Source of the DNA: Trichodelitschia bisporula
Taxonomy: Eukaryota
Length of the DNA stretch: 64,000 nucleotides
NCBI GenBank assembly: GCA_010356995.1
Contig: ML996701.1
Span: forward strand, 736,963 to 800,962
Reading direction: 5' to 3'
Part shown: piece by piece, positions 1 to 64,000 of the stretch
Layout: every line of letters starts with the position of its first letter
How positions within the stretch are numbered: position 1 is the first letter of the stretch
Translations under genes and position numbers: made by a program
The notes under the pieces: model-generated
Seen by the model: the letters and a program-made list of their open reading frames with translations, nothing else
What the model was told of the DNA's origin: nothing
Database searches by the model: none

Positions 1-749
1 GATCGGCTGTCGCCGCAGACATGGTGCGCGCTTGGGAACTACTACTCGCTGACTCGGGAGCATGACAAGGCGGTGAAGTGCTTCAGCCGCGCCACGGATA
101 CCGCCCCGACCTTCGCGTACGCCTGGACCTTGGAGGGCCACGAGCACGTCGCCAACGAGGAGCTTGACAAGGCGCTTAGCGCGTATCGCCAGGCTACGAA
201 CGTCGATCCTCGCCACTACAACGGGTGGTACGGCCTCGGCCAGGTATACGAAAAGCTTGGGGATTATGGCGCCGCCGAGACCAACTTCCGTCGCGCTGTA
301 GAGATCAATCCGAACAATGCGGTTCTGCTGACCTGCGTTGGGATTGTCTCAGAGCGCACGCACCGCATGGAGATGGCGCTCGACTTCTACACCCGTGCTT
401 GCGATGTGGATCCCCGTTCGCCGAAGCCTCGCTTCATGAAGGCGCGGTGCTTGATGCGCGTCGGCCGCTACATTGAGGCGCGGAAGGAGTTTGATGTACT
501 TCGTGAGCTTGCGCCGGATGAGGCCATGGTTCACTACAGCTATGGCCGTTTGGCGAAGAAGCTTGGGGATAAGAAGACGGCTGTTCGGTCGTTTTCGATT
601 GCTCTTAATCTCGACCCGAAGGTATGCATTTCTGAGTACTGCTCTGATCAAGCTAACATTTGAACCAGGCGAGTGCGCATATCAAGGATGCTCTTGAGAC
701 CCTCGATGACGAAGATTCCGAGGACGAAATGTTTGACAACGGCGCCTAA
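1..749 (+). CDS. CDC27: Anaphase-promoting complex TPR subunit Cdc27/BimA/Nuc2, 3' part (5' end outside the window)
   Basis: TPR repeats with typical Cdc27 sequence (SPQTWCALGNYYS, FAYAWTLEGHEHV, DPRHYNGWYGLG, ALNLDPK). Intron 622-668 (GTATGC...CTAAC...CAG), then a short acidic last exon ending TAA at 749. Confidence 0.9.
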
Positions 750-1803
750 TCAGGTTCGCATACATCAACCACCTAATTCCGTGTCCATAATCCCCTCCCT
801 CCTCAACTTCCTTTACCTCCACACCCTCTCCCTCCCGTATATCCCTATGACGGCAACCTGGATGCATTATTCATAGCCTACGGCGCTGCATGACTTCCTG
901 GCGGATTATGAACGACTGGTGTCTTTCGAAACGCAGGACGATGGAGTATCAATGACCTGGTTTCTGTTCGATGCATCAACGCACTTGCGACTGGCATGGG
1001 GGCGAAAACTGCATCATTCTGGCATGGCGTTTATGAGATTTGTGCGAAGTCATTGACTAATGTTGCGTTATAGGCGTTTCGTCGGATGGTTCTCGTGTGG
1101 GCGCGGCCTTTGTGTACCTGTACATTAGTGCGAGTTTGCCTATGGGAAGCTGCTTGCTTTCGATGATGGCGGTTAGGATTGACTGGCGGTACAGCGTGAT
1201 GCATGGGCGGCGGTGTTTCCCTGGAGTTGCATGCCAGGTGTACGATTACGATGCGAGCGTGTGTTGGGTCTGTACATGCCGTAGCAATGGACGGACATGA
1301 CATGCCATGATGTGCAGATTTGCATCGTCCCGTGGTAGTCCTGCATGAGGACATCATGTGGTGCCTGTCTGACATGTGAGAACCTTCACGCCCAACAACA
1401 GCTTTTCAGTGAATGAAGCCGAACGACCTCCAACAACAACCCCATCCCATTCCTCACCTAGCCGCTGTAAACACACGTTTTTTCTCCTACAAGAGCTTCT
1501 ATACATCCGTAAACCCCTTCAGTTATCTATTCAGCTGTTTGGATCTCCCCCCCCCCCCTGTCCCCAGCTCAAATCCCCTCCTCGCATGTGACGCTCAGAC
1601 GCCGCAGATCCCCCCGGCCCCCGCACCCCTGCACCCCATCTTCGGGAGACCAACATCTCAAAATTTGCGACCACGAAAGGCATTCCTCCATAACCTCCCC
1701 CCGCGCCCGGCGCATCGCGACCTCACTTCGACCTCTACCTCCTCCGTCCTCAACCTGCACCTCCACATACCGAACCGCGCTACCTCCCATTATAACCGCG
1801 ACC

Positions 1804-2769
1804 ATGGTCCTCCTCACCTCCATCCTCTACGGCCTCCTTGCGCTGCCTTTGGTCCTGCACCTCTCCGCGGCGTTGCTGTCCGCCACGCCCTTCAGGCAAC
1901 ACGCGCACTATCCCACCTTCCTCGCCCGCTGCCTAACCTACCTCCTCTGTCTCGCCACCAGCGCCATCTACGGCATGCTCGCCAGCCTCATCCTCCGGGC
2001 CTTCGGAGAAGGCGGTCTAGGCCAATGGACCACGGCCCGCTTCTTCAAGTACCTAATGGGCATCACAAGCGGCGTGTGGGTCGAGGTGCTCCCCTCCGGA
2101 GCCGAAGGCTTAACCCGGCGACCAGCCGTGTTCGTCGGGAACCACCAGACGGAGCTAGATGTGCTCTTCCTGGGGGCTATGTTTCCGCGCTACTGCTCCG
2201 TGACCGCGAAGGATAGTCTCAAGTACACGCCGCTTTTGGGGCAATTCAGTAATGCCGCCCCCNNNNNNNNNNNNNNNNNNNNNNNNNNNNNNNNNNNNNN
2301 NNNNNNNGTTCTTGGAATGATCACCGCTAACCCGCTAGTGTCCCTCTCCAAAACCGTCTTCATAAACCGGACCAACCGCGCCTCAGCGCTGGCCGCCTTC
2401 TCCTCCGCCGCGGCCACCATGCATAGTGCTCAACAATCCGTCTTCATATTCCCCGAGGGAACGCGCAGCTACGCGACCACGCCCACCCTCCTCCCTTTCA
2501 AAAAAGGGGCGTTTCATTTAGCCGTCCAGGCGCAGGTGCCCGTTGTGCCGGTGGTGTGTGCGAATTACAGCCATGTGTTGAGTTTTAAGCGGTGGGTGTT
2601 TGGGGCGGGGACGATTCCGGTGCGCGTGCTGGAGCCGATTGAGACGACGGGACTGGGGGCGGGGGATGTGGATGAGCTTGTGGAGCGGTGTAGGACGGCC
2701 ATGGAGAAGGCGCTGGTGGAGTTGGAGGGGGTGAAGGGGGATGTTTTGGGGGGGAAGAAGGTTGTGTAG
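1804..2769 (+). CDS. SLC1: 1-acyl-sn-glycerol-3-phosphate acyltransferase (PlsC family)
   Basis: NHQTELD (NHX4D) and FPEGTRS motifs, PFKKGAFHLA, N-terminal hydrophobic helices. One intron (about 2249-2338) contains the N gap. Confidence 0.92.
   Translation: MVLLTSILYGLLALPLVLHLSAALLSATPFRQHAHYPTFLARCLTYLLCLATSAIYGMLASLILRAFGEGGLGQWTTARFFKYLMGITSGVWVEVLPSGAEGLTRRPAVFVGNHQTELDVLFLGAMFPRYCSVTAKDSLKYTPLLGQFSNAAPXXXXXXXXXXXXXXXVLGMITANPLVSLSKTVFINRTNRASALAAFSSAAATMHSAQQSVFIFPEGTRSYATTPTLLPFKKGAFHLAVQAQVPVVPVVCANYSHVLSFKRWVFGAGTIPVRVLEPIETTGLGAGDVDELVERCRTAMEKALVELEGVKGDVLGGKKVV
2263..2307. other. Assembly gap (run of N) inside the SLC1 intron
   Basis: Ns seen directly, following a C-run. Confidence 0.99.
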
Positions 2770-3129
2770 GGTGGGCGGAGGGGTGGTGAGAAGGGTGTTT
2801 GTGGGAAGGTTTGAGGCGTGGGTTTGAGGCGTATGTGGTGCCCGGTTATGGGAGTGCATGAGCGGCAGCATGGTGGGTGGATAGAGGACCGGAAGGGTAT
2901 CCTATTCTTATGAATGTATGCATTGGCTGGCAATTGATATCTTCTCACGGCGTGTTTCACGCCTCGTGTTGGCAGAGAGGTGCCTGTGGGTTATGACGGC
3001 AAGCCGAACGGGAAGCCATCGCTGTGATGAACTCGGCACGGTCGGCAATGTCAACATAGACATGAACTCCTGCAAGAGGCATTCCCATCGCCTTATGGTA
3101 CAGAATTACCCATCGCTCAAGCTTATTTC

Positions 3130-3450
3130 CGATTCCAAACCAGAAAGCCCGCCCATCCCATCCACCCATACCATCGTCCCAACGGCAATTTCCCGCCCAA
3201 AACTCCACGCTCAAAAGAGATTCCTCAAAAGAGTCGTTCCATTCCAGCCGTACTCCATGTTCCAGACATCTATCGAAAGACCGATCCCAGCCAGCCATAC
3301 CAATTATCCCGATAACAGTTTTCCAGCCAAACTCCATGCATAAGAGATTTCTCAAAAGACCGAACCCGGCCAGCCATACCACCATCCATCAGCAATTCCC
3401 GTCCAACTCCACGTCCAAGTGAGGCCTCTCGGGAAATCCATCCCATCAGA
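3130..3450. repeat. Degenerate tandem repeat (minisatellite-like, about 65-80 bp units)
   Basis: Recurring blocks aaagaccgatcccagccagccatacc / aaagaccgaacccggccagccatacc and aaactccacgctcaaaagagattcctcaaaaga / aaactccatgcataagagatttctcaaaaga. Confidence 0.65.
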
Positions 3451-3470
3451 TATGCCCGCACTACCTCCTC

Positions 3471-4271
3471 TTAACCTCCACCATACCCCTCCCTCGCCCA
3501 CTCACCCTCACCCCGCCTCCACTCGTCCCTTCTCTCCCCTGCGTCCTGGGTATCATGAACACAAGCCCGTCTCCAAACCGCCCTACTACCCGTCATCAGC
3601 CTTGCCGCCTCACTCCCTCTCAAATCAACTTACCACATAACGCACCTAACCGGCACCGGCGCCGTCGCCCTCCACGCATCAAAACACGCTCTGTGCACGT
3701 TGGCCCCACACTCCCCCTTACACCACACAAGCTGCCCGAGCCCCGCCCCCGCAAGCGGCGCCGCACAAATTGGACACGACGCCTGCGACGTCGGTTGTCG
3801 TGCCGCGTGCGTGAGTGTACAGGACAGCCCTGTCGGGGAGAGAGAGGGCGTGCGGTGCGCCACCGAGCGCGTTGCGGGGGTATTCAGCGACGAGTACGTG
3901 CGCAGCGTCGGAGTCACGCGCGGCGTCCCATGTGCCGAGGCGGCCGGCGCCGACGAACTCAGCGCGCCTGAAGTATCGTAAGTCCTCCGCATCGAGACAT
4001 CATACGACCCCGGCGGCGAGTACTCGTATGCGCGCCTCGTCGAGGTATCGTATGACCCCGGAGTCCGCTCCTCCGGCACGCGGAGCATCCCCCGCCCGCC
4101 GCGCCGCTCCCAATCCACAACCTCCTGGCCCAGTGTCCTGGTCACGCCGGGCTGCGCCGGGGACGCAAGCACGAGTACGACGCCGGGCGTGCGGCGGGGC
4201 GGGGAGGAGGGCGGGTTATTGGGCGGGCGGTCGCGCGGGCGGTCGTGCGGGCACCATGGCGGGGTGGTCAT
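3471..4271 (-). CDS. RING-type zinc-finger protein (start uncertain)
   Basis: CPIC...WCKGECGANVHRACFDAW...RCVM, then an intron (GTAAGT near 3633, branch CTGAT, TAG) restores C-RAVW and completes the RING cysteine pattern. Stop TAA at 3471. The N-terminus is low-complexity with PGSYD(T/V)S repeats. Confidence 0.65.
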
Positions 4272-6537
4272 CGTATTCGCGCGAGGCTAGCTAGCGCGGG
4301 GCTGCGCGGGGGCGGGGCGGGCCGGCGCGTGGTGCGGGAAGGCGGTACGGGTGGCTAGTATGAGAGGGAGGCGGGTGGTGGTGGTGGTGGTTGCTTGGAG
4401 GACATGCGGTGCGAGTGTGGAGGAGTGCGGATGGCTAGTGTGCTGTATATACGGTATTCCATGGTTTTGCGCGCCGCGTGATTGCGTCCTCCAAGTGCGC
4501 CGTCGTGGTGGGTCGCGGCGAGGGTGGGAAAGGAGGACGCCACGGTGGGGCCCCCTGCGGATCGAGAATACGTGCAGCGCCCACGACTGGGGTGGAGTGA
4601 CGAAGGATGAGGCGTGTGATAGGGTGTTTGAGTGGTGGATTGCACCTGTTTGAGTTGCGGGTCCGGAGGGAGTGCACGGGAGTCGCGTGGGGAGGCTAAA
4701 TTTTCGCCGAATATCGCTTTTCTTCCATGGGCAATTCGCTTTTCGCACTTCCAGGCCTATCGCTACGAACTGCATGTTACATGCGAACCGCTGCGAATCT
4801 TGACCGCTTCATACACTTTCAAGTTTCTTAATTGGATGTGCTTCCTCCGGTTCCAGTAAGAAGGGTCGAGGAGGTAAGGGAGATCCTTCTTCAGAGACCG
4901 AATACTGTTTCAGTATGTCGGCGGCACAGCATTCACCCGCAACTGCAAGAGATGCCTCTTCACTGCGAACCGAACGGTCTCGACCATGCGCTGGGGCGCA
5001 ACGAGATTGACCGCTTCGGCAAGGAAATTTGCGACGTAGTGCTCGGAGAATGCGCCGTGATACAGTTCTCGTCAAGTCGACCAAGTCTTATTTGTGGAAA
5101 GGACTACCCCAAGAGTACGGTACCGAGTTCGTGATGGTCATTTGGCGATGCGGAAATCGCACGCACAACTCGTAGGGCGTCTCAATTATCTCGGCGGTCG
5201 TGCTTCACATACTCTTAAAATATCTTTTCCGACAACCTTCCGACCAGCGCTGCTGATCTCTCACCATTGAGGAGGAGCTTCCGGTTGACAACAGCGTAGC
5301 ATGAGCGGGCCCAGGAAGCCAGTGTGAAAGTCCAGTTCCAGTTGGCGATCTGGCCAATTCGGAAGCCGCATCTCGATGTGCTCCAGCTGAAATTTACCAT
5401 AGTCACTTAGAACTAGGTTACGCCTCCAGGCCGTCTGTCGGTTGGCAAACCCGCCCCTACTTCTTGCAGTGCAAGAGAGCAACACCACGCATCAGCACAG
5501 AGTAGTCGAAAAGGTTCGATTTGGCGATCGCTCTTCCGACTCGGAACGTCAGCCCTGATATTTGAGAGAAGAAGACCCGCGCAGCCGGGTCCTGAGGAAA
5601 GGTTGCACAAAGTCCGCCACCATGTTCGTGCAGAGGCAGCCATGTTCGGCTTCGGTCGCGCGTCTAACACAGTACAGTACGTCCGTACGCAACCTACTCG
5701 CGTCAGGCATGCTGCGCTGCCCTCTCCAGCGAATAACGGAACTTGAGCGAATGGCATTCCGAGCTCTCTTTGTCACCCCTAAGCCATCCCGCTACAGCCA
5801 GAAAACGGGCGCTGCAAGCCCGTGCAAAACCGATATTCAGCGCATGTTGCCTCCATGGTCGCTGCAGGGGTATGTCAATTGGACTGCGTAACGGTGCAGA
5901 CGCCGTACACGCGACGTATCGGATGGGAGACCGCAGGTGTCTATGTATGGGTTACGGCGCTTGTGCTGCGGTAGTCCGGGGGCGGCGGCGGGTGGATGCG
6001 CGGAGGAACTGTGCCACCCAGGTGCAGCGCGGTCTAGGGTGGCCGCTTGGGGAGACGTCCCGACAGGCCGGGCCGATGTATTGTCGTCTTGTTTGGATGC
6101 GCGGATAGGAGACGGCGACGCGGGTGATGCCGCTGGCCTGGATGTGCAAAGTAGCTCAAGGTGACGAGGAATTTGGCACACAAGACATGTCTCTATGGTT
6201 ATCGCACATCCCAATCATCAGTCGAAGGGGAATCTTGTCGTGCTTGTCTCCCAGGGTTGGCGTCGAAGCCGTCGTATTGCGTGAATTCCGACATGACCGA
6301 TTGGGCGAGGGGATTGTTCCTATGCGGTGTGGATGAGTGATGGTGGAGAAACACGGAATGGAGCTGAAGTTGTCCTTTGGAGACATGAGGTTGTGGAGAG
6401 GCGACGTTCTTCAATGAGAGAGCCTTGGTGCCTGTTGCGCCCGTCGAGCCCTGCCGCAACGATGAGCAGTCCCCAAGCGGATCAAAAATAATTGTGTGGG
6501 TAATATACAATTAAAATGCTCCACGTTGCATCAAACA

Positions 6538-6634
6538 GGTTGTGTGGTCTAGTGGTATGATTCTCGCTTAGGGTTCACCCTGAGTTCCACTGGAAACATG
6601 CGAGAGGTCCCGCGTTCAATCCGCGGCACAGCCC
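6538..6634 (+). tRNA. tRNA-Pro(AGG) with 25-nt intron (6574-6598)
   Basis: Acceptor GGTTGTG/CACAGCC, D-arm TGGTCTAGTGG, anticodon arm CTCGC-TTAGGG..T-GCGAG, T-loop GTTCAATC, T-runs downstream. Confidence 0.95.
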
Positions 6635-6814
6635 TGTCTTTTGTCTCTTTTTGCCGTGCTAAACGATCACTCCCGGGCTTTCGGATCGCGTCGGGACCGA
6701 TAAAAACCGGTTTCGGGCAGCCGGGAGGGAGAGGGAACTGTGGCCGAGGAAATGTACCGTGTCTATTTTTGTCATTTTCCGGTAAGGTTTTTGGTAGAGA
6801 TCCGGGCTATGCTT

Positions 6815-6896
6815 ACGGGCGCCGCGGAAAATCCTCCATGCCCACGGGTGTCGCGGAAATCCTCCCATGCCTACGGGCGTCGCGGAAATCCTCCAA
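6815..6896. repeat. Three tandem copies of a 29-bp unit upstream of the ceramidase gene
   Basis: Units start at 6815, 6844 and 6873: ACGGGYGYCGCGGAAA(A)TCCTCC(C)ATGCC. Confidence 0.9.
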
Positions 6897-7136
6897 TTGG
6901 CGCCAAAGGTGTATAAGCGCGCTGAAGCACCGGCTTGAGTCTTTGTTCATCACCACGCACCTACCGAACGACCCACGTTTATGAGGCTGAACAGGGCCAG
7001 CCCTAGTGCTTAGCAACCCGGACATCAAGTGTGGCGTCAGCTCCACCTTCGGCCCCCACACGTCAAGTTCTGACCGTGTGCGACCGTTGAGACAAACGTC
7101 TGCATCCTCTCTTTCAACATCCGATTCTCTTTCGAT

Positions 7137-8200
7137 ATGCCATCCTGGTTGCCCTCCACGCCGTACCCGGCAGCTAAAGACGGGTTCTGGGGGCCTGTAA
7201 CTTCGACGCTGAATTGGTGCGAGGAGGTACGTCACGTCACATGTGCGGTTGCGTGTTCTAACCGCGTCTAGGACTATTATGCCTCGCATTACTTGGCTGA
7301 GATAGTTAACTCGTTGACGAACCTCATTTTCGTCGTGCTGGCCTTCAAGGGCATCGCCAATTGTCTCCGCAATGGGCATGACACCGTCTTCGTCGTCGCC
7401 TTCGTCAGCTACCTCCTCGTCGGCCTCGGCAGCTTCTTCTTCCACGCCACGCTGCTGTGTACGCCTATGCCCTACGTGCTTCAGCTACCAGTCTACTAAC
7501 CCGCCCCAAAAGACCCAATGCAGCTCGTCGACGAGCTCTCCATGATCTACACCACCAGCATAATGACCTTCGCCCTCTTCACCCGCGCCGCCGCCCGCCC
7601 CGCCCGCCTCTTCTTCGGCCTCCTCGTTGCCTCCCTCGCCGCCTTCATCACCGCCTACTACGTGTACCTCGGCGACCCGCTCTTCCACCAAAACGCCTTC
7701 GCCGTGCTCACTGCCTTCACCATCCTCCGCAGCCTGTACATCATGGAGACGCGGTTGCGTCCGTCGCGCCGCTGTAAAGACCTGTCCCTTACGCCTGCCG
7801 AGCAGGCCCGCCGCGATGTAAGGGATGATGTGATTGTGACGACGATGTGGCGCTTTGTGGGGCTTGCGCTCGCGGCGGCGGCGGGGGGGTTTGCGATTTG
7901 GAATCTGGATACACTGCATTGTGACGCGATTCGGCGCTGGAGGCACCGGGTTGGATTGCCGTGGGGTGTGTTGCTGGAGGGGCATGGGTGGTGGTGAGTT
8001 CTCGCGGCAGTGCGGTGTGATACGGCTAGAACTAATTGGGCAGGCATATCCTCACGGGGATTTCAGCGTATTATCAACTCATGTGGGGCGTGTGGTTGAG
8101 GTATTGCCTGAATGGGCAGCAGGATGATGTCGAGATGGTGTGGCCGTCGATGTGGTCTGTCCCGGTGGTGGAGAAGGTGAGTGCGAAGAAGCGCAACTGA
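7137..8200 (+). CDS. Alkaline (phyto)ceramidase, CREST superfamily (Ypc1/Ydc1-like), 4 exons
   Basis: FWGPVTSTLNWCEE|DY, GLGSFFFHATL, MQLVDELSMIY and LEGHGWW|HILTG motifs. Canonical introns near 7227-7271, 7458-7512 and 7994-8043. Confidence 0.93.
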
Positions 8201-8466
8201 TGGCTTGCTTCGGCATGGATGGTGTGTCCGGCGTCGATGGTAAGCTTTGGACTCGGTTCTTTTGGCGAATATACACGCATTGTACTTTCCTGTCCCCCTG
8301 CTAGATATCATCATAGAGAACGTTCCTCTCGTCCGATATATTTTGTACTGTGTACCCACCAACCATTGTCATGGGCCCACTTATCTCGCTAGGGCTTCGT
8401 ACCTTCCTCCCTCCGCTCCACCGGGCCACAATAAGGGTTTGGTATTCCGCTCGTTCACCATCAATA

Positions 8467-8553
8467 GGCCGCGTGGCCTAATGGTAAGGCGTCTGACTAC
8501 GATTCCTACGGGTTGTGATCAGGAGATTGCAGGTTCGAGACCTGCCGCGGTCA
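8467..8553 (+). tRNA. tRNA-Arg(ACG) with 15-nt intron (8503-8517)
   Basis: Acceptor GGCCGCG/CGCGGTC, anticodon arm TCTGA-CTACGA..A-TCAGG, GTTCGAGAC T-loop, TTTTT terminator. Confidence 0.95.
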
Positions 8554-9025
8554 TTTTTGCTGCTGTTGCGGTTTGTGGCGACAAGGACACTTGTGGTTGC
8601 TTCGAGGACTGCTGTTATCGTCTCGCCGCTCGGCTTTGAGTTCTTTTTGCTGATAACTTCTACATATATTCGGACTCAGCCATGAGTCACCTCCGATGTA
8701 GACAAGGGAGGAGCATTGTTATGGGAGGAAGAAGCATGTTTCTCTTGGGAAAGCACAGGAATGGCCCTTGCTTACATAAGGATACTCCTTCCATAAACCC
8801 ATCACGGTCCGGTGGCGCTGGGGAGTGGAGGAGGGCTGAAGGGTTAATTGTCACAGAGGGGAGGCTGATGAAGGATAGTACACAATAGCATTCCCAGCCT
8901 CGCGCAAGAAACCCTCACGCAAGAGGCTGAAACCCAATCCGCCCAACTCCCACCCCACGCCCCTAACCCAAATTACAAACCTCTATGCACCGCCACGCCA
9001 TATACAAAAGCCCGTCCTGATCGCA

Positions 9026-10201
9026 TTAACCTTGCTTCGGCACCCCCGCATACATCTCCACCGGCGTCTGCTGACTATCCCTAGGTAGTCAGCCCGCCAT
9101 TCCAGCGTAATATCAGAATCAGTAAACAAACCTATGCTGCTGCTGCTGCTGCTGCTGCCCCTGCGGCCCATACCCAAACCCCCCATGCGCCTGCCCCTGC
9201 GGCGGCGGGCTATCAAACCGCGGCGAGTGCATCCCGGGCATATACTCTTGCCCCTGCGGCGGCGCATGCCCCGCATACGGCGGCAGGCTCATGCGATGCA
9301 TATCCGCCATCTTCACGGGCACATACAGCGTGCCATTCGGGCCCACGATACCCTCGGCCGGGGCTTGCGGCGCGGGCGACATGGGCGGCTGGGGCGGGAT
9401 GCCTTTGGACTCTGAGAGGGAGCGCCGACTGCGGGCGCGGCCGATGAAGAAGAAGAGCGCGGCGGCGAGGATGATGATGAGGACTACGCCGACGACTACG
9501 CCCGCTATGGCGCCGGCGGGGAAGGATTTGTGGTGGTCGGAGTCCGAGGCGGCGGCGGCGGTGGGCTGCGTGCTGCTGCTGGGTGTTGCGGTGTCGGTTT
9601 TCGAGGCGGTGGAGGCGGAGGCGGGGAGCGTGCCCTCGGCGGGGAAGGGCTCGCCTGGGTTCAGGGCGAATTGCGCCTTCGCAGCCGCGTCCTTGTGCTC
9701 CTTGAGGGAAACGGTTGCGTTCGGGTTTATGACCGCGACCATCTGGTACTTGATACAAGCGTCGGGCGCGGAGCAGTAGTAGAACAGCGGGGAGGAGTCG
9801 TTGATGCGGATGGTCCAGCTCGGTGGGTCGTCGAGGATGGCGTCGACGGGGTGGAAGCCGGAGAAGAAGCCGATGTTGCCTTTGCCCATGAGTTCGTAGG
9901 GGACGCAGGGCGTTAGGTATCTACTATGGTTAGGGGGGAGGGGTGGGGATGTGGGGTGGGCTTACTCGGCGCGCACGACGCTGTGGTTTGCGGGGTAGAA
10001 GTTGAATTTCACGTAGCTGCCGACGGGGGCTTGCACGACGTCTGGCACGAAGCGGTGATCGCCGCGGCCGACGGTCACGGTGAAGGTTGCGGCCGCGCTG
10101 GAGGTGGACGTCGTCGTCGCGCCCAACGTAGAGGTTGTGGTCTGGCCATTGGCGAGCAGGGCCGCAGAGCCGAGTGCGAGGGCGAGAAGTGAAGTCCTCA
10201 T
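9026..10201 (-). CDS. Secreted/single-pass cupredoxin-like 'extracellular serine-rich' protein
   Basis: Signal peptide MRTSLLALALG; VTVGRGDHRFVPD..V.F.FYPANHSVVRAE|YLTPCVP..GFFSGF..PLFYYCSAPDACIKYQMVAVINP; S/T-rich stalk; TM GAIAGVVVGVVLIIIL; Q/P-rich tail. Introns about 9918-9965 and 9082-9131. Confidence 0.85.
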
Positions 10202-12560
10202 GATAGGATACTTGCGGGATGGAGCCCAGGCGGCAATATACAAGCCGGCGAAGGATGTCGTGCAATTAAGAGAGGAGTGGGATGCAGAGGTTTTGGGACG
10301 AAATCAAGGGTTGGCCCCGGGTGTTTGTACGTTGGTAGGACGCCGCGCCCGTCCTCGCTCTCGTCGGTCAATGTGTGGGCGCATCGGACAGCAGGCTAGA
10401 CCGGGCCTCCCTAGAGCAAGGCGTCCGCATATACGCTTTCTGGTACGCCTCAGGCTGGGCATCGTGGGCCAGAAAGGGGATAGCGAAGACATTTACGAGG
10501 GCTGGTCGAGATACGGTCCGTGCTGGTGGACAAAGAAACGCCAGTTCATAAAACATATAAACTATAGGATGCTTCAGCCACTGTTCTATTCAGACACCAT
10601 ACGCACTGGACGACGAGATTGAAGTCGAGAGTGAAGGAGAGAAGACGAAAAGGCTGCCCGTCTTTTACAAGGCTCAGAGGGGATCCCGGGCATCAGCAGC
10701 AGCGAACACGAACGCGGCCAACATTTACTGGAGTTGGGGGCGGAAAGGCTGAAGTCTTGGTGTTGAAAGGATCGAGCCAGCCGAGGCTTGGCTGCATGGT
10801 ATAGCGGTGATTCCCGCGAACACTGCCAACAAAAGCTCGGCACCCAACACCAGCGACGGCGAGGAGAACGGCAGCCCTGCTCACCGATACGAGCAACACT
10901 GAGATTGAACGAGAACCTCGTGGAGATTCTTCCGGCTGAATGTCCGATTCAGCGCGCAAGTCACTATATGATGCGCGGCGTGGGAAGTGACAAGTGATGT
11001 CGTGAGAACTGCGCGATGTCCCCGGTCTTGGTGTTGAAGTCGGTGACCTGGAACCTGGTTCTTCCCCGCCGAGCCCCTAACTCCTTCGCGTCAAACCCTA
11101 TTTTGGGCCACGGCCTGACTTCAATCTCGCATCCCAGCCCCCCGCCCTACCGGTTTCTCTACAATACTTATATTCGTCAACTGCGCCTCCGCTTGCAAGA
11201 CCTCCGTCATGGTCGCGCCTGAATATGATTCCTCTTTGTTCCGGCACCAGCCACTTGGGGGCGGGTAAACGGTGGCTCGACGGCCACGATTGCTGCGGTT
11301 GCGGTTCTGTCGGCTTGGGCTAATAGCCGTTGTCCAGCGCTGACGCCGAGACCGTAGTCGTTCTTGATTGCTGATATGTATAGCGTGTGAAAATGGGGAA
11401 GTACTCCGTACTGGTGGCCTTACGCAGCAATGTTAAATACAACTTACTGTTGTAAGAGCCATGAGAGCGATTCTTTGACGACCGAACGACACAGCCGATG
11501 GATTAACATTCTGACACAACGGCCGGGTACGCAGAGTCGCCTTGTACAGCAGGACGTGCGATGAAATCTCCACACACCGTTCGTGGCTGTCCGTCACGGA
11601 ATATTCCGATATCCCTCCAGACTTCTTTTTCCAGCGCTCTGCTTGTCATGACAACCAGACATCATTGTTTGGTTCGGCTTTGAGTCAGCTCATAATGCAC
11701 AGCTTCATCGCTATTCCTGCAGCAGGACAGCCGTGAATTGTCAGCTTTACGGCGTGCCCCATGGGGATCTTCTTTTTGTTCCCGCGTATTGTAACCCCCA
11801 CCGTGGCCACGAGGTCGGATTCTCTCGGGCCAAGTGCGGGGCCGTTGGAGGGGTAGTCGCTGTTGTGGAACGACAGTTGATGAGAGCATCTGCTGCGGAG
11901 TGTATTCCGGCTATGTTAGTGGGGTACTGTGAGGCAATGGACTTGCCTGACTCCGTGCGCCAGCAATTCGTGGATCTCTTTCATTAGACATTCCCTTGAC
12001 TGAGGAGGGCAGTTCAGAGCATTGCATGTGGTACGGGGCTAAAGCAAGACCAGTAAAGAAGAGTCGTCTGAGGAGAATCGAATGAGATGAAGCTCGGCTC
12101 TGGAAATATATTCTCCTCCCAAAGGCCGCACATGAACCTCATGTACCCTCCAGCAGACCCCACAGCGAGCCTCTCAACTATCCATCTAGATCACTAATCC
12201 TCATTCCACCACCATCTCCGTCCGCGAGCTTCGGAGCTGCTTCCTTCCTCGGTATCCCATCAGCCCCAAAATAGCCCCACGTGGTGCCTCTGGAGCCCTG
12301 CCAGCACACAAGATCACAACAACCCCATCTGGCAGCTAATCTCGCCTCTTTCATCTATCCCGTCAGCAAATATGCCTCAGTTCGTATTCGCCCAAATGAG
12401 CATTAATGTGGGTAAATTAACGGCCTTATGTCCTACCACTCGGCTCGTGGCGGCGATATTGGCCACCGAGGTACCTATCAATGGGAGAATACAGCAGCGC
12501 AGTTGCTGATGAGAACAGTAACACAATGTTGACTTCGAAGCTTAGCAGCGACTGCCATCC

Positions 12561-12590
12561 AACAACAACAACAACTACTACTACTACTAC
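12561..12590. repeat. Compound microsatellite (AAC)n(TAC)n
   Basis: aacaacaacaacaactactactactactac. Confidence 0.9.
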
Positions 12591-13270
12591 ATCCATCAGT
12601 CAGAAAGCGCCTTCAAAGAGCCGCGAGCTCCGGTAGGTTAGACACGGAGTACGACAGCAACACCATACCACGTTCCACGATGCATCCCAACCAGGCCACA
12701 CTACGGCCGATTCCAAATTCCCCATCTATCAAATTAGCCTTAATACCTCCCCGCACTCTCCCTTGAGCCCTCAAAAATGCCCCAAATCCGTCCTCCCAAG
12801 CCCCCGCTAACCGGCGATCATAATACCACCTCGTACACCATCTAGAACCATTTCATTCCAGAACTTCTCCGCGCCAACTCCACCAATCCTCTCCTGGGCC
12901 AAGCCGATCTGCTCTGGGAAGCACCCGGCTGGAAGGGAGCATTTAGCCCGCCGGGCCCAAGTATAGAGCCTCACGATATCCGAGCGATGGGTGTGCGCTA
13001 TGAATACTTGCTTGGTGATGCTGTGCTGATGATGATGCTATTCACGATGATGCCGAGGCGGAGAAAAGAGGGAGACGGATACGGAGATGACTGAAGTCGG
13101 CAAGCGGCGGGCGGCCGTGAAGAGACAGAGCAGGAGACGGTATGTATATAAGGGGCCGAATCCTCCACCTAAGAAGCATCATCACCAGCAACAGCATCCT
13201 CAGCATCCTCAGAACCACCAGCACTTCAATCCTTCAATCCTCCCACCAACCAACCACCCAATCAACCAAA

Positions 13271-13692
13271 ATGCATTTCTCCACCATCCTCCTCGCTGCC
13301 CTAACCAGCACCTCCACCATCGCCGCCCCCGCCCCGGCCCCAGCCCCAAACACCCTCTCAGCCCGCGCCACACCCCTCATCGACCTCTGGCAAGACAGCG
13401 GCTTCCTCGGTCTCAAATTCACGGGCAAGAGCAACGTCGGGACTTGTGAGAACCTGGCTGGCAGCGGGTTTAACAACAATGTCAGCAGTGGGAAGGCGAA
13501 GCCCGGTTTCAGGTGCACGATTTGGGTGTAAGTGGTCCAGTGATGAGTGATGAGAAAGGGGATGTGGCTGATGAAAACAGGAACAAGGACTGCGATGGCA
13601 CGGGGTTTAGCTTCAATGCTAATCCGGGGAGCAATCAGTTCCCGTCTTGGATTGATAATAAGAGTAGTAGCTGGAAGTGTGTTGCGGCTTAG
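13271..13692 (+). CDS. Small secreted betagamma-crystallin-like protein (about 122 aa, 4 Cys)
   Basis: Signal peptide and a propeptide ending SAR. Intron 13528-13580. Two repeats LWQDSGF.G...FNNNVSSG and IWVNKDCDG...IDNKSSSWKC. TATATAA at about 13145. Confidence 0.8.
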
Positions 13693-13963
13693 GCTGGGGG
13701 TGATATGGGGATGGTGAGGGGGGTGGGGAAGTCGAGGAGATGGGGAAGTTGAAGGGGATGTGGAAGGGAGCTTGTTTGGATTAATATGCGCTTCTTGTCG
13801 GTCATTACTGTCACTGCATAGGGTCAGAGTTTGAAGTTGTAAAGCTTTGCATTTGTCGCTATCTCGAGGCCTATGTGACCACTATCTGCATCTCAAATCC
13901 TACCCAGATTCTAGATATCTCCCGCGCCCAGCCCAGTTCCGAGATCAGCAGTAATCATAACAC

Positions 13964-15178
13964 CTAGGCAGTGGGAAGTGGGTTGACCGGAACACCAACC
14001 ACAGTGTCAATCGGCACCTCCAGCATCCTCAGATCCACATTGTTGTCCATCCCACGCTGCGGGTTCAGCATGTAGAACATGCTCGCCGTCCAATTGCCCA
14101 TCGAAAACAGCGTCCCGACGTAGTAAACCCCTTCCTTGAAAGGCTGGGGCGGCAACTGAGCGATATCACGGCGCTGAATCCGATTGTAGGTCGGCAGATC
14201 CACGAGGCGGTTCAGATGTTGGTCGTCTGGGTACCGCCCAAAAGAGCGATACGCTTTGCCCAGCGGAGTTTCCATCAGAGGGACGGCGCGACGATCTGGG
14301 AGGCGCAAATTCGACAAGTACCCGATGCGGACCTGGTACTCATCCGAGTGCTGCAAGTCCATCCAGACGGCAAAACGAGGGTTGTCGCACAGATTGCCGT
14401 GCTTGAGCAAGAGGCCCTCGGCGGTCCAGTTCGCCGGGGAGACGTACGTTTGCTGTGCTGGAGCGGATGTGTCCCAGTCAAGGCGGCAGTGCGCTTTGTC
14501 CTGACTGTCACTCGTAACGTCGAAGTCCAAGTGCCCGGTCGAGTCCGAGAGGTTGCCGATGATATTTGCGACGTGGAGCGGGGCCTGCTGGGTCGCTGCC
14601 GTGGTGTACGGGATGACGGCCAGGTTCAACATCTCCGCGTCACGGAAGTACTGCCCGCGGAAGATCGGGTGGTCAGGCGTATTGTGCTGGCCCGACATCG
14701 TCCAGTTCATCTTTTTGGTGATGATCTCGGACTGGTCACCGGGCTTGAGGACATCGGTGACACTAAGGATATCAATATATGGAAACGAAATCTAGGAGAT
14801 GGGAACTTACTGTCCAACGGTAGTATCGACAAGCCCAATGGACAGGTCATAGTCATCGCCACGATTGACGTTGTCCAGGACACGCCAGTACGTGTTGTTG
14901 CCACCAGCACAGTGCGTCCAGATCTTCAGGCTGTCGACGGGGCCGCTGCCAGAGCAGTTGCGAAGACCGGTGTACACACCCTTGACATCTTGATACGCAA
15001 TCGTGAAGCCAACCGCAAGGTTGGATGTCCCCGCAAGGCTGGCATCATTGACGGGAGTGCGGAATTCCCAGACAGTCGTCGGAGCATCGGTGATATTGGA
15101 AGACACCGGAGGCACAGGGAGCGCCAGTGCCGGGAGAACCAGGGCTGCGAGCAACGCCAAACATTTCATGCCCAGCAT
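13964..15178 (-). CDS. Secreted protein of unknown function (about 388 aa), possibly two Alt a 1-like beta domains
   Basis: Signal peptide MKCLALLAALVLPALA. Intron 14763-14810 joins the two ORFs in frame. Several N-glycosylation sequons and two Cys pairs. Confidence 0.75.
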
Positions 15179-15480
15179 CGTGAGAGCTTGATGGAATGCG
15201 CGTGAAAGGCGGACGTAGGCGTGGACTTTCACGTGGATGTAGGCGTTGGCGTGGGCGAAAAAAGGATGGGAGGGTAGATGATGGCGATGAAGACGTTGAT
15301 GTGAAAGCTAAAGCCGAATGTCGGCATTGAAGTCCAATTCACCAAGTAAACTGCGGCATTGAAAAAAAGTCACAGTTAGTCGCTGCTTCTTCAATGAGAA
15401 GCCGCCTCAAGGGCAAAAATGGCAGGAACGCCCTCACGGTTAGCTTAAGTCTGTGATTGCAGTCAAAAGAGACAACATGA

Positions 15481-16960
15481 CTATTGTACATTGAGAGCTG
15501 CAGTTTTGACTGTATATCCGACCTGGCAGACCTGATAATGACCACGAGGGTTATGCTGCTCGATGTTGGCCGCACTCAATGGATCTCCAGTCGAAGTCAA
15601 GTGCTGATCGAGAGTGATGTTCTGGTTCTGCGCTTGCGCAGCGTCTCCGGCTTTCGCTGCACTCGGATCTGCATCCTTGGTCTTACCTGTGTCATCATGA
15701 GTGGTATTTTCATCGGCCTTGTCCTTCGATCCGGTGGTTGATTTCGACATCGGCCTAGTTTGCGCTCTACGCAATGTTAGAGTTCTTACTCGTAACAGCT
15801 GAAAAGGGCATGAGAGTCATTTACCATGTATAATCGACTACCAAGGGAGATGTCTCCGTCAGCGAGGACTTGTATAAAACTGCTTTACTGGTATACAAGG
15901 ATCGAACCCAGTATATATAAGGTGCTCCCGATCACAAAGACTGATGGTTGCTGCTTGGGAGACGTTTTTTTCTTGACAATAGTGTTCGGCGGTAACGGTG
16001 TCGGGATGTCAGCCTTGACATCAGGAGCAGTGGAAAAACCAGTTGTTCTGCCGCGAGCATGGCCTTATTACGCAGTCAACTAGGCATGGAGAGGGCAACC
16101 ACTCGCCTCGCCTCTCGGCCAAGCCATCAAGATCGTAAGTCGTAAAGCAAGCATCACGTATGGGTATCTCAAACTCTCACGGCGTCGAGCTCCTAACCGT
16201 CCCGAAAAAAAGAGTAAAGCCCAGCACCAGTTCAACCTTTCAGAAGGTCACATTGATGGCGTGTACCATCCAGTAGGTGCAGCTAGTATCCCGGTCCATG
16301 CGGCATATAGCCCAGTGTGTAAGCCAATTGGTCCGGAAATTCTTATATAGGTCGTGATCCTCAGGATTCTGGCCCAAGGCTCAGCCCTTGAGCAACGAAG
16401 GACCAACCTAGAGGCAAAGAGACGCGCAGACAGGCGGTCGGAGTTGGTGGAGGTGAGCTCAGTGGAAATCTCCTTGACATGCTTCTCGAGATCCTGGTGC
16501 ATCATCCATTTCCTCTTGAAGCTGAGTTCGTGTTTCTGTGAAAATTTAGAGTTCATCCTCGGAAACTTCGTTGATCTCCTTGTATTGCTCAGCGTCGTCA
16601 AGCGTTTGGTGCAGTGGAGCGTGCGGTGCAAGACTCTGGCGAAGCTGCTGCTCTGACAGGCGACCCAACATTATCTGTATCGCGTCCCGATGGTATTGAT
16701 GAATGGTGTTTTGGCGATGACATGAAGAAAGGAGCGAAGCAGCTCGTTGACGTTGTCGCCGACTTCGGTGATGAGCATCTCGCCGAGCTCATACTTGAAG
16801 TTCTCGCTCGCCTTGACGTAGTGGCGTCTAGGAACTCCTGTAAGGTTATGTAGAACTCGCACATGAGGGTAGTCGTACTTGCTGTTGTGGTACTTGCGGG
16901 GCTTGACCGGTGTTGGGTGAGTTTTAGCTATACTTGATGTCGCTGAGGAGATTTGATATA
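15481..16960 (-). pseudogene. Possible decayed coding relic(s)
   Basis: Coding-like codon usage (PVKPRKYHNSKYDYPH...ENFKYELGEMLITEVGDNVNELL; MSKSTTGSKDKADEN...) interrupted by stops and frameshifts. No family recognised. Confidence 0.3.
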
Positions 16961-17323
16961 TTTTTGTGAGTTGTTGGCTTTGGAATTCTCATGGCCTCCT
17001 CCACGACTAACCTTATGAAGAGTACCTCCATCTCGGAGCTTTGAGTTTGGGTCACCGAACGCGGCCCTCAAACGGCCGGCAGCTGGAATGCGTGAGCAAG
17101 CAATATCCGAGGTTCATTATTCGTGAAGATCGTGACCGATGGTTGCCGGCCGTTTGTCACCGCCAGGATGCATGTCGTTGGCTGATGACATCAACGCCCA
17201 GCGCCGTATATGGGCTTCCCCGCAAACACTCCCGGCCCATGCGACATCCAACACCAGCCAGCACTCCATCAACTCCAACGAGACAATGCATTCCCTCTGA
17301 CCATTTTCGACAAGCACTTCAAC

Positions 17324-18774
17324 ATGCCCAACTCATACGATCCCCAGCTCGTAAGAAGCACGCGTTACGATCTACCCGTCGGCGGCTAACCCCCTAGGAC
17401 GCGTTCGAGCTGTACCATCTCTCGCAAGAAGACCCCCCAAAACCCGCCCTCCTCTCCGGTCCCGCCCTCCCAGCCCTCGGCCATGCCGTCTCCGGCGCAG
17501 CGGGCGCAGCCATCTCCACCGTCCTCACATATCCCCTCTCCCTCGTCATAACGCGTCTCCAGGTGCAGCGACACCTACGCCGGTCCGGTGTGAGCAAAGA
17601 CACCGTCGAGTACCGCAACATCGAAGATGCACTGCGCAAAATCTACGCTACAGAAGGAGGAATAAGCGCTTTCTACGCGGGCGCCTTGCAAGACACAGCA
17701 AAGTGCATGACAGACTCCTTCCTCTTCTTCCTCGCCTACAACGTCGTCCGCGCAAAGCGCCTCCACGCTCACGGGACCAAGAAACTCCCCGTGCACGAAG
17801 AGCTACTAGTGGGCATGCTCGCCGGCGCCATATCGCGCTTCTTCACGACGCCGGTGCAAAACATCGTAACCCGTAAACAGACAGCCGCGATGGTGGACGA
17901 GGACACCACGCGCCAGACGACGCGCGACATTGCGAGGGAGATTCACAGGGAGAAGGGGATCGCCGGGTTCTGGGCTGGGTACAGCGCGACGCTGGTGTTG
18001 ACGCTGAACCCCGCGCTCACCTTCGTGCTGCAGTCGGTGCTGCTGCGCGTGCTGGTGGGGCGGGAGAAGAGGGATGCGCCTGGGGCGAGGATTACGTTTC
18101 TAGTCGCGGCGGTGAGCAAGGCGATGGCTAGCTGCGTTACGTATCCGTTTTCGTTGGCGAAGGCGCGGACGCAGGTGGAGGGACGGGGGAAGACGGCGAC
18201 GAGCGTGGAGAAAGACTCCGTGGTTGAAGAAGCAGAAGAGGGAGCGAAGGAGGTGGGTAGGACGGCGAGGGAAAACGTATTTACTGCGGTGCTGCGCATT
18301 GCGAGGGAGGAGGGCGTGGGTGCGCTGTATCAGGGGTTGAGTGGGGAGGTGTTGAAGGGGTTCTTCTCGCATGGGTTGACGATGCTGATGAAGGAGCGCA
18401 TTCACGCGGTCATTATACAGGTTTACTATGTGGTTTTGAAGCTGCTGAGGCGGTACCCGAACCCGGAGGAGATGGCGCTGGCGGCGAAGGAGCAGGCACG
18501 AGAGACGGCGGGCAATGCGGGAGCGAAGGTTGTGGCTGCGGGGGTGAGTGTGTCTAATGCTGTGCAGGGCGTGGTGGAGAAGGGGCAGGAGGTTATGGAG
18601 GGCGCAAAGGACAAAGGGCAGGAGGTGTTGGGAGAGGTAAAGGACAAAGGACAGGAGATTTTGGAAGAGGCAAAAGTCAGAGGACAGGATGCGTTGGATA
18701 AAGGCACGGAACGGATAGGGTTTTGGGAGGATCGTGACATTTGGGATGATTATCTTGATCCAGATGACGAGTAG
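17324..18774 (+). CDS. ANT1: Peroxisomal adenine nucleotide transporter (mitochondrial carrier family)
   Basis: MPNSYDPQL|DAFELYH (intron 17351-17397), ALGHAVSGAAG, carrier signatures YPLSLVITRLQ, TPVQNIVTRKQ and YPFSLAKARTQ, and TLNPA. C-terminal 11-aa-like repeats (KGQEV..). Confidence 0.85.
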
Positions 18775-19459
18775 TCTTGATTTTACTGTAGGATTTGCGG
18801 ATTCATGGAACGGTCAAAGGAAACATGTAGTTTTAAGCGTGTGTATAAACAGAAGGGCTTTGTACAAACAAAACAATAGGCGACAATGTGGTTACCGATT
18901 GAAGTTTAGCTCTCGCTGTAGGAACAGGACATCTCGTCACACCGTTTCCACCCGTCGTTCCGGTCGCTCAAGTCACACATACGCGTTCGTTGCACTTGCG
19001 TCCGCTTTGCAGCAAATTCACTGGGCGCTGCACCACGGGGGGGAGTTCTCGGGACACCTCTGTTCCTCCACGCAACCAGCGCCAAGCCCAACAGCCCCCG
19101 TCACAAGCATTCGGCGACAACAACTTCGAAACAACCAACGACAACCCGAACGGAGACGCTGCATCGCCAACCTCCCTAACGCCACAACCTCCCCGCCACG
19201 TCTACTAACAGGACGGAATAGCGACATCTCAGAGTCTTTTTGTGACTGAGCCAATCCGCAAAACTACGTCGAGCGCAGGTCCCGCCTGCCCCGCAGAGGA
19301 TGGAGCGCATCTGATCATTCACCAACCCCCGGATCAGGCAACACTAACAATCGACAACAGCACCACGCAACGACACCTGCGACTATCGGACCGGCCGGGA
19401 TACTTGAGGACTACGCTTCGCCTCGCTGCCGGTTTTCAACTTGTGCGATAACGGCTGCA

Positions 19460-21413
19460 ATGGACGGTGCGTCGTCGCCGGCGCCCAAGGGGGGCGTCGA
19501 GGAGGAACTCGCATACTACAAGACGCAGTACGAGCAGCTCGAGCTCGAATTGCAGGACTTTCAGCAGTCGAGCCGAGAACTTGAAACGGAGCTCGAAAAG
19601 GACATTGAAGCGTCCGAGAAGCGCGAGCGACTGTTGAAGGAGAAGGTCGAGAGCCTGGGCTTCGAAGTGGAAGAGTGGAAGGTGGGAGTCTCGGACCCAC
19701 TTTCGTACCATATGCTAACTGTCGCAGACCAAATACAAGCAGTCCAAGTCGGAAAGCAACACGGCACAGAATGCGCTGCAGAAAGAGATCACGACACTGC
19801 GCGAGCAGAACCGAAACCTGCAATTCAAGCTCCGCGACATCGAAGTGGCAAACGACGACTTCGAGCGGCAAGCACGGCACCAAACATCCTCACTGGAGGA
19901 TCTCGAGTCCAAATATAACATGACAATCGAGCGCGGGGTCATGCTAGAAGAAGAACTCAAGCACGGCGACCAAGAGCGCGAGCACCTCCGCATCGAAACC
20001 CAGCGCCTGCGCGACGAACTCTCGGACCTCAAGATAGAATCAGAGATCATCCAGGAAAAGCTTCGCCTCGCGGAAGGCGCCATCGCGCGGCATCACGACC
20101 GCAAGCTGCCCCCGCTGGCGATGAACACGATGCGGCCGCGCTCGCCGCTGTCCGAGGGGTCTATGTCGGCGACCACCCTTCCGTCACCTACGACATCCAG
20201 CCCGCCGCACCCCAAGCTCATCGCGCAGGCTACGCCGCCGTCTCCTCCGCTCTCTGACGCATCTGCCCCGCCGCGTGTCAATCCAATCACACCCGCCCGC
20301 CCCCGCGGAACCATCGACTCGCTCACCACCCCTCGGCCCGCGCAGCGCCCCCGGCACTCCCGCGGCCCATCCGTCAGCATGGCGCCCCGGCCCGCGCCTA
20401 CTACAGCAACAACCCGCCCAACAACCAAACGCCCCCCCCGCCCCTCCCTCTCCGCCGCCGAGCCGCTCCCGCGCTCAGGCTCGCTCTACCAAATCCGCGG
20501 TCTCATTGGCAAAATGGCCCAGCTGGAAGCCAGGGTCCACACCGTACGGTCCAAGCTGCCAGCACCGACGAGTACACCACCGCGCGCGTCGCCGCGGCAT
20601 GGGCCTGTGGGTACGGCTATTCCTTCGTCGGTTACTGTGCGGAGCGCGCGCAAGCGCACGAGTGGGAGTACAGCGAGTAGTGTGGCGGAGTATCCTACGT
20701 CGAGTCTGCCGGTTAGTCGGTTGTCGCTTGGTGTTGGGGCGCGCTCCGCGCCGACGGATCCGGGGAGTATTTCGAGGCCGAGTTCGAGGGCTAGCGTGGC
20801 TAGTTCAGCGGGCGGGGCGACGTTGTCTGGCGTTCCGCTGTCTGGATCTATGGGGGGGGCGGCGAGTGTGGGGAGTCAATTCGCACGCCCACCGAGCCGC
20901 ACCTCCCGGCCGCCCTCGGGGCTCGGACAGTACTCGGCCATTCCCAGCGCTTCGGCAATCCCGGATCACCCCAGGCGGCCACGGAGCAGCATCAGCGGGA
21001 GCTTCAAGGCTATGCACGGCGAGAGCGGCATCGCGCCCCCGTCCTCCATTCTGCGGACAAGTACGCCTGGTCCGCGGATGCACGGGTATAGCCATTCGCA
21101 GAGTGCAAGTGTGGGGGGCGGGGAGGAGGGGGTCGGGGTGGGCGAGTTTGTGTTTGTGAATGCGGGGAGTAGGAGGGGGACGTTGGAGAGGCAGAGTGGG
21201 GTTGGGATTGGGAGTGGGATTCCAGTGCTGGGGAGTGGGATTCCGACGCCTAGGAGGAGGAGTGGGGGGGTTGGTATTGGGGGGACGGGGGGGAGGAGGA
21301 TGAGTGAGGGTGGAGGGGTGGTGGTGACCCAGGATGGGAGTATGCCGCCGCCTGCGATGAGGGGGAGGAAGTTGAGTGAGGTTGGGGAGGGGTTGTTGGG
21401 GGAGACGTATTGA
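19460..21413 (+). CDS. nudE: Nuclear distribution protein NudE/RO11 (NDE1/NDEL1 family)
   Basis: [35 protein letters not shown] coiled coil, [21 protein letters not shown]-like [21 protein letters not shown]. Intron about 19682-19727. Confidence 0.93.
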
Positions 21414-24400
21414 GATTTGGGTGGGTGCATTCTTGTGTCGCTGTATCTAACCAGGGTTGTAGCCTACGTTGGGAGGCATGTCTTGAGCTTTTTTTTTTCT
21501 TGCTGTTATGCTGGGTCGGTACTATGGTGGGTGTATCTGGGCTGGCGGACGGGTGGAGTACGGGTTTTCTGCAATGTTGAGCTTGTGGGGGGTGGGATGG
21601 GTGGCGTGGTGCGGCTTGCGGATGCATTGTTGCTTGGGACGTTGTAGAATGCTTGTGGATGATTGGGGAGAGGGAGACAGATTATACCCTGCGGTCTGGC
21701 TGAGGTGCTGACTGTGGCGACGTGCGCAGACGCGTAGCTTTTTCTTGAGAATCTGATATGAAGAACTTGATTGAGGTGGTGATGATGATGGGTTGTATCT
21801 TTGAAAGAGAAGTCTCCGTCCAACTGACGGAGGAATATGGACTGGATCCATGTCTTAATGATCCCCCACAATATAATCCGTACGAATCCCATAAATCCCA
21901 TCGCCAAATCCCATACGCCTACCCGCGGTTACCCAACTGTCGGGTACCTACCGACGCCGAACCACCCCGACGTGGACAAAGCCTGAGCATTGATGTGGGG
22001 AAGGCGCACATTACTTTTGGGAAGGAACATGATGTCATGCGCGCATGATAGGAGACAGGAGCATAGTAGGATACTTGACATTGTGAGGTGTTGATTCTTG
22101 AGAGTCTCTGACTCTCTTTGTCTTTGACTTCAACTTCAATTTTCAAAGTCGCCTCTGCACGTGAAGAGAGCCTTGCGCCCATTTACCGTAGAACTGCTTC
22201 TCCACGCACTCGACGCCTCTATCGGAACAACCTCCACCACATTCGCCACCCGCGAAGTAGAAATAAGGTTAAATGCCCGTTCCCATTGCTGGGGATGGGT
22301 TTGTAGGGCTGTGGTCTGGATGCACATATCGTACGATTTTATGACTTTGAGGAATGTCCGGGCTGGCGGGGCGGGCCGCTGGCGGGGGGCGCTTGGCGAC
22401 ATTGGTATCCGATTCGAGTGGAATGAGAATGGCATCGAGAATTGCATTGTGCTAGGTAAGAAGAATGGGATTTGGTTTCTAGTGGGAAGGATTATGATGG
22501 ATGATGGGGTTGTGAGGTTGCGCGTGCCTGGCTGTTGTCTCGGAGGAAGCTACGATGGGCGGCTCACCTGTCACAGAACCTGGGCGACTTGACACCACAG
22601 AAATCACGTCGAGAAATTCGATAATATACATCAGAACGTGCTGCAGCACCTCGCGACTCGCATGTCACTTGTACACGCGCACCACGAGGCAATTGAAACG
22701 CGCCCTCCTCACACATGAGACAACAGCGACACAACGTGACAACAAATCCCTCGATATCGCGCTCAGCATCGCGATCGCCGATTCCAACGGGCCAGCTGTC
22801 CCCTTGGTTCTCGACGTCAGCCGGGCTCGAGCGTATTGGGAGGCGTTCACGGGGGCTGGCTCCGGGCGGTGGGTGCAGCGCGGGTCCCCGAAGTCCGAAC
22901 GGGTACGGTGGGGGGCCGATGGGTGCGATGGACCGTACTACGATAGAGGAGGGAACGAGATGGGGTCGGTAACACAGATATCACGAAGCGGGGAGGAGGA
23001 GGCGGAGTTGAGCTTACTGCTTTCTTGCATGCCATGCGAGTGTGCAATGGGGAAGCGTTTGATGCACGTCGCTCGCGCGCTCGTTGTCCCTGGTAAACTG
23101 AGGCACGAGTGGCCGCAGGGTTGCCCGGGTCGCTGCCGATCAGGCACCCCGAGCCGCTTGGGCGTGGCGCTTTACCGTGCGGCTGCTGTGCGGCTGTGCG
23201 CGGTAAGCCTTTTCAACTTTGGGCGTCTCACGAGAGGCTGGGATCGTGCTGAGCTATTTTAGGGGTGTCGTGGAACTGCTGTGAGTTGCTGATGGTGCTT
23301 GGTTGATGATGCTGCGAGTGGTGGTCGTGGGGAGCCTTACAGTAGTGCGGAGCGGTTTGGATGGGCTAGCGGGCAGGGTGCAACGACGTCTGTTACCACA
23401 CTGGATGGTTATGAGGATGGTAAAGGGTGGTACGCTGGCTGTGCCTTCTCCAATATCGCTATCCATATCAATTGACGGTTGATCGCGGGTTGTGCGGCTG
23501 AGGGATGGGGATGTTGGACAGGGTGGGGGGTCCGGAGTGGGGACGGGGTTGGGGAGGGGGGAGAGGAGAAGTGGAGTATCAAAGTTGCTTGGGAGAAAAT
23601 GGAGCAGCGACGTATGCGGCTTCGAGTCTGATTGAGATGTTTCATCAGTGGCGTTGATCGGTTCGTGGCCTTCGTTTTTGCACTGTGGCCTCTTTGCTTT
23701 CCCGATTCAAAGTCCCAACGGGGCGATTTGGGGGACCCGCTGGCGAGGGGATGCGCTCAACAGTTTTGGTCGCTCATATCGGGGTCGACGGGTGGATGAG
23801 GACTGTTGGGACTTGGTAAGGTTTGGGGGAGGAGAGAAAGACACTGCAAAGAGATGAAGTTGGAGATGCAATGGAAGAGAGATCAGACGCCTCTTTTGTT
23901 TCCTCGACGGACGTAGTTCACCCTCTTTCTTGCTCGTCTGATGCGCCATATCCACCGTCGCACCCCCTCGTTCTCTTCTCCTACAGAGCAACCCCAATCT
24001 TCATCCGCACCTCCGCCAGATAGGTGGCCGAGCGGCTGTGCTAGACCACAATCAGCAAGGCGCCGGTTCGGACAACGCTAGAGCTCAACATTGCCATCGG
24101 AGTTGCCAAGACCTTCCATCCCCCCCAAAATAAATCTAGTGATTTCAAGGCTTCGCTTTCCTTTCTCACCTTCTTGCTTGATCTCTCACTCCCTCCTCAA
24201 CCTGTCTGTTGCTGTTTCTGCTTCAGCTAAATAGTCGCTGCTAAAAGACTCCCCATCCTTCCTCCATCACCATCATCGTTCCCCCACTGCCCCAGTGCAT
24301 CCTCCCGCCTTCTCTTTCCCCGCTATTTACCTCCACTTCAGCCGCGGGCTTACATCTTCTCTCCCTCGTGTATATCCAGGCCAGTCGGCTCCGAGCGTTG

Positions 24401-24579
24401 GCTCCTTTAGCACGTTGTAATACTCTTTCTTACCTTTCTGTTGAGCGTTGCCAGTGTGCCCGTAAGTGAACTTTTGCAGCTCTGTTTCCTAGCTGAACCC
24501 GTACGCTCAAAGTCAACCATCGGTCCGAACGGTTCCAACCCGTAGTAATCCCTAATCCTCTTTCCACATAGTCGACTCA

Positions 24580-27500
24580 ATGGGCCTTCCCACAACCAGC
24601 ATGACTTCTAAAAGTGCAAATGGCACCCCGAGCAGCAATGCCGCCAAATACGACCTGCCGTCTCACTTCATCGGAGGAAACCACATCGACGTGGCACCGC
24701 CGAGCAAGATCAAGGACTTTGTTGCCGCACACGGAGGTCACACCGTCATTACGAACGTCCTGATTGCGAACAATGGTATCGCCGCCGTCAAGGAGATCCG
24801 CTCGGTGCGGAAGTGGGCCTATGAGACGTTTGGCGATGAGCGGGCAATCCAGTTCACCGTCATGGCGACGCCTGAAGATTTGCAGGCCAACGCCGACTAC
24901 ATCAGAATGGCGGACCAATACGTTGAGGTAGAGACTTATTCCAGGGAGCATTTTGTGCGGTACTGATGAGTTAGGTTCCCGGTGGCACCAACAACAACAA
25001 CTACGCCAATGTGGAGCTCATTGTGGACGTGGCGGAGCGGATGAACGTGCAAGCAGTGTGGGCTGGATGGTAAGTCGATCTGGAGATGAGAATTTCGTCA
25101 TGCTGATCAGTGTTAGGGGCCATGCGTCCGAAAACCCCAAACTGCCTGAATCGCTCGCCGCGTCGCCGAAGAAGATCGTCTTCATTGGCCCGCCGGGCTC
25201 GGCCATGCGCTCGCTCGGCGACAAGATTTCCTCCACCATCGTCGCACAACACGCCGGTGTTCCCTGTATCCCTTGGTCCGGAACGGGCGTTGATGAGGTG
25301 ACCGTCGACTCCCGTGGCATCGTAACAGTGCCAGACGATGTCTACGACAAGGGCTGCACACACTCGCCCGAGGAGGGTCTTGAGATGGCGAAGAAGATCG
25401 GCTTCCCCGTCATGGTCAAGGCGTCCGAAGGCGGTGGTGGCAAGGGTATCCGCAAGGTCGACAACGAGGAGGACTTCCCGGCCCTTTACCGCGCGGCTGC
25501 TAACGAAATCCCCGGCTCCCCCATCTTCATCATGAAGTTGGCGGGCAATGCGCGCCATCTGGAGGTGCAATTGCTGGCGGATCAGTACGGGAATAACATC
25601 TCTCTCTTCGGCCGTGATTGCTCCGTCCAGCGTCGCCACCAGAAGATTATTGAGGAGGCGCCAGTGACGGTTGCGAAGGCGGAAACCTTCCATGCCATGG
25701 AGAAGGCGGCCGTGTCGCTCGGCAAGCTCGTCGGCTACGTGTCGGCCGGCACTGTTGAGTACCTGTACTCGCACGCCGACGATAAGTTCTACTTCCTCGA
25801 GCTGAACCCGCGTCTGCAGGTCGAGCATCCGACCACCGAGATGGTGACGGGTGTGAACCTGCCCGCTGCGCAGCTGCAGATCGCCATGGGTCTGCCTCTG
25901 CACCGCATTCGTGACATCCGTCTTCTGTATGGCGCAGACCCGCACAGCGCGTCGGTTATCGACTTCGACTTCTCCAATGTGGACAGCTCGAAGGCTCAGC
26001 GTCGGCCGAAGCCCAAGGGCCACACCACGGCTTGCCGTATTACCTCCGAAGATCCAGGGGAGGGCTTCAAGCCGTCCAGCGGCACGATGCACGACCTCAA
26101 CTTCCGGTCCAGCTCCAACGTCTGGGGTTACTTCTCCGTCAGTTCCGCCAGTAGCATTCACTCGTTCTCCGACTCGCAGTTTGGGCACATTTTCGCCTAT
26201 GGTGAGAACCGGCAAGCGTCCCGCAAGCACATGGTCGTCGCGCTCAAGGAACTGAGCATTCGTGGCGATTTCCGCACTACGGTCGAGTATCTCATTAAGC
26301 TGCTCGAGACGCCCGCTTTCGAGGACAACACTATCACTACCGGCTGGTTAGACGAGCTCATCACCAAGAAGCTGACTGCTGAACGGCCCGATCCTACTGT
26401 GGCTGTCATCTGCGGCGCTGTCACCAAGGCTCACATCGCCAGCGAGCAGTGCCTCAACGAGTACCGTGCCAGCTTGGAGAAGGGTCAGGTTCCCGGCAAG
26501 GATGTCCTCAAGACCGTCTTCCCGGTCGACTTCATCTACGACGGTCAGCGGTACAAGTTCACGGCTACACGCTCGAGCGCCGATGCGTACATGCTCTTCA
26601 TCAACGGCTCGCGCTGCTCCGTCGGCGTACGCGCGCTGGCTGATGGTGGTCTCCTGATTCTGCTTGGCGGAAAGTCTCACAACGTCTACTGGAAGGAGGA
26701 GGTTGGTGCTACACGCATTAGCGTCGACAGCAAGACCTGCCTCCTGGAGCAGGAAAACGACCCCACGCAACTGCGCACGCCGTCCCCTGGCAAGCTTGTC
26801 AAGTTCACAGTGGAAAACGGAGAACATATCAAGAAGGGGCAGACCTTTGCTGAGGTCGAGGTCATGAAGATGTACATGCCGCTGATTGCGCAGGAAGACG
26901 GTATTGTCAACCTGATCAAGCAGCCGGGCGCCACCCTCGAGGCTGGTGACATCCTTGGCATACTCGCGCTCGACGACCCATCCAGGGTCAAGTCGGCCAC
27001 GCCCTTCCTGGGCCAGCTCAAGGACTTTGGCCCGCCTGTCGTCCTCGGCTCGAAGCCCTCTCAACGGCTCGTGTACCTGTATACCATCCTTGAGAATATC
27101 CTCAAGGGTTACGACAACCAGGTCATCATGGCCCAGACGCTCAAGGATCTGATTGACGTTCTGCAAGACAAGCAGCTGCCTTACGGCCAATGGGACTCGC
27201 AGGCTTCGGCGCTGCACTCTCGCATGCCCCAGAAGCTCGATGCCCTGCTCGGTTCCATTGTCGAGCGCGCCCGCTCGCGTAAACTCGAATTCCCGGCCAA
27301 GAACCTGCACAAGGCGTTTACGCGTTTCATGGAGGAGAACGTCGCGCCGTCGGACGTGGCGCTGCTGAAGTCCGGCCTGACGCCCCTCATTGACATCATG
27401 ACGTCGTACTCGGAGGGTCTCAAAGTACACGAGTATGATGTGATGATCCAGCTGCTCGAGCAGTACTGGAACGTCGAGAAGCTGTTCTCGTCTCGCACGT

Positions 27501-30500
27501 CCCGCGACGAGGAGGTCATTCTCAAGCTGCGTGATGAGAACCGCGACAACGTCGTGTCTGTTGTACAAACCGTTCTCTCCCACGCGCGCGTCGGTCCCAA
27601 GTCGAACCTCATCACCGCCATCCTCGATGTCTACCGCCCCAACCGTCCCGGGGCCGGCAATGTCGCCAAGTACTTGAAGACGACGCTGCGCAAGCTGGCC
27701 GAGCTCGAGGGTCGACAGGTAGCCAAGGTTGCCCTTAAGGCGCGCGAGGTTCTCATCCAGTGCGCCATGCCATCCCTGGAGGAGCGTACCAGCCAGATGG
27801 AGCACATCCTGCGCTCGTCCGTCATTCAGAGCAAGTACGGCGAGACGGGCATGGAACATCGCGAGCCCAACTTCGACGCGATCCGTGACGTGGTCGACTC
27901 GCAGTACACCGTCTTTGATGTGCTGCCGCAGTTCTTCGCTCACCATGATCCGTGGGTCGCGCTTGCTGCGCTCGAGGTGTACATCCGTCGCGCGTACAGG
28001 GCTTATCTGCTCAAGGATATCCAGTACAATGTTGATGACACGCCGTTTGTCCTGGTGTGGGAGTTTGCCCTGCGCAAGGTTGGCCAGGCTGAGTTTGGCT
28101 TGCCGGCCGAGAACTCCTATCCCGGCACTCCGGGCACGCCGGCCAGCTTCGCCAGCGAGATCACGCCCAAGCGTGTACAGTCAATTTCTGACATGACCTA
28201 CTTCAGCTCCAAAGAGGCCGAGCCCACCCGTAAGGGTGCCATCGTTCCCGTTGCCTTCTTCGACGACGCGGAGGATTCCCTGATGCGCGCACTCAACATG
28301 TTCCCGTCGACCAGGGTTGGCAGACCTTCCGGTCTGCTTGCCGATTTGTCGCGTAACCGCGGCGGTCCGCAGATCAAGGCCGATAAGGCTGAGGACCTGG
28401 CCGCGGTTGTCAACGTTGCCGTTTCTGACGCTGAGAGCTTCGATGATGAGAAAATTTTGGAGCGCATCCTCCCGATTGTCAAGGAGGTCCGCGAGGAGCT
28501 GCTCTCGCGCCATGTGCGCCGTCTCACTTTCATCTGCGGCCACAAGGACGGCACGTACCCCGGCTACTTCACGTTCCGCGGGCCTGCGTACGACGAAGAT
28601 CTCAGCATCCGTCACGTGGATCCTGCTCTTGCTTTCCAGCTTGAGCTTGGCCGTCTTTCCAAGTTCAACATCAAGCCCGTTTTTACCGAAAATCGTAATA
28701 TTCACATTTACGAGGCTATCGGCAAGGGCGCGGAGAACGACAAGCGCTACTTCACTCGCGCCACGGTCCGTCCTGGCCGTCTACGGGATGAGGTCCCGCT
28801 TGCCGAGTACATCATCTCGGAGGCTGACCGCCTGATGAATGACATCCTGGATGCCCTAGAGATCATTGGCAACAACAACTCTGACATGAACCACATCTTC
28901 ATCAACTTCTCGCACGTCTTCTCGCTGAACCCCAAGGAGGTAGAGGAATCGCTCGGCCCCCTGATCGCGCGTTTCGGCCCCCGCGCGTGGCGCCTGCGCG
29001 TCACCGGCGTCGAGGTGCGCATCATCTGCACCGACCCGCAAACTGGTGCTCCGTACCCGCTCCGCATCGTCATCAACAACACGTCTGGCTTTATCGTCGA
29101 CGTGGAGTTATACGCCGAGCGCAAGTCGGACAAAGGCAACGAGTGGGTGTTCCACTCCACCGGCGGTAGCACGAAGGTTGGCGCCATGCACCTGCGGCCC
29201 GTGGGCACGCCGTACCCGACCAAGGGTGCGTTGCAGCCCAAGCGCTACAAGGCCCACATCATGGGCACGCAGTACGTCTACGACTTCCCGGAGCTCTTCC
29301 GCCAAGCCATCGAGAACTCGTGGATCGACACCGTCAAGGCGCATCCGTACCTCAAGGAGCGCCAGCCGAAGCAGGGCGAGTGCCTCGAGTACAACGAGCT
29401 CGTCCTTGACGACCAGGATAACCTCGTAGAGGTCAACCGCGAGCCTGGTACGAACACCATCGGTATGGTGGGCTGGCTCGTCACGGCTCGCACGCCGGAG
29501 TATCCCAAGGGTCGGCGCTCGGTCATCATTGCCAACGATATCACCTTCAAGATTGGCAGCTTCGGCCCCGCCGAGGACCGCTTCTTCCACAAGTGCTCTG
29601 AGCTGGCGCGCCGTCTCGGCATTCCGCGTATCTACCTGAGTGCCAACTCGGGTGCGCGCCTGGGCATGGCCGAGGAGATCATCCCGCACTTCGAGGTCGC
29701 GTGGAACGACAAGAACAAGCCGGAGAAGGGCTTCAAGTACCTGTACCTCACGCCCGACAAGAAGAAGCGCTTTGAGGACAGCGGTCGCCGCGATGTCATC
29801 ACCGAGGAGGTTGTGGAAGATGGCGAGACGCGCCACAAGCTTACCACCATCGTCGGTGCTGAGGACGGTCTTGGCGTCGAGTGCTTGCGTGGCTCGGGCT
29901 TGATTGCCGGTGAGACCAGCCGGGCTTACGAGGACATCTTCACCATCACCCTGGTGACGTGCCGCTCCGTCGGTATTGGTGCCTACCTCGTGCGTCTCGG
30001 TCAGCGTACCATCCAAATCGAAGGCCAGCCTATCATCCTGACGGGCGCGCCGGCCATCAACAAGCTGCTCGGCCGTGATGTCTACACTTCGAATCTGCAG
30101 CTCGGCGGCACGCAGATCATGTACCGCAACGGTGTGTCGCACATGACGGCCGAGGATGACTTCGCCGGCGTGTGCAAGATCGTCAAGTGGATGTCGTTCG
30201 TGCCGGACAAGAAGGGCAACCCTGTGCCCATCTCGCCCTCCGTCGATGTCTGGGATCGCGATGTCGTCTACTACCCCCCGCAGAAGCAGCCGTACGATGT
30301 GCGCTGGCTGATTGGCGGTAAGGACGACGAGGAGGGCTTCATGTCTGGTCTGTTCGACCGCGGCTCTTTCGAGGAGACGCTCGGCGGGTGGGCCAAGACT
30401 GTTGTCGTCGGTCGTGCGCGCCTCGGCGGTATCCCCGTCGGTGTCATCGGCGTCGAGGTCCGCTCGGTTGAGAACGTCACACCCGCTGACCCTGCCAACC

Positions 30501-31489
30501 CGGAGTCCATCGAGCAAATCACCTCCGAAGCAGGTGGTGTGTGGTACCCGAACTCGGCGTTCAAGACGGCGCAAGCCATCCGCGACTTCAACAATGGCGA
30601 GCAGCTGCCACTCATGATCCTGGCCAACTGGCGCGGTTTCTCCGGCGGCCAGCGCGACATGTACAACGAAGTCCTCAAGTACGGCTCGTACATCGTCGAC
30701 GCACTCGTCAAGTACGAGCAGCCGGTCTTCGTGTACATCCCGCCCTTCGGCGAGCTGCGCGGCGGCTCCTGGGTCGTCGTCGACCCGACCATCAACCCCG
30801 ACTACATGGAGATGTACGCCGACGAGGAGGCCCGCGGCGGTGTGCTCGAGCCCGAGGGCATCGTGAACATCAAGTTCCGCAAGGAGAAGCAGCTGCAAAC
30901 CATGGCGCGCCTGGACCCAACCTACGCTGAACTCAAGGCTAAGCTCGCCGATGCGTCGCTCTCGGCTGAGCAGCAGGCCAAGGTCAAGGCTGCGATGACG
31001 GAGCGCGAGCAGACCCTCCTGCCTGTCTATGCGCAGATCAGCATCCAGTTCGCGGATCTGCATGATCGGGCTGGGCGCATGATGGCCAAGGGCGTGATTC
31101 GCGCGCCGCTGAAGTGGACCGAGAGCAGGCGGTTCTTCTACTGGCGCCTGCGCCGCCGTCTTAACGAAGAGTATATCCTGAAGAAGATGACTGGGGCCGA
31201 GGGCAACGAGGTTGGTGGTACCCGGGCTGGTCGCCTGGCGCTGCTGCGCGCTTGGTCGGGCGTGGAGCGGTTTGAGACTGCGGATCGCGATGTCGCGGTT
31301 TGGTATGAGGAGAAGCGCAAGGAGACGGCAGCGAGAATTGAGACCCTCCGCCGCGAGGGGGTGGTTAGCGATGTGGTTTCCCTCTGGGGTAAGGATAAGG
31401 AGGGGGTTGTGAAGGGGGTGAGGCACATGCTGTCCATGATGCCGGTTGAGGAGCGGGAGGAGGCGCTGAAGTTGTTGGCCCGCGGCTAG
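24580..31489 (+). CDS. ACC1: Acetyl-CoA carboxylase
   Basis: BC domain ([35 protein letters not shown]), biotinyl motif EVMKM, Snf1/AMPK-site-like [11 protein letters not shown] domain ([22 protein letters not shown]). Introns about 24928-24975 and 25050-25096, plus a probable 5'UTR intron 24462-24571. Start may be 24601. Confidence 0.98.
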
Positions 31490-31861
31490 GGGGCTTGGTT
31501 TAGGGCGGGGACGGGGGCGGGTGCGAAGGCTCGCTCTGTGGAGTGTGGTGGCGAGTTTGAGGAGGTTAATCCCATCATGGAGGACGATGGGGTGGAAAGG
31601 AAGAGTGATGTTGTGAGGGGGAAGATTATGCGGAAGGATAGGGCGGGGAGTATCGTTGCGCCGACTGCTGAGGTGGTGGATGCTCCTGCGGAACAGGAGA
31701 AGGAAATCGAAAAGGAAAAGGAGGCACCGGTGTACGAGCCGCTCGCATCAACGGACGTCGGCTTGGTTGCCGGAGGGGTTGCTTTCGCGGCTCATGCGTG
31801 CTGGGTTATGGGTGTTGTTGCGAGTTTTGTTTGGGAGTGGGCTTTCTCGCTTTTGTGCTAA
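31490..31861 (+). other. Stop-free in-frame continuation of the ACC1 reading frame (123 codons; alternatively a 94-aa ORF from ATG 31577)
   Basis: After TAG 31487-31489 the same frame stays open to TAA 31859-31861. An E/K-rich linker is followed by a hydrophobic C-terminus. Confidence 0.45.
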
Positions 31862-32485
31862 TGCGTTCTTGACGTTTTTTGTTGCATGATGGATAGGGAT
31901 GGTGTAGAATAGATGGTGCGGTTGTGGAGCGTTGAATGCATTGGCTTGACGATAAATTTGTCTTGTCGTGAGTGCCTGTGGTATCGTGATTGCTGATGAG
32001 GATTCCCTTCTATCCCAATTTTACTCAACACCTCTCCGCACGCCTGTCCAACCTTGCCAGCTGATAAAGGTGCGTCGTCTCCTCCAACTTTTATGTCACT
32101 CTCTTAAAGAATCGTAGACATCGTGAGGCTGACCGACTGCCTCAGATTACTGTGAGGCATGTGGCTCAGCCGTGTCTGATGTGGCTCGTATCGGACAAGT
32201 CGGCAACTCGGGTGCAAGGACTCGAGCCGTTCTCGGCCCTATCGCATGCAAACTGACGGCACGTCATGGCCTCCAACCAACCACAGCCCCCATCATCGCT
32301 CCATCGCACGCGATCCCGGCCTCACGACCTGCAGCAAAGCTCGAAGCACGCAGAAACCGTGGCAATGTCTTGCTCCGACGAATCCCGTCTTTTCTCCGCC
32401 CGCCGCCGGCAGGAAGTCGCGAATCCCATCTCCCTCTCGCCATCAAAATTGCCCCACTACCCCACTAAGAGCCTCAAACCTCACC

Positions 32486-33922
32486 ATGTCCCTCCTCTCC
32501 AAACCCTTCAAGTGGCTCTACCATGAATTCGGCCTCTCCTCCGTCACGGCCACGGGCCGCGACGCCCAACTCATCATCCTCACGCGCTGCTGCCGCATGT
32601 TCGCCTACGGCACCAACTCCCTCATGCTCGCGCTCTTCTTTTCCGCGCTCGGCTTCGCAGACTACCAAATCGGCCTCTTCATGACTCTGACGCTTCTCGG
32701 CGACGTCTTGCTCAGCCTCTTCCTGACCCTGATCGCCGACCGCGTGGGCCGGCGCCGCGTGCTCCTCGCTGGGTCGGCGCTGATGGTCATGTCTGGCGCG
32801 ACCTTTGCGCTGAGCGATAATTTCTGGATACTGCTGCTTGCGGCGGTGATTGGGGTTATTAGTGCGACGGGGGGGGATTTTGGACCTTTTCGTGCGATTG
32901 AGGAGAGTACGTTGAGTCATCTGACGGGCCCGAAGACGAGGTCGGATGTGCTGTCGTGGTATGTTATGATGAGCAGTATGGGCTCGAGCCTGGGGACGGA
33001 GGTGAGCGGCCGCGTGATCACCTGGCTCCAGGCGCGCGATGGGTGGTCACTGCCGGATGCGTACCATGCCATCTTTTGGGTGTACACCGGGATGGGGCTC
33101 GTCAATGCGATTCTGGTGTGGTGCCTATCCGACGCATGCGAGCTGCAGACCCCGTCCGGCAGCGACGAGGCGGCCGGGATCCTCCTCGTCTCGGACTCGG
33201 AATCGGACGACGAAGGCTCCTCCACGCCCGCTCCGGCGCCGGCTAAGAAGAAGTCTGGCTTCTTCAGCCTCTTCGCGGCGATCAGCCCGCGGACGCGAAC
33301 CACGATGTACAAGCTCTGGTTCCTGCTCATCGTGGACAGCCTCGCGGATGGTATGGTGCCCTACAGCCTGACGAACTACTACATGGACCGCAAGTTCCAC
33401 CTCCCGGCGAGCACGCTCGGGGACGTGACGTCCGCGAGCTACGTCCTCTCAAGCGTAGGCACTGCGTTCGCAGCGCCGCTGGCGCGCCGGCTCGGGCTGA
33501 TTAACACCATGGTGTTCACGCACATCCCGAGTTCGCTGGCCGTGCTCGTTTTCCCCGCGCCGCCGGGGGTGGTGCTCACTGTCATTTTACTGTTTATCCG
33601 CACGGGGCTGAACAACATGGACCAAGCGCCGCGGTCCGCGTTCATTGCCGCGGTGGTGCTGCCGGAGGAGCGCACGGCGGTGATGGGGATTACGAGTATG
33701 CTGCGAACGCTGGCGAGTACGGCTGGCCCGACGGTGACGGGGGTGCTTGCTGGGAATGATCGGTTTTGGATTGCGTTTGTTGCTGCTGGGGCGTTGCGGT
33801 TGGCGTATGATTTGGGGTTGTGGGCGATGTTTGTGAATATGAGGGTTGATGGGGATAGGAAGGAGGAAGGCAATGATGTGCAGATGACGGAGGTCAGGAA
33901 GAAGAATGGGAGTACGGTGTAA
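32486..33922 (+). CDS. MFS transporter (intronless)
   Basis: About 12 hydrophobic helices, MFS motif A (ADRVGRRRVL), GGDFGPFRAIEES, MDQAPRSAF. Confidence 0.9.
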   Translation: MSLLSKPFKWLYHEFGLSSVTATGRDAQLIILTRCCRMFAYGTNSLMLALFFSALGFADYQIGLFMTLTLLGDVLLSLFLTLIADRVGRRRVLLAGSALMVMSGATFALSDNFWILLLAAVIGVISATGGDFGPFRAIEESTLSHLTGPKTRSDVLSWYVMMSSMGSSLGTEVSGRVITWLQARDGWSLPDAYHAIFWVYTGMGLVNAILVWCLSDACELQTPSGSDEAAGILLVSDSESDDEGSSTPAPAPAKKKSGFFSLFAAISPRTRTTMYKLWFLLIVDSLADGMVPYSLTNYYMDRKFHLPASTLGDVTSASYVLSSVGTAFAAPLARRLGLINTMVFTHIPSSLAVLVFPAPPGVVLTVILLFIRTGLNNMDQAPRSAFIAAVVLPEERTAVMGITSMLRTLASTAGPTVTGVLAGNDRFWIAFVAAGALRLAYDLGLWAMFVNMRVDGDRKEEGNDVQMTEVRKKNGSTV

Positions 33923-34294
33923 AATGACGGGTGGTGCTTTTGGTAGGATGAGGACGGGGAAAGGGGGCGTTTCTGAATAGATTGAAAATGGCGAGGAGGG
34001 GTTTGATAGAGGCTCTAGTTCTACACCCTATATCCGTTATGACGCTGACTGTGCGTATCCCTATTGATGTTGTAGAAGGCGTGTGTCGTGATAAGAAGCT
34101 GCCACTGAACGCCGACTCCATGGCCCCGGGCTTGAGTTAGCTCGAATTTAGATGCGCATAGCTTCATGATGGAATAATTGATAGACGACTAGTTCCGCAC
34201 AGTACCGCCCTAACAGCTGTCATCAACGCCGGATCGACTGTCTCTCTGCGCGGTGGGCACCTGATCATTCACTTGCATCATTCCAACATGAAGA

Positions 34295-34386
34295 GCGTTG
34301 GTGGTTTAGTGGTAAAATCCGTCGTTGCCATCCGAAGCAATTCGGGATGATTCGACGGGCCCCGGGTTCGATTCCCGGCCGACGCA
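34295..34386 (+). tRNA. tRNA-Gly(GCC) with 21-nt intron (34331-34351)
   Basis: Acceptor GCGTTGG/CCGACGC-A, anticodon arm CGTCG-TTGCCA..T-CGACG, GGTTCGATTCC, T-run downstream. Confidence 0.95.
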
Positions 34387-34562
34387 TTCTTTTGCCTTTT
34401 TGCTCCATTCGACGGCCCCTCAGGGCGTGCGTAGTGTACAAGCGTAGACATAAGGCAGAGGCGTTCCGATGTCAGAAAGGAGCACTGATGTAATGTGCTC
34501 ACGATGGAAGGAAGGAGCATTGGTGGATACTTGGCAACATCATATATTTTAGTATCGAGCTT

Positions 34563-34565
<3 letters not shown>

Positions 34566-34598
<33 letters not shown>

Positions 34599-34600
34599 CT
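34566..34600. repeat. (CT)n microsatellite
   Basis: ctctctctctctctctctctctctc... Confidence 0.95.
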
Positions 34601-35078
34601 TTGACTTCTATTGGACTCTTCACTGTCGCCATTGCGCATGTCAAGCCTTTCGTCCAGGTGTGTGGGTCGGCTCGGTTGATGAACACAGAAGGCCTGCCGC
34701 TGTGCTGCTTCTCGGCCCGGGAAACCGCAACGGCTGTCCGCAATCCGCATGGTGATGGAATTACCGGTTGACGGTACCGCCGTTGGGTCGGCCGCACTTG
34801 TTGTTGGGCTTGGGAACGCAGCAAGTGAGTGTCAGAAACGTTCTACGATATGGATCCTCCTGAAGTTCAGGTGCCGTCTTTGGCACCGGCCACGATTGGA
34901 TGCCGCGTTTGTCCAACTCAATGGAGGTTGCAGATCTCGTGACACCGTCTCGCGCGACGCGCTTCCTTTTGCGGGGCGCATTTGCCTGTCACCGCCTGTA
35001 GCACATTCCATCTTCATCGACGACCCACCACTTCTCCACCTGCTGACCTTTTCCTTCACAATCTAGCATGTGCATTCA

Positions 35079-36873
35079 ATGATGACGTCCGACCTGGACA
35101 CGCAAGTCAAGGTACATGCCCCGCTTCTTCCCGCCTCCGTAAGCACTCCGGGTAAGGTTAATGGTGCTGGAGATGGGAGAGTCTCCATACAAAACTAACG
35201 GGACAGACTCTCGTCGCCCGCGCCGTCTGCTCCGTCCCTTTCCCCAACACCCCTTCCAACCCTCCAAGAACAACTCTCGAGCGTCTGCGCCAGCAACTCG
35301 AAATCGCAGAGCGTACGCATTTGGAAGTCCGGCACGCGCTCCCCCCTCATCTCTCCTCCCTAGGCTAACCTCCTAAAGCCAAAACATAGTAACCCTCTCC
35401 CTAGCCGCTCCCCCCCTCGCCGAAAACCCCGCCGATGCATCCCACTACCCGACCCGCGACGCAAGTGCAATGCAAAACATCCTCCTCATCGCAGGGCTAA
35501 ACACACCCTTCCGCTCCTCCAAGCCCGGCACCCCGACCACACCCATCGGCGGCAGCGGGCCAGGCACATCCTACTTTTCCCCCTCCGCGCCCGGCACTGC
35601 CTCAACTCCCACAATATCTCAAGGTCGGAAACCCTACTACGCCCCCAAAGCCCCAGGGGAGGCGTACTTCCACCCCCCGCCTCCGCACCAGAAGTCTCCA
35701 CTCCCGAGCGTAATGACCGACGCGGTCGTGGTCGTCCGCGCGTTGGACACGTATAATAGACATGCGGCGGTTGGGCTCCAGTCGTTGAAGAAACGCATCG
35801 AGGCGGAGAAGGCGCGAGAGAGGCACAAAGGCGCCGGTCATGCGAGAGGCAACCGGCGGCGTGTCAGCGCTGGGGCCATTGGGAGGACGCCCAGGGCGGG
35901 CATGGCGAGGAGGACGGTGAGTGCTGCTGGGCCTACTTCTGTGCCCCCGCCACCCCCTCCCCATCCCTCTCCCGGTTCCCCGCGCCTACGCAGAACGGAT
36001 CCCTTGCCCGACACATTTTCTCGCCATGCCAAAGCTGACGAGCCTCCGCCGCCGCCGGCAGCGGCGGCGGAGGATCGGACTGAGCTGCCGCTTGATCCGC
36101 GTGCCGTTTTGCCCGTGGGTTTAGACCCGCGGATGAATTCGGCGCGGGCGGCAATGCTTCGGGGGGCGAGTCCGACTGACGAAGAGGATATGCAGCTCGA
36201 TGAGCCGCGCAGGTTGGGGATTTCGCAGCCTGAGGAGTGGTGGGAGGCGAGGCCGAGAAGGGACGCGGAGCGGGATGTGGAGGCGAGGCCGAGAGCGGAC
36301 GTTGAATGGGATGTGGACTGCTTGATTGAGAAGCAGAAAAAGGCGGTGAGCAAGCAGCATGAGAAATGGAAGAAGGAGGAGGAGAGGAGGGAGAGGAGTG
36401 GCAAGGAGAGTGGGGAAGTTTCGGAGGTGGACGGGATGGAGGGCGTGGAGATGACGGGCCCGGCGGTGCCGGTGGTGCCAGAGAGCGTGGAGATGACGGG
36501 CCCGGCGGTGCCGGTGGTGCCAGAGAGCGTGGAGATGGCGGGCTCGCCGGTGCCGGAGGGCGTGGAGATGACGGGCATGGCGGGGTCGGCGGTGCCGGCT
36601 TTTCGGTCGGTGGAGCTGTCGGCGGAGCGCCCTTCGAGTAGGGAGAAGGAGAAGAGTCCGGGGAAGGGGAGTCCGGGGAAGGGGAAGAGGAGTCCCGGGA
36701 AGGGGAGTGGGAGTCCCGGGAAGGAGAGCGGGAGTCCCGGGAAGAAGACCGAGGAGAGTCCGGGGAGGAAGTTGAATGGAGAGAGGGAGGTCAAGGCGGG
36801 CGGTAGTGTGGCGTTTATTGATCGGGGACGAGATCCGAGGCTGCGGCACTATATGGGGGGTGGGTGTTTGTAA
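35079..36873 (+). CDS. Hypothetical low-complexity protein with internal tandem repeats
   Basis: Introns 35112-35206 and 35313-35389 splice in frame to the 467-aa ORF. VEMTGPAVPVVPES repeats, SPGK repeats and a terminal RGRDPRLR. Confidence 0.7.
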
Positions 36874-37114
36874 CGGGTATTGGTAACATGGTACTGGTGG
36901 GATGGAAGGGTTCACGAGCGACGCTTTCGGGTAGCGTTGGAAACGCTTCAATCGCGCCCGGCCGCAGGAGGGCCGGGGCACTACATACAGTACAACCAGC
37001 CGTCTACCTACGTGACCCCCATATCCGCTCCCGCGGAACCAAAAAGCGCCAATCCCGCCGCCCAAGAACTATGCCATACAAGTCGCCTCCAAAAGCCGTC
37101 ACACATAACGATAA

Positions 37115-38175
37115 TCACAAGTCCCCCACTCTCTTCACCGCGATCCGATCCCCCAGCAGCACACGCACCGCATCCTTCACCCGCCCCCCACCCCTCCGCC
37201 TCACCCACCCCCAGAATAATAACAACACGAGCAAATCAACAGCAACATGCCGCACCACCGCCCCTAACACCCCGCCCACCCACCGCACAACCCGAAACCG
37301 CACACTCCCCAGCACCCGCGCGCTCTCAAGCTGCTCCCGCAGCGCCGCGACTTCGGCCGTCATGCGCACCAGCGCGTCCTCCACGCGCCGCCGCCACCGC
37401 CCGTCGGACGCATTACTCTTCCTGCGCGTGAGCTTCGAGCTCTCCGGCGCGCCGTCCGAGCCCCTACTCTCCGGGTGCGGCGCCTCCTGCGCGGCTTGGC
37501 TGTCGGGCGCGTCGACGAATTCGTCTTCCTCTTCTTCGTCTCGCCGTCCAGAGTCGTCTCTCCGTCCGGAGTCGTCCCTCCGTCCGGAGAGCATGGGTTG
37601 GGGCGGCGTGTACGCAGGCGGCGGGCCCGTGAGGGGCAGGATGGGGGAGGATCCCGGCGAGGGGGAGGGCGAAGAAGGTACGTTTGATTTGACCTGGTCC
37701 CAGACGAATTCGAGTTCGGCGACGAGTTCGCGCGCGTCGGGGCTGTGCGCTGCGTAGCGCGTCATGGTGCTGATGAGGGTGGTTATGTACCGCCGCTTGG
37801 CCTCTGTCCGAGAAAGTCCAGCCTGAGAACTCCACGCATCCCTGGCACCGCATTTTAGCCTTTTATACGAGAGGTTTTTGGGAGGGGAGGAGGCGCACCA
37901 CTTTTCGCGCGCCTGCCGCGAGCCCTCGTCGTCCCCCACCGGCCGCTCCATTATCCCCGCGACGTCGCCTTCCATGGACTGCTTGTACAGGCCGTAGAGG
38001 GAGAGGCGCACGGCGGCCGGGGGTTTGGTGGCGCCGGTGCGGATTTTGTTTACTGTGTTTAGGGCGTGGGAGAAGACGCGGTCTGTTTGAGGGGGTTGTT
38101 AGTGGGATACAAGGTGGGAGGATGAGGATGCGACGATGCGCGGTGATGGGGTGGCGGACCGACTGAGTCTGACAT
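37115..38175 (-). CDS. Membrane-anchored acyl-CoA-binding protein (Atg37/ACBD5-like)
   Basis: MSDSV|DRVFSHALNTVNKI..RLSLYGLYKQSMEGDV..EKW|DAW..GLSRTEAKRRYI ACB domain, coiled coil, C-terminal TM segment (HVAVDLLVLLLFWGW). Confidence 0.88.
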
Positions 38176-38639
38176 GCTGGGCGAGAGCGGGGGCGCGCAT
38201 GCGCTGCGTGCGCTGGGCGTGGTGGGAGTGCTGTACGGGTCTGGAAGGTGTGGTGGATGTTGTTGTGCGTGGGCATGGTTGTGATGCGACGACGTGGTGA
38301 GGTTCAGCACTGGCGCATGGGTCGCCGGGTCGGTCCTCGGCTGACGGCGTTGCGGCCGGGAAGGGACACGCGATAGGCTGCGCCGGGCGGCGAGGGAGTA
38401 CCGAAGGGATAAGCGGGGGATGGGGAGGGATTGGGTGGGTTTACTTGTGCTTATGGTTTATGGTACTCGTGCTATTTATCCGTTTTGAGGGGGGAGTAAA
38501 GTGTCTACTTGGTTCAGGGGCGGGTGTTGTCCGCGGGATATGGTTCGGCGATCTTGACATGTGAAGCTTCTGTGCATTGACTTTTCGGATGCGGACTCCA
38601 GTCCGTGACCCTAACCCTCACTACCGTACATGCGACGCG

Positions 38640-39653
38640 TCAAAAGTCTTGCAGTGGACAGCCGTCCAAGCTGGCTCCCATCTTCTCTCGCACAACATCC
38701 CGCGTTAACTTCATCAGTCGCTCGCCCAGTTCCTCGTCGTTCGCCATGTCGCTCCCCTTCTCCACGATCGCGGGCGAGCAGATGTATTCGCCCGACCTCT
38801 CCGCCCGCGTTGCCGCGTACATCGCACTTACAGCACCCTCGAACTGATCCTTCTTGAACGGCGCATAAACCATTGCATACCCTCCAAGCGGGTATCCATC
38901 CAGTATGTGCTCATAGCTCTGCCGCGTGTCCACGATGCCCGGATGCGTCGCGTTGACCAGGATGCGCGGATACTTCTCCCTCAGATGGCGGCTCAGATAC
39001 TTCGTGTACAGAATCGCCGCCAGCTTAGACCGGCCATACAGCTGATTCGGACTGTACTCGCGATTCAACTCCTCCAGACTCTCCCACCGTACATCCTTCG
39101 GCGCCTGCTCATGCACATTCGACGCCGCATTCACAATCCGCACTACATTCCGCCCCTCCGCCGTGTGCTTCATCAGCGGCAGCAGATGCGACGTGAGCAC
39201 AACATGCCCAAAGTGATTCGTTGCCATGTGCATATCCACCCCATTCGCCAGCTGCCGCGACATAATTCCGCGCCCCGCATTGTTGATCAGGATATCGAGC
39301 CTCCCCGCGTCCTTCGCGATGTCCCGCGCGACCTTCGCCGTCTGCGCCCAGTCCGCGAGATCGCAGCGGATCCAGCGGACGCGCCGCGCGGCCTCGTCGC
39401 CAAGCTCTTTGCGGATGGCGGTATTGGCGCCGTCGGCCGTGTCGCTGTGCCGTGAGAGGACGTAGAGGGCTTCGATGTCTTTGCTCAGCAGCGTGTGTGT
39501 GCATCCGTAGCCGATGCCTTCGGAGCCGCCGGTTACGAGGGCGACTTTGCCTGTCAGAGGGGCAACGGCGGAGAGAGTGAAGTGGGTGCCGCTGGGTGCG
39601 AAGGAGTTGCCGTGAGCAAGGTTTTCGGCGATTGTGCGGCGGATGGTGTTCAT
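38640..39653 (-). CDS. Short-chain dehydrogenase/reductase (retinol-DH / bli-4-like)
   Basis: TGGSEGIG, NNAG, TNHFGH and YGRSK catalytic motifs; HPGIVDT. Confidence 0.92.
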   Translation of the reverse strand: MNTIRRTIAENLAHGNSFAPSGTHFTLSAVAPLTGKVALVTGGSEGIGYGCTHTLLSKDIEALYVLSRHSDTADGANTAIRKELGDEAARRVRWIRCDLADWAQTAKVARDIAKDAGRLDILINNAGRGIMSRQLANGVDMHMATNHFGHVVLTSHLLPLMKHTAEGRNVVRIVNAASNVHEQAPKDVRWESLEELNREYSPNQLYGRSKLAAILYTKYLSRHLREKYPRILVNATHPGIVDTRQSYEHILDGYPLGGYAMVYAPFKKDQFEGAVSAMYAATRAERSGEYICSPAIVEKGSDMANDEELGERLMKLTRDVVREKMGASLDGCPLQDF

Positions 39654-39809
39654 GCTGGTGTTGATGGGAGTTGTTTGACAATTGTTTGGTGGTCATGGTG
39701 GTGAGGTGGGGGATGACATCACCATGATGGCGGCAAGGTCGCGACTTTCCGTCTCCATCACCACAAAAAGACTATAATTACAACATAGCTAATGCAATAG
39801 GCCAGCCGT

Positions 39810-39831
39810 CTACCACTCCGAACCTGAGTCG

Positions 39832-39867
<36 letters not shown>

Positions 39868-42064
39868 GAACTGCCCTCTGACTTATCCTCGTCCTTCTGC
39901 TCCCGGAACCTCTTAACCGCCGTATCATTCGACTCTTGAAGCATGAGCATGTTCAAGCCGTACTTCCCGCCGTCGACAAAGTGTGGTAGGTACAGTTGCA
40001 GGTCCGTATGGTCCTTCAGCGGGCAGCCGGGTAGTGGATCCGTAATGAGCACCTTCAGGACGACACTAGTTTCTGATGCCGCTTGAATGATGCGCTGCAC
40101 TAACTTGACAGAGTCGGCATCACTCCCAAATACCCGCGAAAACGACTCCAAGAGAATGAACATCGTCTCTTTGTCCGGTAGCAGGCCGAGCAGCCGGCCA
40201 AAGAGTGCTATGCCGTGCTTGAACGTCTCCCGGCTCCGCTTGCTCCACTTGGCGTCGCTGAGGAATCCAAGATGGACGGTTGGCCGATGCTTTTCTATGA
40301 ATGCCAGCAGCTGACCATTGAGACTCCTTAGAATGGCTATCGGGCCCGCATCCTCGTCCGTGCAAGACAAGTTCGTCCTCAGCCCGCAGAAGAAAGACAG
40401 CACCGGCGACTTGGCCCCTCTGCCGAGCGACTCCGCTAGCATAGCCACGGTGAAAGACATGGCATTTTTCAGGTCCGACGGAGGATCCTCTGGTTCAATC
40501 ACCATGACGCAGCCGTCAGTCCGCGTCACCCATTCGAACATCTCCTGTGAGTTCATGATCCACTGCGCCTTGTCTTTCTCTCCCAGGCTGAGGTTCTCCA
40601 TGCCGTCGAGACACTCCTTTATATCATCTGCGGGGTCGGGGTTGAAGTCGCCTAAGCCATCGATCCATTCGGAGACTATCTCCGTGTTATCTTCTACGGC
40701 GAATACGGAGCCGCTCGTGGCGCTTTCGATCGTTCGCTGGCGTTTCAGTCCAGAGAATACGTTCTCTCGTGCTCGATCGATGTCCACTGCTGGTGTTAGT
40801 CGCAGCCAATATTCCACCGCGTCACTTGCCTGTCCCGTCTACGGGATTGAAGGATGGATTCCCCGCCAGGAACTGATAGAACCCAGTATATACTTCCGCG
40901 TGCAGCTGCTCAAGGAATTTCTGATCACGGTGATCTAAGTACTTCTGGAGATTTTCCGCGATCAGCTTCATGCCTCCCTCGTTGCTTTCCTTCATTGCTG
41001 GGACCGTCAGTAACCTTAAAGCTCAAGAGAACCAACGACCTCACCTTCAAGTGACGCAGCGAGATTGACGACTATATCCTTGACTTGCTGCCCGTTCTCC
41101 TCGATCCTGCCCATTCGCATCTGGGCGCAGATGTTGACTTGCTCCTGGAACTCGGCTATGCTTGTGTCCAATCCAGCCAAGGCTTCTGTTATGGTGCCAT
41201 TGTTCTTGAACTTGGACTTGAAATTCTCGCCCATGTTCATGGACAGCTTGTCGACGATGCGCTCGAGGACTACGAATATAGAGAGGAACACGGAATCGGC
41301 AGCGTATTTGAGCTTCTTTGACTGGACATGCACGCTGGATAGCTGCTGGACGGTGTTCAGCTTTCGCGGGATGTCGGCTAGGGCGCTCTGGATCTCCTTC
41401 CGCATGTTTTCGTGGTTTTCGATGCCCTGGTGAGTTAGATGAGGCCTCACGATTTCATAGCGATTGCCTAGCAATTGGCACCACTCACAGCAAGAATCAC
41501 GGTGAATGCACCGCAGATAATGGACCCGTAGGTGTCGTTTGGCACAAAAGTGAGCAAAGTCGACAGCGTCGCTTTGTGCTTCGCAGTAGCCCTGAAGCAC
41601 TTGCGGATAATGCGCATGGCTCCCTTTGTGCTATCCGATCCCTCCTTTCTCTCCTGAATCTTGGTTGCAATGGCGATGACATCCTCAATCTTGTAGTCCT
41701 TCGGATCTTTGATTTCGATGTTGAGCTTCTTATCCAGCTTCCGTTTCCTGAGCGTCTGGATGAAGCTGTTCAGCGTCTCCTGGAACACCTTCATCTGGGC
41801 CTCAGATTCCGCGTAATAGTCTTCACTGCGCGCGTCAGAAGGAGCTTCATTCGATCTTCAGAGCAAAGCCTACGTAGGAACCTCCGCCCGCGGCACAAAT
41901 TTGTCTAGTTCCTCTACAAACTCCAAATTCGCACTCGAGGCCGCAGCCGGCCCCGCCACCTGCGCGACGATGGTTTCCCCACCACGCAACTCAACGTATT
42001 CGGCTACGGTATTCGTGAGCACCCGTGGGCGCATCACCAGCGGCTGCTCCTGCACTTGCGCCAT
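39810..42064 (-). CDS. Hypothetical protein: helical N-terminal domain plus degenerate NACHT/STAND-like P-loop region and acidic tail (5 exons)
   Basis: Introns about 41826-41873, 41430-41487, 40994-41045 and 40787-40829 (GC-AG). LLTFVPNDTYGSIICGAFTVIL in the N-domain; AQWIMNSQEMFEWV..VLSFFCG..ILRSLNGQLL..LFGRLL..MFILLESFS..LKVLITDP; poly-Asp end. Confidence 0.75.
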
Positions 42065-42992
42065 GATGGTATCGCACTACAAGTGAGCGAGAGAAGCGAA
42101 CCAGTGTAGACGTTTCTTCGACGTTCGTGGTTCAGAGGATCGTCTGCAGCCTTCGGTCGTAGAGCCGCAGCACCAGGTTCGAGCACTGCCCCGCCCCCGC
42201 TCGTAGCCTTGCTGCCTCTCCCCATGTCTGAGGCTGAAGTAAATTTCGGGCATGCATGGGGTTGGGGGCCTAATGCACGCACGGCCCGCGTCTGGCGCCA
42301 TTATGGGCATACGGGCGAGCGAAAACTCGTTCTCTGGCCTGTCATCCGGCCTCACAGGCGTGCGGCGTCCAATCCTCGCTGTCGTGCTGCGGGGCGTCGA
42401 AAGTGTGAACGCCAGCCTTGTGTGAGGCACGAAACACGTTCCGTTGCAGAGTGATGGGCAGGCTCGCAGCTGCAGCTAGGGGTGCGGGTACTTGATTGAT
42501 GTTGATACTGGAGGCCAAGCTTGACCGCCAGGAATGGATGAGTGAGGCAACTGTAAGTTTGGCTGATGGATCATGTAAGGATACTTGACGCCAAGAACGC
42601 CGTCCTAGTTGCAGCGGGGGTTTAGTTGGACGTCTTCGCTTGGGGATGGCGATACGGGCGGTTGGCTAATCAGCGAACCAGGGTTGCGGCTGAACTGCAC
42701 CCACTATCCGGTGCGGGACGAAGCGACCAGACAGCGGGGAGGGATTGCGCCATGGCGGATTGGGCATGGCCGGGGTGCTGAATAGCGTTTGCCCGTTGCT
42801 GTGGTGCGGGGTGGTGTTACTCCGGTCAGTCCAGCACCTACAGCTAGCGGGGGTGGTTGGGGAGGAATCGTACATATTAGCGTAGCCTTGCTGTTTGGGC
42901 GGGGGCGCCAGAAAACTGGTAACTCTTTGTCCAGCTTTCTCGTGAACGCTGAGCGTCGAGAGTTGCATTCTACGAGAGAGTTTTTTATCGAA

Positions 42993-45900
42993 ATGACAAT
43001 GACGCCAAAGCAGCGAATGCCGGCGCCCAACGAGGAAGGTCCTACGAGTACGTATCCCGCCCCCGAATTCGAGCGCTGGCTAACAGCTTCAGACCCGGAT
43101 CTCCTCTCCCCGGAGAAAGCGACCGACCGCTCTGGCACCAGCACGGCCAGCTCCGTCTCTGATCAGCTATCTACCGATGTCACCCCGCAAACCACCGTCT
43201 CTAGCTACTCCGGAGATGACAGTCCGACCCCCAAGGCCACAGAAACAGTCTTGACCCCCGCTCCTAGCGAGGGTGCTTCTACAGAGGCAGTCCTGGGAGA
43301 AGCTTCCGGCGAAACACTCGCCGGCGACGCTCCAAGCGGCGAAACCGAAGCCGGCAGGGAACCTGCGTCCGCCGAAGCCGCCAGTGGCGATGCTACCGCC
43401 GGAGCCGAACTGACTGCCGAAACTACAGAGGCCGGACCGAGTGGCGATGCACCAACCGGCGAAGATGCGGAAGCCAAAGACCCGCTCGACTTTTTGTCGC
43501 CTGAAGCGGCAGCGCAGATCGAGCGCATCACTCGTGCGATGATCGATGACAAGACGACAGAGAGCGGCGGCGAGGAAGATGAGGACTACAACGCCCCATT
43601 TGATGCCTACGGACGGCCTAGGTCGGGCCGCATCGCGAGCGCGAACCGGCTCAACGCCCAGACGCTCTACCGGCTGTATTTGCACAAACTGAATCCGTCG
43701 GTGAACTACAAGGGGCTGAAGAACGAGAAGGGATTCAAGCTGATCAAGAGCTTTGTCGATTACGTCCGCGTGCTCGAGGAGCGTGTCGAAGTGCTCGAGT
43801 CGCGCCGCGAGGAGCCCGAACCCGAGCGCGAGGAATCGGTTGTGCCGCCGGAGCCGGAGCCCGAGCCTGCGCCGCCGAAGGCGGAGGAAGAGGCTGTGCC
43901 GGAAGTGCCGCCTGAAGAGCCGAAGGAGCCGGAGTTCGATTGTACGCCGAAGTGGTACGATGTTGCGAAGCACAATTTCGGCCCCGATGGGCGGTACGAG
44001 GACGACAACCGCCAGGGGACGTATGCGAGCACGTTGGACGCTGAGGGGTTGATGCGTGTGCTTTTCCGCTGGTCGGACGACGTGGCGCAGAAGCCGCCGA
44101 AGCTGGAAGAGGGTGTGCAGCCGGATGGGCGTCACGTCGAACCGCTGGAGATTGGCATCTGCTCGGAGCCGATTGCTGAGTATTTCCAGGAGCTGATGGG
44201 GATTGAGAATGCGCTTCCTAGCAACTTGGTGCGCATTTCTAAGCCCTTCCGCCCGCTGCTGCGCAACCTGGACTCCCTGAGGGATCACTTGACCAAGTTG
44301 GAGGGGATGTTTGGGGACAAGAAGGAAGGAGATGCGGAAGGAGAGGCGGAAGAGAAAGACGAGAAAGCTGAGAAAGACGACAAGGAAAAGCCTGAAGGCG
44401 AGGAAGCTGAAGTCGCAAATGCTGAGGAGAAGACTGAAGGCGGGGATGCTGAGGAAGAGAAGACGGACGAGATGCCGTACCCGCCAGGCCCAGAGGATGA
44501 GGACAAGTCCATCAAGTCGTATGAGCGTCGCCCCGCCCTCGAGCACTTCCGTGCCTTGATTCAGTTCGTCGACAAGTACTTTGCTAAGCAACTCAGCCTC
44601 CTCAAGGGCGTCAAGGCCGGCAAGGTCGCGCGCCTCGCGTTTGACAACCTCTGGATGCTCTTCGACTCCGGCGACAACATCTACTCCTCCCAACAGCAGG
44701 GCGGCCAGACACTGCGTGGCGAAGACGATGAAACGCATGTCAGCAAGCGGCGTGACGTGCCACAGGCCTACCGCGTGCTGGCCACCATCGGGGGCGTCCC
44801 GCTTCAAAAAATTCTGGCGCCGCGGAGCTTAAACACCGAGTTCGACGCCATGGACGACTTGTTCTTTGCGCCGTACTATCAATGGCGGCCTCGAAACAAC
44901 CAGTTCCGCGGCCTCGGGACGGGTCTCGGACAGCGCGCCGATAGGCGGCTAGGAGGACAACGTGGGCCGGTGCAGGCCCAGGAGCAGCCCAAGCGCAACT
45001 ACTCGCAGCAGATGAAGGGGAACTACTCGCCGCTCTACGTTCACTGCTTCTACATCGACTTCGACGGCACCAAGTACGGCACCGTTACCGAGATCTTCCA
45101 GTTCAAGCCCTATGACGACGAAGTCGAGGTCCGCAGCCTCGAGGCTTTCCCGCTGCAGTACCTCGACCCTAACCCCGCGGCCTTTGACGACCCGGAGCGC
45201 TCGCCGGAGCATGAGGCCAAGCCGCCGCCGGAGCTCGACATGCTGCTTGAGCGCGGCAAGAAGTTCATTGACTCGACTGTCGTGTCGCACATGGCCTACG
45301 ATGGCCAGACTGTCGGCGAGAGCCGCGAGGAGATCAGCAGTCCCGTGATTGTGGACATGAAGCTCGCATTCCAGGAGGCCGAGCGGTCGCTGGGCGACGC
45401 GAGCGCCGCGCCGCCGGAGTTTACCTCGCTCACCAAGTTCTGGCCGCGGATCCGAGAGCCGCAGTTCCATGAGTTCATCGGGTATGACAGCTGCACGACG
45501 CGGTGGTGCCAGACGCGCGACCACCAGTTCGATCACTACGAGCGGCGCCAGAAGAAGCTGCGCGAGAAGATGGAGCCGAAGATCAAGTCGCTGCTCGAGG
45601 AGTTTGAGACGGACAAAGCGGACCATCGCGAGGGTTTGAAGAAATTTAAGGAGTACATGGAGGAGAAAGATCTCGTGCGCTTGCTTCCGGGTGTTGTACG
45701 GGCCTTTGCACTGCGGAACCGCAAGTGGGTCCAGGTTGACCTGCGGAAGCTGCAGTACATCAAGCAAGCGGATGGCTGGAACGATCTTGTCCTTCCCAAG
45801 GGCCACCGGAAGATGGTGCAGGCTATGGTCGAGACACACACGTCGTGGTCGAACATGCAGCGCAAGGAGAAGGTCGAGATGGATCTTGTCCAGGGCAAGG

Positions 45901-46999
45901 GCAAGGGGTGTATTATCCTTCTGCACGGCGCGCCGGGCGTGGGCAAAACTTCGACTGCCGGTACGTCTCCCGGCACTTTCCTGATACTGCAATGCTAACT
46001 GGTCAGAATGCGTGGCAGCGTACACCCAGCGACCGCTGTACCCGATCACCTGCGGCGACATCGGCTACCTCCCCGAGATCGTCGAGAAGAATATGGAGCG
46101 GCACTTCCGGCTCGCACACAAATGGGGCTGTGTGCTGCTCCTCGACGAAGCTGACGTATTCCTAGCGAAGCGCAGCGTAAGTCCCATGCTCTCACCTCAG
46201 TCCCTCCTAACACCCCCAACAGAAAGACGACGTCAAGCGCAACGGGCTAGTCTCTGTCTTCCTGCGCATCCTAGAGTACTACTCCGGCATCCTGTTCCTA
46301 ACCACCAACCGCGTCGGCGCCATCGACGACGCCTTCCGCTCGCGCCTGCACCTGACTTTGTACTACCCCAAGCTGAGCAAATCGCAAACCATAAAGATCT
46401 GGAAAACGAACCTCGACCGCCTGATCGCCATCAACGAGACGCGGGCGGCCAAAGGCCTGCCGCCGGTCGTCTACGATAAGAAGAAGATCATCAAGTGGGC
46501 GAAGAAGTACTGGGACGCGCTCAACTGGAACGGGCGCCAGATCCGGAATGCCTTCCAGACGGCGGTGGCGCTGGGCGAGTTTGCGAATACGAAGGGTGTG
46601 AATGGCACACCTGGGCGGGATGAAGACGCGCAGGTTTCACCGATCATGGATGTTGAGCATTTTGAAATTATTGCGCGGGCGAGTATTCAGTTTAATGATT
46701 ACTTGCTGTTGACGCATGGGGCGGATGAGGATAAGATGGCGAAGCGGGATATGGTGCGCACCACGGAGCCGGTGAAGAGTAAGTTGTTCGAGTTTGAGGT
46801 TAGCTCGGATGAGTATGATTCGGACTCTTCAGACGAGTCGGAGGAGAATGATAGTGAGTCTTCGTCGTCGTCGGACTCGGATGCGAGTGAGAAGAAGAAG
46901 CGGAAGAAGAAGAAGGCCAAGGCTGAGGTGAAGGACAAGAAGAGCAAGGGCAAGGAGAAGACCAAGGACAAGAAGAAGGACAAGAAGAAAGAGAAGTAG
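42993..46999 (+). CDS. Large fungal AAA+ ATPase
   Basis: Walker A DLVQGKGKGCIILLHGAPGVGKTSTA|ECVA, Walker B VLLLDEADVFL, FLRILEYYSGILFLTTNRVGAIDDAFRSR, WNGRQIRNAFQTA. Introns about 45962-46007 and 46177-46221. Acidic N-terminus; acidic then Lys-rich C-tail. Confidence 0.92.
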
Positions 47000-47220
47000 A
47001 CGAGGCCAGTCTGTTCTCGGGAGGTTGTAATGCCAGGTTCCCTTCAGCCCGTGGACTGCTTCTTTGGGCTCGAGATTTTTATCATTTGATGGATTAGGGA
47101 CTGGGCCTGCATGGTTACATATAATGATCCTCACTTCCATTCGCAAGTGTGCTGCACTCATGTATGTGCCTGACATCGTGAAGTCTCACTGTGGGACCAG
47201 CCGCGCGTCGCACCCAGGCA

Positions 47221-47254
47221 GCAGCAAATCTTCCGTGCAGCAAATCTTCCGTGC
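47221..47254. repeat. Perfect 16-bp tandem duplication
   Basis: gcagcaaatcttccgt x2. Confidence 0.85.
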
Positions 47255-47348
47255 GCCAAAAGCGCCTCACATATCCACAACAGGCAGCACCAAGCATATA
47301 TAAGATCTCGCGAACCATGGCATGGTATATTGTATCTACATCTTCACC

Positions 47349-48258
47349 ATGCCCCTCGCAACAATCGAAAAGCTGCCTACGGAACTGCTGCAGGAAATCT
47401 TCCTGCACGCGCCGGAGGTCAACCTCCCGCGCGCATCACCCATCCTGGCATTGAAACTCCAGCACCCGCTCATCTACCTCCAGGTCTGCGCCGATGTGTT
47501 CGAATACCCCCCGCCGCAGCGCAGGTTCGCCAAAGTCGAAGCGGAGGTGGTACAGCGACAAGCCGCCGTGTTCGCCATGCGCTGGATGACACTTCCCCTC
47601 CTACAAATCTACGTCATCCACCGCTCAGCCCGCACCCCTTGCTCAACACCCATATCCTCAATCTACGACCCGCCAAACAGAGTCACTAAGACTCCGCCAT
47701 GGCTCCATTGCGGCATCCCAACCCGCCTCCTCCACGGCCCCTGGACGGCGGACAAAGTCGCGTTCCTCGACTTTCTGCTTCACAACCTGCATATGCGGCT
47801 CGACCGGACCGACCGCACCGTTGCGGCGATAGCGAGCCAAGGGAAACGCGATGCCGTACTAGAGCGGAATTTCGAAGTCGTGCACCTGCTGGCGCATGTG
47901 CGGCGGTTGGGACGCCCACCGACGCGGGATCTGGTTCGCTTCGCGGTGATAGAGGGCGAGTGCGACCGGAGCATCGTGTTTGCGCTGATGGTCGCGGCGA
48001 AAGACTGGCGGACGAGTCGGTGGGAAGATGCGGAGCTGGATGAATGGGTGGAGCGCGAAGAGGCAAAGGGTAATCCCAAGGCGGCATGGCTGCGGCTCAA
48101 GCTGATGGAGATACGAGCCGGCGCGAAGAGCTATCCGCAGGCTGAGACCGGCAACTACGAGTTGCCTGGAGACGTGCTACAGACCAAAAAGGCAAAACGT
48201 TGGGTAAGTGATGTCCGGGTTGGAGAATATGCAGACTGATACATATTAGTGTCTATGA
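47349..48258 (+). CDS. Hypothetical protein with F-box-like N-terminus
   Basis: IEKLPTELLQEIFLHAPEVNLPRASPILA. Either ends unspliced at 48239, or splices via intron 48204-48249 to a TGA ending at 48258. Confidence 0.7.
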
Positions 48259-48259
48259 G

Positions 48260-50787
48260 CTAGCCGAATTCTCGCTCGCCGCCGTCGCCAGCTGTGCTTA
48301 GCCGGGCACACAAGCTCAGGAATACGACTGTCTCCGTTGCCGCGAGGTAGTTTAGCGTGTCGAGGAGAATCTTAAGGTGGCGGGAGAAGTTATCTTCAAA
48401 CTTTTGGAGCAGATCCTCGAGTTTATCGAGCTTGGATGGATCGGGTGGGGCGACGTTGCCCGTCTTGGCCAGCTCTGGATCGGCAGAGATGATGTATCGT
48501 GAGAAAGAGGACGTGTAGTTGGCGTAGGCTGTGCATGTGGATAGGATACGTGAGTTGATCTGTGCTGTTAGCATCAAGTGAAAAAAAGGCGAAAGACGTA
48601 CGCGAAGCAGCTTGGAGTTTGTGAGCATGCACTCCTTGAGGCACGTCGCAAGGAAGTCGACGTGGTCCTGCATCAGTTCGTCCACGGTGCGTTTGACTCC
48701 GGAGCCCTCCTCCTCGTTACCGCCGGTGCTTAGCCGGCCCATAAGCCCCTGCCAGTTCGGCTCAATGACCTCTGCTGTGCAGTAATAGATGAGCTGCTGC
48801 ACAAAGATGAGCATGCGCGCGCGCAGCGTCCACGCTTTGCGCTTTGCCTGCTCGAGCCGCGGGTTCCCGCTGCGGTGTCGCCAGCCGACGACCTTGCTGT
48901 GGTCCGTCCAGGCGCCGACAAGCAGCGTCTCAAGGTGGCGCAGCGACAACAAGTAGCGAAAAAGCAACTGGTAGCGGGTGAGAGTGACACGGCTGACAAC
49001 CAGCGAGAGGGGAAAAGGGACGGCGTAGTCAAGAACGAGCGCGTCGAAGCCGATGATTTTCGTCTCCTTCTCGGCGCTCGATTGCGTGGCAGGCGTATAG
49101 GAGGAGATGGCGCCAGTCGCCGCGTCCTGGTCGAGGCCGGTGACATTGACAATTTTCATCAGCCAGTCCGTGAGACCGATCTCATTCATCGCGACCTTGA
49201 CGTCTTCTTTGTACGGATCCTCGGCGGCGACGCTCCCTGGCTGGCGGAGCACAATGTCGAGCAGCGACTGAAGCTTGCCGACGTTGACTTCGCGCGCAGG
49301 TTTCTTCAGCTCCGAAGCGCCGAGCTCGAGGAAGTAGGTGAAGAAGTCAGAGCGGTCGAGGAAGAAGTAGTGTTTAAGGGATCGGAGGCGGGCCGGGAGA
49401 GCGTGCGTCGTTAGGAGGAGCGCTAGAAGGGAGGAGTTGGCGTGCGCGTAGGCGCTATTGACGTTTTCAAGGAAGCGCGGATCGTCGAAGCTGGTCGGAA
49501 CGTCCCTGATTTCCTTGCTCACGTTGACGCCACCGCACTCACGCACGACGTTGAGGTATTTGCCCGCGAGCAGTACCTTGTCCTTGACGCCCTCGAGTTG
49601 CGGCGGCACGAGATTGTCGCGGATGGTGTAGCGCTTCTCCCAGTACTCGTCAGTATAGTCCTGATCGAGACGTTCCCGCTTGATGCTCTTCTGCTCTTTT
49701 ATCAGAAACTCGCCGTGCGGATCGCGGATGCCACCGTGATGCAGCCATTCATTGAGCATAACCATGTACGGCCGACTCGCCTCGCGGAGGAGCGTCGTTA
49801 ACAGCGTCCGCGCTGCGGGGTCACCCGACATGGACGCAAGGCGCCTAGTGATGAGGCCAAGCACGCTGCCGCCTTTGCACATTTTCTTGCTGGCGCCCGG
49901 AGCGGTGCCCTTCAGTGACTCCAGTATGTTCTCAAGGTCGTCCGTGTCGTCGTCGGAGGGCGCGTCCTCTTCGTCGTCGAGGATCCCGTTGGCCCGCAGC
50001 AGCTCGATGGCTAGATTGTATAGTTGAGAAAGCATGTGGCTTGTCGGCTTGGTGTGGAGGTTCAAGACGTGCAGTGTGAAAGCCGAGTTTGTGAGCATCT
50101 GGTGCTCGAGCTGCGCCATGAGGACAAGGTAGTCTTTGAGCAGCTTGCGGACAGCAGCACACAGCGCATGGTTGACGGCGCCATACATCTCGCGACTTTG
50201 AACCTCAATGAAAGCCTCAACAGCAACGTAGTGCGATGCCATCCGCAGCATTGTGGTGGTGAGGTCCCGCAGGCTGGGATCGAGCCCGGGAAGCAGGCGG
50301 AAGGAGGGTCCGAGGAGCCGGTCCTTTTCCTCCAGTGGGTTATAGGTTCCGACGTAGCGGATGAACTGTCCCTCAAAGCCCATGAAGACGTACAGCAGGT
50401 CCTCGATAATGACCTTCTCCTGCTCCTCGAGGCTGAGCTCCTCCAGCGGGCGCGGCTGCAGCGACTGCGGGGCTAGGGACGCGAGCGGCGGGACGGAGAC
50501 GCGAGATGCGAGAGGTGCCGTGGTGTGAGCAATGAGCGACGCCTGGGGACTCCATGCTGGAAGGTTAGCGGTGCCAATATTCAGGAGGAGTACACACGTT
50601 GGACCTCCTCCTCCGGGCTCTTTGGCGGGGGAGTATCGGCATTGCGGCGGCGCCTGTCTGTTTTCACAGGGCTGGTGGTGCGTACGGCGATTGTCTCACG
50701 GGTGAGAAGCTGACGCCTTTCCGTACGGCGCTCGGTGGCCTGCACGCGAGCCTGAGAGGCCGAGGACTTGCGGTCGACGGAAGACAT
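48260..50787 (-). CDS. Gamma-tubulin complex component GCP2 (Spc97/Alp4)
   Basis: QEKVIIEDLLYVFMGFEGQFIRY, YGAVNHALCAAVRKLL, DYTDEYWEKRYTI, KVLLAGKYLNVVRECG, LRSLKHYFFLD, CLKECMLTN. Introns about 50556-50598 and 48561-48600. Confidence 0.93.
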
Positions 50788-51024
50788 TGGTGATGTATGG
50801 CGGAGAGAAGACGCGGTTGTGGCGCGAATTTGGCTGGTTGCGATGCGCGTTCACGTGTGGGGTCGCTTGGCAAGTTTGCTGGGCCTGCGTGCTTGCCCTG
50901 GCGCCTGGAGCTGTTGTCTCGAGCTCCACCACAGCTTGCGGGGCCGACTACATATCGACTACTACGTACAGCCTCACCCAAACTCTCTCATAATCTCCCG
51001 TAAATTTCGTTTCACACCACCACG

Positions 51025-51938
51025 ATGTTCATTGCACGCTCAGAATACGGTATGTTGTTCCACTTTTGCAGCCTTCGCTAACGTTGCAGACCGGGGAATC
51101 AAGTAAGGCTACTCGCTACTAGACCGCCGTCCTGTACTGACCGACCACCAGTACCTTTTCCCCTGAGGGTCGTTTGTTCCAGGTGGAGTACTCGTTGGAG
51201 GCCATCAAGCTTGGCTCTACTGCTATCGGGGTACGTACCTCCGTCCCACAACACCCCACCACGCTGACCGCCAGGTTTCCACGGCCGAAGGCGTCATCTT
51301 GGGCGTCGAGAAGCGTGTGACGAGCACACTGCTCGAGACCTCATCTGTTGAGAAGATCGTCGAAATTGACCGGCACATCGGATGCGCTATGAGTGGGCTG
51401 CAGGCCGATGCGCGCAGCATGATCGAGCATGCCCGCGTCGAGAGCCAGAACCACGCCTTCCACTACAACGAGCCGCTGCGCGTTGAGAGCTGCACGCAGG
51501 CCATCTGCGACCTGGCGCTGCGGTTCGGTGAGGGTGCTGAGGGCGAGGAGAGCATCATGAGCCGGCCCTTCGGTGTGGCCCTGCTCATCGCGGGCTACGA
51601 CGAGGACGGCCCTAGCCTGTAGGTGTCTTATCTCGGATATGAAATCAAGCTAACGCCGCAGGTACCACGCCGAGCCATCCGGCACCTTCTACCGCTACGA
51701 CGCAAAGGCCATCGGGTCGGGGTCCGAGGGAGCACAGGCGGAGCTGCAGAACCTGTTCCACAAGTCACTCACGCTCGAGGAGGCGGAGCTGCTGGTGCTC
51801 AAGACGCTCAAGCAGGTCATGGAGGAGAAGCTGGACTCGAAGAACGTGCAGCTGGCGAGTGTCACCAAGGACAAGGGCTTCAGGATATACTCAGACGCGG
51901 AGATGGAGGAGGTTGTGAGCAAGCTGCCCAAGAACTAG
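51025..51938 (+). CDS. PUP2: 20S proteasome subunit alpha-5
   Basis: [64 protein letters not shown]. Four introns of 40-49 nt and a 13-nt exon at 51090-51102. Confidence 0.96.
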
Positions 51939-51954
51939 TCTAGATTTCTATGTA

Positions 51955-52403
51955 CTAAAACGGATTGTCCTCGGGCGCGATTTCCACCTTGAAGTAGTCG
52001 CCAAGAATAGGCACCTTTTCCATGATGTCCATGCGCACCCGTGGCACCTCAGCAAAGAAGAACAGCGCGAAGATACCGGCAGAAGCACCCATAGCGCCGG
52101 CGATGTAGCCCCTGTCTGGTCAGTGGGAGGACGTAATGGAGGATGAGGAGCGTACATTCGCGTAGCGCGGGAAAGCGTAATGCCGTGGAATTGAGGCTCA
52201 ATCTTGTACCTGGGGGTGTTAGCCGCCGCGTTGTATCGGCCGGTGGACGTACTTGGGGCCGTAGGGCGACTTGTAGGTCCGGTAGTTGGACCGCACCGAC
52301 CAGGGCTGGATCCCGTGGTGGCCAGAGACCTTAGCTTGCGGCAGCTGGAGAGTATTAGCGCGACAGAGAGGCGCAATGGCTGGTAAGGGCATACCTGGGA
52401 CAT
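51955..52403 (-). CDS. QCR10: Cytochrome bc1 complex subunit 10
   Basis: Spliced product ...YKSPYGPK|YKIEPQFHGITLSRATR|GYIAGAMGASAGIFALFFFAEVPRVRMDIMEKVPILGDYFKVEIAPEDNPF*; the terminal PEDNPF is typical. Confidence 0.85.
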
Positions 52404-52807
52404 GTTTGCGTTGTGTGATGTGCAATTCTGGTGGTTTGCGACTTCGAGATTGAGCAGAGCCAATGCCGGGGATCGGGAGGGATCGGACAAACGATTTGGC
52501 GTGTCACGGGGTTTCCAACGTCATTTTGCCGGTTGACTTTGCGCGACGACTTCAACTTCACATCTCAACTGGAAAACTTTCATCCCCGCGACTAAACAGA
52601 TTAAAGAGTTCCCCGATCTTGGGTATGGCTCCCGACAGATCATGTCAAATAGACCACCGACGGAGTACCATTCAACATTTTTCTCAGCGGAGCTGCCAGA
52701 ACTCAGACGCATGGATTATTTCCAGAAGTTTTGACATATATGTCGATGGGCATTCACGGTGCGTATCACCTTGTCACAGGTGAACTTCTGGACTTTATGA
52801 CATCCAT

Positions 52808-53056
52808 CCGATGCATGTTTCGTTGAAAGTGCCAATTCCAGTGGGCTTGTGGGAATTCTCAGGGGCTGTTATGGCTTCGGCAGCGGAGAGCTCGTTTACC
52901 ACATGCCCAATGCTTCAACTCTGAAGGTAAAACTCCTTAAATCAACTAAGCTGGACGAGATGCCATCTAGGAGCTCACCGCTGCCGAAGCCATGACTGTC
53001 CTTGAAAATCTCTACAAGCCCATTGGAATTGGCACTTTCAACGAAACATGCATTGG
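52808..53056 (+). ncRNA. Long inverted repeat / putative hairpin RNA (86-bp arms, 77-nt loop)
   Basis: 52808-52893 is the reverse complement of 52971-53056 at 75/86 positions with no indels. The inverted repeat is certain; RNA function is inferred. Confidence 0.5.
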
Positions 53057-53183
53057 TTGATGGTGAGGTGAAAGGCTCATGAGCCGATGAATTGTAGGCA
53101 ATTCACAGTTTATAACCTCGTGCACGGAACTTAGACCATCGTGACCCTCTTGATGTCGTATGGAATTTTATTCATGATAGACG

Positions 53184-55104
53184 TCAAACTTCATCTCGAA
53201 ACCGCCACTCCCCTCCAGGCCGCATAGCCTCAGCATGTCTCAATCCCACCGCCACCCTCTCTCTCCTCTCCCCCTCCCTCCGATCCTCCTCAAGCTCTTG
53301 CGTGTTAGGCATCGCCACGCGCCAGTATCCAGGCGGACTCTGCGCACGCACCATGCCCGTCGCCCCACCATGCGCACGATGTTTGCCAAACTGCTGCGCA
53401 AAGTACCACTCACGCGCGCGGCGCATACTATCCCTGCGCTGCTCAGGCTTCATGTCTTCCGTCCACGCATCTCCCATGAACGCACGGAGCAACCGTTCCT
53501 CGTCGCTGAGCGCGCGGGTCTCCGGCGACGCGAGCATTGTGGCCGGAAAGTGGACTTCCATGTCTGTTGCTGCGAGGTTGCGGATAGTGTCGCTGCAGCG
53601 CGGGCAGGAGGCATCGGTGCAGCCCGTTAAATGTGTAGTGCGCGTATTCCCTGCACCCGTGTTATATACGAAATCTTCGAGACGGAGGGAGGTAGCGGGG
53701 AGGGTGCGCAATGGGGCCTTTGGAGTCTCTGGACGGGTGGAGCCCCGACGAGAGGCAGGTGGAGAGAGGCGACGCTTTAGAAGGAGGCTCCGCCTTGGAG
53801 ATGGATTCCGCTCGGGGGCTTGCTTTGGAAGAGTATGCGGTTGCGGGTGGGGAGACGACAAGCCGGACTCGGGGGGATCTTTGATGGCTTTAGGAAAGCG
53901 TTCAGAGAAGGGAATCTTCGGGGGAGGCGGCGTTTCGAGAAGGTCCTTGAGGCGCGCATCTGATTCTTTCACAAGACGGGCTCGCTCTTCGGCGGAAAAG
54001 ATGCGCTTCCCGCTGGATGCAGAGGTCGGGCGATTGCGAGGAAGTAGGCGTGTGTTGTTGCTGATGGGCTTCAGCGGCTTGGGTGCCTCAATGGGAGTGT
54101 CGTCGCGCTTGGTGCTGACGACGGAAGAGGGAGATAACGAAGCCACCGAACCTACGCCGTCGCTGCGGCGCTTCTTGCGAGGCGTTGCAATCGGTGTGCC
54201 CAGCTCGTCTAGGTCTAAGGTAACAGTGCGAGTAAGGGGGCGCTTAAGGACGTTGTCGACTTGGCTGTCTGGTTCCAGTTTGACCTTCGGGGCCTGTCGA
54301 CGCGGAGGGCGTCGGATGACGCGCGCTGAAACAAAGGTCGGCTCGTCGTCCGAGGAGGGCAGCTTCACTTGCTTCTCTCCAACGCTGGCCTGGTCGCTGT
54401 CAGTAGACTCGTCGTCCATAGCGTCGTCCGGCAAATGAGTTGCAGTTTGGGACGAAGCACGCGAGGTGGGTGGCATGTCGGACCCATCAGAGGGGATTGA
54501 AATGGCCAGGCCAGCGGTGGGTATCCGGTCCACAATTCCAGGCTTCTTCACGGGAGTATCTTTCGTCAGGTCAACAGTTGGTGCCTCCATTTCCAACACA
54601 GTGCCCACAGCATCGATGGGCATCCCCGACCCGACAGCAAAGCCATTGCGCTTAGCCCACTTCTCCCACCGTTGAAGCGCGTCTTTAAGCTTTCGGGCCT
54701 CCTCCGTAATCCGGTCCCGTGCCTCTCTCTCCACCTTGAGATTACTCCTGACGCGGAGGTACTTGGCGTTGAGCTCGTCGTACTCGGCCGCGGTTTTCGT
54801 AGGCGGTCTATCCGCACTGTCCGTCCGCGACGGGCTACTGGCGTCGGTCACGCCTCTCTCCGGACCTCCCACTCTCGTGAGTCGCAGCTTCAAGCCCTCC
54901 AGCAGCATGATCTTCTCCTGCAAGGCAGCAGTCTCGGTATTAACCTCTAGTCACGGTCAGCACGCCACAGCCTCGCAGATCACAATCAACACTGCCCATA
55001 CTCTCCAAAGTAGATGCTTTCGTTTCCTCAACCACCGTCTCCAGACTCAGCCGAATAGCCTCAAGCTCCGCGGCATTATTTTGGGTCCCCGGCGCGGGCC
55101 CCAT
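53184..55104 (-). CDS. SAE2: Sae2/Ctp1/CtIP DNA end-resection factor
   Basis: N-terminal coiled coil; C-terminal CTDASCPRC, FGKHR (RHR-like) and SPPGYWRVAMPNTQE motifs. Intron about 54947-55000. Confidence 0.85.
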
Positions 55105-55716
55105 ACCGCCGTAGGCGCGCGCCTGTGTCACGCAAGACAGTGTCAGATGAAGGGCGGGAAGGGTGTTTGCCTGTGACGCAGTAAACTATGAATGAATTGA
55201 CGGAATGAATGAATAAGGTGTACGGGAGAGCGTAGTGGGTGATGACGATAATACGACAGCTTGCAGGTGCAGAATGAGCGGACCGGGTACAAAGGAGAGG
55301 GCGTGCCTGAGTGTGGGTCGGTCACTGGTATTTGCTTCCCGACGTGTTGTGTGACGCGACGCGGCGCACCCATGGCGCTTGCCAAGGTTGGGGCTGGCGG
55401 CCCGCTCCGACTGACGAGAGCAGTGGCTGGGACGGGAAGAACGGCTTCTCCCGCCCGGACAACATCGACGGAAGCGGGAAAACATTCAGTTGTAGATTTC
55501 CAGTTGAAGAGTTGCACTTGTAGCCAGCGCACAAGGTGATGAAGACGGGACACAAAAATAGAGAGGATCATTCATATGATTATACTGAGTGCCACGCCCT
55601 GCTCCTCGCCAACGCCTCAAGGAAACAGATCCCAAAGTCATGCCAATCCCCTAACTCTAACATGCGGGGCCAAAGGGCTGCGCAAGACTACATTAACAGT
55701 GAAAAGATCCAGAAGC

Positions 55717-57719
55717 TTACTTGCGGCGTCTCTCCTCCCCGCCCGTGGCAACACCGCTAGCCTTCGCTTCACCTTCCTTGATTGCCTCCACAGCGGCAAC
55801 CTTCCCTTCTGCACTTGCGGCATTCGGGCTCGCCGCCAGCGGCTTAGCAGCCACCTTCGCGTCCTCCCCCTCCTCATCACCGCCCTGTCCAAACTCGTTG
55901 ACGCGAGTATAGTCCACCTTGTACTTGTAGTTCTGGTAGAGGTACACGAAGAAGATGACGTCGTCGCGCAGCGTCGCGAGACGATGCAGCATGGGCATCT
56001 TGATGGTAAAGGCAAAGAGGTCATCGATGAACGTGTTCAAGAACTTGTACATCATGGCACGGCCGGGCATGTGCGCCACGCTCTTCAGGCGGTAGTTGAT
56101 GTACAGCGACGGCACCATCATGAGGAAGCCGTACGCGTACACCGACCCGACGAGCGTCGCGATGACAAACGAGTACCATGACTTGTGGGTCTGGTACTTG
56201 AGCGAGTACCCAGCGTATGCCAGGAGCAGCGGCACCGCCACCATATACAGGTACTTGAAGGCGATCTGGTCGTACTCCTCTGTCTTCTTCTCGGTCTCCG
56301 ACAGCTTGTGCTTGTCCTCAAACGTGATGTTGTAGGGGAGCCACGAGCCAGGTGCCGTCGGACGTACACGCACATTGACCGTCTTGGTGATCTTCCACGC
56401 CTCAATGGCAATGCCCATACCCTGGCCGAAAAGGATCATCCACGACGTGTTCTCGTTGTTGTCGAACAGGTATAGGAAAATGATCAGCTGCATGACAACA
56501 TTCGCCAAGATTGTGCGCAGCGACGTGCCCACATTGTCCTTCTTCTTGCGCCAGTGCGAAACATCGCTCTTAAATGCGAGCATCTCAAAGATCATGTGCA
56601 GGATGCTGACGAAGAACGTGGTGCCGAGCAGATAGGGGTTACTGTCAAGCAAAATGCGCTTGAAATCTTCAAACTCGGACCCGTCACCGCCGGGGACCGA
56701 CTGGCCCTCGGCGACCTTCTGCGCGTTGGCCTTCATGCCCTCGTCAATGCTAGCCATAATGCCGAACTTCCAGTTGGCGAAGTTGTTGAGCGTGATGTGA
56801 ATTGGCAGCTCCTTGACCGTCTCGTTGAGCTCCGTCATATGGTTGCGCAGCTGCCAGAAGGTGTTGACGTAGAGAATCGGGTAATACCAGCCGTTCTTGC
56901 CCGTCGCATCGCGCGAGCCACTACCCTCGAGCTGCACGAACTGGCGCACCGCGGGGTGCATGCTCGGATAGTTTTGGACACCGGAATCGGGGATGAAGGA
57001 CAGCGTGAAGTTGGGATGGTAGTACGACGCCATGGTGGGTCCGGCGATCGCCTCCTCCTTGACATCTTCCGAGTCATCTGCAAGCAAGTTCCGCGTCTTG
57101 GCCACTTTCTTCTTGAGGCGCTGCTGCGTGAGTGGACGAGTAAAGTGGTATGCCTTGGAGCCATCGTAGTTGGAAGCCGTGGGATCAAGGGGACTGCCGG
57201 ATTGTGCAACAAGGAAGTGTGCCCACAGAGTGCCCTTGTTCTGCACCTCGCGAGATATGGGGAAGGTCTTGTCTGCCTCGCGCTTGTCCTTGTAGTCGCC
57301 AAAAACGAAGCCGTCTTCCTTGAGCACCAGCGACTCAGCGGGTAGGGCACGTAGCGACGGAATGACCAGGGATGGCGACACATATACACGCACGTCCAGC
57401 GGTGTGCCCGCCGGCCACATGGGGGCAATTGTCTGCGGGATGGCGCTGTATGCGACTTCGGCGCCAGAGGCGTCGGGACGGTCGGTAAAAGCGGGAACGG
57501 AGCCGCTGGCGCCGGTAGAGTCTGCAGCATTCTGTGGCATGAACTGCTTCATCGCAAATTGGATGAGGATGAAGATGCCGACGCTCTGAACGAGGGAGCG
57601 AATGACCTGTTCCGTGTAAGCGATGGGATAGTTTGAGCAGCAGGTGCACGACTCACGCCACTGGCACCGCCTCCTTGCGTCTCCTGCGCATTGCGCTGCT
57701 GTGGACGCGCTTCGGGCAT
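55717..57719 (-). CDS. CLPTM1-family membrane protein (putative ER lipid scramblase)
   Basis: NPYLLGTTFFVSILHMIFEMLAFKSDVSHW, IEAWKITK, YINYRLKSVAHMP, YKFLNTFIDDLFAF, YKVDYTRVNEFG. Intron about 57607-57656. Confidence 0.93.
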
Positions 57720-58267
57720 GGTGGACGAATAGCGGTAATTTACCGCGTGGAGATGGAGATGATGGGGATGTAAGGATGGTGTTTAAGAAGACGTTGAGAT
57801 CTCCTTGACCAAGCGACGTTTCCCGCGTTTCGGCCAGAAGCACGCAAGCGGCGCGCAACCCTGTCACGGCCAATGCGCCACAAGAAGGCGAGCACGGCCT
57901 CGCTTGATGATTGTCGATTAGACAGATCGATTGCTTGACTTCTGGCACCTTGTCACATCCCGCCGGATCTACCGGTACATGCGGAGTGGCTCTACTTGGA
58001 GCAATTATCCCAGATGGGCGGAACAAAAGAATGTCATGAAACGAGATAAACGCTTCATACGCCCTAAACGCTGTCAATCCCGCCGTGTCCGCCACTGACA
58101 CAACCAGTTTGTCTTCCCAGTTCCCCACCCCCTCCGGCCCGCAGCTGTGCGTCACGCACATTGTGACACTCAAAATGGTTACGGTATGCCGGGCCTTGAT
58201 CCATATGCCTCCCCCCTCCGTGTGACACGTAGACCCACCTGCTGTTTATAACCCGACATCCTCAGCC

Positions 58268-59059
58268 ATGGCAGATCGTTCACAAGCTGCTGATTTACGT
58301 TCCCTTGCTCTCGATTCCAACATGACGCTCCCTGAGTCTGCTTCCGACGGCAATCAGCCGGTTGTTTGTGTTTTGTAAGTTTCTTGGGCAGCTTGAGCTC
58401 CCAATGGCCGTCCGCACTGCTAACAACATAGCTGCGGCTCTAAACCCGGCGCGGGCCCGAAGCATCTGGCGGCGGCGCGCAACCTCGCCCAGACCTTCCA
58501 CGAACATGGCATCAAGCTCGTCTACGGCGGCGGCACCGTTGGCATAATGGGCGAACTGGCTCGCACGCTGGTTAGCCTATCCGGGCCGGACGCCGTCCAC
58601 GGCATCATCCCCGCGCCGCTGGTAGCCTACGAACAAGGTACCGATGCCAACAACCCGGCGGTAGGCAACGTCATCGATGAGGCGGTCTACGGGCGCACGA
58701 CGGTCGTGAAGGATATGCACACGCGCAAGCAGATGATGGCCCAGGAGGTCATTGCCGGCGGCAGTGGCAGTGGCTTCGTCGCCATGAGTGGAGGTTACGG
58801 CACCCTGGAGGAGATCATGGAGATCACGACGTGGAATCAGTTGGGCATCCACGACCGCGGTGTCATCATGTTCAACGTCGACGGGTACTGGGACGGTATC
58901 ATGCAGTGGATCCGGACTGCCGTCTCTAGCGAATTCATCACGCCTGTGAACGGGGGGATCGTCGTCGAGGCGCGCAACACCGATGATGTTGTGACGGCGC
59001 TTCGAGATTACAAGAACTCGGAGGGGCGGCTGAACCTGCAATGGACTGCAGAAGGATAG
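58268..59059 (+). CDS. LOG-family nucleotide phosphoribohydrolase (lysine-decarboxylase-like)
   Basis: VCVF|CGS, LVYGGGTVGIMG, DMHTRKQMM, SGGYGTLEE, TWNQLGIH. Intron about 58375-58431. Confidence 0.92.
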
Positions 59060-60493
59060 AGTCTGGACAGTGTCTCAGGTGAACTTGCTGCATTTTTTGC
59101 ATGCGGGAGCCGGCGGATAGAGAAATGGAAATGGAAACGGGAATGGCATGAATGATGCTAGATGAATAGGCTGGCGTTAAGAAATTCAGATGCATGCGTG
59201 ATTGCACCAATTGGTAGAAATGTCGTTGTCAGTGAAATGGTATCAAACTGTGAACTTTAAGCTCTGGGCATTCATCTTATCCTTGGTCTACCATATACTC
59301 ACTACCAACGACTTCGAAACAGGCTCTCACTGGGGAAGCCTGTGCCTTCGTGACAGATATTTCGCCTTGAAGAAGATTCACGGTCAAAATGAAGGTGACA
59401 AAATTATTAGCGGGATCCGCTCGGTGAGCTATCGCAGTTCAGTGACGATGGGCTGGTGACGGTCGAGTCCCGTCATAGGTCCGACTCTGTCGATAAATAC
59501 CACAAAGCGGTCCACTGTAACCCATTTTGACATCCTCATCACCACTCTAACACGGAGACTCTCGTCCCAGTCGTCATCCACGAGGGGAGCCTTGTCGTCT
59601 TGTACCAGTTCGCGCGAGGGTAGGCAATACCTGCGCTTTGTGACGATGCTCGACACCTGGATCAGTCTGGACCAGCTCCTGATATCTTCGCTGAAATGGA
59701 GCCTGGTGTGTGTCCCAATTGGTGCAGCACTCGCCGCTGTTGGAGTATCTGGTCAAAGTGTGTGCTGCCCTAACCTATAGAAGTCGGATACGACAAATAG
59801 AGCGGAGGCTAAAACAGCAAGTTTGCTCAGAGATGCCATCTCGATGGTAGTGCTCTGCGTCTTACCGTGCATGAGGCGAGGCAACTAGCAGCACAACGTC
59901 GACATCCCTGAAGGCTCGAGCCAACGCGTCCACGGCATCTTCCACGTGCGGATGCCATCCGATGAGGGACACGGCTAAAGTCTCAATCGGCTGACTTTCG
60001 TACTTAGCTATATATTCTTCTCATATTCGCCAGCTACACCGATTGTTGTCGTACATACAATTGGTCGTATATATATATATGTTGTGGTGGTATACATATC
60101 GGGGCGCGGCATGCCCTGTTGTCGGGTGAGGCGCGGGGACGGGAGGTGGAAAGTCGAGGTTGCTTGGCACTCACCAACTCAGCCAGCCTGGGCAACGACT
60201 TCAAGTCACCAGCTCGCGATCCTTTCACCTGCCCACCCCGCCCTTTCACCTAAACCACAAGATAAATATCGATTTCGCGCCGCCAAGAATTCTATCTGCA
60301 TCATACAACCTTTCTGGAAAGCCCAATTCTCGTTGCAAAAGCTTCGCGTCGACCTTCCATTCCGGCCCCAGCCACCCCCGACACCGACACGCGTGCAAAT
60401 TAAATCGCCGCCGGCACCTACCCACCGCGCACCCCCAAAACATCCATCCCGCGGCCAAAACTTTCCACTCCTTCAGCCTCGCGTTTGCCCGCC

Positions 60494-61177
60494 ATGGTGG
60501 TCCACGAGATATCGACGCGCGCCCAGGTCGTCGGCCTCAAGGCCGCGGGCATCACCAACGTGGAAATCCACCGCCTGACCGGCGTCCCCGCCCGCACCAT
60601 CAACCTGATGTACGCGCGCGCCCAGCGTCGCGGCTTCAACCCCGAGGTCACGCCCGCCATCGTGCTCGACTCGCACGTTCGCGACGCGCCGCGCTCTGGC
60701 CGCCCACGCAAGAACCCGAAGCCGGAAGATGGAAACCCGGCCGACCCTGCCAACCCTACTGCCGGTCCGACTGACGGCGCGCTCCCCGCTGTCGACGACC
60801 CGTCCCGCGACGAGTCGCCACTGAGCCAGACGGAGGCGGCTGTGGCGACGCATCTCCAGGCGGCCGTGGCGGCAGAGACACTTCAACAGGATGCGCGTGC
60901 CGCCGGCGCTCAGTCCGGCGTGGGTGCTCAGTTGCCGCGTCCGCTGCTGCCTGGCATCACGTCGGCTAACCATCAAGGTCAGGGCCAGAGCGGTCCTTAC
61001 TATTCCGGTATCGCCAACATGTCTCTCGTCGACCCGCAGCTTCGCAACCTGCCGCCGACGTACCCTGCGTTCCCGTACCAGCAGCCGCAGCAACAGCATC
61101 CGCAGCAACAGCAGCAACAGCAACAACAGCAGCAGCCACAGCAGCCGCAGCAGCAACCGCCGACCGAGGGATCTTAG
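60494..61177 (+). CDS. Tc1/mariner-type HTH + AT-hook + Q-rich protein (putative domesticated transposase DNA-binding domain)
   Basis: ISTRAQVVGLK..IHRLTGVPARTINLMYARAQRRGFNP..VRDAPRSGRPRK, then a P/A-rich linker and poly-Q. No DDE domain. Confidence 0.75.
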   Translation: MVVHEISTRAQVVGLKAAGITNVEIHRLTGVPARTINLMYARAQRRGFNPEVTPAIVLDSHVRDAPRSGRPRKNPKPEDGNPADPANPTAGPTDGALPAVDDPSRDESPLSQTEAAVATHLQAAVAAETLQQDARAAGAQSGVGAQLPRPLLPGITSANHQGQGQSGPYYSGIANMSLVDPQLRNLPPTYPAFPYQQPQQQHPQQQQQQQQQQQPQQPQQQPPTEGS

Positions 61178-63242
61178 CGCTCTGTTTAGTGGGAGGAGGA
61201 CGGCTTCGAGGCTCATGCCCTGCCGTAGAGTCTGCTATTTACAAAGGTATGGAGTTTGCGATGATACCCGGACTGTCTCGTATGTGGTGTTATTGGTCTG
61301 GATGCTGTCTTCGTAACTAGTGGTCGATGTCTTACGGTACCAATGCCACTGGATACAGCTTTACATGGTCTTTTCCAAGTGCTTACTCATGGATATGCGC
61401 CCAAATATACTTTTGATGCGGTGCCTTCCCACTGATTTCACGAGGTTTAGGTTCACGATCTCCAACACGGGGGATATGCGGTCAGTCAACGAATACGCGC
61501 CGTAGACTGTTCTTTGGCGGTAATCGGATGCTTGGTCCACGTGCATTCAGCTGCCCTGGCGGTGGTTGACCCTTGCCGGATTTCGTCCAAACTGCCTAAC
61601 CGAATACTTTGGTTGTGCAGCCGATTAGAGCCATATGGGAGCATGACGTGTGTCTAAGCTATTGGGCATGCCTCTGCTGTCAATACTTAACATCAATACC
61701 ATCACCTTCTTCAGCGGCTTTGCCTTAGACTAATATTTCAACAGAATAAGTGACGAAGTGGCCGTTCGAGCACCTTTTAGTCACCGTTTCTTGACACACT
61801 TCTTCCCCTTTCTCGTCAATGATACAATCGGAGGAGGAGACAGATCCATCCTGATGGAGGGAAGAAGCCACGAAGGGAAGAAGCCACTACAGTATAATCC
61901 ATTTACTAAATCACTGTGCACGAGCGGCCATGCTCACCTCTTAATATAGGGGAATCTCATTCGAAACTATGAAGCACACGGTCATCAGATTTGAAGCCGG
62001 CGCCGCAAGGCTAAGGCGATTTCCTGGACTCTGCCATCAGCCCTGGCAGTGCCGATAGCAAATCTTGCTCCCTTTGGGAACAGGCGACGATCAGCCATAT
62101 CAGGGCATCATCAGAGCCGCCAAGCCTTACCGGGCATGCCGGTATAATAGCCAGAAGGCTCCTCGGCGGTTACATCATCCAATCGGCCCGAACATGTATC
62201 CCGAGCTGGAGCAGTGACTTTGCCCGACTTTCGGGTGTCATTTCGAAGGGGCTCGAAGCTGTCGGCGGAGCCTTGTCGTCAGCACCGTCTTCGAGGTTCT
62301 CCTTTTGGAATTCACCCGGCCGACTGAAGCCAGATGAATGACTTGCCCTCCATCATTGAGTGACCAGCAGATGAGAATGTTCTTGGGATCAACAAGCAAG
62401 TACTTCAATTTGAAGGCGGTAAGAAACCAAACACGGGTATTTGTCATAGAACTCACGGTTATGGGCTTTCGACTAAAGAGTGACGCTTGATTCGAAGAGC
62501 ATCTAGAACTAGAACTAAGCTGCAGGCCTGCACCGCCGCTCATTATCTCACCGCTTCGACGCCCGTTGATCTAGCTACTGTACAGCATCATCTTCATCAG
62601 TTTTGAAAAGCTGTGTACTTGTCGAACATGGCCTCCAGTCGTGCAAGGAGCATCCACTCTGTAAGTCCTCACCCTACGGTGCCCGCTGCTGTAATGTCGC
62701 AGTGTAATCACGCACTTCGCATCTGCTCCATGAGGCTGCGAACCAATGCCACATATTACGGCAATCTGCGGCAATCTACGGGCGACCCTGCCGGACTACA
62801 AAAGCTCCGCAGCAAATTGCCATAGTGCTCTGCCTCTAGCACATGCCTTCAGCCTTGCCTTGTGGTCGCGGCCGAAGGATAGCCCGCTGACCTTGATCCT
62901 GGCCAATGCACCCCACACCGACGGATGAAATATCGAGGGAGTGGCTGAAACTCGGGATTTCCGGATGCCAACCGCCTCACTCTGCTTGAACCAGAGACTT
63001 GAGGGTGTTTGGCCAGGGGTTGGAAGGAAATATACGTGCCGTTCCTTCACACCAGAAGTGCAGGAGGGATCGGCAACTATTTTCTACCCGCCCATGAGTA
63101 ATGGCACTGGGGCTGCATGGTGCCAATGCGTCCTCTTTGCACCTCTGCCTGATTGAATTTGAGATGCCCTACACCTTGGCTTGTATAAACATTTACATAC
63201 ACGCTGACCGGGCCACAGCCTTCTGAGCGAGAATGTCATGAT

Positions 63243-64000
63243 ATGTCGCGACAACCGTCACCCGAATCGTCATCGGAATGGTGCCGCAAGAAGCGCAGAA
63301 CGTTTGCATGTCACGCCTGCCGGCGAAAGAAGGTACGCTGCGATCGTGTGTACCCGGTGTGCGGGCGGTGTCGGTACTTTGGGCAGTCGGGACACTGCGT
63401 GTACGATTCGAAGCCGTCAGATGCGAGCGAGAGCGCCGCCTTTTCGTACTCGGTGCCGCCCGACACCCCCAGCGACCGGCTGGCCGAGATGACGGATTTG
63501 GTGGTGCAGCAGTCACAGCGTATCAAGGAACTTGAGAGCCGAGTCGCCCACCTGGAGCTTGATTCGGGCCGCACGTCGCCCATCGAGCGGGACTGCTTCT
63601 TCCAAAACAGTGGATCGGACAGCCGGTTCGGCGGGCCTAGCGCGCCGCTTAGCATCGTCGACACGTCGTTGATGATCCTCACTAGCGTGAGTATTCTCAT
63701 CTATGAGATGCGTCAGCTAATCTCCAGTTCCCCGAGCTTGCTATCTTCATGTCTGACCCCACCGGCCACAGCCCAGCGCTGCTCCAGGCACGGAGCGAGG
63801 CATGGCAGCTCAAGCCGCGGCTTGACTATGCGCGCCTGGTTGCGGCGGCGGCGGCGTCGAGCAGCCTGACCGACTTGCTCCCTGACCAGGCCGAAGTCGC
63901 GCGGCTAACGGCGGCCTACTGGGAGCACCTTGAGCAAACGACGCGTGTGCTCCATGCGCCGACGTTCTGGGCCGCCTTTCGCGCGTTCGAAAACGGCACG
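63243..64000 (+). CDS. Zn(II)2Cys6 transcription factor (3' end outside the window)
   Basis: ACHACRRKKVRCDRVYPVCGRCRYFGQSGHCVY, coiled coil RIKELESRV, intron about 63687-63728, then the start of a fungal-TF middle domain (YWEHLEQTTRVLHAPTF). Confidence 0.92.

Follow-up and report, generated by a model that had tools for sequence, protein, structure and literature searches.

ACC1 encodes acetyl-CoA carboxylase, the rate-limiting enzyme of fatty-acid synthesis. The ACC1 gene of Trichodelitschia bisporula, a Dothideomycete of the order Phaeotrichales, was analyzed within the window, meaning the whole stretch of 64,000 nucleotides of DNA, in which all positions are counted. It is followed, in its own reading frame, by a long open region that closes at a second stop codon (Table 1); this region and the peptide that it would encode are called the extension below. 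The last 39 residues of ACC1 are identical to those of P0001, named by its source acetyl-CoA carboxylase acc1 of Trichodelitschia bisporula. The spliced ACC1 leader (24210-24579) carries an in-frame stop 8 codons 5' of ATG 24580; therefore, a non-AUG N-terminal extension is not available in that frame. An ordinary, intronless MFS transporter gene (32486-33922) lies downstream and is covered by RNA contigs from 32432 to 33990. The window also contains tRNA genes for Pro (with an intron, 6538-6634), Arg (8467-8553), and Gly (with an intron, 34295-34386).

Table 1. Features of the ACC1 locus, with positions in the window
Feature	Position	Strand	Basis
ACC1 leader intron	24462-24512	+	Joined in RNA contigs
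ACC1 coding region (acetyl-CoA carboxylase, 2271 aa)	24580-31489	+	Pfam ACC domains; introns 24928-24974 and 25070-25116
Candidate 72-nt intron, in phase: donor GTGAGG, GCTGAA (31465-31470) as a branch-like motif, CTAG acceptor coinciding with the stop	31418-31489	+	Signals; not seen spliced
Ancestral ACC1 stop TAG, next base G	31487-31489	+	Homologue ends; RNA contigs
123-codon in-frame open region with TAA, coding-like, 3'-end-type codon pattern	31490-31861	+	Shuffles, periodicity, codon usage
29 codons separating the stop from the first ATG	31490-31576	+	Coding-like in the ACC1 frame
Four G-runs, G-quadruplex motif, first base 13 bases past the stop	31503-31521	+	Pattern match, predicted
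G-free patch with ATG 31577 in strong start context; start of the 94-aa ORF	31566-31579	+	Start matrix; public model KAF2398227.1 (89 aa)
Predicted single C-terminal helix, hydrophobic (extension residues 89-122)	31754-31855	+	AlphaFold2 single sequence, hydropathy
Non-coding trailer after the second stop	31862-31956	+	No codon signal; contig ends

The ACC1 stop codon and the RNA that crosses it

The ends of ACC proteins were compared with the position of the TAG. Among the best 120 of 3174 proteins, 117 ended in the TAG column and 3 ended one residue earlier, while none ended later. When 808 candidates were searched for long proteins bearing the extension, the ACC1 of this genome was its sole carrier. 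Judged by these homologue ends, the TAG is the true and old end of ACC1. A genome sequencing error or a premature stop was excluded, as the TAG is present in the RNA and the homologues end there.

The RNA came from two runs of one sample and was kept as contigs, which drop rare forms; it was taken as RNA since the contigs are spliced. The contigs were joined at the three upstream ACC1 introns and ran over the stop without a break, as far as 31880 in X2 and 31956 in X1; they lack coverage of 31982-32315, a gap that was given no weight as evidence. Neither letters other than TAG nor further joints were found at the stop among the 13 contig pieces listed of 23. At the ACC1 stop, the predominant RNA shows neither editing nor splicing. 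One contig spans both ACC1 and the 94-residue open reading frame that starts at ATG 31577, although a contig does not equal a single transcript. The first-pass annotation had named a poly(A) site before about 31860 as evidence against an extension; the contigs continue past the second stop, though contigs cannot show where RNAs end. We place the poly(A) site tentatively at 31956, which would give a trailer of 467 bases from the TAG and 95 bases from the TAA, next to 68 bases for the trailer of the neighboring MFS gene.

Coding signal and predicted structure of the open frame

The 123 open in-frame codons that the first-pass annotation reported after the ACC1 TAG were borne out, together with the quoted peptide: 123 sense codons occupy 31490-31858 and are closed by a TAA at 31859-31861. 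Chance produced so long an open frame in 0.3% of 20,000 mononucleotide shuffles and in 0.9% of 20,000 dinucleotide shuffles. The chi-square of base by codon position gave p = 3e-8 for the extension and 9e-8 for the last 123 ACC1 codons, compared with p = 0.52 for the 123 triplets past the TAA. Codon-usage z was 5.3 to 6.3 in the ACC1 frame, whereas both remaining plus-strand frames gave -2 to -3. Under a codon model built from long ORFs of the same genome (n=127), the extension reached z = 5.9 relative to open-frame shuffles and 6.3 relative to plain ones. This codon signal is absent from the first-pass annotation. An in-frame coding signature after the stop, which is a trait of programmed readthrough, is found in the extension. 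An antisense gene was rejected, with minus-strand frames at z of at most 3.1 versus 6.3. The minus strand opposite ACC1 carries an open frame of 879 codons (29108-31747) that extends into the extension, and it was taken as a codon-bias shadow.

The codon signal was then resolved along the region. In 30-codon windows it was unbroken across the stop and faded only in the hydrophobic end. The 29 codons 5' of ATG 31577 scored z 2.6 (p 0.004), and z 2.4 (p 0.005) when G-run codons were removed. The charged linker of 55 codons, from ATG 31577 on, was the strongest segment (z 4.8), and the hydrophobic end of 39 codons was the weakest (z 1.7), scoring neither as a coding end nor as a trailer. On a coding-end versus trailer score, the 29-codon stretch lay above 94/94 comparison trailers and 23/23 open-frame trailers, a contrast inflated by the pre-filtering of the 94-end set for no coding signal after the stop, so that the shuffle test is the fairer one. 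The ORF here had G3 of 0.58 and C3 of 0.07, a pattern matched by 0/36 gene starts and 28/94 gene ends. Across 864 kb of the same genome, starts and leaders were C-rich (median skew -0.2 to -0.3), and ends were G-rich (+0.28 just before the stop).

Scoring of the coding ORF ends in these 864 kb (n=258) gave a post-stop z of at least 4 in 23, 22, and 21 cases for frames 0, 1, and 2, respectively, an even spread that is expected from introns. The 23 frame-0 cases comprised 17 with a strong intron signal by a permissive test that was also positive at 26/94 presumed true ends, 4 with a donor recognized by eye, and 1 without a coding run-up, leaving ACC1.

Compositional accident was considered as an explanation of the open frame: a stop-poor, G-rich trailer with decayed triplet repeats would mimic codon bias, and T-rich DNA would supply the hydrophobic end. 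G makes up 43% of the region, the case is one picked from thousands of genes, and 1/94 ordinary ends is likewise open for at least 123 codons. According to the available part of one preprint, T-rich non-coding DNA favors hydrophobic tails, which are degraded or sent to membranes (10.1101/2022.07.20.500724), and the chance frames behind ACC1 of relatives are alike, with hydrophobic tails in L100, L115, L118, and L121. However, z remains about 6 even with composition held fixed, and the repeats in the extension are only short and scattered. Among the six other ORF ends with G of at least 0.38 in the unfiltered set of 127, five had a frame-0 z of at most 1.3; the sixth reached z 4.5, with a frame open for just 16 codons and a coding run-up that is weak. 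The first-pass annotation had likewise pointed to a possible chance ORF in a stop-poor, G-rich 3' UTR. Compositional accident is already weakened, and we give it little chance.

The structure of the extension was predicted from the lone sequence by AlphaFold2. Residues 1-88 were disordered, followed by the helix, with pLDDT about 90 over residues 101-123. The last 34 residues contain a single charged residue, and no basic residue follows the helix. The best 19-residue hydropathy was 1.88; a comparable peak fell within the last 40 residues in 0.45% of whole-region shuffles, and it was reached in 15% of cases when just the last 117 bases were shuffled with the frame kept open. The hydrophobic end is only modestly beyond the expectation from its G/T-rich DNA. 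Regarding the membrane-anchor-like tail described in the first-pass annotation, a hydrophobic terminal helix is indeed predicted, whereas its distinctiveness is lessened by the local shuffles that reach the same hydropathy. A tail anchor is possible on these predictions. For any portion of ACC1 that carries it, the helix would serve either as a tail anchor in a membrane or as a degradation signal, with about an even chance for each.

Fungal Tom6 (PF17112) resembles the extension in having a soluble, charged portion and a single hydrophobic helix at the C-terminus, and it gave a weak Pfam match. The match was rejected at 11.2-13.2 bits versus a cut-off of 18.8 (E 0.06-0.27). Profile positions 33-45 were unmatched, and no Tom6 chain was found in solved structures. 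A whole-genome search found Tom5, barely found Tom7, and found Tom6 nowhere, including this locus; the missing Tom6 matches probably reflect a sensitivity limit for small intron-split genes, which makes the search too insensitive to decide.

Relatives, origin, and the 94-residue reading frame

A metagenome scan confirmed 240 ACC1 ends, of which 80 (54-65% identical) were kept; 63 were distinct and 61 untruncated, with several near-duplicates among them. None of the 61 distinct, distant flanks was open for 123 codons in the ACC1 frame (median 15, maximum 109), and openness behind the stops was no greater in that frame than in other frames. Periodicity comparable to that of the extension was not found in these flanks (lowest p 0.004), nor did the peptide or the DNA of the extension match any of them. 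The first-pass annotation had regarded lack of conservation of the frame in relatives as evidence against an extension, and the frame is not conserved at these distances. By this comparison, the extension lacks deep conservation. The ACC1 stops of the 63 distinct loci were TAG in 33, TGA in 20, and TAA in 10. In L135, past 3088, 88 open codons follow the ACC1 TGA; they begin with an acidic low-complexity stretch, show periodicity at p 0.04, and are unlike the extension. In L136, L095, and L108, a same-strand neighbor with a hydrophobic N-terminus lies downstream of ACC1, which we take to resemble an SLC1-type acyltransferase.

Homologues of the extension were sought in several collections. Among 1.84 billion representatives, none was found except the public 89-residue gene model from the locus itself. 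Among longer proteins, none of 1143 candidates reached E <= 1, and in its own genome the extension found itself only. The one other match among the representatives, P0122 (bacterial Ig-like repeats, E 2.5e-4), was taken as compositional. The Atlas gave no usable match for the 123-mer, and its best value was 0.81 for the 89-aa model. Solved structures gave no match to the extension by sequence or by fold. A duplicated ACC1 end was also tried and rejected: weak tblastn matches (E about 1) to the C-terminal helix of relatives' ACC1 failed the shuffles, as 14-22% of 2000 global shuffles matched the profile score, with p 0.38 for the own pair and p 0.56 for DNA. The extension is real and coding-like, so far species-limited, and lies behind an ancestral stop.

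These data bear on the explanation of the extension as a relic, that is, once-coding DNA that is now a 3' trailer and not usefully translated. Its source would be the 3' end of a lost neighbor, which a deletion moved next to the ACC1 stop, or a once-constitutive extension. Such a relic accounts, with no recoding, for the gene-end codons, the natural-looking stop with a short trailer, and the absence in relatives, and it fits the RNA contigs, which show the ordinary form alone. However, no source gene was found in the own genome, among the 1143 longer candidates, or among the representatives, and the junction must fall in frame and within a few codons of the stop. A long ACC1 end was seen in 0/120 proteins (best 120 of 3174), and the test for a duplicated ACC1 end gave no support for that origin. 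We consider a relic doubtful.

The second explanation to be weighed is an orphan protein of 94 residues translated from ATG 31577, either through re-initiation on the ACC1 message or from a separate start site that lies within the 3' end of ACC1, with ACC1 unextended. The first-pass annotation had ranked this dicistronic reading last, and the start context raises it. ATG 31577 scored 4.6 on the start matrix, higher than 89% of 36 presumed true starts; this score was reached by 0/569 trailer ATGs, 3/279 late Met codons, and 2/1049 internal Met codons, although the matrix was built from just these 36 heuristically chosen starts and gives ACC1's own start -2.2. The ATG lies inside the longest G-free run (13 nt) of the 1074 bases from 30887 to 31960, the codon signal peaks from it onward (z 4.8), and KAF2398227.1 shares the same start. 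However, the last intron of this public model (31837-32145, inferred from the model end) is unused in the RNA contigs. The pyrimidine-rich leader is missing (lowest of 36), and the codons are of the 3' type, unlike 36/36 starts. Furthermore, the 87-base gap must be in frame (1 in 3), open (0.37), and coding-like (p 0.004) by chance.

Comparable gaps are known from fungal dicistronic messages, for which the accessible text of PMC4471562 gives 26 to 443 bases between ORFs, even behind a 9-kb ORF, and for which re-initiation is proposed in the accessible text of PMC10352335. As excerpted from these two sources, the glpks3-glnrps7-type loci of Glarea lozoyensis and IGG6 re-initiation (PMC4471562, PMC10352335) likewise combine a long ORF, a short gap, and a second ORF with a strong, A/C-rich start context. 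A functional-looking second start, a trait of dicistronic messages, is present at ATG 31577. As far as the same excerpts go, the ACC1 locus differs from them in that its second ORF is a 94-residue orphan, its gap is in frame and coding-like, and the IGG6 9-mer is absent.

The two ends of the gap point in different directions: the coding-like stretch before ATG 31577 (29 codons) favors an extended ACC1, and the strong start context at ATG 31577 favors a separate 94-residue protein. The coincidence needed is about 1 in several hundred for a separate gene versus about 1 in 30 for an extension. From these unequal coincidences and uncertain priors, we tentatively read the region as a young, lineage-limited, minor ACC1 isoform, whatever its route, at somewhat less than an even chance, and we rate the separate protein as unlikely but far from negligible. 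RNA contigs that run past the second stop, together with the coding signal from the stop on, keep a hidden extension of ACC1 as the leading reading.

Proposed routes past the stop and comparison with known systems

In an extended ACC1, most ribosomes would halt at the ancestral UAG and yield normal ACC1, and some would pass the stop, giving an ACC1 lengthened by about 88 residues of charged, unstructured linker and by a single hydrophobic helix at its C-terminus. Passage of the stop is suggested by the codon signal, which is continuous from the stop to the TAA. We infer the translation, the route past the stop, and the anchor alike. Three routes had been proposed in the first-pass annotation, namely readthrough, A-to-I editing, and splicing.

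Editing of UAG to UGG is the least probable of them. T. bisporula is a Dothideomycete, and the stop is paired in the minimum-energy fold, although this fold is no better than those of shuffles (z -0.59). No A>G at 31488 was seen in the RNA contigs of the two runs of one sample, from which rare variants are dropped. The TAG, whose retention is a trait of editing, was not kept across relatives (33/63 distinct, distant loci). Editing has been seen in Sordariomycetes and one Pezizomycete, and not in one Eurotiomycete and one Leotiomycete, in the accessible part of PMC11156358. The Tad2-Tad3-Ame1 editing activity arose in Sordariomycetes and separately in Pezizomycetes, as stated in the available portion of 10.1101/2023.10.18.562923. 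The stop-loss editing of Sordariomycete DBF2, as far as PMC13123824 and PMC11156358 are accessible, shares a TAG and a long, mostly disordered in-frame extension with ACC1. Of the species compared for DBF2, 94% keep the TAG and 82% have it within a hairpin loop; the edit was observed in RNA (PMC13123824, accessible part). In contrast, ACC1 belongs to a Dothideomycete, its stop lies in a predicted stem, the stops of relatives are mixed, and no edit was seen in the RNA contigs. We give editing next to no chance as the route.

Rare splicing of the in-phase 72-nt intron was given a small chance. The candidate donor GTGAGG (31418) lies in phase 0, the last base of CTAG is 31489, and the branch GCTGAA, which the first-pass annotation had called weak, is identical to that of the RNA-proven intron 1 of the same gene. 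A comparable set of donor, branch, and acceptor was found at 4/44 terminal TAG stops. The signals are plausible, but the 31417/31490 junction was absent from the RNA contigs, from which rare variants are dropped, and splicing would delete 23 conserved ACC1 residues.

Leaky termination at UAG-G, perhaps aided by the G-quadruplex motif downstream, is the most likely of the three routes, though its chance is well below even. UAG-G is the commonest stop context here (18/94). In a yeast study tabulated in the accessible part of PMC4615788, no UAG context is leakier, and the same part assigns UAG-G followed by a structure to type III readthrough in viruses. A G-quadruplex motif within 60 bases of the stop was present at 5/127 long-ORF ends, and the predicted fold energy changed from -53.7 to -61.1 kcal/mol once quadruplexes were allowed. 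Direct support for quadruplex-aided readthrough was not found in a literature search. No known strong readthrough signal was found at the ACC1 stop, neither UGA-CUA nor CAAUYA (the TAG is followed by GGGGCT), and Rfam gave no match. A search for an amber-suppressor tRNA gave 35 consensus-pattern matches (reversed control 94), none of them a tRNA with a CTA anticodon.

The most specific form of the leading reading is a membrane-tethered ACC made through quadruplex-aided leaky UAG-G, newborn from 3' trailer DNA, alongside which a free 94-residue anchor peptide may occur; this combination is improbable as a whole. A literature search, mostly of journals open without subscription, found no report of a tail-anchored, read-through, or dicistronic ACC. 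If true, an extended ACC1 would place the rate-limiting enzyme of fatty-acid synthesis at a membrane without a second gene. It would use a tail anchor instead of the short fungal peroxisomal tags, on a protein with an otherwise fixed end (120/120). If the separate protein were the true product, the locus would show re-initiation or an internal start occurring naturally behind a 2271-codon ORF. Under either reading, it offers a clean, testable example of new coding sequence inside a 3' trailer, with a weight limited to one non-model species so far.

In its way of working, the ACC1 extension is like the cryptic C-terminal isoforms, but it lacks one or more traits of each named family that could be tested. 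Freitag 2012 reportedly described cryptic peroxisomal isoforms of fungal metabolic enzymes. The LLC end of the extension does not fit the PTS1 consensus. Type III viral readthrough, in the accessible part of PMC4615788, shares with ACC1 the UAG-G and a predicted structure about 13 bases downstream; there the viral element is a pseudoknot, whereas ACC1 has a G-quadruplex motif alone, of the kind also seen at the 5/127 ORF ends. Fungal cryptic peroxisomal isoforms, as described in the available part of PMC4207609, use UGA-CUA and a short PTS1, whereas ACC1 has UAG-GGG and 123 residues ending in LLC, with conservation not found. Within the same part of that source (PMC4207609), they too involve an enzyme of central metabolism whose C-terminus can carry a concealed in-frame addition, with a possible change of its place in the cell.

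What the first reader, a model, noticed from the sequence alone, without database searches (positions are those of the whole stretch)
39810..46999. Head-to-head pair: catalytically degenerate NACHT/STAND-like protein and a large AAA+ ATPase (candidate two-gene fungal defence/nonself module)
Seen: two divergent genes about 930 bp apart. The minus-strand protein follows the order of a fungal NACHT N-terminal region (W-I...F.EW, beta strand, P-loop position, VLSFFC, ILRSL..QLL, LF..LL, hhhh-acidic strand, LKVLIT), but the Walker A position reads VIEPEDPPSDLKNAMS rather than GxxGxGKS and Walker B reads FILLESFS. It also stops without TPR/ANK/WD sensor repeats, and its helical N-domain resembles those preceding NACHT domains in fungal NLRs. 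The partner has intact Walker A/B motifs and belongs to an expanded, functionally uncharacterised fungal AAA family. The tails are charge-complementary (poly-Asp versus Lys-rich). Inference: a co-regulated pseudo-NTPase adaptor plus active ATPase, analogous to head-to-head plant NLR pairs, fungal het gene pairs and bacterial two-gene ATPase defence systems.
Basis: partly seen in the sequence, partly recalled or inferred. Interest (0 to 1): 0.8.

Follow-up and report, generated by a model that had tools for sequence, protein, structure and literature searches.

The report
Dead NLR paired with AAA ATPase
Two back-to-back fungal genes, an immune-receptor-like protein whose nucleotide switch is dead and a working AAA+ ATPase, have stayed paired across filamentous ascomycetes, so they very probably work as one unit of unknown function.

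Summary
The window is Trichodelitschia bisporula. The minus-strand gene A (5 exons, 684 aa) and plus-strand gene B (4 exons, 1289 aa) start 928 bp apart, and spliced public contigs confirm every intron.

Gene A has a Goodbye/DUF7708-like helical N-domain followed by a NACHT (NPHP3_N)-derived P-loop fold. That fold lacks Walker A (0 of 154 relatives have it) and has no sensor repeats. Gene B is a DUF7025 classical AAA+ ATPase with intact motifs.

The new result is the linkage:
- 22 of 24 evaluable named fungi keep the two genes on one contig, 10 with consecutive locus tags.
- 23 of 27 evaluable metagenome locus groups show the same head-to-head layout.
- The two gene trees share 9 of 18 splits; the maximum in 5000 shuffles was 4.
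- No third gene is conserved beside them.

Gene A evolves under purifying selection and shows no excess polymorphism, so an allorecognition role is not supported. The charged tails are limited to one subclade.

Function and binding are inferred only. The complex predictor and a second fold were unavailable. My best reading is that the ATPase supplies the energy-driven switch that the dead NOD has lost, and so gates the Goodbye-like domain. I found no description of this pair in print.

The parts
39810..42064 (-). Gene A: 5 exons (42064..41874, 41825..41489, 41426..41045, 40997..40830, 40786..39810), 684 aa. Goodbye/DUF7708-like N-domain followed by a NACHT-derived pseudo-NTPase domain.
   Evidence: ORFs and sequence; assembly; all four introns seen as joints in spliced contigs.
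40787..40829 (-). 43-nt intron with a GC-AG boundary (GC donor).
   Evidence: Joint 40786->40830 with ends CT..GC on the + strand, in both runs.
40830..42064 (-). Exons 1-4: helical N-terminal domain of Goodbye/DUF7708/NACHT_N type, plus linker.
   Evidence: Weak DUF7708 match on exon 3. DUF7708 at E<=0.01 in 26 of 62 family members, best 45.3 bits. Atlas nearest named clusters for homologue P0001 residues 1-345 carry Goodbye 78%, DUF7708 and NACHT_N, score 0.92.
39978..40607 (-). P-loop-NTPase-like alpha/beta core (residues 61-270 of the last-exon translation).
   Evidence: AF2 model pLDDT 88.5, pTM 0.83. VIA-align Z 12.7 (rmsd 2.7, 161 aligned) to Cdc6/Orc1, and Z 9.9-10.7 to ZAR1, Avs3, CED-4, NRC2 and Apaf-1. 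Pfam NPHP3_N 18 bits, covering profile positions 4-162 of 164.
40455..40511 (-). First strand plus the degenerate P-loop (CVMVIEPEDPPSDLKNAMS) in place of GxxxxGK[ST].
   Evidence: Coordinates; strand 93-99, loop, helix 109-124; family columns E-T-P-P-x-x-L-x-N-P-L-S-F; 0 of 154 relatives have G....GK[ST].
40134..40166 (-). Walker-B-position strand (TMFILLESFSR). The acidic residue is kept: E here, D in 141 of 151 relatives.
40026..40061 (-). Fourth strand VLKVLITDPLPG. K is nearly invariant (138 of 147). It corresponds to the K-x-L-x-T-S-R-P strand of NACHT (that motif is recalled, not from a call), and the Arg is absent here.
39813..39872 (-). Acidic C-terminal tail ending in Trp.
   Evidence: Acidic tails occur in most close homologues; the terminal residue is W in 25 and D in 43 of 157. 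Absent from many distant paired homologues.
42065..42992 (.). 928-bp shared intergenic region between the two start codons (presumed bidirectional promoter).
   Evidence: Transcript contigs reach into bin 42097-42423 (gene A) and about 42979 (gene B). Only short two-copy repeats were found.
42993..46999 (+). Gene B: 4 exons (42993..43047, 43093..45960, 46007..46176, 46223..46999), 1289 aa, a DUF7025-AAA-AAA_lid_13 ATPase.
   Evidence: joints; Pfam; 100% identical to the C-terminal 811 aa annotated as EJ06DRAFT_480744 (P0155).
43752..44270 (+). Coiled-coil motif (FVDYVRVLEERVEVLE) through the conserved 'KPFRPLLRNL' region of the gene B N-terminal part.
   Evidence: Conserved in 15 orthologues; coordinates.
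44631..45164 (+). DUF7025 domain.
   Evidence: Pfam E 2.8e-20.
45927..45953 (+). Walker A GAPGVGKTS.
   Evidence: nearly invariant in 21 orthologues.
46132..46155 (+). Walker B VLLLDEAD.
46301..46345 (+). Sensor-1 Asn and Arg-finger region TTNRVGAIDDAFRSR.
   Evidence: Invariant N582, R592 and R594 in alignment A6; coordinates. The motif roles are assigned from general knowledge of classical AAA proteins.
46373..46720 (+). AAA_lid_13 (fungal AAA+ lid).
   Evidence: Pfam E 2.3e-17.
46802..46996 (+). Ser/Asp/Glu-rich stretch followed by the Lys-rich C-terminal tail (Lys-rich part 46892-46996).
   Evidence: Lys-rich tails (18-32 K) in 22 of 23 named partner AAAs; absent from many distant paired AAAs.

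Best explanation
This is an ancient, co-inherited, divergently transcribed two-gene module of Pezizomycotina.

Gene A is a sensor-less derivative of a fungal NLR. It has a Goodbye/DUF7708-type helical N-domain; the literature relates that domain's core to the MLKL/HeLo four-helix bundle. This is followed by a NACHT (NPHP3_N)-derived nucleotide-binding fold. The fold has lost the Walker A GK[ST] and the sensor-1 Arg, and has no winged-helix or repeat part, so it cannot act as an NTP-driven switch by itself.

Gene B is a classical-clade AAA+ ATPase with all catalytic motifs intact and a large N-terminal region (coiled coil, conserved segment, DUF7025).

Proposed mechanism (inferred, not shown): B supplies the ATP-dependent switch that A lacks. 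A docks on B through its pseudo-NOD. B then uses ATP to assemble, disassemble or unfold A, and so controls when the Goodbye-like domain is exposed or oligomerised. The likely output is membrane-directed or signalling activity.

Shown here: gene structures, transcription, the fold, motif loss, family-wide conservation, head-to-head linkage, co-phylogeny and purifying selection.

Inferred: physical binding, the direction of control and the cellular output.
For: Structure and motifs:
- The gene A last exon folds with pLDDT 88.5 into an AAA+/STAND-like core. VIA-align gives Z 12.7 to Cdc6/Orc1 and Z 9.9-10.7 to ZAR1, Avs3, CED-4, NRC2 and Apaf-1.
- NPHP3_N matches at E<=0.01 in 35 of 62 family members and DUF7708 in 26 of 62. 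Distant members score well above the gathering cut-offs (42.3 and 45.3 bits).
- 0 of 154 relatives and 0 of 130 locus ORFs have G....GK[ST].
- A motif gradient runs from 'LLVNGNGERKKISPLS / FIIIDGITYFEN / KVLV..P..SR' in distant members to the window's form.
- Gene B: DUF7025, AAA and AAA_lid_13. Walker A and B, sensor-1 N and the Arg residues are invariant or nearly so in 21 orthologues. The nearest solved AAAs are Rix7, p97, NSF and Msp1, at E about 1e-7.

Linkage:
- Of 40 named gene A clusters, 24 could be compared with the top 120 gene B relatives.
- In metagenome DNA, 23 of 27 evaluable non-redundant groups carry a gene A homologue upstream on the opposite strand.
- No third conserved gene is present.

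Co-inheritance:
- The A and B trees of 21 pairs share 9 of 18 splits; the maximum was 4 in 5000 shuffles. The shared splits include groupings that cut across taxonomy.
- A-less AAAs are each sister to A-linked ones.
- Pairs on contigs whose AAA is 74-94% identical to Tuber proteins point to an origin near the base of Pezizomycotina.

Other:
- One locus (L048) places the A-type N-domain on the same strand directly in front of a DUF7025-AAA.
- Both genes are transcribed and spliced.
- Gene A dN/dS is 0.14-0.33.
Against:
Its Goodbye-like nature rests on weak or distant Pfam matches and on language-model similarity.
- The literature itself says that a cell-death activity of Goodbye-like domains is unproven (PMC9815663, passages read).
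- Foldseek found no PDB match at E<=0.001, and no NACHT structure is among the 50 VIA rows.
- A profile of the family finds nothing in PDB sequences.
- hhalign finds no relation between the pseudo-NOD and the partner AAA (probability 4%).
- Two of 24 named comparisons and 4 of 27 locus groups lack the linkage.
- The pair sits among housekeeping genes, has a fixed architecture and shows low polymorphism. These features fit a conserved cellular function as well as an immune one.
- The L048 'fusion' needs an unverified 101-nt intron and is interrupted by a hAT element.
Confidence: 0.5

Rival explanations
1. The two genes are kept together only by a shared bidirectional promoter. They are co-regulated members of one pathway or stress response, and the proteins do not touch each other.
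For: Short shared intergenic regions: 928 bp in the window, and crude estimates of 163-465 bp in L059, L052 and L001. Both transcripts are present in one sample. No binding evidence exists.
Against: Gene order in fungi rarely survives between classes, according to general knowledge of fungal synteny. The shared duplication and branching history and the tandem second pair in L071 show that the unit is copied whole. L048 puts the A-type N-domain directly in front of the AAA.
Confidence: 0.22
2. Gene A is a regulatory or adaptor subunit of the AAA+ ATPase in a housekeeping process, for example a nuclear or nucleolar remodelling task suggested by the acidic-Ser plus Lys-rich tail. It has no immune or cell-death output.
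For: Purifying selection and low polymorphism. Fixed architecture. Housekeeping neighbours. The nearest solved AAAs include Rix7 and p97. The tail gives weak matches to SR-25 and Coilin_N.
Against: The N-domain type (Goodbye/DUF7708/NACHT_N) is otherwise typical of fungal NLR N-termini (PMC9815663 and PMC12258605, passages). Several genomes hold more than one pair. Four of 27 locus groups have lost the partner. The Lys-rich tail is missing from many paired AAAs.
Confidence: 0.15
3. One reading: a nonself or allorecognition (het-like) pair whose specificity comes from polymorphism, analogous to paired plant NLRs.
For: NLR ancestry of gene A. Head-to-head layout as in paired NLRs. Multi-copy in some genomes. 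An A-less AAA lies near HET-domain and ankyrin ORFs in L067.
Against: In four comparisons of near-identical loci, gene A differs by 0-1.9%, no more than its flanks. dN/dS is 0.14-0.33. There are no sensor repeats. Pairs are retained as orthologues across classes. These checks use few, unnamed metagenome contigs and are not a population sample.
Confidence: 0.08
4. Gene A is a decaying NLR remnant that merely happens to lie beside an unrelated AAA gene.
For: Loss of Walker A, sensor-1 Arg and repeats. The window's protein is absent from the protein collections searched; the best hit is 46% identical.
Against: 313 clusters of relatives at E<=1e-3 share the same architecture. Reading frames are open and transcripts spliced. 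dN/dS is below 0.35. Linkage holds in 22 of 24 and 23 of 27 comparisons.
Confidence: 0.02

Closest known systems
Canonical fungal NLRs with a Goodbye-like N-domain, NACHT and ANK/WD40/TPR repeats (Dyrka et al. 2014, PMC4986451; Wojciechowski et al. 2022, PMC9815663; Sordariales survey PMC12258605; passages read by term search)
   Same: The same N-domain type and the same NACHT/NPHP3_N-type nucleotide-binding fold in the same order.
   Different: No Walker A in any of 154 relatives. No repeats or winged-helix part; the domain ends the protein. Fixed architecture. An obligatory AAA+ neighbour. The papers mention single-residue P-loop variants in NLRs, not this family.
Head-to-head plant NLR pairs (e.g. 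RGA4/RGA5, RRS1/RPS4; recalled, only search listings seen)
   Same: Divergent transcription of two P-loop proteins that are inherited together, with one partner having a non-functional nucleotide site.
   Different: Here the partner is a classical AAA+ ATPase, not a second NLR. There are no LRR or integrated decoy domains, and no sign of diversifying selection.
HET-S/NWD2 and other fungal effector-NLR neighbour pairs (PMC3321046, PMC4344463: abstracts from search listings)
   Same: Adjacent genes, one carrying an MLKL/HeLo-related domain and the other an oligomerising NTPase.
   Different: Those pairs communicate through a shared amyloid motif; none was noted here. Here the executioner-like domain and a dead NOD are in one protein, and the active NTPase is AAA+, not STAND.
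MLKL-RIPK3 (recalled analogy)
   Same: A four-helix-bundle-type domain fused to a catalytically dead member of an enzyme superfamily, controlled by an active member of the same superfamily.
   Different: Kinase versus P-loop ATPase chemistry. There is no evidence here of binding, activation or cell death.
Bacterial AAA+ partner systems IetA/IetS and TRIP13/HORMA of CBASS (PADLOC models)
   Same: The gene B AAA domain matches IetA (E 1.3e-12) and TRIP13 (E 6.5e-9) models. Both are two-part systems in which an AAA+ protein acts on a partner.
   Different: The matches cover only the generic AAA core. Gene A has no PADLOC match. The partners (a protease, HORMA) are unrelated to gene A.
Nucleotide-dead subunits of initiator/clamp-loader AAA+ assemblies (ORC subunits; best structural matches)
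   Same: The same core fold, with degenerate nucleotide sites tolerated inside ATPase assemblies.
   Different: Structural resemblance only. The sequence relation is to NPHP3_N/NACHT, not to ORC.

Membership tests
NACHT / NPHP3_N (Pfam PF24883) NTPase domain | Profile match at or above the gathering score (24.8 bits) | tested here: inconclusive
   The window protein scores 18.0 bits, E 0.0035, over profile positions 4-162 of 164, which is below the cut-off. Relatives pass: P0139 42.3, P0154 39.9, P0122 37.0, P0136 35.8, P0138 34.4, P0149 33.2, P0275 26.1 bits. 35 of 62 match at E<=0.01.
NACHT / NPHP3_N (Pfam PF24883) NTPase domain | P-loop NTPase alpha/beta fold of the AAA+/STAND type | tested here: met
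   Model pLDDT 88.5. Z 12.7 to Cdc6/Orc1 and 9.9-10.7 to STAND NBDs over residues 61-270.
NACHT / NPHP3_N (Pfam PF24883) NTPase domain | Walker A GxxxxGK[ST] | tested here: not met
   EPEDPPSDLKNAMS at the P-loop position. 0 of 154 relatives and 0 of 130 locus ORFs have the motif.
NACHT / NPHP3_N (Pfam PF24883) NTPase domain | Walker B hhhhD followed by acidic residues (DGLDE type; motif recalled) | tested here: inconclusive
   The first acidic residue is kept (E in the window; D in 141 of 151). Distant members read IDG..YFE. The window reads LLESFS.
NACHT / NPHP3_N (Pfam PF24883) NTPase domain | Sensor-1 Arg in the K-x-L-x-T-S-R-P strand (motif recalled) | tested here: not met
   The window has LKVLITDPLPG. 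K is kept in 138 of 147, and the Arg is replaced.
NLR / STAND architecture | Helical/winged-helix arm and C-terminal sensor repeats after the NBD | tested here: not met
   In all 150 listed relatives the match ends within about 60 residues of the C-terminus, and the maximum length is 764 aa. In the model one helix and a disordered tail follow the core. The only WD40 hit is N-terminal in P0107, probably a merged gene model.
Goodbye / DUF7708 / NACHT_N N-terminal domains of fungal STAND proteins | Profile match or close similarity of the N-terminal 300 residues | tested here: inconclusive
   Window exon 3 scores DUF7708 14.9 bits (cut-off 25). Relatives score up to 45.3 bits, and 26 of 62 match at E<=0.01. 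Atlas score 0.92 to Goodbye/DUF7708 clusters for P0001 residues 1-345. UniRef names two relatives 'Fungal STAND N-terminal Goodbye domain-containing protein'. No fold was obtained.
Classical AAA+ ATPase (Pfam PF00004) with DUF7025 and AAA_lid_13 | Profile matches above cut-offs | tested here: met
   DUF7025 72.9-73.9 bits, AAA 65 bits, AAA_lid_13 60.8-63.7 bits.
Classical AAA+ ATPase (Pfam PF00004) with DUF7025 and AAA_lid_13 | Walker A, Walker B, sensor-1 Asn, Arg finger(s) | tested here: met
   GAPGVGKTS, VLLLDEAD and TTNRVGAIDDAFRSR. These are invariant or nearly invariant in 21 orthologues.
Classical AAA+ ATPase (Pfam PF00004) with DUF7025 and AAA_lid_13 | Hexameric, substrate-threading activity | not testable with these tools
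   Only sequence similarity to Rix7, p97, NSF and Msp1 at E about 1e-7.
Fungal het / allorecognition gene pair | High allelic divergence or balancing selection at the locus | tested here: not met
   Gene A divergence is 0-1.9%, at or below the flanks, in four comparisons of near-identical loci. dN/dS 0.14-0.33. The sample is small and unnamed.
Conserved two-gene module | Recurrent adjacency, fixed orientation and congruent phylogeny | tested here: met
   22 of 24 named comparisons. 23 of 27 locus groups are head-to-head. 9 of 18 splits are shared against at most 4 in 5000 shuffles.
Conserved two-gene module | Physical interaction of the products | not testable with these tools

The most novel reading that the evidence does not exclude
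An AAA+-gated, NLR-derived executioner dating from the origin of Pezizomycotina. The Goodbye-like (MLKL/HeLo-related) domain of gene A would be held or released by a dead NOD, which serves only as the docking handle for a dedicated classical AAA+ unfoldase. The logic parallels MLKL/RIPK3, where a dead enzyme domain is controlled by a live enzyme of the same superfamily. If so, a classical AAA+ ATPase has taken over the switch role that STAND NTPases play in every known NLR. Much of the expanded, uncharacterised DUF7025-AAA family would then be the active halves of such pairs.
Probability: 0.22. Interest if true: 0.85.

Novelty: new variant of a known kind. Interest (0 to 1): 0.72.

Why it matters
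Fungal NLR-like proteins are numerous, yet almost none has a known mechanism. The activity of the common Goodbye-like domain is an open question; PMC9815663 says so in the passages I read.

This pair offers a simple, conserved, two-component case. The NLR part cannot switch by itself, and a single dedicated ATPase is the obvious partner, so the question becomes testable with two genes.

It also gives a first functional handle on the DUF7025 AAA+ family, which is large in filamentous ascomycetes and has no described role. I found nothing on DUF7025, DUF7708 or AAA_lid_13 in 8.4 million papers and preprints.

If the ATPase does gate the NLR-derived protein, this would be a new way of building an NLR-like switch. 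If the module proves to be housekeeping, it would be a clear example of an immune-receptor scaffold recruited for another role.

Tried and rejected
- Whole genome: none is held for this window.
- Complex prediction: unavailable, so nothing can be said on binding.
The N-domain fold and its packing on the pseudo-NOD therefore remain unseen.
- The search for related loci with the gene A alignments A1 and A3 failed, because no stretch was conserved enough. I used the gene B alignment A6 instead.

Searches that gave little or nothing:
- No RNA holder is listed on record for the region. The two runs are labelled 'RNA?' as a guess. I read them as transcript-derived only because their contigs lack all seven introns. 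Depths were not used to rank genes.
- A phmmer search of PDB with the gene A last exon gave only acidic-tail matches. The family profile gave no PDB hit.
- Foldseek gave no match at E<=0.001.
- hhalign of the gene A domain against the gene B family gave probability 4%. I therefore rejected the idea that the pseudo-NOD is a copy of the partner's ATPase.
- PADLOC gave no match for gene A.
- The alignment-based homologue search returned only 7 proteins, because word-sharing candidates crowded out relatives.
- Earlier scan findings held nothing relevant.
- Intergenic repeats are only short two-copy matches, which could be chance.

Idea tested and set aside:
- Tail-charge complementarity as the basis of the coupling. 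It holds in the window's subclade. Many paired loci lack both tails, so it is set aside as the core mechanism.

Literature:
- Searches gave no description of the pair or the family. One search gave background papers only.
- Supplementary tables of the NLR surveys were not opened. They might list these proteins among NLR-like sequences.

Full report
**What is in the window.**

The region lies in Trichodelitschia bisporula (Dothideomycetes). The C-terminal 811 residues of the plus-strand protein are 100% identical to EJ06DRAFT_480744 (P0155; taxonomy). No whole genome was held for the window.

I built gene models from ORFs and sequence:
- Gene A, minus strand: exons 42064..41874, 41825..41489, 41426..41045, 40997..40830 and 40786..39810, giving 684 aa.
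- Gene B, plus strand: exons 42993..43047, 43093..45960, 46007..46176 and 46223..46999, giving 1289 aa.

Two public runs from one sample and one study hold contigs that skip exactly these seven introns. The tool labels these runs 'RNA?' as a guess. The skipped introns include a GC-AG intron in gene A (40787-40829) and an in-frame 45-nt intron in gene B that I had not predicted. I take the spliced joints as evidence that both genes are transcribed and processed. I draw nothing from the depths.

The neighbours are ordinary genes: acetyl-CoA carboxylase, an MFS transporter, a short-chain dehydrogenase, a gamma-tubulin complex protein, Sae2 and CLPTM1.

**Gene A.**

The last exon (325 aa) gives a weak NPHP3_N match of 18 bits against a cut-off of 24.8, but it spans profile positions 4-162 of 164.

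A search of 1.84 billion representative proteins found 313 clusters at E<=1e-3 and 138 at E<=1e-10. In all 150 listed, the domain ends the protein, and none exceeds 764 aa. The best hit is only 46% identical, so the window's own protein is not in that collection.

None of 154 relatives has G....GK[ST].

An AlphaFold2 model built on 71 sequences has pLDDT 88.5 and pTM 0.83.
- Foldseek found no PDB match at E<=0.001; the best was ORC at 6e-3.
- The exhaustive VIA-align search gave Z 12.7 (rmsd 2.7, 161 residues) to archaeal Cdc6/Orc1.
- It gave Z 9.9-10.7 to the nucleotide-binding domains of ZAR1, Avs3, CED-4, NRC2 and Apaf-1, over residues 61-270.
- The tool notes that models without a true match typically reach 7-8. 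I read this result as a genuine AAA+/STAND core. No NACHT structure was among the 50 rows shown.

Sequence ties the family to NACHT. NPHP3_N matches 35 of 62 longer members at E<=0.01 and DUF7708 matches 26 of 62. Distant members exceed both curated cut-offs (P0139: 42.3 and 45.3 bits).

An alignment shows a gradient:
- Distant members read 'LLVNGNGERKKISPLS', 'FIIIDGITYFEN' and 'KVLV..P..SR'.
- The window reads 'VMVIEPEDPPSDLKNAMS', 'MFILLESFSR' and 'LKVLITDPLPG'.
- Compared with the canonical NACHT motifs (GxxGxGKS, DGLDE, KxLxTSRP; these are recalled), the P-loop Lys and the sensor-1 Arg are gone. The Walker-B acidic residue remains: D in 141 of 151 relatives, E here.

The N-terminal part resembles the Goodbye/DUF7708/NACHT_N clusters (Atlas score 0.92 for homologue P0001 residues 1-345). 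UniRef names two relatives 'Fungal STAND N-terminal Goodbye domain-containing protein'. According to passages of PMC9815663, Goodbye-like domains share a four-helix-bundle core with MLKL/HeLo, but their activity is unproven. I could not fold this part. Gene A has no transmembrane-grade hydrophobic stretch.

**Gene B.**

Pfam finds DUF7025, AAA and AAA_lid_13. Walker A, Walker B, the sensor-1 Asn and the Arg residues are invariant or nearly so in 21 orthologues.

The nearest solved relatives are Rix7, p97, NSF and Msp1, at E about 1e-7. This is the classical AAA clade of protein remodellers. PADLOC models IetA and TRIP13 match the AAA core only.

Orthologues share a coiled-coil motif and a 'KPFRPL.RNL' segment ahead of DUF7025. 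The annotated 811-aa model is shorter than the 1289 aa supported by the spliced contigs.

**Linkage, the decisive test.**

I matched the names and contig lengths of gene A relatives against the best 120 of 379 gene B relatives. Of 40 gene A clusters examined:
- 10 have a gene B relative with the consecutive locus tag: Colletotrichum karsti, Neonectria ditissima, Bogoriella megaspora, Madurella fahalii, Fusarium mangiferae, Cercophora sp. LCS_1, Botrytis aclada, Gnomoniopsis smithogilvyi, Penicillium macrosclerotiorum and Gaeumannomyces tritici.
- 2 lie on contigs of different length: Gnomoniopsis sp. IMI 355080 and C. orbiculare.
- 16 could not be compared, because no gene B relative from that assembly was in the list, or the assembly differed, or the contigs were 2-kb metagenome contigs.

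For DNA-level evidence I scanned metagenome contigs with the gene B alignment. 400 stretches matched, 366 were confirmed and 80 loci were kept. I then searched their six-frame ORFs with gene A profiles. The 80 loci collapse to 55 groups at 90% nucleotide identity or more.
- 27 groups have at least 4 kb upstream of the gene B match.
- 23 of those 27 carry a gene A homologue upstream on the opposite strand.
- Three groups with shorter upstream sequence show partial copies.
- Both gene A domains are present in nearly all of these loci.
- No other ORF family is conserved in them.
- None of 130 gene-A-like ORFs has a Walker A.

**Co-inheritance.**

Maximum-likelihood trees of the two proteins were built for 21 linked pairs; the Penicillium and Gaeumannomyces pairs were found later and are not included. 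The trees share 9 of 18 splits. In 5000 label shuffles the maximum was 4, and 3917 shuffles shared none.

Related species share labels, so some congruence is expected. But the shared splits include groupings that cut across taxonomy:
- A nine-member clade has 100% support in both trees. It unites Sordariales and Xylariales pairs with the Botrytis (Leotiomycetes) pair.
- Madurella (Sordariales) sits with the Hypocreales pairs in both trees.

The pair has therefore been duplicated or moved as a unit.

In a wider gene B tree, each of the three A-less loci, and the locus with a same-strand N-domain, is sister to an A-linked locus. The absences therefore look secondary.

In loci L055-L058 and L071, gene B is 74-94% identical to Tuber magnatum and T. 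indicum proteins, and gene A is 71-76% identical to P0139. By inference, the pair is therefore present in Pezizomycetes as well as in Eurotiomycetes, Dothideomycetes, Leotiomycetes and Sordariomycetes. L071 holds two pairs in tandem.

**What argues against a het-type or arms-race role.**

In four comparisons of near-identical loci, gene A differs by 0-1.9%, which is no more than its flanks. dN/dS is 0.14-0.33, though from very few substitutions. The architecture is fixed and there are no sensor repeats. These are small samples of unnamed contigs, not population data.

**The tails.**

The acidic tail of A and the Ser/acidic plus Lys-rich tail of B are real. They recur in the window's subclade. 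The last residue is W in 25 and D in 43 of 157 relatives. Many distant loci that are just as firmly paired lack both tails. The tails therefore cannot be the basis of the coupling.

**Mechanism.**

Shown here: an NLR-derived protein that cannot bind NTP in the canonical way and has no sensor; a dedicated, catalytically intact classical AAA+ neighbour; and their ancient co-inheritance.

Inferred: B provides the ATP-driven step, the pseudo-NOD is the docking part, and the Goodbye-like domain is the output.

One locus, L048, places an A-type N-domain (DUF7708 29.7 bits) on the same strand directly ahead of a DUF7025-AAA, without a pseudo-NOD. Joining the two frames needs an unverified 101-nt intron, and a hAT element interrupts DUF7025. 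It is therefore a hint and not proof. None of the 120 gene B relatives has such an N-domain.

Binding could not be tested.

**Novelty.**

Seven literature searches found no account of the family or the pair. The NLR surveys I read by term search (PMC4986451, PMC9815663, PMC12258605) select proteins through NB-domain hits and repeats, and mention only single-residue P-loop variants. I did not open their supplements.

I class this as a new variant of a known kind: an NLR-like module in which the switch is outsourced to an AAA+ partner.

Noticed in passing
L048:1539-8480: An A-type N-domain (family profile positions 19-237; DUF7708 29.7 bits) lies on the same strand directly ahead of a DUF7025-AAA gene, with no pseudo-NOD. 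Either a 101-nt intron (2338-2438) fuses the frames, or the two ORFs abut (stop at 2484, ATG at 2465). A hAT transposase fragment (5904-6443) splits DUF7025.
   Followed up: partly
L071:1-13609: Two head-to-head pairs in tandem: A1 (1-2258, minus), AAA1 (about 4402-7743, plus), a second A-like ORF (11609-12475, minus), and a second AAA piece (13048-13608, plus) at the contig end.
   Followed up: partly
window 39810-42064: The gene A protein of this organism is not in the 1.84-billion representative library (best hit 46% identical), although spliced contigs cover it. The gene may be unannotated, perhaps because of its GC-AG intron at 40787-40829.
   Followed up: partly
window 42993-45960: The public model of gene B (811 aa, P0155) starts at an internal Met. 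Spliced contigs extend to about 42979 and support a 1289-aa protein with a long Ala/Thr/Glu/Ser/Pro-rich N-terminus and an in-frame 45-nt intron (43048-43092).
   Followed up: yes
trees: The Botrytis aclada (Leotiomycetes) pair nests among Xylariales and Sordariales pairs in both gene trees, and Madurella (Sordariales) sits with Hypocreales. The cause is either old paralogous pair lineages or transfer of the whole pair between classes.
   Followed up: partly
L067:2386-6640: Upstream of one AAA that lacks a gene A partner lie a HET-domain ORF (E 1.3e-26) and an ankyrin-repeat ORF, both on the same strand as the AAA.
   Followed up: no
P0107 (562 aa): One gene A relative carries WD40 repeats at its N-terminus (residues 14-197) in place of the Goodbye-like domain. 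This is probably a merged gene model.
   Followed up: no
window 39813-39872 and family C-termini: Many close gene A homologues end in an acidic run closed by a single Trp (...DDDW). W is the last residue in 25 of 157 relatives.
   Followed up: partly
named pairs: Where gene A lacks an acidic tail (Apiosordaria, Cercophora samala, Cladorrhinum, G. tritici), the partner AAA ends in an extra acidic run after its Lys-rich stretch. This represents only two or three independent lineages, so it may be chance.
   Followed up: partly
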